Source: Trichormus sp. ATA11-4-KO1 (GTDB lineage Bacteria; Cyanobacteriota; Cyanobacteriia; Cyanobacteriales; Nostocaceae). From it: 64,000 nt of DNA. The notes beneath the pieces were generated by a model. It was given only the letters and a program-made list of their open reading frames with translations. It was not told where the DNA came from and did no database searches. Where the stretch lies: the NCBI GenBank assembly GCA_019358915.1, contig JAHHIM010000005.1:1-64000 (forward strand). Reading direction: 5' to 3'. The position numbers and the translations under genes were made by a program. Below are positions 1 to 64,000 of this stretch, piece after piece (position 1 is the first letter of the stretch; every line of letters begins with the position of its first letter).

Positions 1-290
1 ATTGGTATGAATTGCAAAGGAACTTATTCACTTTGGTTGTGCGTGATTACATTGTAGAAAATCTTACCAATACTTGTGCTGCTTAATACACATGAATGGA
101 ATTTTTTGTCAATGCGTAACTCCTATATTATTCCATATTTTTAGTCATTGATTTTTACTGGGTAATTTCATTGGGACTAAATGTCTAAAGGTGTTAAATC
201 TAGTTGCTACTACACAGGTTTTCCCAGCAAGCGTTATACTTTGTGGAAAAGAGATTTTTTCATCCTGTTTTTAACATTATCGTCACATCA

Positions 291-1427
291 ATGTCTATAA
301 ACTTTCGCTTTGCCGTAGTTAGCGACTTGCATATCGCGCTTCCTCATACCATTTGGGATCATCCTAGTCGTTTTCATCTGGTGGAAGCTAGTATTCCAGC
401 TTTTGAAAGTGTAATAGAACATTTAACACAACTTAATTTAGATTTCCTCTTGCTTCCAGGAGACTTAACTCAGCATAGCGAACCGGAGAATCATACCTGG
501 TTACAAGAGAGATTAACTCAGCTACCTTTTCCCACCTATGTTATTCCTGGTAATCATGATGTTCCTGTCTTGATGGCAAATCAGCAATCAATTGGTTTTG
601 CTGATTTTCCCCACTATTACCGCAAGTTTGGCTATGAAGATTCTCAGCAACTTTACTATACTCATCAATTGCTGCCTGGAGTCCGGCTAATTGGACTGAA
701 TTCTAATTTTTTTAATGAACAAGGTCAGCAGATCGGACGTTTGGATACCAAACAATTAATCTGGTTGGAAGAAGTCTTAGCAGCTGCCGCAAATGAAGTG
801 GTACTGGTCATGGTGCATCACAATGTGGTTGAGCATCTGCCTCATCAATCGCGCCATCCTATAGGAAATCGCTACATGTTGGAGAATGCCCCCCAACTGT
901 TACAAATTTTACGGTACTACGGAGTCAAGCTAGTATTTACAGGACATTTACACATTCAGGATGTGGCTTGTTCAGAAGGTGTTTATGACATCACCACTGG
1001 TTCTTTAGTTAGTTATCCTCATCCTTATCGGGTTTTAGAGTTTCAACAAGATAACCACGGTAGGCAATGGTTACAAATTTTATCGCATCGCGTAGAATCA
1101 GTACCCGATTTCCCCAACCTGCAAAATTTATCACGGCAGTGGATGGGCGATCGCTCTTTCCCATTTCTAGTTAAGTTACTGACTCAGCACCCCTTAAACC
1201 TCTCAGTAACACAGGCAGAAGAATTAGCACCTAGTCTGCGCGACTTTTGGGCAACTATTGCTGATGGAGATGCTGTGTTAGATTATCCCCATTTTCCCCA
1301 AAAAGTGCGACACCATATTCAAACCTATAGTGCGATCGCCAATGGTGGTATTCCCACCTTCATCGATAACAACAGCACCCTTTTATTAGGGGAAGCAGGG
1401 GAGCAGGGGATAAATAATAATTCCTGA
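291..1427 (+). CDS. Metallophosphoesterase (calcineurin-like)
   Basis: Motifs DLH, GDLT, GNHD, HH, GHLH. Likely start ATG 291; the ORF is open from 204. Confidence 0.85.
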   Translation: MSINFRFAVVSDLHIALPHTIWDHPSRFHLVEASIPAFESVIEHLTQLNLDFLLLPGDLTQHSEPENHTWLQERLTQLPFPTYVIPGNHDVPVLMANQQSIGFADFPHYYRKFGYEDSQQLYYTHQLLPGVRLIGLNSNFFNEQGQQIGRLDTKQLIWLEEVLAAAANEVVLVMVHHNVVEHLPHQSRHPIGNRYMLENAPQLLQILRYYGVKLVFTGHLHIQDVACSEGVYDITTGSLVSYPHPYRVLEFQQDNHGRQWLQILSHRVESVPDFPNLQNLSRQWMGDRSFPFLVKLLTQHPLNLSVTQAEELAPSLRDFWATIADGDAVLDYPHFPQKVRHHIQTYSAIANGGIPTFIDNNSTLLLGEAGEQGINNNS

Positions 1428-1507
1428 CTCAGCACTCAGCACGGGCTATAAGCGCAGCCATTGCCCGCAGGGCTTTACGCCCCGCTACCGCTAACAGCAC
1501 TCAGCAC
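1428..1507. repeat. CTCAGCA heptamer repeat interrupted by GC-rich small dispersed repeat(s)
   Basis: CTCAGCA units flank an ~53 bp GC-rich insert at 1442-1494. Confidence 0.6.
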
Positions 1508-2735
1508 TAATTTGGCGGCAAATCCCAAACACCGAGGTATAACCGTGTACAAAAGTACTGCCACCAACAGGGCCAATTTCTCCACTACAGAAAAAACCAC
1601 CTACGGGGATATCGTGGATGTAACGTCTAAATAACTCCGAATCAAAATTGGGCTTGCCATAAAGCCCTTGGCCACGCCCCACACAGGAAAACATTAAAGC
1701 CGCAGAGGCTGGAGGTTCGGCAATTTGTTGATTTTGATACCGCTCTAGGAGTAATTCCAGGTCTTCGGCGGAGGCTTCGGCATCACGTAGGTGGAATTGT
1801 AGGCGTTGACCAGGACGGACGACATCCCCTACTGCGATCGCGCCTCCAGACGGATCTACTCCCAGGATGCTGCGAATCAAAAAATCTCCTTGCTGTAAAG
1901 AAAGCTTAAATTCATCCATTGCCATGCCCACAAACAGAGAGTGTTGTGCCAGTGTTCGCTCTTGTTCACTGAGACTAGCAATCAAATCTCGCAACACTAC
2001 CAAAGGTACTTTTTCATCTAGTTCCAGGATAATATTGCGTTCGGCTTTTGTGACTTGCATCGGCTGACCGATAGGACGGCATCCTTGAGCCACAATTGTT
2101 TCTAAAACAATATTGCCACTCAAAGCCAAACCGACTGTTCCCTCACGATACAAGCGTTGGTGCAACTCACCAGAGGCATCGTGACAAAACAGGGACATCC
2201 GACCACCCAAACCCCCAGCGCTAGCTTGTCCCCCTATGATCACCGAGCCAGGATACGCAAAATCCAGTCCCTGCAATAAATCATTGATTCTTGAAGAAAA
2301 GGCACTAGATAACAAAATGAACTGAGGCGCTGGAGATGGTTGCACGCCAATCAAATCAATCCAAGCATCTGGTGAACTATCCAAATCAGGTAATTCTTCT
2401 GCCAGAACATGAAAAACTCGCATATTCACCCCTGGCAGATGCGCCAAAGTTAAGCTAAGTGCAGCTTCTGCTTCTAATTCTTGGGTTTCTCCTCCAGCTG
2501 TAGTGCCAATTACACCACCGCCACTACATCCAATCATTACAGGTACTGAAAGTTGTTCAGCCAGCAGGGGTAAAAGCCGAGAATACTCACTCGCAAAAGC
2601 AGACGAAATGAATACCAGCCCTAAATCCGCAGGTACTGTTAACGACGAGACAGCCTGTTCTACCACATCTGTAACAGCTGCTTCCAAAGAAGGTCGGGTT
2701 GATAGGGCATTTGCCCACTGCATTTGGTCTGCCAT
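1491..2735 (-). CDS. FIST N/C domain signal transduction protein
   Basis: GCSGGGVIG, GGQAS, AQGCRPIG, FSCVGRG, GFFCSGEIGP motifs. Likely start ATG 2735. Confidence 0.88.
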   Translation of the reverse strand: MADQMQWANALSTRPSLEAAVTDVVEQAVSSLTVPADLGLVFISSAFASEYSRLLPLLAEQLSVPVMIGCSGGGVIGTTAGGETQELEAEAALSLTLAHLPGVNMRVFHVLAEELPDLDSSPDAWIDLIGVQPSPAPQFILLSSAFSSRINDLLQGLDFAYPGSVIIGGQASAGGLGGRMSLFCHDASGELHQRLYREGTVGLALSGNIVLETIVAQGCRPIGQPMQVTKAERNIILELDEKVPLVVLRDLIASLSEQERTLAQHSLFVGMAMDEFKLSLQQGDFLIRSILGVDPSGGAIAVGDVVRPGQRLQFHLRDAEASAEDLELLLERYQNQQIAEPPASAALMFSCVGRGQGLYGKPNFDSELFRRYIHDIPVGGFFCSGEIGPVGGSTFVHGYTSVFGICRQISAECC

Positions 2736-2917
2736 GAATTTTGGGCTTCTTTGTGTTGTTAGTCCAGTAGTATTTGACTTTTCTACCTGGGCAGGATTGC
2801 ATCTTACAAGAGTTGACACCAGCCAGCAAATTTATCTCTCCTCAATCACCTGTTCATCCCAGGTAGCTAGGGTAACAGACCTGTTATCAGCTAGTCAGTT
2901 ACTTTTGCTTAACTACA

Positions 2918-3021
2918 CTAGTACAGCACGGTGGGAATAGAGATCCCATCCAAAACAGTGCAAAAGTCCAGCATAAAATTTATTTAACCTTTGACTTTTG
3001 ACTTCCGCAAAGCGGCACTAG
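2918..3021. mobile_element. Putative degenerate MITE
   Basis: Imperfect terminal inverted repeats CTAGTACAGC / GCGGCACTAG around non-coding DNA with TTTGACT repeats. Confidence 0.35.
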
Positions 3022-3273
3022 ATTCTGTCATTCCCTACTACATATTCTAAATGTATTGTATGATTATACTCTCGGAGTACTGACTCTACAAAATCTTAAA
3101 AGATAAATATAGATATACTATGTGGGCTATTTACTGTTGTATTAATTATGGATCATCAGACTAAAACGCTAACTTAACAGCTAAGTGGTTAGAATGGTGA
3201 ACGATAGAACAAAAAGATGCCATTCTTGAATTTTTCCTATACTGGTACAACAACAATACAACGAGACTAAACT

Positions 3274-3507
3274 ATGAGCGACATCCAAGAAAAAATCCAC
3301 GAAACAATTGAAGCAGAAGTAGAACAAGCTCGTGCAGTCTGTGATGCTTCCGGTAGCAACTCTGCTGAGTGTGCGGCGGCTTGGGATGCAGTCGAAGAAC
3401 TGCAAGCTGAAGCCTCCCACCAGCGCTATAAGAAGTCAAAAAATTCTTTAGAACAATACTGTGATGATAACCCAGAAGCAGCAGAGTGCCGGGTTTATGA
3501 AGACTAG
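3274..3507 (+). CDS. cp12: Calvin cycle regulatory protein CP12
   Basis: N-terminal Cys pair, AWDAVEEL core, C-terminal YCDDNPEAAECRVYED. Confidence 0.95.
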   Translation: MSDIQEKIHETIEAEVEQARAVCDASGSNSAECAAAWDAVEELQAEASHQRYKKSKNSLEQYCDDNPEAAECRVYED

Positions 3508-4025
3508 AACGTAAGTAGGTGAATTTCTTTTCGCCTCATGGGCAAGCAACTAGAATCCACTTACTGATATCTTGCACCTTGGCGCTACTCCCGAATAAAA
3601 TCTCAATCCACCCATTTTGAACATCTTCTCTCTACTGACATAGATTAAGCTGATGATTCTCAGTTTAGGTGGGGTTGGGAGGTTCTAATTGAGGATCTAT
3701 GATCCTTAAAGATGAACCCCCAGCAATGAAAAAATGGGTTTTATTGGGGCATACTAGCTCATAACTGCAAAGTGATTTTTGTCACTCTCCCGCAGGTAGC
3801 CACAGACTAATGCAAGATATTTATCATGTAGGTGCTGCAAGTTGCTTGTTTTTTTTTAGATACAAATAAACCAAGTCAAAGATAAAGTTATGAAGAATTC
3901 TATCAACGGATAAGAACTTCATGCTTTATTCTAAATCTCTTACAAAGATTGAGATTCAGGCATCCGTACTCTGTAAAATATCTGTTTTTGATTCAAATTT
4001 ATTATTGATAATCTAAAAAAAAATT

Positions 4026-4619
4026 ATGAATGACGTTTGGTTTCGTCAGTTTGTCTGGATTGACTACCGACTAGCAGTATTATTTATGGTAATTATCCCT
4101 CTGATTCTGCTAATCTGGGCGTTTGTACAAAAAGTAGAAGGGATGCAACGCCTATTAACCATTTACTGGCGAGTATCCAGTTTACTGGCAATCACAATTT
4201 ACTTGATGATTGCTCAGTATCCAGTTAGCTTTATCTCTGGGTTGATAGGGCTGATCTTGGTGCCGATTTCGCTATGGTTCTGGGTGGATCTCAATGATGA
4301 GATTGAGTATCAACCAAGTAGCCCTTTAAAGCTGATTTTTAACTCTTGGCGCTGGGCTATAACTGTCTACTGTGTTTTGGGTACAATTGCCTTTATACCG
4401 TTTGTGAGTTGTGCTTTGTCCCCAAACGCCATCAAAACCCCCTATTGTCAAGTTTGGTTTGAAGCCCCCTTGCTCTTCAAAGAATATTTCCATTACAATA
4501 GCAGACCTGGTTTCCTGGGTTTTCTTGGCATCATCGGCTTAGTTATTTATGTGCTTTACTTGAGCTATTTTGTCCTTGTCAAGCTGGGTAAGCAAGGACG
4601 CTCAGCTATACAACAGTAA
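4026..4619 (+). CDS. DUF3177-family membrane protein
   Basis: VWIDYRLAVLF and YWRVSSLLAIT; multiple TM segments; conserved cyanobacterial family. Confidence 0.75.
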   Translation: MNDVWFRQFVWIDYRLAVLFMVIIPLILLIWAFVQKVEGMQRLLTIYWRVSSLLAITIYLMIAQYPVSFISGLIGLILVPISLWFWVDLNDEIEYQPSSPLKLIFNSWRWAITVYCVLGTIAFIPFVSCALSPNAIKTPYCQVWFEAPLLFKEYFHYNSRPGFLGFLGIIGLVIYVLYLSYFVLVKLGKQGRSAIQQ

Positions 4620-4646
4620 CCAACCTTTATGGTTAACTTCCCGTTA

Positions 4647-4946
4647 ATGAAGAATTCCATTGGTAACCGACTGGAACAATACACTGTTAAACGCCCGCAA
4701 GAAGTCTTACTGGTAACAGTAGAAATAGCTGATGAACAAGACAAAGTTGCCATTTTTAAAGGCTTTTCTAGTTCTTTAATGCGCCCGACTGCATTTGATC
4801 CCGATGTGCAAGTCATCCCAGATGAAGCGACAATTCTGAGTATTGACCGCATAGCAAGTCCTTACAATCCTGAAGCCCCCCGTTATATCCAAAGAGGAAT
4901 CTCTTGGGAAGCCATGCAAGTTTTACTCTCAGAAGTAGGCGTTTAA
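4647..4946 (+). CDS. Conserved cyanobacterial/plastid hypothetical protein
   Basis: IFKGFSSSLMRPTAFDPD motif. ORF open from 4629. Confidence 0.7.
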   Translation: MKNSIGNRLEQYTVKRPQEVLLVTVEIADEQDKVAIFKGFSSSLMRPTAFDPDVQVIPDEATILSIDRIASPYNPEAPRYIQRGISWEAMQVLLSEVGV

Positions 4947-5108
4947 TGGGGGACTGGGGAGCAGGGGGGGAGAAGAATCTGATAGTCATATTGGATGCTG
5001 GATAGTGGTAATTTAATTTTTGGAGTTACCTAAATATAAGTTTTTTCTCCTCCGCTCCTCCGCCTTTTTTCCCAATGCCCAACGCCCAATGCCCACTCCC
5101 TCTAAATA

Positions 5109-6224
5109 ATGTCTCGCTCTGGATACACTCTTCCCGTCTTCGCCTGTGCTTCTGCACTTGCTGCTCTACACTGGTTACGCCATCGTCAACCCCTAACAGT
5201 GATGTCGGTGGATTTGATTGAACCAGCGCAAATCGCAGAAATACCCATAGAGCAGGTAGCAGGACTATCTGAAAATTCGGCTTTGGCAATTACCCGCAGC
5301 GAACCAGGTGATAATCTCGACCTCACTAGAGATACACCAATTTGGGCACTCGTGGAATGGCGAGAGGGCGATGGGGAGACAGTTATTATTCGAGGTGGGG
5401 AAGGTATTGGCAAACAGTTAAATGCTAGTAATCAGCCGGCAATTTATGCTTATGCCCACAGGCTGTTACAAGAGAACTTATGCCAGATGCTAGCACCGAG
5501 AGAAAAAATCACAGTAACTATCATCCTACCAGAAGGGCGATCGCTGGCTGTCCGTACCTCTAATGCTGCTTTTGGTGTTGTCGAAGGACTTTCTCTGTTA
5601 GGGACAACTGGTATTGCTCAACCTTTAAGTACACCCGATCAGTTAACTGCTTTTCGTACCGAATTGCAACTCAAAGCCAGTCAGTTTGCAAGTTTAGTAT
5701 TCTGTATTGGCGAGAACGGCCTAGATTTAGCCCGAAAACTCGGTATTAATCCCGAACAATTGGTAAAAACAGCTAACTGGTTAGGGCCAATGTTAGTAGA
5801 AGCCGACGTATTAGGTGTTAAAGAAATCTTATTGTTTGGCTATCACGGTAAATTGATGAAATTAGCCGGGGGGATTTTTCATACTCATCACCATTTGGCT
5901 GATGGACGCCGGGAGGTTTTGACAACGCATTGTGCTTTAGCTGGTTTACAGTCACCGCATATCCCAGCAGTGTTTAATAGTCCTACAGCTGAAGCTGCAT
6001 TAACATACCTAAGATCGCTAGATGCTGCAACTGGGAGTAATTGGGTTAATCAAGTTTATACTGCGATTGCGCAAACTATCGATACTCGTTCCCAAGAATA
6101 TATTCAAAGCCATAGTACAAGAGGCACAGCAGCAACAGTGTGTGGCTCAATTCTCTTTGACCGCGATCGCCAAATTATCGTGAAGAGCAAAACTGGTTGC
6201 ATCTTCAGCGAAAAATTGTGTTAA
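5109..6224 (+). CDS. cbiD: Cobalt-precorrin-5B C1-methyltransferase
   Basis: RSGYTLPVFACA, GGEGIG, RTSNAAFGVVEGLSLLGTTG, GKLMKLAGGIFHTH. Confidence 0.93.
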   Translation: MSRSGYTLPVFACASALAALHWLRHRQPLTVMSVDLIEPAQIAEIPIEQVAGLSENSALAITRSEPGDNLDLTRDTPIWALVEWREGDGETVIIRGGEGIGKQLNASNQPAIYAYAHRLLQENLCQMLAPREKITVTIILPEGRSLAVRTSNAAFGVVEGLSLLGTTGIAQPLSTPDQLTAFRTELQLKASQFASLVFCIGENGLDLARKLGINPEQLVKTANWLGPMLVEADVLGVKEILLFGYHGKLMKLAGGIFHTHHHLADGRREVLTTHCALAGLQSPHIPAVFNSPTAEAALTYLRSLDAATGSNWVNQVYTAIAQTIDTRSQEYIQSHSTRGTAATVCGSILFDRDRQIIVKSKTGCIFSEKLC

Positions 6225-6453
6225 TTTATTATGAATAATCATAAATAATCCAAATCAATATCTTTTTCAGTAACCACTCTACGATCAGTTATTTTTTTAA
6301 TACAATGCTAGAGCTATTGGCTAGCAAACGCGTTCTACCTCGCGTTTGTCGGGGAAGCTATTAACCATTTACCAACCTCATTGGGCAATAAGTGGTGTGC
6401 AGTTAGACCACAGAGCAACTATCTACCTTACATTTACAACTCCCTCCCCCATC

Positions 6454-8073
6454 ATGAATACAGCGGTGACTCTACTAACCGAACAAGCGCCTCAAGTTGA
6501 AAATTTGGGGCGCCTAGATCGTCAAATGATTGTGATTCTAGACTTCGGTTCTCAATACTCCGAATTAATTGCCCGTCGCATCCGCGAGACTCAAGTATAC
6601 TCCGAAGTTCTCTCTTATCGCACTACATCTGAACATTTACGCCAACTAAATCCTAAGGGGATCATTCTCTCTGGTGGCCCCAATTCAGTTTATGGTGATA
6701 GCGCTCCCCATTGTGACCCAGAAATTTGGAATTTAGGCATTCCCATTTTGGGTGTGTGCTATGGAATGCAGTTAATGGTCAGCCAACTGAATGGGGAAGT
6801 GACAAAAGCCGACCGAGGTGAATACGGTAAGGCATCATTATATATAGATGACCCGACAGACTTGCTAACTAATGTCGAAGATGGCACCACCATGTGGATG
6901 AGTCACGGAGATTCAGTCACGAAAATGCCACCGGGGTTTGAAGTATTGGCACACACAGACAACACCCCCTGTGCTGCTATTGCCGACCACGAAAAGAAAC
7001 TGTATGGTGTGCAGTTCCATCCCGAAGTAGTTCATTCCATTGGTGGTCTGCCATTAATTCGTAACTTTGTTTATCATATCTGCAATTGCGAACCTACTTG
7101 GACAACAGCAGCTTTTGTAGAAGAAGCAATTCGAGAAATTCGGGCTAGAGTCGGAGAAAAGCGAGTACTTTTGGCGTTATCTGGAGGAGTGGATTCTTCT
7201 ACCTTGGCTTTCTTGCTGCATAAAGCTATCGGGGATCAGTTGACTTGTGTATTTATCGACCAAGGCTTTATGCGTAAATTAGAGCCAGAAAGATTACTGA
7301 AACTATTTCAAGAACAGTTTCACATTCCTGTCGAATATGTCAATGCCCGCGATCGCTTCTTGACTATGATTGACGGTATTACAGATCCCGAAGAAAAACG
7401 CCGTCGTATTGGACATGAATTTATTCGGGTATTTGAAGAAACATCCAAACGTCTTGGTCACTTTGATTATTTAGCACAAGGTACTTTGTATCCAGATGTT
7501 ATCGAGTCTGCTGATACTAACGTAGACCCCCAAACTGGTGAACGGGTAGCCGTAAAAATTAAGAGTCATCATAACGTTGGTGGCTTACCTAAAGACCTGC
7601 GGTTTAAATTAGTCGAACCATTACGGAAACTATTTAAAGATGAAGTCCGTAAAGTAGGGCGTTCCATTGGTTTACCAGAAGAAATTGTCCAACGCCAACC
7701 CTTCCCCGGACCTGGTTTAGCAATTCGTATCTTAGGTGAAGTCACCGCCGAAAGGTTAAATATTTTACGTGATGCTGATTTGATTGTTCGCCAAGAAATT
7801 AACAAACGTGGTTTATATCACGAAGTTTGGCAAGCATTTGCTGTATTACTACCAATTCGTAGTGTTGGTGTCATGGGTGATCAACGTACCTATGCTTACC
7901 CAATTGTTTTGCGGATTGTCACCAGTGAAGATGGCATGACAGCTGATTGGGCGCGGATACCTTACGATATATTGGAAGAAATTTCTAACCGCATTGTTAA
8001 TGAAGTGAAAGGTGTTAACCGCGTGGTTTACGATATTACCTCCAAGCCACCTGGAACCATCGAATGGGAATAA
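6454..8073 (+). CDS. guaA: GMP synthase (glutamine-hydrolysing)
   Basis: [38 protein letters not shown]. Likely start ATG 6454. Confidence 0.97.
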
Positions 8074-8254
8074 TCTGATTCGCGAAAATTTAATTTAATC
8101 AACCACAGATGAACACAGTTAAATACAGATAAAAATTATTTCTTCTCTGTGTCCTCCGTGTCTCTGTGGTTCTTTATTTCTTAAGCTAGCAAAACCGAAA
8201 TTTAACCGAAATTACTGATAATAACCCATGGGGATGAATTGATCTCACGCAGAG

Positions 8255-8299
8255 GAGCCACTGCGTTGGGCGGGTTCCCCGACTTGTAGCAAGTGGCGT
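8255..8299 (-). repeat. 45-bp small dispersed repeat (ACGCCACTTGC...GCAGTGGCTC family)
   Basis: Reverse complement closely matches 21858-21902 and resembles 48939-48982. Confidence 0.75.
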
Positions 8300-8331
8300 C
8301 GCTCAGAGACTCAGAGAGTAAGAGTAGGGAG

Positions 8332-8793
8332 TTATTCGGGTAAGAAGTCTTGATGCAAACATTCATCGGTAGTGAAGAGAGATTCTACCGGAAAGGTATC
8401 AAGTGATAATCCGGTTTCATCACTGGCTAGATTTCTAGCATCTTGATAGCACTCTAGAAAAACTTCCTGAAAATACGGTTTCAAACTAGGACTATCTTTA
8501 AAAATTCTTTTTAATCTACGGCGATGTTCTCTAATTGTTGATTTCCAACTATTAGTGCGTTTCTCTGGTTGATATTTATATTTCAGCAAGTACATTAATA
8601 AAACAACTAAATTGCTTTCTAATGCTCTTTTTTCAGTTCTCCCCATGGATTCAATTTCTTCAATGAGATTGGCTAAATCAACTTCTGCCAATTCTCCTGC
8701 TTTTAGTTGTTCAGCCGTCGTCTCTAGCCAGAGATAAAAATCTTGGTCGTAAAGTTGGGAGCTTGTCGAGACTTTTGGTTGAGGTGCTGTCAT
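8332..8793 (-). CDS. DUF29 family protein
   Basis: LYDQDFYLW, DLANLIEEIESMG, SPSLKPY. Confidence 0.9.
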   Translation of the reverse strand: MTAPQPKVSTSSQLYDQDFYLWLETTAEQLKAGELAEVDLANLIEEIESMGRTEKRALESNLVVLLMYLLKYKYQPEKRTNSWKSTIREHRRRLKRIFKDSPSLKPYFQEVFLECYQDARNLASDETGLSLDTFPVESLFTTDECLHQDFLPE

Positions 8794-8887
8794 TTAATTT
8801 TTTCAACCTGCCAAATTTAACCAAGGAATAGTAGTACTTTAGCAATTCTAGGAATAACTTTATTATCAGTCAGATTACTAGTCTCCC

Positions 8888-9676
8888 TCAAGCTCCCATT
8901 CCCGAATACCGTTTCAATCCTGCACGCCACAGCAAACGATTTGCACCCAAAAATAATAAGATCCAACCTATTATTGATAAAAATCCCCGCCCTATGTCCA
9001 CAGGTAGCCCTACCAAAAGACTCGCAGGGAAATCAATCAAATAAGGAAAAGGTGTAAACATGACAATTGTGCGCACAGACTCAGGAAATACATTTAAAGG
9101 CGCAATTAACCCAGATAAAAACAAATAAAATAACAGCCAGAAATTTTCTAAAGCGCTAGCGCGTTCCGTCCAAAAAGCGAACATGGCAAAGGTGTATTGA
9201 ATTATAAACCGCAAAATAAAAGCCAACACCACTGCTAACCCAAACAGTATGAATTGCCCCAAACTGGGTAACCAAAGAGCCTGGGGATAAAGTAAGAAAA
9301 ACAATCCAATTAGTAGAAATGCAAACGGTATGCGAGCAACTCTTTCCGACAGATGAGACGCTACATGATGCCACACCGGATCTAACGGTTGTAACAACCT
9401 AGGCGAAAGTTTACCCTCGACTACTTCCCTTTCAAATTCCCAAACTACCCAAACAACTGTGATTTGCCTAACAACGAAAACCGTGAGAAAATAACGGGCA
9501 AAATCCACAGGAGTTAAACCAAACTGCCCATCTTGCGATGCTTGTATCCAAACACCCATCAAGATAATCGGTAAAGACCCAGCCAAAACCCATAAAATTA
9601 ATTCTGCCCGATACTCCACCATGTAGGCATAATAAACAGACAGAAACGTCAAAATTTTCCTAATAGTTTTCTTCAT
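8888..9676 (-). CDS. ABC-2 type permease (DUF990 family)
   Basis: Six TM segments, GKLSPRLLQP, LSGLIAPL, YSGMG; downstream of an ABC ATPase. Confidence 0.85.
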   Translation of the reverse strand: MKKTIRKILTFLSVYYAYMVEYRAELILWVLAGSLPIILMGVWIQASQDGQFGLTPVDFARYFLTVFVVRQITVVWVVWEFEREVVEGKLSPRLLQPLDPVWHHVASHLSERVARIPFAFLLIGLFFLLYPQALWLPSLGQFILFGLAVVLAFILRFIIQYTFAMFAFWTERASALENFWLLFYLFLSGLIAPLNVFPESVRTIVMFTPFPYLIDFPASLLVGLPVDIGRGFLSIIGWILLFLGANRLLWRAGLKRYSGMGA

Positions 9677-9678
9677 TG

Positions 9679-9742
9679 AAATTACGAATTACGAATTACG
9701 AATTACGTTAGCGAAGCTCCTCTGAAAGAGGCATTACGAATT
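9679..9742. repeat. AATTACG STRR array carrying a 26-bp insert
   Basis: Insert 9708-9733 is the exact reverse complement of 16064-16089. Confidence 0.8.
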
Positions 9743-10721
9743 AAACCACTCCCGCCTGAAAAACTCTGCCAATCACTTCTTCCACAGGCGGCTCAGTTAC
9801 TGTTAAATCGATTATTTCCAACTCTGCCAACATTTTAGATACTGTACGTGTAAGTGCCTCTCGCGGTACCATAAAACTCACTGCACGCCCTTCCAATAGT
9901 TGGACATCACCATAAGACATGAGTTTTTCTCTTGGTAACGGCTCGGCTAACTCTACATGAATTTCTCGGTAAGGAGCGAAACGTTCCAGTAATCCATCCA
10001 AGCTACCATCATACATCAGCTTGCCTTGGTGAATTAACAGCACTCGCTCACACAAAGCGGTGATATCAGCCATGTAATGGCTAGTTAATAACACGGTAGC
10101 TTGATAACGCCGATTATACTCACGCAAAAAGTCACGCACTGCCACCTGAGCATTTACATCTAGTCCTAGGGTTGGTTCATCGAGAAATAATACATGAGGG
10201 CGGTGCAAAAGTGCTGCTAACAGTTCTGCTTTCATTCGCTCACCTAAAGACAACTTCCGCACTGGTTGAGTAAGTTTACCTTCCAAAGTCAACATCTCTG
10301 TTAATTCCCCTACTCGCTTTTGAAATTCTTTATCAGAGATGTTATAAACAGCAGCGTTGATTTTCAAAGAATCGAGTGCTGGTAAGTCCCAAAGTAACTG
10401 CTGTTTTTGCCCCATTACCAAGGTAATTTTTTGCAAAAATGCCTCTTGGCGAAGAAATGGCACGTGTCCAGCCACTCTGACAGTACCGCCAGAAGGATGA
10501 ATCAACCCTGTAAGCATTTTGAGTGTGGTAGTTTTACCTGCACCATTTGGCCCTAAAAAACCCACCACTTCACCAGGCGCAATTTCAAAGGAAACTTCTT
10601 GAACTGCTTTAATTGAACGATAGGTGCGGCGGAAAAAGTGGTTGAGTGTTCCCCTGATCCCCGGTTCTTTAACAGCTACCGGATAAAACTTACTCAGATT
10701 TTCTACAGTAATGATTGACAT
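9741..10721 (-). CDS. ABC transporter ATP-binding protein
   Basis: Walker A GPNGAGKT, signature LSLGE, Walker B LFLDEPT. Confidence 0.92.
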   Translation of the reverse strand: MSIITVENLSKFYPVAVKEPGIRGTLNHFFRRTYRSIKAVQEVSFEIAPGEVVGFLGPNGAGKTTTLKMLTGLIHPSGGTVRVAGHVPFLRQEAFLQKITLVMGQKQQLLWDLPALDSLKINAAVYNISDKEFQKRVGELTEMLTLEGKLTQPVRKLSLGERMKAELLAALLHRPHVLFLDEPTLGLDVNAQVAVRDFLREYNRRYQATVLLTSHYMADITALCERVLLIHQGKLMYDGSLDGLLERFAPYREIHVELAEPLPREKLMSYGDVQLLEGRAVSFMVPREALTRTVSKMLAELEIIDLTVTEPPVEEVIGRVFQAGVV

Positions 10722-10920
10722 AAATTTGATATTTTAACCACAGAAAAACACAGATGCACACTGATAATTTCTCTGAGTTCATCTGTAGTTCTAAATATTA
10801 AGATATTAGATTTTTGGCGTTGTTGATTGAAAATATGAATGTGTCTCACACATAGATGCAAAAGCGCAAAGAAAAGGAAAGGTAATTTTGGCATTTTCCC
10901 CTACTCCCTACTCCCCACTC

Positions 10921-12567
10921 CTACCTTAAACGGCCAGACCGCAAAATACTAATAATTAACCACAATCCCAATAGACTGGCGGCGGCAAACAGTACACTAC
11001 TTAAAAAAGATAGTTGATTTGTCTGGGCCTTGGTGGAAATAATTGCTGCTCCCATAATTAGGGAACCCACCAAAATACTAAAAGATAAGCGGTTAGCAGC
11101 ATCGTCCATAGTCCGCCGCACACCATCTAAACCACGCAATGAAAGATTCCACTGTAAGGTTTCTGAGGTGACTCGATCTAATAACAGTTCAATTTGACGG
11201 GGGGATTGTAATGATAGACTTTTAATATCTAGTGCTGTTCTTAAGAGCGATCGCACTGGATTATCACCCAATAATTGCCGACGAAACAAGTCTGTAATTA
11301 AAGGCTTGATTTCATCAAATAGATTAACCTCTGGGTTGAATGTCCGGGCTACCCCTTCTAAATTGGCCAAGGTTTTAGCATATAAGCCCATGTTGCCAGG
11401 TAAACGAATTTTATTGTTGCGAGCAACTTGCAAAATTTCATAAATTACATGACTGAAATTAATTTCAGTCAAGCTGACATTATGATATTTTCGCAACATG
11501 CGATCGTAATCATTTTCTAACCGTGCCATAATTACTGGTTGAGGAGAATCTGCTAACTGCAAAGTTAACTGAGCGCAACGTCCCCCATCTAAGTCAATAA
11601 TTGCCAACAGCAGTTCTGTTAATATTTGCTGTGTGCGGGGATCAAGTCTTCCCACCATCCCACAATCTAAAAGAGCAACGCGACCATCATGGAGATAAAA
11701 TAAATTCCCAGGATGGGGATCAGCATGAAAGAAGCCATCAATATATAGTTGCTGAAAGAAAGCTCGAAATAGTAAAGTTGTGATCGCTTTGCGTTTTGTG
11801 TAAGTGTTACTGTCGTTTTGATCGCTACTCAAATTTGCTGACAGCAGAGGTACACCATCCAGCCATTCCATCACCAATAACTTCTCAGTAGTCAAGTTCC
11901 AGAAGATTTCTGCAACGACAATTTGTGTAGGATCAAACCAGCGACTACGGGATAAATTACGTCGCAACTCATCTGTAAAACCAGCTTCCCGTGTAAAATC
12001 CAACTCATCTTCTAAGGCTTTGGTAAATTCTTCAGCGATGGATTTGATTTCGTAGGTTTGCCCAAAATCGGTACGCGCTACTAAATCAGCAATACCTTGA
12101 ATTAAGGCGATATCTTGGGCAACTGTGATATCAATTCCCGGACGTTGCACCTTAAGAGCAACTTCTCGACCATCTGCTAATGTGGCTCGATGGGTTTGGG
12201 CAATTGATCCCGCAGCTACTGGGACAGGGTTAACTATGCTGAAGGTTTCTTCCAGAGGACGTTTTAGTTGCTTGCGAATAACTACTTCTACTTCTGTCCA
12301 GGGAACTGGCGGTACTTCGTCTTGCAGAGTAGAGAGTTCCTCAATATAAGCAGCATTGAGTAAATCTGGGCGGGTAGAAAGTAGTTGACCGAGTTTGACA
12401 TAAACTGGCCCCAAATCTACCAGGATATTTTTTAAGACCGCAGGTGTAGGTAGCTGAGGTTCATCAGCTTTACCACCAGTAAGCAGCCTTCGCATATAAT
12501 CCCAGCCATTGCGAAGGACTACTTCAATAATTTCTCTTTGACGGGGAACAGTTTGGGTGAGGAACAT
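10921..12567 (-). CDS. ABC1/UbiB/AarF family atypical kinase
   Basis: KLGQ, AAGSIAQTH, VALKVQRP, HADPHPGN, LLDCGMVG. Likely start ATG 12567; the upstream extension is repeat-derived. Confidence 0.9.
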   Translation of the reverse strand: MFLTQTVPRQREIIEVVLRNGWDYMRRLLTGGKADEPQLPTPAVLKNILVDLGPVYVKLGQLLSTRPDLLNAAYIEELSTLQDEVPPVPWTEVEVVIRKQLKRPLEETFSIVNPVPVAAGSIAQTHRATLADGREVALKVQRPGIDITVAQDIALIQGIADLVARTDFGQTYEIKSIAEEFTKALEDELDFTREAGFTDELRRNLSRSRWFDPTQIVVAEIFWNLTTEKLLVMEWLDGVPLLSANLSSDQNDSNTYTKRKAITTLLFRAFFQQLYIDGFFHADPHPGNLFYLHDGRVALLDCGMVGRLDPRTQQILTELLLAIIDLDGGRCAQLTLQLADSPQPVIMARLENDYDRMLRKYHNVSLTEINFSHVIYEILQVARNNKIRLPGNMGLYAKTLANLEGVARTFNPEVNLFDEIKPLITDLFRRQLLGDNPVRSLLRTALDIKSLSLQSPRQIELLLDRVTSETLQWNLSLRGLDGVRRTMDDAANRLSFSILVGSLIMGAAIISTKAQTNQLSFLSSVLFAAASLLGLWLIISILRSGRLR

Positions 12568-12569
12568 TT

Positions 12570-12685
12570 TGGGGAATGGGGGGATGGGGAGATGGGGGGG
12601 ATGGGGAGATGGGGGGATGGGGGGATGGGGGGATTGAGGTAGCATTTTTCCCCTTGTCCCCTTGTCCCTTTGTCTCCTTGTCCCT
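12570..12685. repeat. Low-complexity tandem repeats (GGGGATGGG-type and TTGTCCC)
   Basis: Directly visible arrays between manC and the ABC1 kinase. Confidence 0.8.
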
Positions 12686-12763
12686 AAAACAGACATTAAA
12701 GTTATAATAGAGGCAACAATCCTTAAGCCTCTGTCAAGGGTTTTAACTTTTACAGCTTAATAG

Positions 12764-13828
12764 TTACAACAGTTGAGTGAATCGGGGATCGTTTTCGAGG
12801 GTTTTGAGAATCTGCTTAATCTCTTGAGTCCGGTCTTTGTTGACAACGAGGGTGACATTGCGATCGCGCACAATCACCACATCCTCTAAACCAATAGTAA
12901 CAATTACATCTTCAGAATTAGTAGCATAGATAATAGCCCCCTGGGTATCCAATCCCACATGGGTAGCGAGTTCTACATTGGCAGTCTCTGCTTTTTTCAG
13001 CAAGCGCTCAAGTGCATTCCAGTCTCCTAAATCATCCCAACCAAATTCTACTGGCAAGACATATGCTAAATTTGTCTTTTCCATGAGTGCATAGTCTATA
13101 CTCTTTTTAGGCAACTGAGGATAAACATCAGGACCTTGTTTTGCTAATGGTTCGATGATTTCTGGTGCATGGGTATATAGTTCCTTGAGAACGACTCCAG
13201 CCCGAAACACGAACATGCCACTATTCCAGCTAAAACGCCCCGTAGATAAAAAAGTTTCTGCTGTTTCACGGTTGGGCTTTTCAGTAAAGCGGTTGACGTG
13301 ATAGGCTGGCAAATCATTAAAGCTACCAATCTTTTCGCCTTGTTCAATGTAGCCGTAACCAGTTGATGGGAAAGTAGGTTTGATCCCCAGAGTGACAATC
13401 GCTTCCGTGTTTGCCGCTAATTGGGTAGCAGCGCTTAAGGTGCGTAAAAACGCTTTTTGGTCAGCTATCCAATGATCAGAGGGAAAAAAGCCGATGATAG
13501 CGTCTTCACCGTAACGCTTTTTAATTTCCAAACTTGTCCAGGCAACAGCTGCTGCGGTGTCTCTTCCCTGTGACTCAATTAGTAAATTTTGAGATGGCAA
13601 TTTAGGTAGTTGTTGTCTTACACCTTCGGCTATCTGATTAGAAGTAATGACCCACAAGTCATCCCAAGCACTTGTAACTGCTAACAATCGATCAGCAGTT
13701 GCTTGTAATAGACTTCTAGAGCTACCATCAAGACTTAAAAATTGCTTAGGTCTGTCTCGGCGACTGAGAGGCCAAAAACGTTCACCTTTGCCACCGGCCA
13801 GAATTACTGGGAACAATGAATTATTCAT
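12764..13828 (-). CDS. manC: Mannose-1-phosphate guanylyltransferase
   Basis: ILAGGKGERFWPLSR..PKQF, TGYGYIE, FTEKP, SIDYALMEK, WDDLGDW. ORF open from 13840. Confidence 0.9.
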   Translation of the reverse strand: MNNSLFPVILAGGKGERFWPLSRRDRPKQFLSLDGSSRSLLQATADRLLAVTSAWDDLWVITSNQIAEGVRQQLPKLPSQNLLIESQGRDTAAAVAWTSLEIKKRYGEDAIIGFFPSDHWIADQKAFLRTLSAATQLAANTEAIVTLGIKPTFPSTGYGYIEQGEKIGSFNDLPAYHVNRFTEKPNRETAETFLSTGRFSWNSGMFVFRAGVVLKELYTHAPEIIEPLAKQGPDVYPQLPKKSIDYALMEKTNLAYVLPVEFGWDDLGDWNALERLLKKAETANVELATHVGLDTQGAIIYATNSEDVIVTIGLEDVVIVRDRNVTLVVNKDRTQEIKQILKTLENDPRFTQLL

Positions 13829-13944
13829 GTTGTCATACACACCTAGGTCAGATCACTATAAGTGTACAGTGACCTTTTCCCCTGGCAAGATTTGTGGCTT
13901 CGATTAACATACCTTTAGGGAGTGGTTGAGTGGGGAGATAATTT

Positions 13945-15453
13945 GTGATTAAACAATTTCAATGGTCAGAAAATCAGGTCACGCCTCAACAAGTACCAGA
14001 CTTAGAACTGGAAGAAAAACCTCAACAAGTACAATGGGCAGAAAATGAACTAGGAATTCAACAGCCATCACCATCAGAACTAGAGATAGTACCGCATCAG
14101 CCAGGAACTATTTCTCGTAGTGTTGTTGAGTCTGTGGGTGCTATACCCAACGAGCTTTACGAAAGATTAGGCTTGGCCATGCCTCGATGGCTACTGTGGA
14201 CATTAACAGTAGTTGTGGGGATCGTTTTATCTGGTCTGCTGGTATCGACTTTGGCGCTGTGGACTCCTTTGTGGAGCAATCTGGATCGAACAGATGAAGA
14301 ATTAGGATTTTCTGGTAAAGATGAGCAGAAAATGCCATTACCTGGAGAATTATGGGGCAAAATTTCCCAGTATAAGCTCTCTCGACCGATGAATATCCTG
14401 ATTATGGGCATTGATCCTGTCCCAGGTACTGTTGATGGCTCACCAGAAAGTTTTGCTGGTACAAGCGATAGCATGTTGCTGGTACGGCTTGACCCCAGTA
14501 ATAAATCGATGCGGGTGCTTTCGATTCCGAGGGATACAATGATTGCTCTCCCCGAACAAGGATTAACTAAGGTATCTGATGCTAATGCTCAAGGTGGCCC
14601 AGTATTGGCAGCCAGAGTAGTCAGCCGTACCTTAAATAATGCTCCCATCCATCGTTACGTCCGTATTTCTACTAGTGGCTTAAGGCAGTTAGTTGACCAA
14701 TTAGGTGGTGTAGAGGTTTTTGTTCCTCAAGAAATGGCATATCAAGACACCAGCAGTCAGTTGTCGATTAATTTAGTCAGTGGATGGCAAACCCTTAACG
14801 GAGAACAAGCAGAACAATTTGCCCGGTTCCGTGAACCAGGACTAGGTGATCTACCCAGAGTGCAACGACAGCAAGCACTAATGACAGCTTTACTGCAACG
14901 CCTCAATAGTCCTACTGTTTTACCTAGACTGCCTCAATTAACCCGCCTCATGCGGAAGTATTTTGATACAAACCTCAAAATAGAAGAAATGATGGCTTTG
15001 GTGAATTTTTCCGTGAACCTGGAACGGGATAATTTCCAAATGACTATTTTGCCTGGTACGTTCAGCCGATTCAGTAAAGATCCTAATAGTTATTGGTTGA
15101 ATTTAACTGGTCAACAAACTCTATTGAATAATTATGTTGGGGTGGATGTACCTGGTCTTAAACCAGATGTGCGTCCAGTTCATAACCTCAAAATTGCTAT
15201 TCAAAACGCTTCTAATCAACCTCAGCTAACTGAAAAAGTTATTACCTATCTCAAACAAAAAGGTTTCACGAATGTTTATGCGGTGTCAGATTGGCCTGAT
15301 ACCCAACGGCAAACTCAAATTCTTGTGCAAAAAGGGAACCGACGACCAGGAGTTGAATTACAAGAGATCATTGGCTTAGGTCAAATCTACGTGTCAGCAA
15401 CTGGGGATTTGGAATCTGATCTCACCATCCGTATCGGTAAAGATTGGAAATAG
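13945..15453 (+). CDS. LCP (LytR-CpsA-Psr) family protein with LytR_C domain
   Basis: TM helix, SDSMLL, SIPRDT, FARFR, RVQRQQ; C-terminal LytR_C-like DLTIRIGKDW. Confidence 0.9.
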   Translation: MIKQFQWSENQVTPQQVPDLELEEKPQQVQWAENELGIQQPSPSELEIVPHQPGTISRSVVESVGAIPNELYERLGLAMPRWLLWTLTVVVGIVLSGLLVSTLALWTPLWSNLDRTDEELGFSGKDEQKMPLPGELWGKISQYKLSRPMNILIMGIDPVPGTVDGSPESFAGTSDSMLLVRLDPSNKSMRVLSIPRDTMIALPEQGLTKVSDANAQGGPVLAARVVSRTLNNAPIHRYVRISTSGLRQLVDQLGGVEVFVPQEMAYQDTSSQLSINLVSGWQTLNGEQAEQFARFREPGLGDLPRVQRQQALMTALLQRLNSPTVLPRLPQLTRLMRKYFDTNLKIEEMMALVNFSVNLERDNFQMTILPGTFSRFSKDPNSYWLNLTGQQTLLNNYVGVDVPGLKPDVRPVHNLKIAIQNASNQPQLTEKVITYLKQKGFTNVYAVSDWPDTQRQTQILVQKGNRRPGVELQEIIGLGQIYVSATGDLESDLTIRIGKDWK

Positions 15454-15549
15454 TGACTGCTGAGTGCTGAGGATGAAAAAATACAATAATTTCTTTACTA
15501 TTTATTCATCACTCTTTACTCAGTACTATTGACATGATTATTTAAAGTT

Positions 15550-16056
15550 ATGAAAAAGTTTTTACTGAAATTGTTAAGTTTGCTTATGATTGTGATTTTG
15601 GCTTGGTTATGGGTGATAATTAATCCTCAACCAGCTGTTGCTCAAATCAACACAATCAACTACAGCAATGGCAGTTTACAGAATCGTGACTTTTCCCATA
15701 CTGATTTGGCAGGTGGGACTTTTGTGGCGGCGGAAATGCGGGGTGCAAACTTTCAAGGCGCAAATTTAACTAACGCGATTCTCACTAAGGGAGTTTTACT
15801 AAAAGCCAATTTGGCAGGTGCAAACCTCACCGGCGCTTTGGTGGATCGCGTGACGTTGGATGGCGCAAACCTGAAAAATGCCAACTTTACAGAAGCGACT
15901 ATGACACGTAGCCGTTTTTATGATGCGGACATTACAGGTGCTGATTTTACTGATGCTTTGATAGACCGCTATCAAATAGCTTTAATGTGCGATCGCGCTG
16001 ATGGGATTAACCCTGTAACTGGTGTGGCGACACGGGATAGTTTGGGGTGTAAGTAA
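15550..16056 (+). CDS. Pentapeptide repeat protein (secreted/lumenal)
   Basis: Signal peptide, A(N/D)(L/F)xx repeats, C-terminal NPVTGVATRDSLGC. Confidence 0.9.
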   Translation: MKKFLLKLLSLLMIVILAWLWVIINPQPAVAQINTINYSNGSLQNRDFSHTDLAGGTFVAAEMRGANFQGANLTNAILTKGVLLKANLAGANLTGALVDRVTLDGANLKNANFTEATMTRSRFYDADITGADFTDALIDRYQIALMCDRADGINPVTGVATRDSLGCK

Positions 16057-16110
16057 TTCGTAATGCCTCTTTCAGAGGAGCTTCGCTAACGTAATTCGTA
16101 ATTCGTAATT
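16054..16110. repeat. TAATTCG STRR array carrying a 26-bp insert
   Basis: Insert TGCCTCTTTCAGAGGAGCTTCGCTAA at 16064-16089. Confidence 0.8.
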
Positions 16111-16194
16111 AATCAAAAAATACCTGACATCCTTCTAAAATTTAGGTTAAATGTTTCAGATATGCACTCTGCAAGAGTTGTCAGGTAATATTTA

Positions 16195-17799
16195 GTGACA
16201 CAACAAGACTCGAAACCCTCTCGTTCTTTCGCTGGGATTGCTGGCATTGTTGCCGCAGCCACATTAATTAGTAAAGTATTTGGTTTAGTGCGACAGCAGG
16301 CGATCGCAGCTGCATTTGGTGTGGGCGCTGCTGCTACTGCTTACAGCTACGCTTACATTATTCCTGGCTTTTTATTAATCCTGTTAGGTGGTGTAAATGG
16401 CCCATTACACAGTGCGGTTGTCAGCGTTTTAGCCAAGCGGAAGCAAGAAGAAGCCGCGCCTCTGGTAGAAACAGTAACAACTCTGGTGGGTGGATTACTG
16501 TTGCTGGTGACAGTAGGGCAGATTTTCTTTGCCGATGCGATCGTTGATATTGTCGGTCATGGTTTGCAACCAACAACCAGAGCGATCGCTATTCAACAAA
16601 TTCGCATTATGGCGCCAATGGCCTTATTTGCGGGCTTAATCGGCATCGGTTTCGGGACTCTCAATGCAGCTAATCAATATTGGTTACTCTCCATTAGTCC
16701 CTTATTATCCAGTGTGACTGTGATTGCGGGGATTGCCATCTTAACAGGGCAACTGGGTAGGGATATTATTAAGCCAGAATACGCCTTGATCGGTGGTATG
16801 GTTTTAGCTTGGGGAACCCTGGCTGGGGCAATTCTCCAATGGTTGGTGCAGCTAATTGTGCAGTGGCGCTTGGGATTAGGTACATTACACCTCCGGTTTA
16901 ACTTTAAATCTCCTGGCGTTCAAGAAGTCATTAGAATTATGACGCCGGCGACCATATCCTCTGGGATGATGCCTATTAATGTTGCCACTGACCTTTACTT
17001 TGCTAGCCCGATACCTGGTGCGGCGGCTGGCTTTAACTATGCCAATCTGTTAGTGCAAACTCCCTTAGGAATTATTTCTAATATTATTTTGCTGCCTCTA
17101 TTACCAATGTTTGCCAAATTGGCTGACCCAGAACATTGGCCAGACCTCAAATTACGTATTCGCCAAGGAATTTTGCTCACCGCCGTGACTATGCTACCTC
17201 TAGGGGCATTGATGGTGGTGCTATCTGTACCCATTGTTCAAGTAGTGTATGAACGGGGTGCTTTCAAACAAGAAGCTACACAGCTAGTTTCATCCCTATT
17301 GATTGCTTACGGTATTGGCATGTTTGCCTATTTGGGGCGTGATGTCTTGGTGCGGGTGTTTTATGCCTTGGGGGATGGACAGACACCTTTTCGTATCAGC
17401 ACCTTTAACATTTTTCTCAACATTTTATTAGATTGGATTTTGGTACGACCTTTTGGTGCTACTGGTATTGTCTTAGCCACAGTAGGTGTAAATTGCAGTT
17501 CTATTCTGATGCTGTTATGGTTACTTGATCGCAAACTCAATGGTTTACCTTGGCGTGAGTGGAGTGTGCCCATTTTGGGTTTGACTGGAGGTAGCATTGT
17601 TGCTGGATTTGCCAGTTTTGGGACTTTAGTTGGTTGTCAGCAGTTATTAGGTACAGAAGGCTTACTAATTCAACTGTTGCAGTTATGCGTATCCGGCTTA
17701 GTAGGAATCATCATATTTGCCATCATTGTCTCATGCATGAAAATACCAGAGGTCAATACTTTTGCCGTGCGAATGCGTCAAAAATTGTTGAAGAAATAA
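16195..17799 (+). CDS. murJ: Lipid II flippase MurJ
   Basis: ATLISKVFGLVRQ..AAAFG, YERGAF, RVFYALGDGQTP; many TM helices. Confidence 0.93.
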   Translation: MTQQDSKPSRSFAGIAGIVAAATLISKVFGLVRQQAIAAAFGVGAAATAYSYAYIIPGFLLILLGGVNGPLHSAVVSVLAKRKQEEAAPLVETVTTLVGGLLLLVTVGQIFFADAIVDIVGHGLQPTTRAIAIQQIRIMAPMALFAGLIGIGFGTLNAANQYWLLSISPLLSSVTVIAGIAILTGQLGRDIIKPEYALIGGMVLAWGTLAGAILQWLVQLIVQWRLGLGTLHLRFNFKSPGVQEVIRIMTPATISSGMMPINVATDLYFASPIPGAAAGFNYANLLVQTPLGIISNIILLPLLPMFAKLADPEHWPDLKLRIRQGILLTAVTMLPLGALMVVLSVPIVQVVYERGAFKQEATQLVSSLLIAYGIGMFAYLGRDVLVRVFYALGDGQTPFRISTFNIFLNILLDWILVRPFGATGIVLATVGVNCSSILMLLWLLDRKLNGLPWREWSVPILGLTGGSIVAGFASFGTLVGCQQLLGTEGLLIQLLQLCVSGLVGIIIFAIIVSCMKIPEVNTFAVRMRQKLLKK

Positions 17800-17837
17800 C
17801 TTGTATCGCTCCTAGAAAATACTCTTTCTTGGTGCTT

Positions 17838-18035
17838 AAAGCCCATGTATTTTTGTGTATGTTAGCCTACTATGTCGAGTGGCATATGCGTTCTCGTTTA
17901 GCTCCGATTTTATTTGATGAGGATGATTGGGAACAAGCTCAAATTCAACAAGAATCTATTGTCAAGGCAAATTCGAGTGATAGTGCTAAGGCCAAGGCTA
18001 GAAAAAAGCGTACCCTAGACGATTTACCAGTTCAG
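17838..18035 (+). pseudogene. IS1634-like transposase C-terminal fragment
   Basis: KAHVFLCMLAYYVEWHMRSRLAPILFDEDD...KAKARKKRTLDDLPVQ, with no start codon or N-terminal part. Confidence 0.7.
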
Positions 18036-18041
18036 GGAGAA

Positions 18042-18965
18042 TCAAATGGCAATATTATCGCCATCTTGTTGATTAATAACTAAGCGCAAAACCGATAATC
18101 CCAAAATTATCAAAAATAATACTAGTCCAATTGTGCAAGCATAGCTAATTTCTAAATTACTAAAAGCTTCCTCATATAAATAGTAAACAATCGTTTTGGA
18201 GCTATTGAGTGGCCCTCCTTGGGTCATAATGTAAACTTCTTCAAATACTTTGGTGGCAGAAATAGCTGAAATCACTGCCACTAGAGCTAAATACGGTTTC
18301 ATTAAAGGAACAGTAATATCCCAGTGTTTACGGATACCATCTGAACCATCAATAGCTGCGGCTTCATACACATCAGCAGGAATTGATTGCAACCCCGCTA
18401 AATAAATCACCATGTAATAGCCTAATCCCTTCCAGACAGTGACAGCCATGACGCTAGCAAGGGAAATTGGCACAATACCCAGCAGTTTAACTGGGCTAGT
18501 TAACCAAGGGATTCCTTCTGGAAAGATATTCAAGGTTTGGAGTAACTGATTAAGTAAACCATTTTCTGCATATAGCCATTTCCAAGCTATACCTGCAACT
18601 ACCATTGATATTACTACTGGTGTGTAGTAGGCGGCTCTAAACCAGTTCATCCCTCGCAGTTGCTGATTTACCAAAATTGCCAACCCCAAGGGAGCCATGA
18701 CTAAAATTGGTACGACACCCACAAGATAGAGAAAAGTGTTTTCTAACGTTTTCCAAAAAACTGAGTCTCTCCACAGGCGGAGGAAGTTACCAAAACCTAT
18801 CCATTGCGCTGGCTGGGAAAGGTCTTCGTAACTAGTGAAGCTGAGGTAAAACGCTTGTATTGCTGGCCAAAAAACTGTTAAACCCAAGAGGATTAAGGCT
18901 GGTAGCAAAAACAAGTAAGGAGTTAGGCGCTGTTTAATAAATTTTTGCGGCTTTAGTGGATTCAT
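18042..18965 (-). CDS. Carbohydrate ABC transporter permease (MalF/LacF type)
   Basis: EAA motif YEAAAIDGS; six TM segments. Confidence 0.9.
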   Translation of the reverse strand: MNPLKPQKFIKQRLTPYLFLLPALILLGLTVFWPAIQAFYLSFTSYEDLSQPAQWIGFGNFLRLWRDSVFWKTLENTFLYLVGVVPILVMAPLGLAILVNQQLRGMNWFRAAYYTPVVISMVVAGIAWKWLYAENGLLNQLLQTLNIFPEGIPWLTSPVKLLGIVPISLASVMAVTVWKGLGYYMVIYLAGLQSIPADVYEAAAIDGSDGIRKHWDITVPLMKPYLALVAVISAISATKVFEEVYIMTQGGPLNSSKTIVYYLYEEAFSNLEISYACTIGLVLFLIILGLSVLRLVINQQDGDNIAI

Positions 18966-19194
18966 ACAGGCATTTTATAGTTGATTTGGCGGATGAATTT
19001 CCCACCCACGATGAAAAAGCTAATTAATATTACACGAACATTTGTGCTTGATTAGCATAGGCTTTACTCACCCCAAGCATCGCGATTGTAGAGTTTTATC
19101 AAGTAATGCCTGGGGATGGGGGTAAATTTAAGCTTCAATGTTTTAAGGGCATCTATAGTTATGTTCCCAATTGATGAAACGGAGATCAACTGTG

Positions 19195-19854
19195 ATGGAA
19201 ACTGAAAACAACTTGCCAATTGAGCATCAAAATGTACCAGTCAATCACCGTGGATTACATGATTTTTTGTACGGTTCCGACGATGAACATAACGCCATTG
19301 AAGTGGCTGTAACTCCTAATTTGGCAAACAACGGCGCAGATATTATACCCTTGGAAACTTGGTGTGGAGCTTCCCAGAATGCCAAAATTGCTGGGGTTTA
19401 CGCAGTTTTAGATGCAAAACGCCAAACCCAGTACATTGGCTATTCCCGAAATGTGTTGCTTTCTCTGAACGGTCATGTTACCCAAAACGGCGAGCAAAAG
19501 TGTGCTTTTGTGCGCGTACAAATTTTTAAGTTTCCCAAACGTCAGGAAATGGAAGATTTACGAGATGCGTGGATAGCAGAACTCGACAGTATACCACCAG
19601 GTAATGATTCCGAGAGTGGAATGTGGGCTGGTACGATAGGCGAAGTTGCTAAGGCGGTAATGTCAGCAACAGAACGCCAAGCCTACGAGGAGAAAAAGCT
19701 GAAATTGCGGAAAGCAATGGCTGACACAACTCTCTCAAAAGAAGTGGAAACCGTGGATGCGAGTGAGGCGGAACGTCAGCGTCAACTCGAAGCGGCTGTG
19801 AAAAATGATGATTGGAGTGCAGTTATTGACGCGCAGACAGAGGAAACCAAATAG
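19195..19854 (+). CDS. GIY-YIG nuclease-like family protein
   Basis: GVYAV...QYIGYSRN and PPGN. ORF open from 19171. Confidence 0.75.
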   Translation: METENNLPIEHQNVPVNHRGLHDFLYGSDDEHNAIEVAVTPNLANNGADIIPLETWCGASQNAKIAGVYAVLDAKRQTQYIGYSRNVLLSLNGHVTQNGEQKCAFVRVQIFKFPKRQEMEDLRDAWIAELDSIPPGNDSESGMWAGTIGEVAKAVMSATERQAYEEKKLKLRKAMADTTLSKEVETVDASEAERQRQLEAAVKNDDWSAVIDAQTEETK

Positions 19855-19878
19855 AGGGGACAGATGACTGGTGACTGG

Positions 19879-19930
19879 CTTCGGCGTGAGCGTCAGCGTT
19901 CGACTGAGCGCTCACGCCGAAGTCCGAACG
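19879..19930. repeat. 28-bp dispersed repeat nested, inverted, inside a second copy
   Basis: 19897-19924 is the exact reverse complement of 20897-20924; the flanks are the split halves of a similar copy. Confidence 0.75.
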
Positions 19931-19954
19931 GTGACAGTATTTATGTGTAGGTAC

Positions 19955-20731
19955 TTAAATAGCAGAAATGGCACAAACTTGTAACCCAACAGGTGTGTTA
20001 ATAATCACAGATTCCACCCCAAATACTTGTGCTATGGAGTTGGGCGTGAGAACTTCTTCAGGTGTGCCAACTTCCCAAAGTTGACCTTGTTTTAATAAGG
20101 CAATGCGGGAGCTGTATCTTGCTGCTAAATTCAATTCGTGTACAACTGTGACAATAGTTAATTGCTGCTGTTGATTGAGGTTTTTGAGTAATTCCAAGAG
20201 TTGTAATTGATAGTTGATATCTAAATAAGTTGTGGGTTCATCTAACAGTAATACTTTTGGTTCTTGCGCTAATGCTAAAGCTAAAAAAGCGCGTTGTCTT
20301 TCACCGCCTGAGAGTTGTTCAACCAAGCGATCGCTCAATTTTTCTAGTTGCGTTTTTTGAATTGCGGCTTCTACTTTTTGTCGATCTACAATGTTTAATT
20401 CCCATTGCCACCAAGGTTGATGGGGTGTACGTCCTAAACTAACTAATTGTCTCACTGTTAACCCTACAGGAACCGTTTGTTGTTGTGGTAATAATGCTAG
20501 TTGCTGTGCCACTAAATGCGGAGGTTGAGAATGAATGGCTTTGCCATCGAGTAACACTGTTCCTTGCTGTGGCGAGAGAATACGACTGAGTAATTTGAGT
20601 AATGTAGACTTACCAGAACCATTGGCACCAACTAAACTTAACCATTCTCCCGTTTGTAGAGACAGGTTAATATCTTGGATAATGGGCAATGTGGTGTAAC
20701 CGCCAGTGAGATTTTGCAATTCAAGTGGCAT
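19955..20731 (-). CDS. Iron-siderophore/cobalamin ABC ATP-binding protein (FecE/FhuC type)
   Basis: GANGSGKS, LSGGERQR, LLLDEPTTYLD, HELNLAARY. Likely start ATG 20731. Confidence 0.88.
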   Translation of the reverse strand: MPLELQNLTGGYTTLPIIQDINLSLQTGEWLSLVGANGSGKSTLLKLLSRILSPQQGTVLLDGKAIHSQPPHLVAQQLALLPQQQTVPVGLTVRQLVSLGRTPHQPWWQWELNIVDRQKVEAAIQKTQLEKLSDRLVEQLSGGERQRAFLALALAQEPKVLLLDEPTTYLDINYQLQLLELLKNLNQQQQLTIVTVVHELNLAARYSSRIALLKQGQLWEVGTPEEVLTPNSIAQVFGVESVIINTPVGLQVCAISAI

Positions 20732-20851
20732 TTGAGGAATTAAAAATTTAGCAACCTTACTGTTTATATACAAATATCTTGCACTTGACCAATATGCCGC
20801 CAAAAAATTTATTTCTTGGCTAATAGCCATATTAAACGTAATTTATTTTTT

Positions 20852-20973
20852 GGCGTTGCTGAATCAATCAAGGGATGATTCTTGTAGGGTGGGCAAGACT
20901 TCGGCGTGAGCGCTCAGTCGAACGCTGCCCATTCCACAAAACCAGCAAAATCATCCCGCAAATATACAACGCC
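20852..20973. mobile_element. MITE-like element containing a REP-like hairpin and a small repeat
   Basis: Termini GGCGTTG / CAACGCC; inner IR GGGATGATT / AATCATCCC; GTAGGGTGGGCA...TGCCC hairpin. Confidence 0.6.
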
Positions 20974-21142
20974 TATTTTTTTTGAACGAATCATTTCAAT
21001 TCGTTTTATCTGTTGAGAGAGATAGAACGAACTAACTTAGGTTGTAATTAATGATGCTTACATAATCTTTCCTATGGTTGATGTTTGTAATGTCTATATT
21101 TTGGAAGCTTAATGAATAGGTTCGCTTAGGGATGGAAAAACA

Positions 21143-21682
21143 ATGCGTAAGATAAACATTGGTTTGACAGAAGAACAACGTCACGGTGTGATGAACCTGT
21201 TAAATCAAAATTTAGCCGATTCCTACATTTTGCTAGTAAAAACCAAAAAATACCATTGGGATGTTGTAGGCCCTCAGTTCCGTAGTCTGCATGAACTGTG
21301 GGAAGAACAGTACGAAAAGCTAACCGAAAATATTGATGATTTAGCAGAGCGAGTCCGTGCTTTGGGTGGTTATCCAGTGGGTACGATGACGGGATTTCTG
21401 GAGATTGGTACTCTCAAGGAACATAGTGGTGAAGTCCCCTTAGCAACAGAGATGGTAGATCGACTCGTGGAAGATCATGAGCAGGTTATTCGCAATTTAA
21501 GGGATCATGTAGACCAATGTAGTGAGCAGTTCCATGATGAGGGTACTTCTGACTTTCTCACTGAACTGATGGAAGAGCATGAAGATATGGCTTGGATGCT
21601 GCGCTCATTCATTGAAGGAGAGGCGTTGCAGCCGAGCGGTGAACAACCAGCAGCAGAAACTAAAACCCCTGTGGGCGTGTAG
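21143..21682 (+). CDS. dps: Dps family DNA protection protein
   Basis: KTKKYHWDVVGPQFRSLH and DDLAERVRALGG ferroxidase motifs. Confidence 0.93.
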   Translation: MRKINIGLTEEQRHGVMNLLNQNLADSYILLVKTKKYHWDVVGPQFRSLHELWEEQYEKLTENIDDLAERVRALGGYPVGTMTGFLEIGTLKEHSGEVPLATEMVDRLVEDHEQVIRNLRDHVDQCSEQFHDEGTSDFLTELMEEHEDMAWMLRSFIEGEALQPSGEQPAAETKTPVGV

Positions 21683-21857
21683 ATATTGGTAAACATAGCT
21701 AAGTAAGTAACATTTGTGGGAAAGAGCAGAGGAGCAAAAATGTGATCAGTTATGGCCAGTCTTTACTAGCCAAACTTTATGAAAAAAGTGAAGGTTTAAA
21801 ACCGAGTAGAATTGTGGGCGAAACAGTCCTTGTATCCCAAGGTAGGTAGAAACCCTA

Positions 21858-21902
21858 ACGCCACTTGCTTTATGCCGGGGAACCCGTCCACCGCAGTGGC
21901 TC
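21858..21902 (+). repeat. 45-bp small dispersed repeat
   Basis: ACGCCACTTGC...GGGAACCC...GCAGTGGCTC, related to 8255-8299. Confidence 0.75.
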
Positions 21903-22057
21903 CCCCTAGTGTCAGGCTTGATTCAATTGCGTATAGCCTGGCGGCATCCGGAGGCTCTATGGCGAATTGCGAATTGGTTTCATGCCCTCTAGCTCTTTCT
22001 AATTCCTAATCTCTAAAAATCTGTCCACTACAAAAACAATATTGAAGGAGTATTCAA

Positions 22058-22825
22058 GTGCCAGAAGTATATCAAGCAGAACGTACCATATCGGCTGTAT
22101 TTAAAGAACAGAAGCAAATAGACCAAGTTATTCGACGTTTACTAGACAGGGGCGTGCCTAGAGACCATATTTCGGTCATGGGCAGGAACTTCCAATCAGA
22201 AACGCGAATTTCTGGTTTTATTACCAAGAAAGATGTGATTTTGGGAGGATTGAGAACAGGGGCAATTTTTGGTTCCTTGTTTGGTTCATTCCTCAGCTTA
22301 CTCACAGGTGTGGGCGTACTGTTTGTTCCCTTCGTTGGCCCTATTGTGGCTGCCGGTCCGATTGGTGCGTTGCTGCTAGGTGCTGCCAGTGGAGCGATCG
22401 CTGGGAGCGCTGGTGCTGGTTTAGTATCGGCTTTGACTGCTTGGGGAATGCCAGAAGATAAAGCTGCAATCTACCAAACACGTTTACAAGCGGGTGAATT
22501 TTTATTAATGGCAGAAGTGCCAAGCGATCGCCTTGGAGAATTTCAATTGCTGCTCGAAAGTGTCGGTGGTGAAGAAATTCATGTTACTAATAAAACACTG
22601 ACTCATCCTTGCCCTGGGCCATGCAACAGTTTAGAGGATTTATCCCCTGAAGTGCGCTCTCATCTTTCCGCAGAAGCTCAACGCACATTCATGGAAAGGT
22701 ATAACACCGTGTTAGATGAGACAAGTGATGAGTTTACAGCTGAACAAGCAGCTTGGGAAGCTGTTCATCAGCAATATGATGAAGATGAAAAAGGCGTTTG
22801 GTCAAAGGCTAAGGCAAAAGTCTAG
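22058..22825 (+). CDS. General stress protein (YflT/17M-like with Gly-rich TM hairpin) fused to a ChaB domain
   Basis: N-terminal ISAVF..HISVMG, Gly-zipper TM region, C-terminal [21 protein letters not shown]. Confidence 0.75.
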
Positions 22826-23039
22826 CGATTTTTTACTAATTTATTGAACTGGTCAATGGTAATAGGTAAGGGGATAAAACTCATTACCTATTATCTTTTT
22901 TTTATTATTTGAATTACTTAATTTTACATCTATCTTAAGTAGTTAAATAATTAAAAATTAATTCTATCCAATGACAGACGAAAAAAAGTAGATACTAGTG
23001 ATAATCTACTCACTAGCTTTTAAAAGGTAATAGATAACT

Positions 23040-23222
23040 ATGAGTATTGAAAAAAGAGTAGAAGCAACTGCCAAAAATATTGAAGGCAAAGTGCAAGAAG
23101 TAGTTGGTGAAGTAACTGGCAACCCAGCAGATAAGGCCGAAGGTCAAGCCAAGCAAGCTGAGTCTCAAGTTATTCATACCACAGAAAATCTCAAAGATGA
23201 AGTGAAGAAAATTATAGATTAG
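23040..23222 (+). CDS. csbD: CsbD family stress protein
   Basis: IEGKVQEVVGEVTGN..KAEGQAKQ. Confidence 0.88.
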   Translation: MSIEKRVEATAKNIEGKVQEVVGEVTGNPADKAEGQAKQAESQVIHTTENLKDEVKKIID

Positions 23223-23277
23223 CTTGGTGTCTCCAGGTCGATAATTTGAGTGTATCTATCAACTTCTAAATTTTTGG

Positions 23278-23306
23278 TACTCCACTTTTTTTGAAGAAGT
23301 GGAGTA
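23278..23306. terminator. Hairpin, probable terminator between csbD and glsB
   Basis: TACTCCACTT / AAGTGGAGTA 10-bp stem between convergent genes. Confidence 0.6.
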
Positions 23307-23381
23307 TTTATATCTGCTTTTAAGGAAGGAAGTGTAGCTACTAATAACTTGGTTCTCACTATGATTCTTCTTTTTATCCTA

Positions 23382-23654
23382 CTAATAACTGGTACTTCCA
23401 GTTAGCAAATCCCATAAAAAAATTGCAATCATTGCACCAATAATAGCAACAATTAAACCTGGAATACTAAGAGTTGCCGCAGTAAGTTGTAGTCTTCCAG
23501 TTTCTAAGAGAGTTACGATAGTTCCCCCGATTAAAGCACCGATAACACCTAAAATCATTGTTGTAATTATTCCGCCTCCCTGACGACCAGGGTAAATAGC
23601 TTTAGCTATAGCTCCAGCGATCAAACCCAGAATGATCCAAGCAATAATGTTCAT
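23382..23654 (-). CDS. GlsB/YeaQ/YmgE stress membrane protein
   Basis: IIAWIILGLIAGAIAKAIYPG...LGVIGALIGG...AIIGA. Confidence 0.9.
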   Translation of the reverse strand: MNIIAWIILGLIAGAIAKAIYPGRQGGGIITTMILGVIGALIGGTIVTLLETGRLQLTAATLSIPGLIVAIIGAMIAIFLWDLLTGSTSY

Positions 23655-24567
23655 AATTTAATTCATTAAAAGACTTATAAGTAATTTATTAATTTCCATC
23701 TAGTTTTCCTTCTACCAGAAGAAATAGCTATTAAGGTCAATTAAAATTACCTCCATAGCTACAATCTTGGGAATACAAGCTTGCAGACACTGTTGTTTGG
23801 AGATGAAGGTAATTTTCGTGATCATTTTTCCAAAATAAACACTAAAGAACTAGCAACATAGATCCTGTTGAGAGATTACATATATTTGGGAATACTAAAA
23901 CAGCATGGGCAATAGCCTGAGAAAATCTCAGAAAGTAGTGTTTCCATAACATAAAACTATCAGAGACTCAAACAGTTACCCATAAGAATTGAGACATGTA
24001 ACTTAATCAATCACTAGACAGAAAAATTTCCATGAAGAAATCCAAAAATAGCATCCCGTTTTGGCGAATTGCCCTTTAGTTCCTGAAGTTACTAGAAAAC
24101 ACTTAGTTCAGGTTGTCAAAGAATACAACAAACTATCCTTGGCGCAATGTTAAGCTAAACAATTCAATGTTTATGATGGCTATTCCTCTACGTCAATCAC
24201 AAATTACTATTTTTTAAATCCACTAGTGTAGTTGATAATAAATAGTTTTGATAACAGTATTTTAACGCAAATGATAGTAAATTTTATTTTGCTTCTAATT
24301 TATGTTTATATATTTTAATTTCTCTTTCTGCTTTTTGAGATATTCTTCTGAGTTGCCCAATATCACTTTTTAGGAGTCAGTAATATTTATAAATTTCTAT
24401 AAATGAAATTTTCGATACTTTCTGATTTATAAATAAGGATTTATTATGTACGATTAGTCATTAATAACTCATGTTTGATTGGGCTAGCTTTTTCCAAATC
24501 AGGAACCTTGGTATATAATACTAGCAAAATCAACACATTCTCTTAAATCAATCCGGGCATAAATACT

Positions 24568-24894
24568 ATGAATCAACAAGTGAAAGTTATTAAACTCAGT
24601 GGCATTGTTAACACTACAAACTCACAAGAATTGCGACAACACATTACTCACCTTCTAGAAAGTGGTGCAAAAACCGTGTTAGTTGATTGTCAAGATGTAA
24701 CATTTATGGATAGTTCTGCCTTAGGAGCTTTGGTGTTAGCTTTTAAAACATTAAGGGCGGCGGACACCAAACTAGTTCTTTGCTCTATTAATGAACAAGT
24801 CAGAATCTTATTTGAATTAACTGGTATGGATAAAGTATTTGAGATATTTCCGAATCAAGATGAGTTTAACCAGGTTATTCTCTCAAAAAACTAA
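24568..24894 (+). CDS. STAS-domain anti-anti-sigma factor
   Basis: VDCQDVTFMDSSALG with the phosphorylatable Ser; FELTGMDKVF. Confidence 0.9.
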   Translation: MNQQVKVIKLSGIVNTTNSQELRQHITHLLESGAKTVLVDCQDVTFMDSSALGALVLAFKTLRAADTKLVLCSINEQVRILFELTGMDKVFEIFPNQDEFNQVILSKN

Positions 24895-24895
24895 A

Positions 24896-26032
24896 TTAAT
24901 CAAAATTAATTTGCAGGATTGATAAATCATCATCAAAAGCCTCTTTGGAGTTCAAAGCAATGAGGTAATTCAATACCTGATCGAGTTGGCGATCAATAGT
25001 ATGTTGTAAGCTAACAAGTATTTGAATAAAAGCATCCAAACTCCAAAGTGTGCCATCTAATTTAGTAATTTCATAAGCACCGTCACTAAAAATATAAAGG
25101 CTACTGAGTTTTTCAATATTACAATAAGCATCTACATATTTTGTATCGGGAAACATCCCAACTGGCATTCCGGGAGTTCTCAATAGTTGCACTTGAGCCT
25201 TTTTAGGAGAATTACCAGATATTAATATTGCTGGTGGATGACCAGCACTGGCATAAATTAATTGCCGATTAATTCGGTTATAAACTCCATACCAAATAGT
25301 AAAGTATTTATCATTTTGGTAATTCATTTGAAAGGTTTCGTTTAAAGCCTTTAGCACAGCACTGGGTTGATAGTAATTCAGTCCTTTTAAAGCACGGGAA
25401 CGTAACAGATTCAGCACAGAAATAGAAGGGAGAGTAGCCTTGAGACCATGCCCTGCTGTATCAAGTAGGTATACTGCCAAATAGTCAGAATCTAGCCAGT
25501 AGTAATCGAAACAATCACCGCCGAGTTGGCGGGAGGGAATGAATCGAGAATTGATGCTGAAAGGCTCAGTTAATGGTAGAGGGAGAAGCGATCGCACATA
25601 CTCTGCGGCTTCGGCTAGTTCTGTTTCTAAAAGCAGTTTTTGGGTTTGCAAGTCCCGACTCAACTGATGCAGGCGCAATCCTGCTCTGACCCTGGCTTTC
25701 AATTCATTTTGCTCAAGGGGTTTGGAGATAAAATCATCAGCACCAGCATCCAGTCCCTTGACGCGATCAGCGACTGAATCCAAAGATGTTAAAAAAATGA
25801 AAAAAGTGGTAGATAAATTGGGGTCTGTCTTAATGTAATTACATACATCCAATCCATTTAATCCCGGCATAATCCAATCACAAATAATCAGTGCAGGATG
25901 ATAGGCGATCGCCTGAGCAATTCCTTCTTCTCCATTACTGGCAGCAACTACCCGATAGCCCTGTTTTTCTAACATCCTTTTCAGGAGTGTTTGTATGGAA
26001 ATGTCATCATCAATTACCAGGATTTGAAACAT
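24896..26032 (-). CDS. Receiver-domain PP2C/SpoIIE phosphatase (RsbU/RsbP-like)
   Basis: N-terminal REC domain; LGGDCFD, DTAGHG, SAGHPP, FSDG, DDDLS. Confidence 0.92.
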   Translation of the reverse strand: MFQILVIDDDISIQTLLKRMLEKQGYRVVAASNGEEGIAQAIAYHPALIICDWIMPGLNGLDVCNYIKTDPNLSTTFFIFLTSLDSVADRVKGLDAGADDFISKPLEQNELKARVRAGLRLHQLSRDLQTQKLLLETELAEAAEYVRSLLPLPLTEPFSINSRFIPSRQLGGDCFDYYWLDSDYLAVYLLDTAGHGLKATLPSISVLNLLRSRALKGLNYYQPSAVLKALNETFQMNYQNDKYFTIWYGVYNRINRQLIYASAGHPPAILISGNSPKKAQVQLLRTPGMPVGMFPDTKYVDAYCNIEKLSSLYIFSDGAYEITKLDGTLWSLDAFIQILVSLQHTIDRQLDQVLNYLIALNSKEAFDDDLSILQINFD

Positions 26033-26216
26033 AGAGAAATTTAGAGAACACTAATTAATAATTTGATGCCAAAAAAATATAAAAATTATTTAAATCTCAC
26101 AGATTAGTATTCTAATTTGAAAAATTATACTCATCCATAAAACTTCTATTTAATTTTTTAAAGAACTCAGTATACATCTATTTCCTTCTTGACTGTCAAC
26201 TGTTACCTTTATCTAT

Positions 26217-26984
26217 TTATGGAGGTGAAAGTGGATTTATCCATAAGAGAATGGCACGTTTTAGCTGATTCAAATCGCGGTAAACTTCTTGTCTAAACCA
26301 TTGACCAAAGGCATCCAAGGGAGTGAATGATGCTCCTGGTTGCCATTTAATATCTTGACCTAAGGGTGTAGTATGAGTTCCTGGTAAGGTTTGTACCGTT
26401 ACCATCTCCGGAAAGCGTGCTTGTAAAATTTTGGTTAAAGCTGCTGACTGGTCAATGGTGTCGTTGCTAAATTTGATTAATAAATTGCGACGGATACTGT
26501 AGCGTTCCTGTACAAGTTGGTTGGTTTCCCAAGGTGAGGGGGTAAATTCAATCTGCAAAGTAGAGTTGAACTGTTCTACTAAAGGAATAGCCTCCTTCGC
26601 CGCGTAGTTATTGAAGGAGATTAAAATATTGCCGGCACGTTCTACACCAAAGAGACTACCTATGAGCAAGTGAAGTTTACAACCCATACTGTGTCCCAGT
26701 CCATAGGTAGGGAGGTAGACCTTGCGTAATGCTGCTGAGTCTTGTAATCGTTCTAGGGTGCGCTCAAAGTTCAGCAGTACAGTTTTAGCGATCGCCGCAT
26801 GATCCAAGGTGTTAACAAATGGCGTGGCGATAATCACATATCCCTTATTTGCCAGTTGTTCTAGTAACCAACGGTAAGTCAAATGGGGTGCAGTGGCGAC
26901 AAATGCACCTCCCAGGAAATGGATGATACCGACGGGATTTCGGGGAATGAGTACCCAGTTACCTCTAATTTCTTTCCAGTCCAT
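26217..26984 (-). CDS. DUF1350 family alpha/beta hydrolase
   Basis: HFLGGAFVATAP, GHSMG, GTHTTP. Confidence 0.85.
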   Translation of the reverse strand: MDWKEIRGNWVLIPRNPVGIIHFLGGAFVATAPHLTYRWLLEQLANKGYVIIATPFVNTLDHAAIAKTVLLNFERTLERLQDSAALRKVYLPTYGLGHSMGCKLHLLIGSLFGVERAGNILISFNNYAAKEAIPLVEQFNSTLQIEFTPSPWETNQLVQERYSIRRNLLIKFSNDTIDQSAALTKILQARFPEMVTVQTLPGTHTTPLGQDIKWQPGASFTPLDAFGQWFRQEVYRDLNQLKRAILLWINPLSPP

Positions 26985-27125
26985 ACCTATAGGCGATCGC
27001 TAAATGCACACCTCTTTATGTTAGACCGTGGATAGCAACGGTGGGGTGCTTGATGAAAAAAGCTATGATCATGGTCAGCCTATCCCTTGACTGATATTCA
27101 AACCTACTTCACAGATGTATCAGTT

Positions 27126-27845
27126 TTAGTGTTGGGTTTGTAACCTTTTCATTTCCAGTTGCACATCTAATGCAATCTCTAATGCTTCATTCAGTAACCT
27201 ACCATGCTCGGTAGCTTGTTCTGTAACTTGCATTGCCGTTAAAGTTGCTAAATTATTCACAAATAACTCTGTATTCTTGATAATAAAATTTTTATTTTCT
27301 CTCAAAATTCTTTCTGTTTTTAAAGCTCTAATTAAATCAACTCTTGTCAGCTTTAATGCTGCAATAACCTTTTTTCTTTCCTTAATAACAACTTCTGGAT
27401 TCCCAGCTTCTTCTATTTGATCATTGATATCTATTGCTTTGATAACAGCATTATATCTATCTACATCATTTAAGAGTATTTCTAGAGAATTTGTCATATT
27501 CTCATGCAGTATTTTAAGTCTTTGCCACCATAAAAAATACAAAATAATCTGTGTAATACCTCCACCCCAAAAGCATAATATTATTAACAAAAGCCAGGAC
27601 GGCATCGTAATCCAGGTAGCAAACAGTCTAATAATAATATCAAAAACTAAATAGCTAAATACAAAGATAGAACAGCTCATAAAAACTACGGTAGCTCCCT
27701 CAGAACCCTTGATTTTGTCTATAATTTTTTTTCCGAACTTTCTTAAAGGATTGCTAAGAATAATTAATTCATCTTTAACAGGTAAATTAGTCAACTTTCG
27801 CAGGTCTTTCTGACTAATCTCTAAGCCATGTAGATCATTACGCAC
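27126..27845 (-). CDS. Hypothetical membrane protein (2 TM plus helical C-terminus)
   Basis: 239-aa ORF; RYNAVIKAIDINDQ and RALKTERILREN resemble a cyanobacterial family. Confidence 0.7.
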   Translation of the reverse strand: MRNDLHGLEISQKDLRKLTNLPVKDELIILSNPLRKFGKKIIDKIKGSEGATVVFMSCSIFVFSYLVFDIIIRLFATWITMPSWLLLIILCFWGGGITQIILYFLWWQRLKILHENMTNSLEILLNDVDRYNAVIKAIDINDQIEEAGNPEVVIKERKKVIAALKLTRVDLIRALKTERILRENKNFIIKNTELFVNNLATLTAMQVTEQATEHGRLLNEALEIALDVQLEMKRLQTQH

Positions 27846-28208
27846 AGCTTTACCATCCTCACCAGAATATTTTTCTTAGTACAATATAACAATCAAATTT
27901 ATTAATGGCTCGTCCAATAGTAATTTTGTTAGTTTTTTTATAAGAATTAATTGCTACAAAAACGAGATTAATTTTGTGTACAATATAATACTTCAAGTCT
28001 TATATAAATATTTGTACTTTCAAATTAGAATCGTTTGTAAAAGATGACGATAACTAAATAAATTGAGTTTCCTTGATCAAGCTAATTTGGTTTCTGTCCT
28101 ATTAGTTGATAAAAATCCAGTTGATGTTACCTTGATTGTTGTTGATAAACAGTATGCCAGTGCCTATTTTCTTTTTTAGCACGGTGTACCTTAATTCGAC
28201 ACGTTAGT

Positions 28209-28982
28209 TTAAAGTGTGGGCTTGTCAAGCAGCATCAAAGAGAGAAAAAAGTCCATGATAAAAATTGATACCCAAGTGGTAACAACTGCTGTTGTGGCTG
28301 ATTCTCCTACCTCTTTTGCTCCTCCTTTGGTAGTTAATCCCCAACTACAGCCATTGACAGCAACTATGGCTCCAAAAATAAATCCTTTTACTAAAATCAT
28401 AAGTAAATCTGATGGTTCTAAAAAAGTTCTGACCGATTCTAAAAATGCCTCTGGAACAATCTGGAAAAACTGTGATGCAGCAAAAACTCCGCCAGCGATG
28501 CCCATAACTAAAGCAAAAACCATCATAATTGGCATCATCAAAAAGCAGGCAATTACTCTAGGAAGCACTAAATAATCAATCGGATTTGTTCTGAGCATAT
28601 AAAGTGCATCAATTTGCTCTGTTACGCGCATTGCACCTATTTCTGCGGCAAAAGCAGAACCTACTTGTCCGGCAATAATACTAGCTGTTAAAAGTGGCGC
28701 TAATTCTCTGCAAAAAGCTAATGCAAAAGCACCTCCTACACTACCAACAGCACCAAAACGGACTAATTCTCTAGCGGTCTGAATGGTAAAAATCATACCC
28801 GCAAACCCACTCACAAGCAGAACTGGAGAGATAGAAGCCGGTCCGGCTGTCACCATGTGCTCCAAAATCTTGCGGTAGTAAGTTTTTCCCTGGAGTAAGT
28901 GCAGTAAAACTTGACCAAAGAGCAGCACTGCGGCAAAACAGCGTACAATCCACAATTGCTCTAATTTTTTTTTTGTTTGCAA
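28209..28982 (-). CDS. mlaE: MlaE-family lipid ABC permease
   Basis: RELAPLL, GSAFAAEIGAMRVTEQIDAL, GVGES-like GAKEVGESATTAVV. Confidence 0.9.
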   Translation of the reverse strand: MQTKKKLEQLWIVRCFAAVLLFGQVLLHLLQGKTYYRKILEHMVTAGPASISPVLLVSGFAGMIFTIQTARELVRFGAVGSVGGAFALAFCRELAPLLTASIIAGQVGSAFAAEIGAMRVTEQIDALYMLRTNPIDYLVLPRVIACFLMMPIMMVFALVMGIAGGVFAASQFFQIVPEAFLESVRTFLEPSDLLMILVKGFIFGAIVAVNGCSWGLTTKGGAKEVGESATTAVVTTWVSIFIMDFFLSLMLLDKPTL

Positions 28983-29804
28983 TTTTACCGCCCTTAAGAC
29001 TAAATTTTTTCTATATATGTAAGGTTTATGACCGCATTGGGATGTATTTGGTGCTTGCCCTCAAATTTCAGTAGGTATAAATTAAACCTCGTCATCAGCT
29101 TACCGGAAAGTGTATCCTTTCTCAAGGCATTTTGTCACTAAAAAAAACAAGAACTTGTATTATTGTTAATAACATAAAAAGGCTGCATTAATTTCTAATT
29201 AAACTATTTAAATATTATTAATTAAAGAACTATATCTCTAACATAAAAAGCAAAAATAATTAACTATTGAATTACAAAATAATTCACTTCACGCCAATTT
29301 CTGTGAAAAAAACTGAGAAGATTTGCTTAACTTTCTACTGATTTTTTAAAGGACGGCACTAATTTTTAGCCAAAAAGATAAATTTGCTAGTGTAGTCAAC
29401 TATCTAAAGGAAGAGAAAAAAAATCAAGGTTTGACCTTAAGCTAGTTGTGTTATTGAGTCAAATCTGGGAATATTACTGGTAGATTTATGAAAAAATCTG
29501 TGTTTTTTAATATTATTTAGATGCCATAGTATCTAAGTTGGGTATAAGGTTTTTTGGTAATTATGGCTAAATAGCTATCAAAAGCCTATCCTCCTGCTAA
29601 TTGTCCACAGTCAAGGATCTGACAAATTCATAGGTGTGTTTTAGGAACAAATGATTATGTCCTCAAAGCTTTTGAATTTTAAGAGTTAACAAACAGCATT
29701 CATTATTGTGAATATTGAAATGAACCAAACAGTCATATGCCTACCCTGACCTAATTAGGCTGACATACAGAGTTTTTCGATTTTTTCTGGAGGAGAATAT
29801 TTTC

Positions 29805-31451
29805 ATGATTAATTTCTTACGTTGGTCATCAGCTAGCAAACTTGTGCTAGCTTTGGGAGTAACAGTGGCCACAATCAACCCCATAATAGTTTCCGCTCCA
29901 ACTTCAGCTCAAACTAGCTCTCCCTCATCAACTGTCGCGGCTAATTTATCTGATATTGGCTCAGATTATTGGGCACGTCCATTCATTCAAGCCCTAGCGG
30001 AAAGAAACATCATTTCTGGATTTCCTGATGGCACTTTTAAGCCAAATCAACCAGTGAGCCGGGCTGAATTTGCGGCAATGATTCAACAAGCTTTTAATCA
30101 AAACCCGGTTCGGCAAATAAGTCCAGGCGGATTTACAGATGTTCCAGCTGGTTTTTGGGCAGCTTCGGCAATTCAGGAAGCCTACGAAACTGGATTTATG
30201 GCAGGCTATCCAGGAAATCTGTTTTTGCCCAATCAGCAAATTCCCAAGGTTCAGGCGATTGTCGCTTTAAGCAATGGTTTGGGTTTGCAAACTAGCGAAA
30301 ATGCCTTAGGCGTTGTGAATACTTACTACACAGATGCTTCAGCAATCCCCAACTATGCGTTAGATGGTGTAGCAGCCGCAACACAAGCCAATATTGTCGT
30401 TAACTATCCAAATGTCAACCGACTCAATCCGTTAGATCCTTTAACTCGTGCCGAAGCAGCAGCAATTTTGTATCAATCTTTAGTCAGGCAGGGACAAATG
30501 CAAGCTCTGGCTAGTAATGAGCCGGCGGCTACTTATATAGTTAGGGCTGCTGACACACCTCAAACTGCTCAAGATATTGTTTCTCTGGCTGCATCGAGTG
30601 ATTCTTTTACAAGCTTGACTTCTTTATTAAAGACAGCAGGTTTAGCAAGTATTCTACAACAACCAGGCCCTTACACAGTTTTTGCTCCCACGGATGAAGC
30701 ATTTGCGGCTTTACCTGCTGGTACTTTACAAGAGTTACAGCAACCAGAAAATAGAGAATTACTGATTAAAATTTTGAGATATCATGTGGTTCCTGGTGAA
30801 CTAACTGCTAATCAACTTTCTGCTGGAGAATTGAGAACGTTTGAAGATACACCTGTCAACATTAAAGTTGATGCTGCTACCAATCAAATTGCGGTCAACG
30901 ATGCAAACGTTATCCAGCCGAACGTCCAAGCCAGCAATGGTGTGATCCATGTAATTAACGAAGTTCTCATCCCGCCTGACCTGGGAGTTAGCCAGCAACC
31001 ACCAGGAGAAACCACTAATGGTGTGACGCCAGGTATAACTACTCGTGGTGGCTCTAGCTATATTGGCGCTGCCGGCAACCTTGGTTTAAGTGGTGATTCA
31101 TCTCTTGGCGAGAGTAACTTTGCAGTCATTAGCAAAATCGGGCTGACACGTACTATCTCGGCGCGACCATCGGTGATATTTGGGGGTGATACACTGTTTC
31201 TGGTTCCCGTAACTTTAGATTTTTCTCCACGTTCAGCAGATCCCTTGGGTGAACAACAGTTCTCAATATCTCCTTATCTAGGTGCTGGCGTAGCTATTGA
31301 AGCTGGCGGCGGATCTGACGTTGGTTTATTGTTAACTGGTGGTGTAGATGTACCTTTAGGCGATCGCTTTACGGCCACAGGTAGCGTAAATGCAGCTTTT
31401 TTGGATAGAACTGATGTCGGGTTGCTATTGGGAATTGGCTACAACTTTTAA
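29805..31451 (+). CDS. Secreted SLH + fasciclin (FAS1) protein with C-terminal beta-barrel-like region
   Basis: SLH repeats (SRAEFA, TRAEAA), FAS1 (YTVFAPTDEAF, NGVIHVINEVL), C-terminus GIGYNF. Confidence 0.85.
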   Translation: MINFLRWSSASKLVLALGVTVATINPIIVSAPTSAQTSSPSSTVAANLSDIGSDYWARPFIQALAERNIISGFPDGTFKPNQPVSRAEFAAMIQQAFNQNPVRQISPGGFTDVPAGFWAASAIQEAYETGFMAGYPGNLFLPNQQIPKVQAIVALSNGLGLQTSENALGVVNTYYTDASAIPNYALDGVAAATQANIVVNYPNVNRLNPLDPLTRAEAAAILYQSLVRQGQMQALASNEPAATYIVRAADTPQTAQDIVSLAASSDSFTSLTSLLKTAGLASILQQPGPYTVFAPTDEAFAALPAGTLQELQQPENRELLIKILRYHVVPGELTANQLSAGELRTFEDTPVNIKVDAATNQIAVNDANVIQPNVQASNGVIHVINEVLIPPDLGVSQQPPGETTNGVTPGITTRGGSSYIGAAGNLGLSGDSSLGESNFAVISKIGLTRTISARPSVIFGGDTLFLVPVTLDFSPRSADPLGEQQFSISPYLGAGVAIEAGGGSDVGLLLTGGVDVPLGDRFTATGSVNAAFLDRTDVGLLLGIGYNF

Positions 31452-31576
31452 ATGATTTTGCTCAGACTAATCTACTTTGCTGACTTATTGACTTCGACTC
31501 AGCACTCAGCACTTTTTCAAGTCAGGGTGGAAAAATAGCCCACCCTACTGCTATCCGTAGAATAAATCCAAAAGGT

Positions 31577-32932
31577 TCAGTTCGGCGATCGCGTTAACTT
31601 TAAAGCCTCAGTAGCCGATATCCCCTCACCCTGAGTGCCGAAATACCCCAAAGTAGCAGCAGCCTCAGCACGAGAAACTGGTTTTTTAGGTTGAAACAGC
31701 GTTGTATAGCCAAACACCCGCCGAATATTTGATTGTTCACCATTCTGAAAATCAGCTAACACGGCGCGTAAGGCTTTGGGGTCAATTTTTCCCGTATCTT
31801 GGAAACCCCAAGTTTCCTTGACTGCTTCTAAGTTGGCATTAGGTAAAGCTTGGCGAGTATCCAGAGGAATTTTCCACAAAATCAAATTCTCCCGTGTTAA
31901 CGGGGCATCAGGACGAAACAAAACTACGGTCGAGTCTCCAGATAGCGGACTGGGAATTAACCCAGTTTCAGCTAACCCTTGAATTGCTGGAAAATCAGGA
32001 TCTGTTTTTGTCACATCACTAAAAGCTGGTGTAGCGCTTTCAGATGCCAAGCGAATTTGTTTAGCTGGATTATTCGCATACATGGCATTGTTAGCTGCAA
32101 CTAACCAACGAGCGTATTCTCGGCGGGTGATGGTTTTACCAGGTTCAAATTGATTAGTTGTAGCATCATAAGAACTGCTTTTAGCTGCCTGAGACTCCAA
32201 AGACAAAACACCTAAAGCCGCTAAATCTTGGATGTGTTGTCGCAATTCTTGTGGTGCTTTGTCGAGATCGTTGAATGTCTGAGATGTCTGGCTACTAGAT
32301 GTGTCGCCTGGCTGTGTTGCCAAGTTGTCAGGTAGCACCGGTCCTAGAAAATTGGGATTATCTGGTTGAGGACTGATAGTTTGGGTAGATTGTGCTGCTG
32401 TCGTATTGGGTACGTACTCAATGAGTAATGTGGTGGCTGTTTGTGGTTGATTGGGCTGGGGATTAGTCACTGATTGAGCTTGAATAGAAACCCTCACCTG
32501 CAAATCTTGACGACGTGCCTCAAAGGTTTCTCCTGATTCATCGGTTGGCTGTTGTAAAATTTGCCAATCGCTTTTTTGAAATTGGTCACGATAAAAGCTA
32601 GCAATAAAATTGCTGGGGTCATCACTCAGCCAGCGAGTTACTACTCTGTTTTCTAAGTCACTAGCAGGTGTTACTTTTTCTAATTTGGCATTGGGATATA
32701 AGGGGATCTCTTGCGGAAAATCAGCAGGCAATTGCTCTGTGGGTTGGTTTTGCCCTGGTTGTAGTTGACTCTCTCTAGATTTACCAAAGTTGACTGGATT
32801 ATCTTGTAATCTGGGATCTGCCGCCAAAGACTGCTCAAGGGTCTTGGCGGTTGGACTGTTACCACAGGCTGTTAATGCAGTGAGTACAACAGCCAAACTC
32901 AGAAGGACAGCAGGACGTTTACAGAAAAGCAC
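31577..32932 (-). CDS. SLH-domain lipoprotein
   Basis: Lipobox LTAC; SLH motifs ITRREYARWL, LTRE, VSRAEAA. Confidence 0.82.
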   Translation of the reverse strand: MLFCKRPAVLLSLAVVLTALTACGNSPTAKTLEQSLAADPRLQDNPVNFGKSRESQLQPGQNQPTEQLPADFPQEIPLYPNAKLEKVTPASDLENRVVTRWLSDDPSNFIASFYRDQFQKSDWQILQQPTDESGETFEARRQDLQVRVSIQAQSVTNPQPNQPQTATTLLIEYVPNTTAAQSTQTISPQPDNPNFLGPVLPDNLATQPGDTSSSQTSQTFNDLDKAPQELRQHIQDLAALGVLSLESQAAKSSSYDATTNQFEPGKTITRREYARWLVAANNAMYANNPAKQIRLASESATPAFSDVTKTDPDFPAIQGLAETGLIPSPLSGDSTVVLFRPDAPLTRENLILWKIPLDTRQALPNANLEAVKETWGFQDTGKIDPKALRAVLADFQNGEQSNIRRVFGYTTLFQPKKPVSRAEAAATLGYFGTQGEGISATEALKLTRSPN

Positions 32933-33014
32933 AGGAAATTACTAATCGCATGTCAATTCCTACCCTAACGCAGACTATTACAATTTTATTTAAGATATGG
33001 ATTTATTGGGTGAA

Positions 33015-33241
33015 CTACCCACACTGTACTTGGTACTCCAAGTCAGTATTCGAGAGCAAGCGAGGTTGTTGATGGCAAAATCGCTGGTAATCTTCTTTTA
33101 ATGACTGCTGTAGTGCCAGTTTTTCTTCCCATTCGGTGGCTAGTTGACGTGCTACAAGTCGATTTTCTGGTTCAACCAATCGATAGTGCCGTCCAGCTCG
33201 CTCGGCTTCAAAAGCGGCTCTTTCCAATCGCTGTTGCCACA
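33015..33241 (-). pseudogene. Internal fragment of a large serine recombinase-family gene
   Basis: WQQRLERAAFEAERAGRHYRLVEPENRLVARQLATEWEEKL, typical of the coiled-coil region of these recombinases; no N-terminus. Confidence 0.65.
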
Positions 33242-33242
33242 G

Positions 33243-33445
33243 TCAGTAGACCGAAAAGTTCTGCGATCGCTAAAAAATAGTAGTCTGTGATACCGTTTTT
33301 GGAGAAAAGTGTAAAAGCTGATTGCTTTGGACAAAATATAAGTTTAGTTTATTAATAAAGGGTAACAACGCGATTGAATTTTGAATTTTGAATTGATTCA
33401 TAGGTATTGCTCTGTGCGCGATCGCAAAAGTTTTCGGTCTACTGA
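33243..33445. mobile_element. MITE (~203 bp) with 28-bp terminal inverted repeats
   Basis: TCAGTAGACCGAAAAGTTCTGCGATCGC (33243-33270) against the reverse complement of 33418-33445: 26/28 identical. Confidence 0.75.
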
Positions 33446-33465
33446 ATATATCTCAACTAAACGAC

Positions 33466-34683
33466 CTAAGCACTTCTTAAGGCCACAATTGGGTCAAGTT
33501 TAGCAGCGCGACGTGCAGGAACAACACCAAAGAATAAACCAATACCACCAGAAACACCAACGGCTGTCGCAATTGCTACAGGAGAAATTGCTGCTTCTAA
33601 AGGAGTAACTGCTGCTACCAAAAGAATGCCGCTCACACCAACCGCAGTCCCAACTAAGCCGCCGATAACTGAAACAATCACCGCCTCAATCATGAACTGA
33701 AGCAAAATATCTTGTTCTGTTGCGCCAATAGCTTTGCGTAGTCCGATTTCTTGGGTGCGTTCGGTGACGGAAACGAGCATAATATTCATGATGCCTATAC
33801 CGCCGACAAATAATGATATACCCGCGATCGCCGCTAGCATAATGGTTAATGCACCTGTAATTTGACCAACTGTTTGTAAGGCATCTTTTTGCGTGTTGAT
33901 GGTGAAATCATCTTCTCCAGTAATTTTGTGCCGTAAACGTAGTAAATTTGTAATTTGAAACTGGGCTGCATCCACACTCTCGGCATCGTTGGCTGAGGCG
34001 ACAATATAAGTTAACTCCAATCCATAGGGAGAAGTTCGCCCGACAATGCGGTTAGCCATAGTATTCAGTGGGATTAAGGCGGCTTCATCGTAATTGACAC
34101 CTAAGTTTGAGCCTTTACCCTCCAGCACACCAATGACTTGAAAGCTAGCGTTTTTAATCCGCAACTGCTGACCCACAGGGTTACGGTTACCAAAGAGTCT
34201 TTCTGCCAAGTCTGCACCTAGCACTACAAGTTGGTTACTGCGCCGCATGTCTATATCGTTGAAAAACCGTCCTGTGGCAGTTTCAAAGTCACGCACACTT
34301 AAGAAACTAGGAGTTGTACCAATAATATTCACATTAGTGTTTTGGTTTCGGGAGGTTACTACTTGCCGACTATTCAATTCTGCCGTGACTGCTGCTACCG
34401 TTGGTACTTGATTAGCGATCGCCTGAGCATCTTCATATACTAAAGTTTTCGGTAAATCTCGAGAGATGCGCTGTGTGGCGCGATTACCGGGAATCACAAA
34501 TAAAACGTTTGGCCCCAAAGATTCTAGTTGTTGAGAAACATACCTTTGTCCACCTTCACCAATCCCAATCATGGCAATTACTGAAGCATTGCCAATGACA
34601 ATCCCTAACATTGTCAAGGCGCTACGCAACTTATTTGATAGCAGGGTTTTTCCTGCCATTTGCACACTTTCTAGGAAATTCAT
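33466..34683 (-). CDS. MacB/FtsX-type ABC permease
   Basis: NKLRSALTMLGIVIG, GIMNIMLVSVTERTQEIGLRKAIGA, PARRAAKLDPI. Confidence 0.92.
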   Translation of the reverse strand: MNFLESVQMAGKTLLSNKLRSALTMLGIVIGNASVIAMIGIGEGGQRYVSQQLESLGPNVLFVIPGNRATQRISRDLPKTLVYEDAQAIANQVPTVAAVTAELNSRQVVTSRNQNTNVNIIGTTPSFLSVRDFETATGRFFNDIDMRRSNQLVVLGADLAERLFGNRNPVGQQLRIKNASFQVIGVLEGKGSNLGVNYDEAALIPLNTMANRIVGRTSPYGLELTYIVASANDAESVDAAQFQITNLLRLRHKITGEDDFTINTQKDALQTVGQITGALTIMLAAIAGISLFVGGIGIMNIMLVSVTERTQEIGLRKAIGATEQDILLQFMIEAVIVSVIGGLVGTAVGVSGILLVAAVTPLEAAISPVAIATAVGVSGGIGLFFGVVPARRAAKLDPIVALRSA

Positions 34684-34686
34684 AAT

Positions 34687-34717
34687 AATTCGTAATTCGT
34701 AATTCGTAATTCGTAAT
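34687..34717. repeat. AATTCGT STRR array
   Basis: About four tandem heptamers. Confidence 0.85.
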
Positions 34718-34718
34718 T

Positions 34719-36191
34719 TTATTGGTTGTTCTGCTGTCTGGCTCTTTCGATGATGTAGTCTTTTGGTGGGTTGATAAAGACGCGATCACCTTGTTGGAGT
34801 CCTTGTAAAATCTGAGTTTGGTCTTGGATTTGTGCCCCGATAGTGACTTCCCGGAACTGGGGTTGATTTTTTTCATCTGCTACCAATACGCCATTTTTGC
34901 CTCGTTCCGTGACAATTGCTACCGTTGGTAACACCAAAGCATCACTGAGGCGATCGCCTAAGAAAGTCAAATCTACATTTAAGCCAGAACGCAGTTGCTC
35001 TGTACCTGTATCGAGCGCCACTCGCACTTGAAAGGATGTCACGCCTTGTTCCACCACGGCTTCGGGAGCAATCAAACGTACAGTACCTTTAAATACTTGA
35101 TCAGGATAGGCATCAGCGACAATTTCCACCTGTTGTCCCTGTTGGATTCTGCCGATATCAACCTCTGGGACTTGCGCTAGTACTTCTAAACCCTGTGCAA
35201 CTGCAACAATTGAACTGGAAGTTGCTGATGCACTTGTAGACGCGGAAGTTGTAGGTGTAACAAATGCACCGATGTTAGCGTATTTCTGCGTCACAATTCC
35301 GGAGAAGGGCGCACGAATCACAGTGTCTTGTAACCTCACTTCTGCGGCCTGAATTTGCGCTTCAGCTGCTTTCACAGCTGCTTGACGTTGCGCAATTTCT
35401 TCTGGACGGCTGCCATTTTGTAACAGTACTAATGCGGCGCGTGCTTCAGTTACAGCAGCTTCCCTAGCTGTAATTTCCTCGTTGCGGCTACCACTTTCTA
35501 ATAGTGATAGTCGTTTTTGTGCTTCTTCTAAACTAGCTTTTGCCCTTTGGTCTTCACTAATGTATTGTTCTAATTGGTCTTGAGAAGTTGCCCCTTGCTG
35601 CGTTAATTCTCGATAGCGGTTCACCCGTGATTGCGTGAGAGTCACCTGTGCTTGGGCGGAATTCACCTGTGCTTGGGCTTGGGCAATTTCTTGAGCGCGA
35701 TTTCCGGCACGCGCTTGGTCTAATTGTGCCTCTGCTTGGGCTAATTTTGCTCTGGCTTGGGCAATTTCTTGGGGACGACTCCCTGCACGCGCTTGGTCTA
35801 ACTGTGCCTGTGCTTGGGCTAAATTGGCACGGTATTGCAGGATTTGCGCTTGAATGTCACCTACATCCATCCGGGCGAGAACTTGTCCTTGTTCCACGCG
35901 ATCGCCCTGTTCTACATATAACTGTGCCAGTTCTCCGGGGTTTTTCGGACTGACATTCACACTTTGCACTGGCTCCACCTTACCACTGGCAGTAATTCGC
36001 AAAGTGATATTTTTTGCTTCCACAGGAACAGTTAATTGGGTAATATCTTGTTTGCTTGTTTTTCCATTAATCAGGTTGTAAGTAGCAGTTGTTGTGCCCA
36101 CAACCAAGGAACCTGCTGCTATTAGCCCCATCAGCCAGCGTAGGGGATATTTTACTTTGCCAATAACAGGAACTTCTATTTGCGTAATCAT
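34719..36191 (-). CDS. HlyD/MacA-type periplasmic adaptor
   Basis: VEQGDRVEQGQVLARMD, long coiled coil, IRAPFSGIV. Confidence 0.92.
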   Translation of the reverse strand: MITQIEVPVIGKVKYPLRWLMGLIAAGSLVVGTTTATYNLINGKTSKQDITQLTVPVEAKNITLRITASGKVEPVQSVNVSPKNPGELAQLYVEQGDRVEQGQVLARMDVGDIQAQILQYRANLAQAQAQLDQARAGSRPQEIAQARAKLAQAEAQLDQARAGNRAQEIAQAQAQVNSAQAQVTLTQSRVNRYRELTQQGATSQDQLEQYISEDQRAKASLEEAQKRLSLLESGSRNEEITAREAAVTEARAALVLLQNGSRPEEIAQRQAAVKAAEAQIQAAEVRLQDTVIRAPFSGIVTQKYANIGAFVTPTTSASTSASATSSSIVAVAQGLEVLAQVPEVDIGRIQQGQQVEIVADAYPDQVFKGTVRLIAPEAVVEQGVTSFQVRVALDTGTEQLRSGLNVDLTFLGDRLSDALVLPTVAIVTERGKNGVLVADEKNQPQFREVTIGAQIQDQTQILQGLQQGDRVFINPPKDYIIERARQQNNQ

Positions 36192-36628
36192 AAATATACA
36201 AATATTGCTTTGTTTGATTAGCCTTTAGTGGGATGGCAACTTGAGGAATGTGAAAAACTTCTGGATTAAATAAATATTTATCAATAAAATCAACATCTAA
36301 ATGAACCAGTAATTGCAAAATCTGCTTACATACTAGCCTTTAGTATTTCTATATGCCTTCACCTGATTGGGTGACTATACTTATGTAACACAAATACTCG
36401 ACTTTATCCATTTTTTTCGCAACGCGATTGCCCAAGCTGAAACCTATGTGGGACGGTAGTTTTATTCTTTGAACTTCATCGATACTCTGTGACGTAGAAA
36501 AAGTATTTGCCAAAAAGACAGGATTTTTGCCAGATAAAGAAATCGAGTTCTTAATTTTGGATAAAGTCGAGCTTAGAACTTACACATTGACAAAATTTAA
36601 TATCAATTTATCCAGCAGTAATCCTTGC

Positions 36629-36676
36629 ATGACCGCAGTCATTAGTAATTCTAAAATTATGTATGACCAAAGTCAT
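36629..36676. promoter_or_regulatory. Pair of ATGAC-N4-GTCAT palindromes
   Basis: ATGACCGCAGTCAT at 36629 and ATGACCAAAGTCAT at 36663. Confidence 0.55.
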
Positions 36677-36785
36677 CAATTTATGAACTAGATTTGCTAA
36701 ATTAAAAACCTGCTAATTTGTGTAGTTTTTTTATAAGCTTAGTTATGTAACTTGGCGATCGCCTGTATTTATTTTCTCAATAAAG

Positions 36786-36814
36786 TACCCTCCAAAAATA
36801 AAATTGGAGGGGTA
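36786..36814 (-). terminator. Hairpin downstream of the 36913-37308 gene
   Basis: CCCTCCAA / TTGGAGGG stem. Confidence 0.45.
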
Positions 36815-36912
36815 TATATTAAAGGAAATTATGACACGACCTTCTAAACGTGACAGCGTATAGCAAAAATTGTTGTGGTGAGATGAGCGATATTATACTC
36901 AAGTGGAAACTG

Positions 36913-37308
36913 CTATATTTGGATAATCATGCCATTGGGAAGTCTGATGAGGCCGTTCCTCAGTCTAACTGTGCTTCTCACAGGAACAATTTCCTGACTG
37001 GGAAGAAGAAAATCACCGTTGGGTAATCTCCAGTAACCATGATTACGCAGTCTGACTAATTTCCTCCGAGAGACAATTTGCCCGTTAGGCAGTCTGAGAT
37101 CACCATTAGAAAGTCTAACTACTCTTCCTCTTCTGTTGGGAGTAACAACTTTTCTGCTAGGAGTAACTACTCTCCTGGGGGTAACAACTCTAGCGCGGCT
37201 GGGTATATAATGGTGTCTTGGTCTAGCACTTGCAGGTGTGGACAAGAAAATTGGTGAAACTATCAGAGCCACAGCCAAAAGCATGGCTGAGCGAATTTGT
37301 TTCAACAT
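36913..37308 (-). CDS. Small secreted Arg-rich repeat protein
   Basis: Signal peptide ending PASA; VVTPxR and RLxNG repeats. Likely start ATG 37308. Confidence 0.7.
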   Translation of the reverse strand: MLKQIRSAMLLAVALIVSPIFLSTPASARPRHHYIPSRARVVTPRRVVTPSRKVVTPNRRGRVVRLSNGDLRLPNGQIVSRRKLVRLRNHGYWRLPNGDFLLPSQEIVPVRSTVRLRNGLIRLPNGMIIQI

Positions 37309-37374
37309 AAAATTGACTCCATTATTTGCACAAAATCTCAATTGTGTTTAATTCCCCATCGGGAAATTGGCAAT

Positions 37375-37464
37375 TGACTTGAAGTCATTATCTACTAAAA
37401 AGTGCCACGCTGTATATGACCAAAGTCACTAAATAACTCAGAAATAGAGTATGACTAAAGTCAT
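37375..37464. promoter_or_regulatory. Cluster of TGAC-N4/5-GTCA palindromes
   Basis: TGACTTGAAGTCA at 37375, ATGACCAAAGTCAC at 37416, ATGACTAAAGTCAT at 37451. Confidence 0.6.
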
Positions 37465-37715
37465 TAATATTCTTATCTTTCTGCAAATATAATCAACGAC
37501 TAATACTTTAAACGTCAACCCTTCTCAACTCCTACACTCTGCGCCTCTGCATGATCCAAATCTTCTCTCCTGTCAATGGTGATGTCAACAGGTAAATTAG
37601 GTTAAGGTGATTGATGCAGCCAGCGCTAACGACTTGAAACTTTACCTTTCGTCTAAAGCAGAGATCGTTTAAGCTAGCTGGAAGATTCTTTGATTTGTGG
37701 CTAAGAGGCGGTAGT

Positions 37716-38585
37716 GTGCCCAAACATGTTAGTTTGATTTCTTTTCTCGTTGTCTGTAGTTTGTGGAGTCTGCCCAGAGCAGCTCAGGCACAGGCATTGA
37801 TCCCCCATACACTGCAATTAGATGCAGCAAAATTGGAGAAGCAAGGGTTGAGCTTAGCACAAGAGGCAGCTCAACTCGGTCAATTTCAGCAGTTTGAGTT
37901 GGCTTTGCCACGTGCTCGACTGGCTAGTCAACTGGCGCCCCAGAATGATAAAGTTTGGTTTCTGTTAGGTGGTTTGCATTTGCAAACTAAGGATTTTGAT
38001 GGGGCTATGGCCGCATTGAAAAAAGCACAATCTCTCAATCCCAAAAATCCTGACATTCTGTTTGCTTTGGGTTCGGTCAATTTCCAACAGCAAAAGTACC
38101 AAGCTGCGGCAGATAATTACAAAGCAGGTTTGAAGTTAAAACCTGATAATGCAGAAGGGTTGTTTGATTTGGGTAACGCTTACTATATGTTAGGTCGATT
38201 GCCAGAGGCGATCGCCCAGTATAATAAATCCTTCTCTCAAGATAAAAAATTCTGGCCGGCGATTAATAACATTGGCTTAATCAACTATGAACAGGGTGAT
38301 GTCGAAGGAGCGATTAAGCAATGGCGCACCTCTGTTAGCATTGACAAGCAAGCCGCAGAGCCTTTATTAGCATTAGCCGTAGCACTGTATACTAAAGGCG
38401 ATCGCCAACAAGGCCTAACAATGGGAGAAGCTGCTATCCGCATCGATCAGCGCTATGCCGATTTGGATTTCCTCAAGGAAAACCTCTGGGGCAAACGCCT
38501 ACTGTCTGATGCCAAAACATTCCTAGAATTGCCACCCATTCAAGCTGCTCTACAGCAACAGGAAAACTCACCAGATCCCAGGTAA
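37716..38585 (+). CDS. Tetratricopeptide repeat protein (secreted)
   Basis: Signal peptide plus about six TPRs. ORF open from 37695. Confidence 0.85.
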   Translation: MPKHVSLISFLVVCSLWSLPRAAQAQALIPHTLQLDAAKLEKQGLSLAQEAAQLGQFQQFELALPRARLASQLAPQNDKVWFLLGGLHLQTKDFDGAMAALKKAQSLNPKNPDILFALGSVNFQQQKYQAAADNYKAGLKLKPDNAEGLFDLGNAYYMLGRLPEAIAQYNKSFSQDKKFWPAINNIGLINYEQGDVEGAIKQWRTSVSIDKQAAEPLLALAVALYTKGDRQQGLTMGEAAIRIDQRYADLDFLKENLWGKRLLSDAKTFLELPPIQAALQQQENSPDPR

Positions 38586-38923
38586 GGGGATAATTACTAA
38601 TTCGTAATTCGTAGTGTCTCTTTTCCTGCAAAACCCTAAGTGCCAAAGGCGCATACTGGATGGATGAATGCTCTCAGCGCCGCTATGCCGCAGGCGTAGT
38701 TCGTAATTTGTCATTACAGGCGTTGTCCTTGTGATTTAACAAATACGAATTTTAGTGACAACCTACCCAAGAGGCAAAAATTTAAAAATCTTTACTTTTT
38801 GCCTCATCCACTTAAACTACTTGCCGAACACTGTCATTTTATAGTACATATATACTAAACAAAGCAAGAATATTTACCCATAAAATACTTTGGGCGAATC
38901 TTCCTGACAACGGTCGTCAGTAC

Positions 38924-39328
38924 TTAGTGGATATCTGTGGGGAGAAGTGCAATGATTTGTTCAACAAACTGTTGATGATCTACAACAGGCTTAGAGATGT
39001 AGCCATCAGCACCGCTTTGATGAAGGAAGTTTTCGCGATCGCCTTCCATGGCATGTGCCGTTACCAGAATAACAGGTAAGTTTGCCGTTTGTGGGTCAGA
39101 TTTCAACATTTGTGTAATTTTGATGCCATCAACAGACTGACCTTGGTAAACGCTTCTTGACAAAGAGACATCCATCAAAATTAGGTCAGCTTCTCCTGAC
39201 TGGGCAATCTTAATTACTTCTTCCACATTTTCTGTGTGTTTCACATCCAAGCCACCCCGCTTGGTCAAAATTTTGGAAAAAACGCGAGCATTAATCAGAT
39301 CGTCTTCAACAATCAAAACGGTTTTCAT
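38924..39328 (-). CDS. Single-domain response regulator (DivK/CheY-like)
   Basis: VLIVEDD, LILMDV, VTAHAM, YISKP. Confidence 0.9.
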   Translation of the reverse strand: MKTVLIVEDDLINARVFSKILTKRGGLDVKHTENVEEVIKIAQSGEADLILMDVSLSRSVYQGQSVDGIKITQMLKSDPQTANLPVILVTAHAMEGDRENFLHQSGADGYISKPVVDHQQFVEQIIALLPTDIH

Positions 39329-39555
39329 GAGAATTTTATTTATAGAGGTGAGGGAGATTACAACCTGACCAAAACAGTTGTCTAGTTTCTTTTTAATCAT
39401 CAATTGGCATCCCCGTCATCAAGGATAATACTACTGCTTTTTACCCTTTTGTTATCAAGATTGTGTCAGGAATCTCATTTCATCCGTTATGCTGTGTTTG
39501 CTGCGGTGTTCAATTCAAGCGACCTTTGTGTAATTAAATTTCAGGGAAAAAACTC

Positions 39556-42066
39556 ATGGCAAAACAGTTAAACCTTCTCTCATCGGGACAGGTCATCACA
39601 ACAGCCCTGCACACGGAGATGCAACGGTCTTATCTAGAATATGCCATGAGTGTGATTGTTGGGCGGGCACTACCAGACGTGCGTGATGGCTTAAAGCCAG
39701 TGCATCGGCGGATTTTATATGCCATGCATGAACTAGGCCTGACACCAGATAGACCTTATCGTAAGTGCGCCCGTGTAGTAGGGGATGTGCTAGGTAAATA
39801 CCATCCCCACGGTGACCAAGCAGTTTACGATGCCTTAGTGAGGCTAGTACAGGAATTTTCCAGTCGCTATCCCTTACTGGCAGGACATGGCAACTTTGGT
39901 AGTGTCGATAATGATCCACCAGCAGCGATGCGTTATACCGAAACGCGTCTCGCACCCATCAGCCATGAGGGCATGTTGGCAGAAATTGGCGAGGAAACGG
40001 TGGAATTTGTCGGTAACTTCGATAATTCCCAGCAAGAACCTACGGTATTGCCTGCTCAGTTACCTTTTCTGTTGCTTAATGGCTGTGCTGGTATTGCCGT
40101 AGGGATGGCGACAAATATTCCCCCGCACAACTTGGGAGAATTAGTGGATGGCTTAATTGCCTTAATCGATCAGCCTGATTTGTCAGACGAGAAGTTATGG
40201 GAAATAATTCCCGGACCGGACTTTCCTACTGGTGGAGAAATAGTTGGTAATTTAGGGATTCGCGAAGCATACGCCACTGGTAAAGGTGGAATTTTGCTGC
40301 GAGGAGTCGCCAATATGGAGGAAATTGCACCTACTAGGGGTAGCAAGCGCCGGATGGCAATTATTATTACCGAATTGCCTTATCAAGTGAATAAAGCAGG
40401 CTGGATTGAAAAAGTAGCAGACTTAGTAAATCAAGGTCGCCTGCAAGGAATTTCCGATCTGCGGGACGAGAGCGATCGCGAAGGGATGCGAGTGGTAATT
40501 GAACTTAAACGCGATACTAATCCCCAAGAAGTTCTCCAGCACTTGTATCACCAAACCGCCTTACAAAGCAACTTTGGGGCAATTCTCTTAGCCTTGGTAG
40601 ATGGACAACCCCGCCAGTTAAGCTTGCGCCAGATGTTACAGGAGTTTTTAAAATTCCGGGAGCAAACCCTAAATCGTCGCTACAGCTATGAGTTGGGTAA
40701 GGCGGAAAGTCGGCTGCATATCGTCACAGGTTTGCTCAATGCACTGTCTCAACTAGATCAGGTAATTGAAATTTTACGGCAAGCAGCTGATGGTAGTACG
40801 GCAAAAATGACTCTATGTAGTCGCCTGGATTTGAGCGAAGAACAAGGAGATGCAATTCTCGCCATGCCATTACGCCGCCTCACTAGTTTAGAACAGCGCA
40901 ACTTGCAGCAAGAATTTGAGCAACTCAGCGAGCAAATCGCTTTATTGCAACGATTACTCAGCGATCGCCGCGAATTACTGAAAACACTGAAAAAAGATTT
41001 GCGATCGCTCAAGCGTAAGTATAACAATCCCCGGCGTACCAAGCTCTTACCTAACATTAGTGAGGAGTTACCCAAAAGTAAAGGAGCGGAAAAACTTAAA
41101 AGCAAAGCAGCCGCAGCAGAACTGCAAAATTTACCATCCTCTGAACCCGCAGAAGAAGTAATTTTGGAGTTTACCCAACGTGGATATGTGCGTCGAACTC
41201 AGCCATCAGGGAAAAAGTCGAAAGCTGAAAATGGTCTACACGACCATGACTTCATGATCCAAACCGAGTTGACTGACACACATAAAGAGTTGCTGGTACT
41301 AACTAGTAGTGGCAAAGTCTACCCTGTGAATGTGGGAGATATTCCCCCCACCACTGGACGTTCTCCACGGGGAACACCACTGATTACTATGCTCACTAGT
41401 ACCGCTCAAGGTGCCCAAGAAGCCGTTGTCAGCCGCTTAATACTGCCGGAAAATCTCGAAACTAGGCAGATCGTTCTCCTGACAAAGCAGGGACGAATTA
41501 AGCGCCTGTCTTTGGGAGAATTTACTAACTTGACTCGTCGAGGAATTACGATTTTAAAGCTTAAAGAAGATGATGAGTTGTTATTTACCCAGTTCACTAC
41601 TCCCAAGGAAAATCTAATTTTAGCCAGTTCAGGCGGACGCTTATTGAAGTTCGCCGCAGATGATCAACAACTCCCCGTTATGGGACGGACGGCGATGGGT
41701 TTACAAGCTTTTCGACTGCTGAAACATCAACAAATGGTTGGCTGTGTAACTGTGACTGGAGAAGATAACTTGTTGTTGGTGACTGAAGAAGGATATGCCA
41801 AACGTCTGCCTGCAAGTAATTTAAAACGAGCTAATCGGGGAGATTTAGGGACACAATCGCTGAAATTTGCTAGTAAAACGGATAATTTAGCTGGTATGGT
41901 TAAGGCGATCGCCTCTAGCGAAGTGGCATTGGTGACTAATAAAGAGCGCGTCGTGCGGATACTGATGGACACAGTACCTATCTTGAGTAGAGATAGTAAG
42001 GGTGAAAGTATCCTGCAACTCCACCGCGATGAAAAAATCGTCACTGTCGCCGAAGTGCAATCATAA
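39556..42066 (+). CDS. Type IIA topoisomerase A subunit (GyrA paralog / ParC-like)
   Basis: [23 protein letters not shown]-terminal pinwheel without a canonical QRRGGKG GyrA box. Confidence 0.92.
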
Positions 42067-42095
42067 TTGGCACAAACAAAATTAGAACTTATGGG

Positions 42096-42130
42096 AACCT
42101 CACACGACTAGAAGCCGTGTGAGGTTTTTT
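42096..42130 (+). terminator. Intrinsic terminator
   Basis: AACCTCACACG / CGTGTGAGGTT stem followed by a T-run. Confidence 0.75.
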
Positions 42131-42592
42131 GATGAAGTATTACAAAGTGCTGAGTATAAACCCAATTGTTTCATGGTTCCGAGTAATTAACTCTGTCTTA
42201 AATTATAAGGAAGGAGGAAGAAGGACGAATTTAGTAGCTTGGTCGCGATTCGTCAAAGGGAAGACTTCTTACGTATTCCCTCTGACTTCTGACTTTGTTA
42301 AACTATGTGATTACGGCTATAAATGATAAACTTTCCCAAAATTTTATCCAGTGACTAAATTTTCATTGGTGATGGTAAATACCGATTAACTTGCATTTTT
42401 AGTCAAAGCTTTCCAGCCAAATGGTAAGATAATTAATAATTTATCTTAATAGAGAGATTTTTCAGAAAAAACTTCTTTAACCCTCAGTAACTCTATCCGG
42501 GGACAGATGCTTTTTTATAAATGACTAATTTGTGAATAAGTCAATATTTAGCAATAAAAGTATAAATTAACCTGGCATTTCTCAAAAACTTT

Positions 42593-42610
42593 GTTATATT
42601 AGTTTACATA
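42593..42610 (+). promoter_or_regulatory. HLR1 (RpaB-binding) motif upstream of hli
   Basis: GTTATATT-AG-TTTACATA fits the (G/T)TTACA(T/A)(T/A)-N2 direct repeat with one mismatch. Confidence 0.65.
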
Positions 42611-42650
42611 AAGCAATAATCCTTCGTAAACCTAATTTGGAGTGCCAACC

Positions 42651-42830
42651 ATGACAAACGCAACCAACGTTAACGCTCAAGTAACCGAAGATCGCAACTC
42701 TTGGCGTTGGGGCTTTACACCCCAAGCAGAAATCTGGAACGGTCGCTTGGCAATGATTGGCTTTTTAGCAGCTGCATTAGTTGAGTTCTTTTCTGGTCAA
42801 GGCTTTCTTCATTTTTGGGGAATTCTGTAA
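42651..42830 (+). CDS. hli: High light-inducible protein (Hli/SCP)
   Basis: [19 protein letters not shown] chlorophyll-binding motif. Confidence 0.95.
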
Positions 42831-42870
42831 GTTTCATTACAGAGAATTAGCTACATAAAAAAATAAATAA

Positions 42871-42905
42871 AAACCTGGTAGTTAATTACTACTACCAGGC
42901 TTTTT
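42871..42905. terminator. Bidirectional terminator between hli and sigA
   Basis: CCTGGTAGT / ACTACCAGG stem flanked by A- and T-runs. Confidence 0.75.
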
Positions 42906-42942
42906 AATTGTTTGTCATCAGACAGTTGTTTCTAGCTAATGA

Positions 42943-44115
42943 CTACCGAATATATTCCTTAAGAACACTGTTGCGATTTGGGTGACGTAACTTGCGGAGT
43001 GCTTTCGCCTCAATTTGACGAATCCGTTCGCGAGTAACGTTGAAAATCTGCCCAATTTCCTCAAGTGTTTTCATGCGACCGTCATCCAAACCATAGCGGA
43101 GTCTGAGTACATCACGTTCACGAGGACTGAGGCTATCGAGGACTTTTTCTAAATCTTCACGCAGAAGATTTTTAGAAACCTGATCTTCAGGAGTTTCACC
43201 ATCGGATTCAATAAAATCGCCCAATCGAGAATCTTCTTCTTTACCGATGGGTGTTTCTAGTGAAATAGGCAACTGGGCAGATTTAGCGATAAACCGCAAC
43301 TTCTCGATGGTCATTTCCATGCGAGTAGCGATTTCTTCTTCTGTGGGTTTGCGACCCATTTCTTGAGATAGTAACTTGGTAGTCTTCTTGATCCGCGAGA
43401 TGGTTTCATAGAGGTGAACCGGGAGGCGGATAGTGCGGGATTGATCAGCGATCGCACGGGTAATTGCTTGACGAATCCACCATGTAGCGTAGGTAGAAAA
43501 CTTATAACCTTTTTCGTGGTCAAACTTTTCCGCAGCGCGAATCAAACCGAGACTGCCTTCCTGAATTAAGTCTTGGAAAGACAAACCACGATTCATATAT
43601 TTCTTGGCAATTGACACCACAAGACGCAGGTTTGACTGCACCATTTTATCTTTTGCCCTGCGACCAATATGCAGTCGATAACGAAATGCTGGCAAAGGTA
43701 GTTGTACTGCTTCTGCCCATTCGCTGTCTCGAGGATCGCGTTCTAACTGCTCGGAAAGCCTTTCCCTTACCCTCTCTAATTCCAACAAATCGGCGATTTT
43801 GCGCGCTAATTCAATTTCTTCATCTGCCCGCAACAGACGAATTCGACCAATTTCTTGTAAATAAAGGCGAATCGAGTCTTCGGTGTAGTGCTTTTTCTTG
43901 CTTTGTGTCCGACGACGCGATTTAGCGGCTTTTCCAGACTTTGCGTCGTCCTCATCAGACTGAGGCTCTAAAAATTCATCTTCGCCATCATCGTTAATCA
44001 GCAAGTCCTCTTCTTCTTCTTCGTCGATTAAGAGTTCTAACTCGAGCTCAGGCTGATTCATTATTTCTAGGTCAGGCTGATAAATGCTTTCGAGTACGTT
44101 GTTAGCCTGGTTCAT
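42943..44115 (-). CDS. sigA: Principal RNA polymerase sigma factor
   Basis: [63 protein letters not shown]; acidic N-terminus. Confidence 0.97.
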
Positions 44116-45690
44116 GCCGCGTTCCTCATGCTCCTTGCAGAATCAATTACTCAACATGTGTTTACTGCTCTTTTTAAATGAGCTAGTTAACAACCGAAAA
44201 TAGGGTTTTAGGCTGATTTCCCTGGAATGTTTTCGGAAGTTTTGCTCCCCTTTTAGAGGATTTCTTAACTGTATGTGGAAAGTCGCAGTTACTGCTGACT
44301 TACTCACCTTAGTTAAAAGCCATATGTGTTGCTAAGGCACACAACTTTTAACTGGTTCGTCTAAAAAGACTTGTCTTGATCTAGAAATCTACCACTCCAT
44401 ATAAATGAAATATGACTGTTGGCATATTTTCCGATAAAGACTGTTCCGATTGTAGCCTGTTTCACAAAAATTGCACTCTTTTTGTGTATTAATCATGATG
44501 TCATTAAGCAAGGTAAAGCCACTATTATCAAAAAGATATTGGAAATGGTAGTCAGACCCTTAAATTTTTTCTAAAACTTTTTGGAATTCTAGTGGCATCA
44601 TCTTTACATTCAAAGGAAACTACACTCGCCCTTACACAATTTTAGGTATTATGTACAACATTAATTACCTAGAAACAGTGCTTTTTATATTAACTTAGGC
44701 GAGAAATATTAATGCACCCATTTTTACATTTCCTTCATAAATGACTCATTTCTAAAAGTTGTACGGAACTCTCCATAGCTTAGATACAGCAAGAATGGTG
44801 ATACTTGTCTCAATATACTTAACCTTTCGTATGCCAAATACCTGAACTAGGGAGTTGAGGCTGTGGCAGGATCAGCCAGACGGCCAACAATTAAGATTTG
44901 ACTGATTTGGTCTTATTCACACATTAGCGCACTGTTGAGATTTCAACCCTATGAAACTTGACAAACTGTTCTTATTGTATACACCGATATTTTAATCAAT
45001 TCAGCAGAAATTTGACAGTGAAAATTACAGATATTAGCTTACTGAAGGCAAAACTTTATCGGATACAGACAAAATAACAGTCTTGACGCCAGCAAGACGG
45101 AAAGATGTTAGCAAGCTTTGATCTGCTGTTAGTAGTGAGAAGTTTAGAAGAGACAAAAATCGGATTGTTGGTTTAGAAGCTACTTGCAAATTAGATTTAC
45201 GTAATAAACTGGTTAAATTTAATACTTGAATTTCAAGAGAAATATTGTAATTTTGTGATATTCAATCTTGAAGATATTCAGCTCATTTTGCTTGGTAGAC
45301 AAGATTGAGCTTTGCTATTCAAGGATAACAAATGCTTCTCTAACTTGTGGGAGAAATCAACCCAAGAGTGATAATTCTGTACTTTTGTCTCTGACCGAAG
45401 TGCCGACCCATTTGGCATCTATAAATAATTCTCAAGCGCTGTCAGAAAATACTTGACAATAAGTTAGTTCTATGCAATGACACATATTGGAAAAATTGAT
45501 AGTTTTGCTAATCTAATGTTTATGTATTCTATCAAACAATTTTCACTGAACAAAAAGTAGCAAAAAAATTTCCCCGGTCTTTGTTGTTGCTGAGCTTGAA
45601 CTCAAACCGGGGAGTTTCGTGTTTTCTAAGGGAACTCCAAAAAATAAATTATCCAATTGTTACATCTAATACAACTCTTAAATCCTTAAA

Positions 45691-46347
45691 TTACTGTGGT
45701 GTGGGGCTTGTGTTCACAGTGGCTGGGAAGTTTGGTGGCAGAATAACTCTGTCAACTACATGAACAACGCCGTTGCTAGCTGGGATGTCTGCCTGAGTCA
45801 CCTTAGCATCGTTGACGGTGATTGCGCCAGGAGCATCAGCTTTTACCGTGACAGGATTACCCTCAACTGTTTTAACTTCACCAGATGTCAGTTGGCTAGA
45901 GGTAATTTGTCCAGGTACAACGTGGTAGGCAATCAGCTTCACTAATTGGTCTTTGTTTTCTGGTCTCAAGAGGTTGTCTAAAGTATCTTTTGGTAATGCG
46001 GCAAAAGCGGCATCAGTAGGGGCAAATACTGTGTAAGGACCTGGCGTTGCTAATTGTTCCTTTAAACCTGCGGCTTCCACTGCCCGTGTTAGTGTTTGAA
46101 ATTGTCCTTCTTTAGCTGCTGCCTGTGCTAGTTCTGCCAAATTGAGGTCAGCAGTTGTTTCTGTACGAGTATCGGCAACGGGAGGGGCAGTAGTGGTAGG
46201 AGTTTCCGTGACGGGAGGAGCGGCAGGTGGAGCTTGTGTGACAGGCTGGGCACAGGCAGATAGAGCAACCAGGCTGCCTACACCAATAATATTGAATAAT
46301 GTTTTTTCTACTATGCTTTGACTCACTTTCATAGTTTTGGGTAACAT
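45691..46347 (-). CDS. Fasciclin-domain lipoprotein
   Basis: Lipobox LSAC, Pro/Thr linker, YTVFAPTDAAF, NGVVHVVDRVI. Confidence 0.88.
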   Translation of the reverse strand: MLPKTMKVSQSIVEKTLFNIIGVGSLVALSACAQPVTQAPPAAPPVTETPTTTAPPVADTRTETTADLNLAELAQAAAKEGQFQTLTRAVEAAGLKEQLATPGPYTVFAPTDAAFAALPKDTLDNLLRPENKDQLVKLIAYHVVPGQITSSQLTSGEVKTVEGNPVTVKADAPGAITVNDAKVTQADIPASNGVVHVVDRVILPPNFPATVNTSPTPQ

Positions 46348-46625
46348 CCAGTTCAGTAGAGAATTACTGACAATAGTTAATAATTTTATGGATATCGTCC
46401 CTCAGCCTAACGACGTAGTTTAAAAATACATAAATTGAGTTGTAAATTTTAGCACTTAAGATCAATAAAATATTTAGACAAAATGAATTTTACACCTGCT
46501 CTTGGCTGAATAAGCGTTTGAGTCGATTTTGATGGGTAATTTTAAGTTGTGCAAATACTTAACATTTCCTAGAGATGCATCAGTCAAAAGAAATAAGCTA
46601 TCGTACCAAAACTTTCCTACTTGAT

Positions 46626-46921
46626 ATGACCTACGAATAGGTAAAGAGCCTAAGGTCAGAAGACTTTAAACGCTTGTGTGGTGTACATCCAGATACTTTT
46701 AACGAGATGGTAGAGGTAGTGCGATAAGCCTAACGGCATAGCTTCGCTTACCGCTTGAGCGAACAAAACAGAAAACAGGCCGACCGGGTAAATTAAGCTT
46801 ACAAGACCAATTGTTGATGACATGAGAATACTGGAGAGAGTACCGTACCTATTTCCATATAGGTCAATCTTGGGGAGTAAATGAGTCTACAGCTTACCGA
46901 ATTATCCGAAAAATAGAAGAT
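46626..46921 (+). pseudogene. IS5-family (IS702/ISL2-like) transposase N-terminal remnant
   Basis: MTYE*VKSLRSEDFKRLCGV...KLSLQDQLLMT*EYWREYRTYFHIGQSWGVNESTAYRIIRKIED; two stops and a 26-bp frameshifting insert. Confidence 0.8.
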
Positions 46922-46953
46922 AGTACAAACCTTATTTTGTCTGTCTTGTAGCC

Positions 46954-47100
46954 TTATTGTCGCCCCCTCAGGGTAATATCATGACCTTTTTTATTGGCAT
47001 TTACACATATTCGTCCTGTCCAACCAAGACAATCAGGGTCGCCTGCACCATTAACAAATGACTCGCTCAGAAAACAAATTCTAATTTGATGTCCAGATTT
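46954..47100 (-). pseudogene. Truncated GDSL/SGNH hydrolase N-terminus
   Basis: QIRICFLSESFVNGAGDPDCLGWTGRICVNANKKGHDIT, then a stop; resembles SGNH block I. Confidence 0.55.
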
Positions 47101-47132
47101 TAAGCCACTAAACTTTCTCTTCTTTACTAAGT

Positions 47133-47939
47133 TTACCTGGGATTAGCTAATAACCAACTAACTGCAAAATCAACAGCATTTATGATAGAAAATAGCTTTG
47201 TTTGTGCAGAGCCAACTGTCGAGACTTTGACATGACCAGCTTGCTCAAAAGCTTCACCCATGTCCACAAAATTTTCACTGTCTAATTCAATGTCTGTATA
47301 TAATTTCCAGACTCGCTCTCCCGTCTCTACAATAGGTGCACCTTTGTTAACTCGCTTTGTTTGACCAACTCGATACTCACCTAGATGAAAACTGGTACAA
47401 TTGTCGTACCCAACCCCCAATAACATCACCCAACCGTTCAATTCATAGAGACGAGCTAACGGCGAACTTTCTCCCAGGGAGTTATCAAGAGTATGATCTG
47501 AGGTGATTTCTTCGGCGTGCTTTCCCCAAGCAGCAAACGAAACTGCTGGATGAGAACTCCGTACTACATTTTGCCAAGTTCGGAAAGTTTCAACAATCTT
47601 ACCCATACCTCTTGTAGGAGTTATCCTTGGGTCAAAAGCTGGCATGGTTTTACGAATAATTGACCACCAGTCACTGGGAACAGAAGGTGCTTGCCACTCA
47701 GCCGGGTCAGATAAATCACCAGAATGGGTAGGCATTACCAAAGTCCCTGCTGGCGTAATTACATCCATCAGTGCCTGAACCACTGCAACTGAACCTCCAC
47801 AAACCCATCCTAGAGAACTGAGAGAAGAGTGTACTATCACAGTCATACCTGAAGTTAAACCTGCATTGAAAAATTCTGTAGCCAGATTCTGACGAGTGCG
47901 AGGTGATGCTGTGCTCAAAATTATTTTTGATTTACTCAT
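47133..47939 (-). CDS. AAC(3)/YokD-family N-acetyltransferase
   Basis: VHSSLSSLGWVCGG, GTLVMPT, RSSHPAVSFAAWG, LLGVGYDNCTSFHLGE. Confidence 0.9.
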   Translation of the reverse strand: MSKSKIILSTASPRTRQNLATEFFNAGLTSGMTVIVHSSLSSLGWVCGGSVAVVQALMDVITPAGTLVMPTHSGDLSDPAEWQAPSVPSDWWSIIRKTMPAFDPRITPTRGMGKIVETFRTWQNVVRSSHPAVSFAAWGKHAEEITSDHTLDNSLGESSPLARLYELNGWVMLLGVGYDNCTSFHLGEYRVGQTKRVNKGAPIVETGERVWKLYTDIELDSENFVDMGEAFEQAGHVKVSTVGSAQTKLFSIINAVDFAVSWLLANPR

Positions 47940-47985
47940 GTAAATTCTAAGTAAGTTTTCTGTATACAAAAAATACTTAAAAATA

Positions 47986-48011
47986 AGAGAGGCAGATAAT
48001 TCTACCTCTCT
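47986..48011 (-). terminator. Hairpin downstream of rbcS
   Basis: AGAGAGGCAGA / TCTACCTCTCT stem; T-rich tail on the minus strand. Confidence 0.6.
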
Positions 48012-48060
48012 ATCAAGGGAAAAATTAATTTAATTTCCCCAAAATTAATTCAGCTTATTT

Positions 48061-48390
48061 TTAGTATCTGCTGGGTTTGTGAACAATAAAGCTGAGAATT
48101 TGGCACTGCTTGATGTTGTCAAAACCCACAACACGGATATAGCAGTTGCTATATTGAGAACGGCAAGATTGTACTTCGTTCAGTACTTCTTGAGTGGATT
48201 TAGCGCCAAACAAAGGTAATTTCCACATTGTCCAGAACAATTCGGTTGGTTCAGAAGTTTCGTTGAACTCAACAGCTGGAATATAACCTTGAGTCAAGAT
48301 GTACTGAATCTGCTTGGCAATTTGCGCATCAGAAAGAGGTGGTAGATAAGAAAGGGTTTCGTAACGACGCTCTTTTGGTAAAGTTTGCAT
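48061..48390 (-). CDS. rbcS: RuBisCO small subunit
   Basis: [30 protein letters not shown]. Confidence 0.98.
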
Positions 48391-48447
48391 AGCTTTTGAT
48401 AATGGGTGGGGATTGATACTAGTTTTCAGCTATCAGTGAATAACTAT

Positions 48448-48846
48448 TCACTGTTCACTGTTGGAATCTGAACTTGTCTGCTGTTCTGGTTGCGGACTGG
48501 GGTGAGATGTATCTATGAGTGTGATGCGTTCTAGATGCTGGCGACGTTGTTCCATATTGGCTTGCTGAATGCCAGTAAGAACCATTTCTGGAAGAAATTC
48601 GGCGACTTCTACTGCTATATGTTCTCTGACAGTCATGATCCGCAATGCCAAATCTGGCTTTTCTTGAAACAGTTGCTCAAGATACGCTTCTCCATCCTGG
48701 ATTTTGCCGACGGAAAAGTTATGTAACCAAAGTTCCAATGGTGGATTTGTTTCGCCTAGCTGTACCAGTACTGTCTTCAGCGCCTGATAAGTCAGGTAGC
48801 TTTGCAGTGTCTTGGCTGTATCCTTGGCAATTTGCTTAAGATTCAT
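48448..48846 (-). CDS. rbcX: RuBisCO chaperone RbcX
   Basis: SYLTYQA, QLGETNP, LALRIMTVRE; lies between rbcL and rbcS. Confidence 0.97.
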   Translation of the reverse strand: MNLKQIAKDTAKTLQSYLTYQALKTVLVQLGETNPPLELWLHNFSVGKIQDGEAYLEQLFQEKPDLALRIMTVREHIAVEVAEFLPEMVLTGIQQANMEQRRQHLERITLIDTSHPSPQPEQQTSSDSNSEQ

Positions 48847-48904
48847 GTTTGACCCCAGCCCATAAAAAGTAAAAAGTAAAGAAAAAGAATGTTTATTTCT
48901 TCTA

Positions 48905-49004
48905 CCCTTCGGGTTCGCAGTCGCTCATGGGGGAAACCATGCCAGTTGCTCATGGGGGAAACCCCCAAGACCGCACTGTCTCCCCAAGACCGCGCTGTCT
49001 CACC
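48905..49004 (+). repeat. Self-nested ~44-bp dispersed repeats in the rbcL-rbcX spacer
   Basis: Inner copy 48939-48982 splits an outer copy at GGGGGAAACC|CCCAAGACC. Confidence 0.8.
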
Positions 49005-49032
49005 TTTTAACTTTTTACTTGTTACCGGAGGA

Positions 49033-50463
49033 TCAGACAGTATCCATGGCCTCGAACTCGAACTTGATTTCTTTCCACAGTTCGCAAGCTACAGCTAGTT
49101 CAGGACTCCACTTAGCAGCTTCGCGGATCACGTCGTTACCTTCACGAGCCAAGTTGCGACCTTCGTTACGAGCTTGGATACAAGCTTCTAATGCTACACG
49201 GTTAGCGGTTGCACCAGGTGCGTTACCCCAGGGGTGACCAAGAGTACCACCACCGAATTGTAGTACAGAGTCATCACCGAAGATTTCTACAAGTGCAGGC
49301 ATGTGCCATACGTGGATACCACCGGAAGCAACTGCCATGACACCAGGCATAGAAGCCCAATCTTGGGTGAAGTAGATACCGCGAGACTTGTCTTGCTCAA
49401 TGTAATTTTCGCGTAACAGGTCAACGAAGCCCATTGTGATCCCACGTTCACCTTCCAATTTACCAACTACGGTGCCGGTGTGGATGTGGTCACCACCAGA
49501 CATGCGTAGGGTTTTAGCCAAAACGCGGAAGTGGATACCGTGGTTCTTTTGACGATCGATAACAGCGTGCATCGCCCGGTGAATGTGTAGCAACAAACCG
49601 TTGTCACGACACCAACGAGCCAATGTGGTGTTGGCGGTGAAACCTGCTGTCAGGTAGTCGTGCATGATGATGGGCATTTTGAGTTCTTTAGCGAACTCAG
49701 CCCGTTGCAACATTTGTTCACAGGTGGGAGCGGTGACGTTGAGGTAGTGACCTTTGATTTCACCAGTTTCTGCTTGTGCTTTGTGGATGGCTTCTGCGAC
49801 AAACAAGAAGCGATCGCGCCATCTTTGGAAAGGTGCAGAGTTGATGTTTTCGTCGTCTTTGGTGAAGTCCAAACCACCGCGCAAGCACTCGTATACAGCG
49901 CGTCCGTAGTTCTTAGCAGATAAACCTAATTTGGGCTTAATGGTACAACCCAGCAACGGACGACCATATTTGTTTAACTTGTCACGTTCAACTTGAATAC
50001 CGTGAGGAGGCCCTTGGAAGGTCTTCAGGTAAGCTACAGGAATCCGCAAGTCTTCCAAACGCAGTGCCCGCAAAGCTTTAAAACCAAATACGTTGCCGAC
50101 AATAGAGGTCAACATATTGGTGACGGAGCCTTCCTCGAACAAATCTAGAGGATAAGCAACGTAGCAGATGTATTGGTTATCTTCACCAGCAACGGGTTCG
50201 ATGTCGTAGCAACGACCTTTGTAGCGGTCTAGGTCGGTGAGCAAGTCTGTCCACACAGTTGTCCAAGTACCGGTGGAAGACTCAGCCGCCACAGCAGCAC
50301 CTGCTTCTTCGGGGGGAACTCCAGGTTGGGGAGTCATCCGGAATGCCGCAAGAATATCTGTATCTTTAGGTGTGTAATCTGGGGTGTAATAAGTTAGTCT
50401 GTAATCTTTTACCCCGGCTTGATACCCTGATTTGCTCTGGGTCTTCGTTTGAGCGTAAGACAT
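49033..50463 (-). CDS. rbcL: RuBisCO large subunit (form IB)
   Basis: [12 protein letters not shown] catalytic motif; canonical 476 aa. Confidence 0.99.
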
Positions 50464-50961
50464 AAATTCCCTTCCAAGAAGTCACTCTATTAATTACTTA
50501 ATCAAATCACGTTCTGTGCAACTTCTTCTGACTCCTACTCCTTCCCTCAATTAATTGAAGGGAAAAATCAGGAAAAATTTTTTGTTAGAGGTTGCCTTTG
50601 GCAAAGGATAGCGGTTTTCTGGCAACGAACAATTTGTGACAAATGTTCTATCCACGCAAAGGTACATGACCGAGCGCTTTCGCTTTTCCCTCATCCTGTG
50701 AATAAAAATTCTCTTTTATCTCTTTCTCTTGCCCCGCTAAATTTTTGTATTTCCAGCAAAAACTCCGCACTTTGCGGAAAGTATTATATTATTCCCCTAC
50801 ACATCGGGTTTTTTAGGGGATTGGGCTTGCTGACACGCATTCCCACCTCCGCACTCTTGATATGTCCCCTAATAATGGAGTACAGACCAAGAGAGAACTT
50901 GCTTGACAGAAATTCAGCAGAGTGGTAAGTGAAAGAAAAAGAAATTGCACACCACGTAATT

Positions 50962-50982
50962 TGTAACTTGTCTCACAATATA
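50962..50982 (-). promoter_or_regulatory. rbcL promoter -10 box with adjacent NtcA-type site
   Basis: Minus strand reads TATATTGTGAGACAAGTTACA: a -10 TATATT overlapping TGT-N10-ACA, about 500 nt upstream of rbcL. Confidence 0.6.
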
Positions 50983-51280
50983 TCAAGAATTTGATAAGTT
51001 ATTCTTTGAAAGTTTTTAACTTATTTATTTAAATTTGTTATTACATAAAGTTTTAAACATTTTGTTAAGAGTAATTTACAAAAAAACAGTAAGGGAGTAG
51101 AGAAGAGGCAGGGGGTAGGGTGCCGGGAGGAAAAGAAGGGGTGAAGTTATTTTCCCAATGACTAATTTAAAAAAATGTGTTGGTGACGTTTAAAACACAT
51201 TCACTAGGGGAACACTGAAATTAACCGCCAGCCTGTTTAGGTAATGGTTATAAGTACTATCTCCAAAGGAGAATGTCACC

Positions 51281-52405
51281 GTGGTATTGTTTCACAAGCG
51301 AACTAAATTATTGCTTACTTCTATATTTCTGGGGTTGATAACTTTGCCAAGCATTGGTATTGTAACCATGACAAATGCGGCAAGGGCAGACAAAATTGGT
51401 ACTAGTGTACCGCCACAAAAAACCCCTGACATCGATTCATCCGAGTTAACCCCTTCTTATCCGGCTGTACCACCACCACCGCGAGTAGACCCTTTACCTG
51501 ATGAACGGGGAATCCAAGAGAGGTCGATAGAAACAGATTATCGTGTTAACAACCTACTAGGCGATTTTACAGGTAATCTCTGGGTGGGTTCCTGGCGAGG
51601 ATTATCGCGAATTGACCCAAACACAGGCAAAATTTTAGCTCGTGTTAGTTTACCAAATATTGCCATTGGTGATTTGGCCCAAGACAAAGTGGGACGCTTG
51701 TGGGTAGGGACTTATGAGGGACTGAAGCGAGTAGACCCCCGCACTAGTGAAATTACAGCGCAGAATTTATTTTTGCCCTCCAAGCGGGTTTTGTCGTTGT
51801 TGATTGACAAGCGAGGCTATTTATGGGCGGGAACTGATAATGGCTTAGCTCTAATTAGTCCTGACCAAGGCTTAATTATGACCACATTAAAAAAGTTGCC
51901 TGGGGTTAGCGCCAACGCCATGACTTTAGATGCCGAAGGTCAATTGTGGATTGGCACACTGGATGGACTAGTGCGGGTGAATACTGCCAGCGCTATGATC
52001 ATAAAACGGATTAACGAGTTACCAGGAACAACCGTACAAGCTTTAGCCATTAGTCCAGAAGGGTTAATTTGGGCAGGAATGCCAAATAATTTGCTAGTGA
52101 TTAACCCAAAAACTGGTGCAGTCCTGAGGTCTGTAACTCGCCTGCGGGGACGGAATGTTACAGCAGTGCGTTTTGCCCAAGATGGTAGTGTATGGGTAGG
52201 AACTCACAATGGTTTGTTACGATTAAATCCAAATACAGGAGCTGTATTAGACGAAGTTGCTGGACTTCCTTCTAGTCGAGTTCTTGCCCTTGCGCCCGAC
52301 ATCGGCAATAAATTATGGGTTGGCACTAGTGAAGGTCTAGCTTGGTTAATGCCCAAAATGGAAAAAGCAAAACCTCATCTGGCTTTCAGTCGGGCTGTTC
52401 AATGA
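51281..52405 (+). CDS. Secreted beta-propeller protein (two-component regulator propeller repeats)
   Basis: Signal sequence plus about seven GxLWVGT repeats. Confidence 0.8.
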   Translation: MVLFHKRTKLLLTSIFLGLITLPSIGIVTMTNAARADKIGTSVPPQKTPDIDSSELTPSYPAVPPPPRVDPLPDERGIQERSIETDYRVNNLLGDFTGNLWVGSWRGLSRIDPNTGKILARVSLPNIAIGDLAQDKVGRLWVGTYEGLKRVDPRTSEITAQNLFLPSKRVLSLLIDKRGYLWAGTDNGLALISPDQGLIMTTLKKLPGVSANAMTLDAEGQLWIGTLDGLVRVNTASAMIIKRINELPGTTVQALAISPEGLIWAGMPNNLLVINPKTGAVLRSVTRLRGRNVTAVRFAQDGSVWVGTHNGLLRLNPNTGAVLDEVAGLPSSRVLALAPDIGNKLWVGTSEGLAWLMPKMEKAKPHLAFSRAVQ

Positions 52406-52498
52406 GGGAATAGGGGACAGGTTACAGATTACAGGGAATTAAATTTTTTCTCAGATTCCTCTATCCCCTATCTCCTATCCCCTATCACCTAATTAAAA

Positions 52499-53269
52499 AT
52501 GGCAATCACTACCCAGCAATTAATTCAATGGAAACAACAGGGACGGTCAATTGTGGCATTGACCGCCTGGGATTATGCGATCGCCCAACTGATCGATGCG
52601 GCTGGGGTAGACTTAATCCTAGTCGGAGATTCGATGGCAGCTGTTTTAGGGTATCAAACCACACTGCCAATTACCCTAGACGAAATGCTGTACCATGCTA
52701 AAGCTGTGCGTCGTGGTGTGAAACAAGCTCTAGTTGTGGTTGATTTGCCGTTTTTGACTTATCAAGAAAGCTTCCAACAAGCAATGCACTCGGCTGGGTT
52801 AGTCTTGAAGGAAACGGGCGCTCAAGCGGTTAAGTTGGAGGGTGGTTATCCAGCGATGGTAGAAACTATTACGCGTTTGGTACAAGCTGGAATTCCGGTC
52901 ATGGGTCATGTAGGTTTGACACCCCAATCAGTTCATCAATTGGGACTGCGACAACAGGGGAAAACTGAGGAGGCTGGTGAGAGGATTTTCAAAGAAGCGA
53001 TCGCCCTTGAACAAGCTGGTGTATTTTCGATAATCTTAGAGCATATTCCCGCAGATTTGGCAATGCAGATTACACAAAAATTAAGTATTCCCACAATTGG
53101 GATCGGTGCGGGAGTCCATTGTGATGGTCAGGTGTTAGTTACCTCAGATGTCCTGGGACTGACACAAAAGCAGCCACCATTTGCCAAAGTATACACAAAT
53201 CTGCGCGAGACTATTACCAAAGCTGTAGAAGATTATGCTGGGGAAGTGCGGGAACGAAAGTTTCCCTAA
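52499..53269 (+). CDS. panB: 3-methyl-2-oxobutanoate hydroxymethyltransferase
   Basis: [40 protein letters not shown]. Confidence 0.96.
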
Positions 53270-53290
53270 CTAAATACTAGGAGTAGTTTT

Positions 53291-54046
53291 ATGGTTCTAC
53301 AAGTTCACCCTACTCAAAAAACTCAAAAAGAACTAAATATTACTTGGGAGGCACTTCCAGCCGACTACATTTTACCTGACGAGCCAGTGGAAAATATTCA
53401 ACAACCACCTTTAGCCGCAGCGCTTACCGATGCTTTGGGAGCAACAAAACGTATTCAACCTCAAATGCTAATTGGCTCTAATTTTGGACTGGTAGCCACA
53501 GTTAATAAAAAAATTGTTGTCAAAGCACCTGATTGGTTTTATGTCCCTCAAGTGCAGCCTATAGCCGCAGGTGTAATTCGCCGTAGTTATACCCCAAATT
53601 TAGAAGGCGATGCGGTTGCTGTAGTCATGGAATTTTTGTCAGATACAGATAATGGAGAACTATCAGTCCGGTCAACTCCACCCTATGGCAAACTCTATTT
53701 TTATGAACATATTCTCAAGGTTCCCACTTACGTTACATACGACCCCTACGAACCAAGTTTAGAGGTGCGGTGTTTGCAGAATGGTCAATATAGTTTGCTG
53801 TCAGCAAATACCAATGGACGTTTCTGGATTCCTGAGTTAGAGCTATTTCTAGGAATCTGGCAGGGTGAAAGACTATGCCAAACTATGAATTGGCTGCGGT
53901 GGTGGGATCAAGCAGGAAATTTACTTTTGTGGAGTCAAGAACAAGCGGAACAGGAACGCCAACGCGCGGAACAGGAACACCAACGCGCGGAAATATTAGC
54001 CGCTAAGTTACGTGAGTTAGGTGTTGACCCTGAGGCGATCGCTTAA
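53291..54046 (+). CDS. Uma2/DUF820 family putative endonuclease
   Basis: KAPDWF, VMEFLS, KLYFYE, WLRWWD, QRAEQE repeats, LRELGVDP. Confidence 0.88.
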   Translation: MVLQVHPTQKTQKELNITWEALPADYILPDEPVENIQQPPLAAALTDALGATKRIQPQMLIGSNFGLVATVNKKIVVKAPDWFYVPQVQPIAAGVIRRSYTPNLEGDAVAVVMEFLSDTDNGELSVRSTPPYGKLYFYEHILKVPTYVTYDPYEPSLEVRCLQNGQYSLLSANTNGRFWIPELELFLGIWQGERLCQTMNWLRWWDQAGNLLLWSQEQAEQERQRAEQEHQRAEILAAKLRELGVDPEAIA

Positions 54047-54084
54047 ATAACTTCCGCATAAATCTTTTGGTAAATCTTGAATAT

Positions 54085-55590
54085 ATGCACTTACTTGATC
54101 TTTTAGCCGGAGAAAACAATCATCCATCTTTGGGCACACCGGATCAACCGACTCTCACCTATCAGCAACTACGAGAAAATATAATTTCCTTGGTTTCCCA
54201 GTTAAACAGCTTTGGTTTGGGTCGAGGAGACAGAATCGCCATTGCGATGGCTAACGGTTCGCCGATGGCAATTACATTTCTTGCAGCTGCTATGTGTGGT
54301 GGTACTGCTGCACCCCTCAATCCCAAATACAAGCAAGATGAATTTGCTTTTTACTACGAAGACTTGCAAGCCAAAGCATTAATTACCTTACCGGGAACTC
54401 AAGAGGCGGCTATAGCAGCGACTACACCCGATATGCTGTTAATCAACGCCGTAACGAATTCTGACGGCACATTAAGGTTAGAATTGCACCGAGGGACTCC
54501 TCAACAGCCAAAAAATCCTCATTTTTCCTTCCCGAATGCTGATGATGTGGCAATTATTCTGCATACCAGTGGTACCACCAGCCGCCCTAAACGAGTTCCC
54601 ATTCGACACCGTAATTTGATCGCTTCTGCCCACAATATCATCGGTGTCTATAACCTCACAGCCAACGACATTAATTTATGTCTCATGCCGTTGTTTCACA
54701 TTCATGGATTAGTGGGATGTCTGCTGGCAACTTTAGCATCAGGAGGGACATTCATCTGTCCTAGTGGGTTTAATGCGTTGGAATTTTGGAAATTAGTTGA
54801 ACAGTACAAACCGACTTGGTACTCTGCTGCACCCACTATGCACCAAATGATTCTCGCTAGAGCCAGTCGTAATCAAGATATTATCAAAGCTAATACATTC
54901 CGCTTCATTCGTTCTAGTAGCGCGCCTCTACCACCAGTAATTATTGAACAAATGGAATCAGTTCTGAATGCACCAGTGGTGGAATCTTACAGTATGACTG
55001 AAGCTGCACACATGATGACTTCTAATCCCTTACCGCCCCAAGTGCGTAAACCAGGTAGTGTCGGCTATGGTTTTGGGGTAGAAGTGGGAATTATGGATGA
55101 GGATGGCAATTTGCTTCCGCAAGGTAGTCTCGGTGAAGTAGTAGTGAAGGGAGCAAATGTTGTTGATGGCTACGAAAATAACCCCCAGGCCAACACCACA
55201 GCTTTTGTTAACGGCTGGTTTCGGACTGGTGATCAAGGTAAGTTAGATGCAGATGGTTATCTTTACCTCACAGGCAGAATTAAAGAACTAATTAATCGCG
55301 GTGGTGAAAAAATATCGCCTTTGGAAGTAGATAATTTGTTGCTGCGTCATCCTGCTGTGGCTGAAGCTTTAGCGTTTGCTGTACCTCACAAATCCCTAGG
55401 GGAAGAAATTCATGCTGCTGTTGTCCTCCAGGGTAAAACTAATGAACAAGAGTTAAAATCTTACTGCTCAAATCTCTTGGCAGAGTTCAAAGTACCTAAG
55501 CAAATTCATATTTTAGAAGCATTACCCCGTGGCGCTACTGGGAAATTACAACGGCTGAATATGGCGAAGTTATTGAATTTGGGGAAATAG
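54085..55590 (+). CDS. Acyl-CoA ligase, probable oxalate-CoA ligase (AAE3/Pcs60-like)
   Basis: LHTSGTTSRPK, MPLFHIHGL, TWYSAAPTMHQ, RFIRSSSAPL, YSMTEAAHMMTSNPLP, KPGSVG, TGKLQR. Confidence 0.8.
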   Translation: MHLLDLLAGENNHPSLGTPDQPTLTYQQLRENIISLVSQLNSFGLGRGDRIAIAMANGSPMAITFLAAAMCGGTAAPLNPKYKQDEFAFYYEDLQAKALITLPGTQEAAIAATTPDMLLINAVTNSDGTLRLELHRGTPQQPKNPHFSFPNADDVAIILHTSGTTSRPKRVPIRHRNLIASAHNIIGVYNLTANDINLCLMPLFHIHGLVGCLLATLASGGTFICPSGFNALEFWKLVEQYKPTWYSAAPTMHQMILARASRNQDIIKANTFRFIRSSSAPLPPVIIEQMESVLNAPVVESYSMTEAAHMMTSNPLPPQVRKPGSVGYGFGVEVGIMDEDGNLLPQGSLGEVVVKGANVVDGYENNPQANTTAFVNGWFRTGDQGKLDADGYLYLTGRIKELINRGGEKISPLEVDNLLLRHPAVAEALAFAVPHKSLGEEIHAAVVLQGKTNEQELKSYCSNLLAEFKVPKQIHILEALPRGATGKLQRLNMAKLLNLGK

Positions 55591-55618
55591 GTACTAGGGA
55601 CTGGGAATTACGAATTAT

Positions 55619-56605
55619 ATGAAAATTTGTATTGTAGGTGCAGGTGCTATCGGCGGTTATTTGGGGGGTAAACTTTCCCTGGCTGGAGAGGACGTGACTT
55701 TAATTGCTCGTGGTCAGCATTTGCAGGCTATTCAAAGCAAGGGACTGGAGCTAATTATGGCAGATGGGTCAAGTCAAGTGGTGACTCCATCTCTGGCGAC
55801 TAGTGATATCACTGAGGCTGGTGTGCAAGATGTGGTAGTTCTGGCTGTGAAGGCTCAGAGTTTACCTGCGATCGCTCCTTTGTTATCATCGCTTTACAAC
55901 CCCCATACAATGGTTGTCACTGCCCAAAATGGTATTCCTTGGTGGTATTTCTACAAACATGGTGGTGAATATGCAGGACAGCAAATTCATGCTGTTGACC
56001 CAGATAATACAATTGCTGCTCATATTGGAGTAAATCGGGTAATTGGTTGTGTAATTTACCCAGCGACAACCTTGACAGACCCTGGAGTCATTCGACATAT
56101 TGAAGGCGATCGCTTTAGTTTGGGAGAAATCGACAACTCCAAAACTGAACGCATTCAACAACTTGCCCAAAGCTTCAAATGTGCAGGATTTAAAGCCCCC
56201 ATCAGGACTCAAATTCGTACAGAAATTTGGATCAAGCTCTGGGGAAACTTAGCATTTAATCCTATTAGCGCCTTGACTCGCGCCACTTTAGAGCAAATTT
56301 GTCAGTATCCCTTAACCCGCAACCTGGCAAAGCAGATGATGACTGAAGCCCAAATGATTGCTGAGAAACTGGGCATTGAATTTGGCATCTCTTTAGAACA
56401 GCGTATCAATGGAGCAGAAAAAGTTGGCGCTCACAAAACCTCTATGCTGCAAGATATCGAAGCAGGTCGTCCTACAGAAGTGGAAGCTATTCTAGGGGCA
56501 GTAATTGAACTAGGCAGATTAACTCAGATTCCTACGCCTTACATGGATACAGTCTATGCTAATGTCAAGTTATTAGAAAATATATTGGTGAAAATCGGCG
56601 AATAG
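55619..56605 (+). CDS. Ketopantoate reductase family protein (PanE2 / oxalyl-CoA reductase-like subfamily)
   Basis: GAGAIGG, QNGIPWWYF..GG..AVDPD insertion, IWIKLWGNLAFNPISAL, HKTSMLQD. Confidence 0.85.
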   Translation: MKICIVGAGAIGGYLGGKLSLAGEDVTLIARGQHLQAIQSKGLELIMADGSSQVVTPSLATSDITEAGVQDVVVLAVKAQSLPAIAPLLSSLYNPHTMVVTAQNGIPWWYFYKHGGEYAGQQIHAVDPDNTIAAHIGVNRVIGCVIYPATTLTDPGVIRHIEGDRFSLGEIDNSKTERIQQLAQSFKCAGFKAPIRTQIRTEIWIKLWGNLAFNPISALTRATLEQICQYPLTRNLAKQMMTEAQMIAEKLGIEFGISLEQRINGAEKVGAHKTSMLQDIEAGRPTEVEAILGAVIELGRLTQIPTPYMDTVYANVKLLENILVKIGE

Positions 56606-56948
56606 CACAATCCAAAAAATTTCGCAAGTAAAAAAACTCTATCCCCACGTCCAACTCCCTAACGCCACATGGCAGTAACTCTGAACTATTAATAAAATAT
56701 ATGGGTTTTTCGCGCTATTCTTGGTTTATATTTACCGGAAGGTGGCACAAATAACCACTCATTCTCAAATACCAGGGGACAGCGCCAGACTATCTCTGCA
56801 ATTGATACTTTGTACCACTATCACGAGACGTGAGTGAGGACGAGGTTGATATTAAAACAAATACTTTTTGCTGAATTGCCACAGATAAGGACTAAACTAA
56901 AAAGTCTTGTGCAGCAAAACCTGTAACTTTAAAAGAAATGAAGTAATC

Positions 56949-58529
56949 ATGTCTAAGGTTCTCGTCTCCGATCCTATTGACCAAGCTGGAATTGACATTC
57001 TCTCCCAAGTTGCCACTGTAGATGTCAAAACAGGTCTAAAACCAGCAGAACTGATAGAAATTATCGGTGATTATGACGCACTGATGATTCGTTCTGGTAC
57101 GCGCGTTACACAAGAAATTATTGATGCTGGCACTCAGTTAAAAATTATTGGTCGTGCCGGTGTAGGTGTGGATAATGTGGATGTTCCCGCAGCCACTCGC
57201 CGAGGAATTGTTGTTGTCAATTCACCAGAAGGTAACACCATCGCCGCCGCCGAACACGCTTTGGCAATGATGTTGTCCTTATCTCGTCACATCCCTGATG
57301 CTAACGCTTCAGTCAAACGCGGTGAGTGGGATCGCAAAAGCTTTGTGGGTGCGGAAGTCTATAAAAAAACTTTGGGAATTGTTGGCTTAGGTAAAATTGG
57401 CTCCCACGTTGCTACTGTGGCGAAAGCAATGGGGATGAAATTACTAGCTTACGATCCCTTTATTTCCACAGAACGAGCAGAACAAATTGGCTGTCAGTTA
57501 GTAGATATGGATTTACTAATGCAGCAAGCAGACTATATTACACTGCACATCCCTAAAACTCCAGAGACTACCCACTTAATCAACGCCACCTCCCTGGCAA
57601 AAATGAAACCCACAGCCAGGATTATTAACTGCGCTCGTGGTGGCATTATTGATGAAGCAGCGTTAGCAGCAGCGATTAAAGAAGGTAAAATTCTGGGTGC
57701 AGCTTTAGATGTGTTCGAGTCAGAACCACTAGGCGAATCTGATTTGCGATCACTCGGTAAAGAAGTCATCCTCACCCCGCATTTGGGAGCCTCAACAACA
57801 GAAGCTCAAGTGAATGTAGCCATTGACGTAGCTGAACAAATTCGCGATGTCATCTTAGGATTACCCGCACGTTCAGCCGTCAATATTCCTGGACTCGGCC
57901 CTGACGTGCTAGAAGAACTCAAACCCTACATGCAACTAGCCGAAACCTTGGGTAAGTTAGTAGGACAGTTAGCAGGGGGACGAGTCGAATTACTCAACGT
58001 CCGACTACAAGGTGACTTGGCAACCAACAAAAGTCAACCTTTAGTGGTAGCATCTCTCAAAGGACTACTTTACCAAGCCCTACGGGAAAGAGTAAATTAT
58101 GTCAACGCCAGCATAGAAGCGAAAGAACGGGGAATCAGGGTAATTGAAACCCGCGACGCCTCAGCCCGTGACTACGCCGGCTCACTGCACCTAGAAGCTA
58201 CAGGTACTTTAGGTACTCACTCTGTCACAGGTGCTTTGTTAGGCGATAAAGAAATTCACCTTACCGACGTTGACGGTTTCCCCATTAACGTCCCCCCCAG
58301 CAAATATATGCTGTTTACCCTGCACCGGGATATGCCAGGAATTATTGGCAAACTCGGTTCCTTGCTCGGCAGTTTTAATGTCAACATTGCCAGTATGCAG
58401 GTAGGCCGTAAAATTGTCCGTGGCGATGCAGTCATGGCTTTGAGTATCGATGACCCCTTACCCGATGGCATTTTGGCTGAAATTACCAAAGTACCGGGAA
58501 TTCGAGATGCGTACACAGTAACTCTGTAA
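56949..58529 (+). CDS. serA: D-3-phosphoglycerate dehydrogenase
   Basis: GRAGVGVDN, GLGKIG, NCARGG, TPHLGAST, C-terminal ACT domain. Confidence 0.96.
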   Translation: MSKVLVSDPIDQAGIDILSQVATVDVKTGLKPAELIEIIGDYDALMIRSGTRVTQEIIDAGTQLKIIGRAGVGVDNVDVPAATRRGIVVVNSPEGNTIAAAEHALAMMLSLSRHIPDANASVKRGEWDRKSFVGAEVYKKTLGIVGLGKIGSHVATVAKAMGMKLLAYDPFISTERAEQIGCQLVDMDLLMQQADYITLHIPKTPETTHLINATSLAKMKPTARIINCARGGIIDEAALAAAIKEGKILGAALDVFESEPLGESDLRSLGKEVILTPHLGASTTEAQVNVAIDVAEQIRDVILGLPARSAVNIPGLGPDVLEELKPYMQLAETLGKLVGQLAGGRVELLNVRLQGDLATNKSQPLVVASLKGLLYQALRERVNYVNASIEAKERGIRVIETRDASARDYAGSLHLEATGTLGTHSVTGALLGDKEIHLTDVDGFPINVPPSKYMLFTLHRDMPGIIGKLGSLLGSFNVNIASMQVGRKIVRGDAVMALSIDDPLPDGILAEITKVPGIRDAYTVTL

Positions 58530-58594
58530 AATGAAAAATTAAAGATTAAAAATGAAAATTGTCTTCATTTTTAATTTTTAATTTTTAATTACTT

Positions 58595-59515
58595 ATGGCA
58601 AACACCTGGTGGGAATTACAGATTTTATGTGAACCAGCGCTAGAAGATTCTGTCTTTTGGCGACTGGAAGATTTTGGCAGTCGTGGTACAGCGAGTGAAA
58701 CTAAAGGTAACTCCTGTTTAGTAAAAGCTTACCTGCCGAGATTTCAAGCACAGCTACTAGATTTGGCGGCGCTGTCGTTGTGGTTGCGTCAAGATGCCCT
58801 TTGTGTAGGATTATCCGTTCCTACCCTGCACTGGGGATTAATTGATGAAGAAGATTGGTCTACTAGCTGGAAACAGTACTGGAAACCTGAAGAAATAGGC
58901 GATCGCTTCCTGATTAACCCTGCATGGCTACCCTTACCAGAAGCATCAGAACGGTTGGTAATCCGTCTTGATCCCGGTGTAGCATTTGGTACAGGGAATC
59001 ATGCCACAACCCAATTGTGTTTGGCATCTTTAGAAATGCGGCTGAGTGAATTACCTCAATCTTTTGCTGGTACAGGTAACAAACACGAACCTCTAATAAT
59101 TGCGGATATTGGTTGTGGTTCCGGTATACTTTCCGTTGGTGCTGTATTACTAGGGGCAGAGAAAGTCTATGCAGTCGATACTGACCCCTTAGCCGTACAA
59201 TCGACCTTTAGCAATCGCGCTTTGAACGATATTAGTCCAGAACGCCTGATCCCAGCAGAAGGCAGTGTAGATATTTTAACGAAACTGGTAAAAAAACCAG
59301 TAGATGGTATCGTCTGCAATATTTTAGCTGACGTGATTATTCAGTTAATTCCCGAAATGAGTGCGATCGCTAAACCCAGTACTTGGGCAATTTTTAGCGG
59401 GATTTTACTAGAACAATCCAAAGCTGTTGCTGATGCGCTAGAACAAAATGGTTGGGTGGTTGCTACCCTCTGGAAACGGAAAGAATGGTGTTGCTTGAAT
59501 GCGCGGCGTTCTTAA
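58595..59515 (+). CDS. prmA: Ribosomal protein L11 methyltransferase
   Basis: [33 protein letters not shown]. Confidence 0.95.
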
Positions 59516-59638
59516 GTATAAATTGCATAATCAATTTGTGTATCTCAATTCTCCTAATAACTTATGCCTGCAAAAATATCGAAAGAACAATATTTTTGTT
59601 AACAATAATTGACAAAAACAATAGATAAATGATAATAC

Positions 59639-59872
59639 TTTGAAATTGTAGAAAAGGATGATCAAAGGACATTTGCTGATGCACAATCATCTCGAAGATA
59701 TACTCTTATTAATACTTTTATTATTTTAATATTTTTTACATTTTTAACAACTTTTTTAGTCAATAAAGATGTAGAAATTTATAGAGAGTTACTAAAACTA
59801 CTAATTAAATTTGCGGGAGGGTTAGGGAGCGGCTTCGGCCTTAAAGGTTATTTAGACAGGAAAAACCAGTAG
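59639..59872 (+). pseudogene. Start-less fragment of a small membrane protein
   Basis: 77 open codons FEIVEKDDQRTF...FIILIFFTFLTTFLV...GGLGSGFGLKGYLDRKNQ*, preceded by in-frame stops. Confidence 0.4.
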
Positions 59873-59995
59873 CTTCATCTGAAAAATCCGAAAAAGAATA
59901 TGGAAGGCTCTCATGTAGATAATGATGAGAGCAAAATTTAATCTCTACATTATCGCGACAAAGTTAAGAGAACCTCCCAAATTAGTATTGGTAGT

Positions 59996-60313
59996 TTAAA
60001 TGAAATTTTGCAGATGTTGCACCAATTGAGGTGCTTGCATCACGCCTTCAATTTTATCCACAGGCTGACCCTGCTTAAACAGTACTAATGTTGGCAGGGC
60101 GGCAATTTGGTATTGACTTGCTAATTCAGCATACTTTTCCGTGTCAATCTTAACAATTCGCAAACGGTCTTTCAATTGGGCGTTAACTTGTTCTAAAATC
60201 GGCACCATCATCTGACAAGGGCCACACCAATCAGCATAGAAATCTACTAAAACAGGCACATCTGAACCAGATAACATCTCTTCAAAGCTATTGAATTGTT
60301 TTTTTGTAGTCAT
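59996..60313 (-). CDS. trxA: Thioredoxin (y-type like)
   Basis: VLVDFYADWCGPC, KIDTEKY, ALPTL. Confidence 0.9.
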   Translation of the reverse strand: MTTKKQFNSFEEMLSGSDVPVLVDFYADWCGPCQMMVPILEQVNAQLKDRLRIVKIDTEKYAELASQYQIAALPTLVLFKQGQPVDKIEGVMQAPQLVQHLQNFI

Positions 60314-60523
60314 GTGACACACACCAATTTACTGTTGATTGCTTTCAATGGTAATGCGTGCCTCAAAGAATCGGTGTAACATCATTTTGTTTTTATTGTT
60401 GCCTCATTTTGCACCTGATCCCAAAGGTATAGATGTCTGATGAACAGACAAATTACTTAAATTCTAGACACAAATCACCATAAGATCATGAGCGCGGTAA
60501 TTTGCAATCTTGAGGAAAATTAA

Positions 60524-61307
<784 letters not shown>

Positions 61308-61316
<9 letters not shown>

Positions 61317-62390
61317 ATGAAAGTTTCTTCTCCAGACAGTGAAGCCTAAAAGAAAGATGATGCTGATGGCAGTGGCGATAATCACCATCCCAGTCATCCC
61401 TTGTATTCTCATGGCCAGCAAATTAAAAACTAAAGTGATTGCCCAAAGGGTTAATGCGGCATGAGGCTGGGAAAATCCCCAAGCGAGTAAACGGTGGTGT
61501 AGATGGTCTTTACCGGGGGTACTGAGAGGGTTTTTACCTGCCAATAATCTGCGGACAAACACTTGTGTCGTGTCCAGCACTGGCAACAATAAGAACAACA
61601 CCGTGGGGCCAAGGGCAAAGATTGTACTTTCTTGCAGGTTACCTAAAATACTGGTTGCAGCCAGCACATAACCAAAAAAGTATGCTCCAGCATCACCCAT
61701 GATGATTCGTGAGGGGTGGAAGTTATGGCGCAAAAAGCCTAACGCACCACCCCCTAAAGCTGCCAGCACTAAAATAGCTGCTGCTCGATTGGGAAATTGG
61801 GCAGCTACCCCTAACAAACTCATAGCAGTAATAAAACTGACTCCCCCCGCTAATCCATCCATACCATCCATCAAGTTGATGGCATTGGTGATCCCTACTA
61901 CCCAAAGTACAGTCACCGACATTGACAGCAGCGAGTCAATAGGTGTATTAAAACCAACCTCGATGCTGATGCCATTAGCAAACAGCAACAATGCCGTGAC
62001 AATTTGTGCCCACAACCGAACAGAGGGGGGTAAACCGAACTGATCATCGATAAAACCGACAAGCACTAGGATGGAACCTCCTAGTAGAATAGTTAGCACC
62101 TGAGCTAACACGTTTTGCAGGGCGATAGGTCGCAAAAGGCTAGCTAGTACCATTGCGGCAATTACTCCCGCATAGATAGCTAGACCCCCTGCATTTGGCA
62201 AAGGTTCTCGATTGAGTCTGCGTGCATTTGGTTGGTCAGCCCAACCTACACGCAGGGCGAATTTGCGGACTGTGGGAATTAAACGCCACGTTACCAGCCA
62301 AGCTAAGAGAAACGTGCCTACTACTGCCAACCAGCCGGTGCCGCTAGGGTCGGCAATGCCGAGGGACTTAAGGAAGTTGTCTAGGTTCAT
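61308..62390 (-). CDS. Glycosyltransferase family 4 (WecA/TagO-like)
   Basis: GFIDD, NAINLMDGMDGL, IMGDAG, DHLHHRL. Confidence 0.9.
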
Positions 62391-62487
62391 CCCTCAATTC
62401 AACCATTACTGCCAGTCTCCTATATGAGGATCAACTGTATATTAATCAATTTTTTTTATTTACATTTATAATCTGAGCTTAGGGTGA

Positions 62488-62514
62488 TTAGCACTCTTGT
62501 CCTGTGAGTGCTAA
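62488..62514 (+). promoter_or_regulatory. CIRCE element (HrcA operator)
   Basis: Perfect TTAGCACTC-N9-GAGTGCTAA, 32 bp upstream of groEL. Confidence 0.95.
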
Positions 62515-62543
62515 ATTGTCTAATGGAAGCGCTAGAGAGATGA

Positions 62544-64000
<1,457 letters not shown>

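Follow-up and report, generated by a model that had tools for sequence, protein, structure and literature searches.

An oxalyl-CoA reduction route was reportedly described in Methylorubrum (Methylobacterium) extorquens AM1 by Schneider et al. in 2012. It consists of the reductase PanE2 and an oxalyl-CoA synthetase (Oxs). Several related systems have been characterized. PanE2 reduces oxalyl-CoA with NADPH (PMC8411744, PMC9485241). C. necator H16 encodes near frc-oxc a PanE paralog, ApbA2, which is 51% identical to PanE2; deletion of apbA2 slows growth on oxalate, ApbA2 being needed for full growth, and glyoxylate leaves via the glycerate pathway (PMC7486775). For cyanobacteria, the only oxalate branch given in that paper is a decarboxylating one, in phosphoglycolate salvage of Synechocystis PCC 6803 (PMC7486775). 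Plant oxalyl-CoA undergoes decarboxylation or serves as donor in oxalyl transfer (PMC8905533).

Here we analyse a window of 64,000 nucleotides, i.e. the whole stretch of DNA under study, in which a gene for an oxalate-CoA ligase-like enzyme is followed by a gene for a PanE-fold reductase. Judging from sequence comparison, we consider it probable that oxalate is converted via oxalyl-CoA and glyoxylate to glycine by the ligase, the reductase and an aminotransferase. The first-pass annotation had expected such a pair to be mis-annotated, and databases indeed list the reductase as an enzyme of vitamin B5 synthesis (2-dehydropantoate 2-reductase) and the ligase under a generic ligase name. A literature search by titles and abstract openings, with subscription journals thinly covered, returned no report of the pair in cyanobacteria. 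The route itself has been established before, in the proteobacteria M. extorquens and C. necator, and it is the host group and not the mechanism that is unexpected.

Gene pair, its surroundings and its distribution

The coordinates of the pair and the adjacent genes are given in Table 1. The gap between the ligase and reductase genes, both on the + strand, equals 28 bp, exactly as read in the first-pass annotation. The length of the ligase is counted from the ATG codon; a TTG at 54067 would add six codons. The panB gene, situated 815 bp upstream of the ligase, had not been mentioned in the first-pass annotation. The Uma2 gene is absent at the corresponding place in a close relative (genome G314). 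A scan for promoters and terminators yielded matches at the chance level only, none of them before the ligase. The rbcL-rbcX-rbcS genes at 48–50 kb of the window, together with the reductase, whose closest named relatives are Nodularia proteins (81–95% identity), show that the window comes from a filamentous cyanobacterium.

Table 1. Positions of the two genes and their neighbours in the window
Feature	Position	Strand	Basis or remark
panB (ketopantoate hydroxymethyltransferase)	52499..53269	+	neighbour, one clade only
Uma2-family putative endonuclease	53291..54046	+	neighbour, ends 38 bp 5' of the ligase
Oxalate-CoA ligase-like (AAE3/Pcs60/Oxs-type) adenylate-forming enzyme, 501 aa	54085..55590	+	pocket S279, H309, K487
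PanE-fold reductase, subfamily NF005089, PanE2/ApbA2-like, 328 aa	55619..56605	+	family, fold, neighbours
serA (phosphoglycerate dehydrogenase)	56949..58529	+	downstream neighbour, only in the panB-bearing clade

The GC and GC3 content of the two genes matches that of the neighbouring genes; recent transfer of the pair was rejected on this ground. The dN/dS ratio was 0.06–0.11 in five of five pairwise comparisons for the ligase and likewise for the reductase. Taken with the matching composition, these ratios indicate that both genes are long-resident and under purifying selection.

The distribution of the pair was studied in a family sample of 201 genomes, each at least 95% complete. The ligase was matched in 73 of them. 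These fall into two groups by a split that was made after the gap had been seen: 54 genomes have a stand-alone ligase at 66% identity or higher (in two of them matched only from about residue 140–150), and 19 have only a ligase-like domain at 46–54% identity, within longer NRPS-like frames. The reductase was matched in 55 genomes, in one of them (G395) from residue 82 only. The ligase and the reductase are present together in an identical set of 54 of the 201 genomes, a count that overstates the number of events, the genomes being kin and not independent; for this reason no weight is attached to a P value for the co-occurrence. The carriers make up about a quarter of the sampled family and include relatives of Nodularia, Nostoc, Scytonema and Brasilonema. 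In 36 of the 54 the ligase is followed by the reductase within 2.5 kb (within 600 bp in 32); the genes of the other 18 are unlinked, being far apart on one contig in three genomes and on different contigs in 15.

The 55th genome, G320, has both genes at separate loci, and both are cut to C-terminal fragments by internal deletions. In its sister, G362, both are intact and unlinked. Genera in which presence is mixed also lose the two genes together (e.g. g142, where each gene is found in 6 of 7 genomes, and g147, where this is so in 1 of 2). The order sample contained the pair in 9 of 151 genomes, adjacent in all nine, and one more genome with a reductase fragment at a contig start. One exception in the phylum sample of 301 genomes was G272, with a reductase at 54% and no such ligase. 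The synteny check that had been proposed in the first-pass annotation thus came out in favour of a co-conserved pair, given the identical set of carriers, the adjacent cases and the joint decay in G320.

Sequence affinities of the ligase and the reductase

In a sequence search of the PDB, the best matches of the ligase were oxalate-CoA ligases (6qjz, 428 bits; 5ie0, 410 bits; 8aff, 392 bits), with the next family at 218 bits; these scores put the resemblance to oxalate-CoA ligases far beyond chance. None of the NCBIfam ligase models reached its cut-off on this protein, the values being 239 against 330 for menE (TIGR01923) and 430 against 650 for the FadD7 model. The ligase stands apart from distant ligases in a tree obtained, like that of the reductase, by quick search without bootstrap. 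The PDB scores and the tree bear out the earlier assignment of the ligase to the AAE3/Pcs60 type and not to MenE or fatty-acid ligases. All six motifs quoted for it, including LHTSGTTSRPK, PLFHIHGL, TWYSAAPTMHQ, RFIRSSSAPL and KPGSVG, were found, at positions 159, 202, 244, 273, 304 and 322.

In AtAAE3, Ser289, His319 and Lys500 contact oxalate, and conservation of the first two is restricted to oxalyl-CoA synthetases (PMC8905533). In the PDB alignment, counted by hand, these residues correspond to S279, H309 and K487 of the window's ligase. Of 59 close cyanobacterial rows, among which some genes are repeated, 58 have this triad; the sole exception is the second member of a tandem duplication in G386. 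Seven of seven further cyanobacterial rows have it as well. The pocket serine is also present in the distant ligases L048–L050; hence in the aligned set only the histidine is discriminating. Five of eight pocket residues are identical to those of AtAAE3, and the remaining three are conservative second-shell changes (V215I, C288S and A313S).

These changes are one ground for an alternative reading, in which the same two-step chemistry acts on a related small acid, e.g. oxamate from purine or ureide breakdown, and oxalate is a side substrate. Several neighbouring genes point the same way. In 15 genomes (6 genera) a purine-nucleoside-type (BMP/PnrA) binding protein is encoded beside the ligase. 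The vicinity of the reductase includes an acetamidase/formamidase-family gene in 9 genomes (5 genera), and a ureidoglycolate-lyase-like gene is found nearby in 4 genomes (2 genera). In family f5, a GGT-like gene is oriented convergently with the reductase. However, the direct oxalate contacts are kept, and proteobacterial homologs encoded beside oxlT carry two of the three changes. The presence of the BMP protein does not go along with that of the pair: it occurs in 88 of the 201 genomes and, by hand count, in 27 of the 54 carriers, and is absent from the window's genome. The amidase gene of the latter adjoins ureEFG, apart from the pair. The purine link was therefore rejected and the neighbours are read as inherited synteny; we regard this alternative as improbable.

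The reductase scores 474 bits against NCBIfam NF005089 (cut-off 223). Its structural model (pLDDT 97.6) has the unassigned PDB entry 3ghy as the best fold match, with TM 0.92–0.93. A long insertion that E. coli-type PanE lacks had been pointed out in this protein. The insertion is real (residues 103 to 128) and missing in the aligned PanE-type paralogs, a divergent row (L022) having a similar insert. Nevertheless, it is common to the whole of NF005089, including PDB 3ghy and two members with no oxalate gene nearby; hence it is not diagnostic of oxalyl-CoA reductases and was rejected as a PanE2 signature. This subfamily is broad and heterogeneous, with 1,131 clusters at E ≤ 1e-30, and some of its members have no oxalate context.

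The reductase tree (50 rows, quick search with SH-aLRT support and without bootstrap) joins a cyanobacterial clade of 18 rows (support 96), as its sister at SH-aLRT 89, to a clade of proteins from oxlT/FAH/frc/ligase clusters, which holds a protein of Methylobacterium bullatum. The same quick tree places the cyanobacterial clade far from the widespread cyanobacterial PanE paralog. In the plasmid collection, 22 records contained a reductase homolog and 10 of them were opened. Eight of these homologs have at least 45% identity: for six of them oxlT, oxc or frc lies no more than 15 kb away, one adjoins a ligase, and one has neither. The other two, at about 40% identity, have no oxalate gene nearby. 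Among the named non-cyanobacterial genome loci, the ligase is adjacent in five of eight, and oxlT is present in three of eight. The window's reductase shares 51% identity with a protein of C. metallidurans encoded next to oxc/frc.

The best plasmid match comes from M. bullatum, with the gene order oxlT, FAH-family gene, reductase (58.6%), ligase (48.9%). This reductase begins with MSIAIVG and ends with RLSIATA. The primers used for cloning M. extorquens panE2 encode, by hand reading, MSIAIV and AIQGA (PMC8411744, PMC9485241), in agreement with the ends of the M. bullatum protein; the link to PanE2 is thus an indirect one, through this congener and the primer-encoded ends. Family, tree and neighbourhoods taken together, the window's protein is likely an NADPH-dependent oxalyl-CoA reductase.

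Predicted route and its direction

In the proposed route the ligase would form oxalyl-CoA from oxalate, ATP and CoA, the reductase would convert oxalyl-CoA and NADPH to glyoxylate and CoA, and glyoxylate would be turned into glycine by the cell's glyoxylate aminotransferase. The net role would be removal of oxalate with recovery of its carbon. Both enzyme activities are predicted by homology, and the forward direction is suggested by thermodynamics. AMP-forming ligases are drawn forward by pyrophosphatase, which argues for the oxalate-consuming direction.

The assembly is 99.9% complete. No match over the cut-off was obtained in the whole assembly for Oxc, Gcl or OxlT (the best OxlT-like match scored 70 bits against a cut-off of 335), nor were oxalate decarboxylase, CoA-transferase III (Frc) or malate synthase found in it. 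The earlier observation that oxc, frc and oxlT are missing from the window thus holds and extends to the entire assembly. GlcD and GcvP are present, as well as an alanine-glyoxylate aminotransferase-like enzyme (623 bits to a solved AGT). This set of genes suggests that oxalyl-CoA has no detectable decarboxylating exit and that glycine is a sink of glyoxylate. Oxalate decarboxylase is rare in the sampled genomes generally (1 of 201 in the family and 2 of 151 in the order). The idea that the decarboxylase and the pair exclude each other was dropped in view of this rarity, and G146 has both.

Neither an oxalate importer nor an oxalate-forming enzyme was recognised in the genome. An oxaloacetate-acetylhydrolase-like match was not found in it, and lactate/glycolate oxidase, considered as a maker of oxalate, was rejected, as the oxidase-like gene is internally deleted. 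Photorespiration, fungi and plants, suggested as sources in the first-pass annotation, are kept as candidates. Families f5 and f17 include four genomes in which the ligase is immediately preceded by three genes for an ABC importer (Fe3+/phosphonate class), an arrangement suggestive of a substrate from outside in these genomes; the binding protein of this importer has no match in the window's genome. For lineages with no oxalate decarboxylase, Oxc/Frc or recognised oxalate importer, we tentatively consider an internal, carbon-conserving repair branch of photorespiration, in which oxalate formed by over-oxidation of glyoxylate would be captured again at the expense of ATP and NADPH and led back to the glycine route. 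Such a branch, if it exists, would run opposite to the oxalate branch of Synechocystis, in which carbon is lost.

The opposite direction is assumed by a second alternative, in which the reductase makes oxalyl-CoA oxidatively from glyoxylate, and the oxalyl-CoA supplied by the two enzymes serves oxalyl transfer or oxalate output. PanE2 is reversible (PMC9485241), oxalate for output in P. fluorescens comes by way of an acylating glyoxylate dehydrogenase (PMC2752808), and related oxalate-pocket domains are present in cyanobacterial NRPS clusters. However, the domains of NRPS type fall into a clade of their own, and the 19 genomes mentioned above have them without the reductase. Moreover, no transferase, thioesterase or CoA-transferase III accompanies the pair, and the joint loss in G320 is not expected of two redundant suppliers. 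We hold this alternative to be quite improbable, and prefer the reductive direction, from oxalyl-CoA to glyoxylate.

The upstream panB gene leads to the last alternative. In the fetched flanks of the ligase-bearing genomes, the pair has panB two genes upstream and serA downstream in 9 genomes (5 genera), all from one clade; in the other 17 ligase-bearing genera neither panB nor serA was found in the flanks fetched. The reductase of genus g153 has been relocated away from panB, where the ligase still stands. Hence panB is probably not part of the oxalate module. A true ketopantoate reductase acting with the upstream panB, beside an unrelated acyl-CoA ligase, would agree with the database name and with the KPR fold and invariant K206, S275 and E287 kept in the reductase, but the confinement of panB and serA to one clade, together with another gene of the PanE family elsewhere in the genome (scoring over the cut-off of NF004887) and the presence of ilvC, makes a pantothenate role unlikely, and with the reductase intact in only 54 of 201 family genomes and co-occurring with the ligase even in the 18 unlinked carriers, this alternative is highly improbable.

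Comparison with described systems

If oxalate is indeed reduced via oxalyl-CoA by this pair, about a quarter of the sampled genomes of the Nostoc family would turn oxalate into glyoxylate with two genes, and surveys based on oxc and frc as markers would miss them. Metabolic models of bloom-forming, soil-crust and lichen cyanobacteria would change. The question would then be raised of whether the oxalate is a by-product of photorespiration undergoing repair, or a carbon source and toxin coming from fungi, plants and soil.

The window's locus shares with the M. extorquens AM1 route the combination of a ligase and a PanE-fold reductase, and the adjacent pair of M. bullatum is 58.6% (reductase) and 48.9% (ligase) identical to that of the window. 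In contrast to the M. extorquens route, the order in the window is ligase then reductase, and no oxlT, FAH, oxc or frc gene stands beside the pair or scores over the cut-off in the genome. The host is an oxygenic phototroph, and the likely sink of glyoxylate is an aminotransferase followed by glycine cleavage. Compared with the frc and oxc cluster of C. necator, the window's genome is without CoA-transferase III and has no Gcl over the cut-off.

The oxalate contacts of plant AAE3, grass-pea OCS and yeast Pcs60 (PDB 5ie0, 6qjz, 8aff) are common to the window's ligase. Unlike in plants, where oxalyl-CoA goes to decarboxylation or oxalyl transfer, this ligase appears to be coupled to a reductase. 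The branch of Synechocystis likewise handles cyanobacterial oxalate tied to glyoxylate. There, oxalate decarboxylase loses both carbons as CO2, whereas the pair described here would return both of them to glyoxylate.

Residue 272 of the reductase and linked FAH-family genes

Residue 272 of the window reductase is a His within a GAHKTS stretch, and in the alignment this His is common to all reductases that are pair-linked or come from oxalate clusters. Phe occupies the position in two subfamily members without an oxalate gene nearby and in 3ghy, the best fold match in PDB. Judged from the alignment, His272 is a candidate specificity residue. In protein P0127 the reductase is fused with an FAH-family hydrolase, and in many proteobacterial oxalate clusters an FAH gene lies ahead of the reductase gene.

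Decay, duplication and possible transfer of the pair

In genome G320 both the ligase and the reductase genes have been cut down by internal deletions to C-terminal fragments, which are located at two separate loci; both genes are intact in its sister genome G362. Genome G386 carries a tandem ligase–reductase–ligase arrangement, and the second ligase copy has Leu aligned at the oxalate-contacting His position. A stretch of 63% GC in genome G146 contains a ligase of proteobacterial type, together with a reductase whose sequence breaks off after residue 62; this may represent a transfer or a contaminant contig.

A candidate importer in other families, and genes of the window's genome

Immediately upstream of the pair and in the same orientation, two non-Nostoc families contain an Fe3+/phosphonate-class ABC importer encoded by three genes, a candidate importer of oxalate or iron-oxalate. 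The FMN-dependent lactate/glycolate-oxidase-like gene of the window's genome has an in-frame gap in the middle, with approximately 160 profile positions missing. In the same genome, a nitrate/cyanate-type ABC system precedes a cluster of genes for a PuuE-like deacetylase, a ureidoglycolate-hydrolase-like protein and xanthine-dehydrogenase-like subunits, possibly involved in purine or heterocycle catabolism. The AAC(3)-family acetyltransferase-like gene immediately downstream of rbcS scores 185 with the family profile, below the cut-off of 270.

Coordinates of the features described in the text
Feature	Coordinates	Locus
Reductase His272 codon	window 56432-56434	
AAC(3)-like gene	window 47133-47969	
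G320 gene fragments	G320:C2:407531-407689; G320:C31:23708-24067	L210; L203
G386 tandem		L186:6953-10978
G146 GC-rich stretch	G146:C100:23705-31005	L043 / L068
ABC importer upstream of pair		L231:10118-14125; L232; L233; L234:3573-7530
Lactate/glycolate-oxidase-like gene	G000:C36:156317-156874	L217:1489-2139
PuuE-like cluster	G000:C42:26470-31351	L213:6471-11352
Fused adenylation domains, pocket Ser and His retained		L207:6954-9540; L209:6558-9927; L241; L208:6722-8611; L070:5111-10531; L237-L240

Ligase-like domains in NRPS-type genes

Ligase-like adenylation domains (about 50% identical) also occur in fusions with carrier domains, with or without a thioesterase or an NRPS module. The alignment shows that the Ser and His of the oxalate pocket are retained in the fused domains of nine cyanobacterial loci, which are candidate oxalyl-starter NRPS clusters; in other fused domains the His is replaced by Pro or Tyr. 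An ICL/PEP-mutase-family gene follows the fused gene in L207, L209 and L241. The top PDB match of this ICL/PEP-mutase-family protein, taken from L209, is the petal death protein, and there is also a match to oxaloacetate acetylhydrolase.
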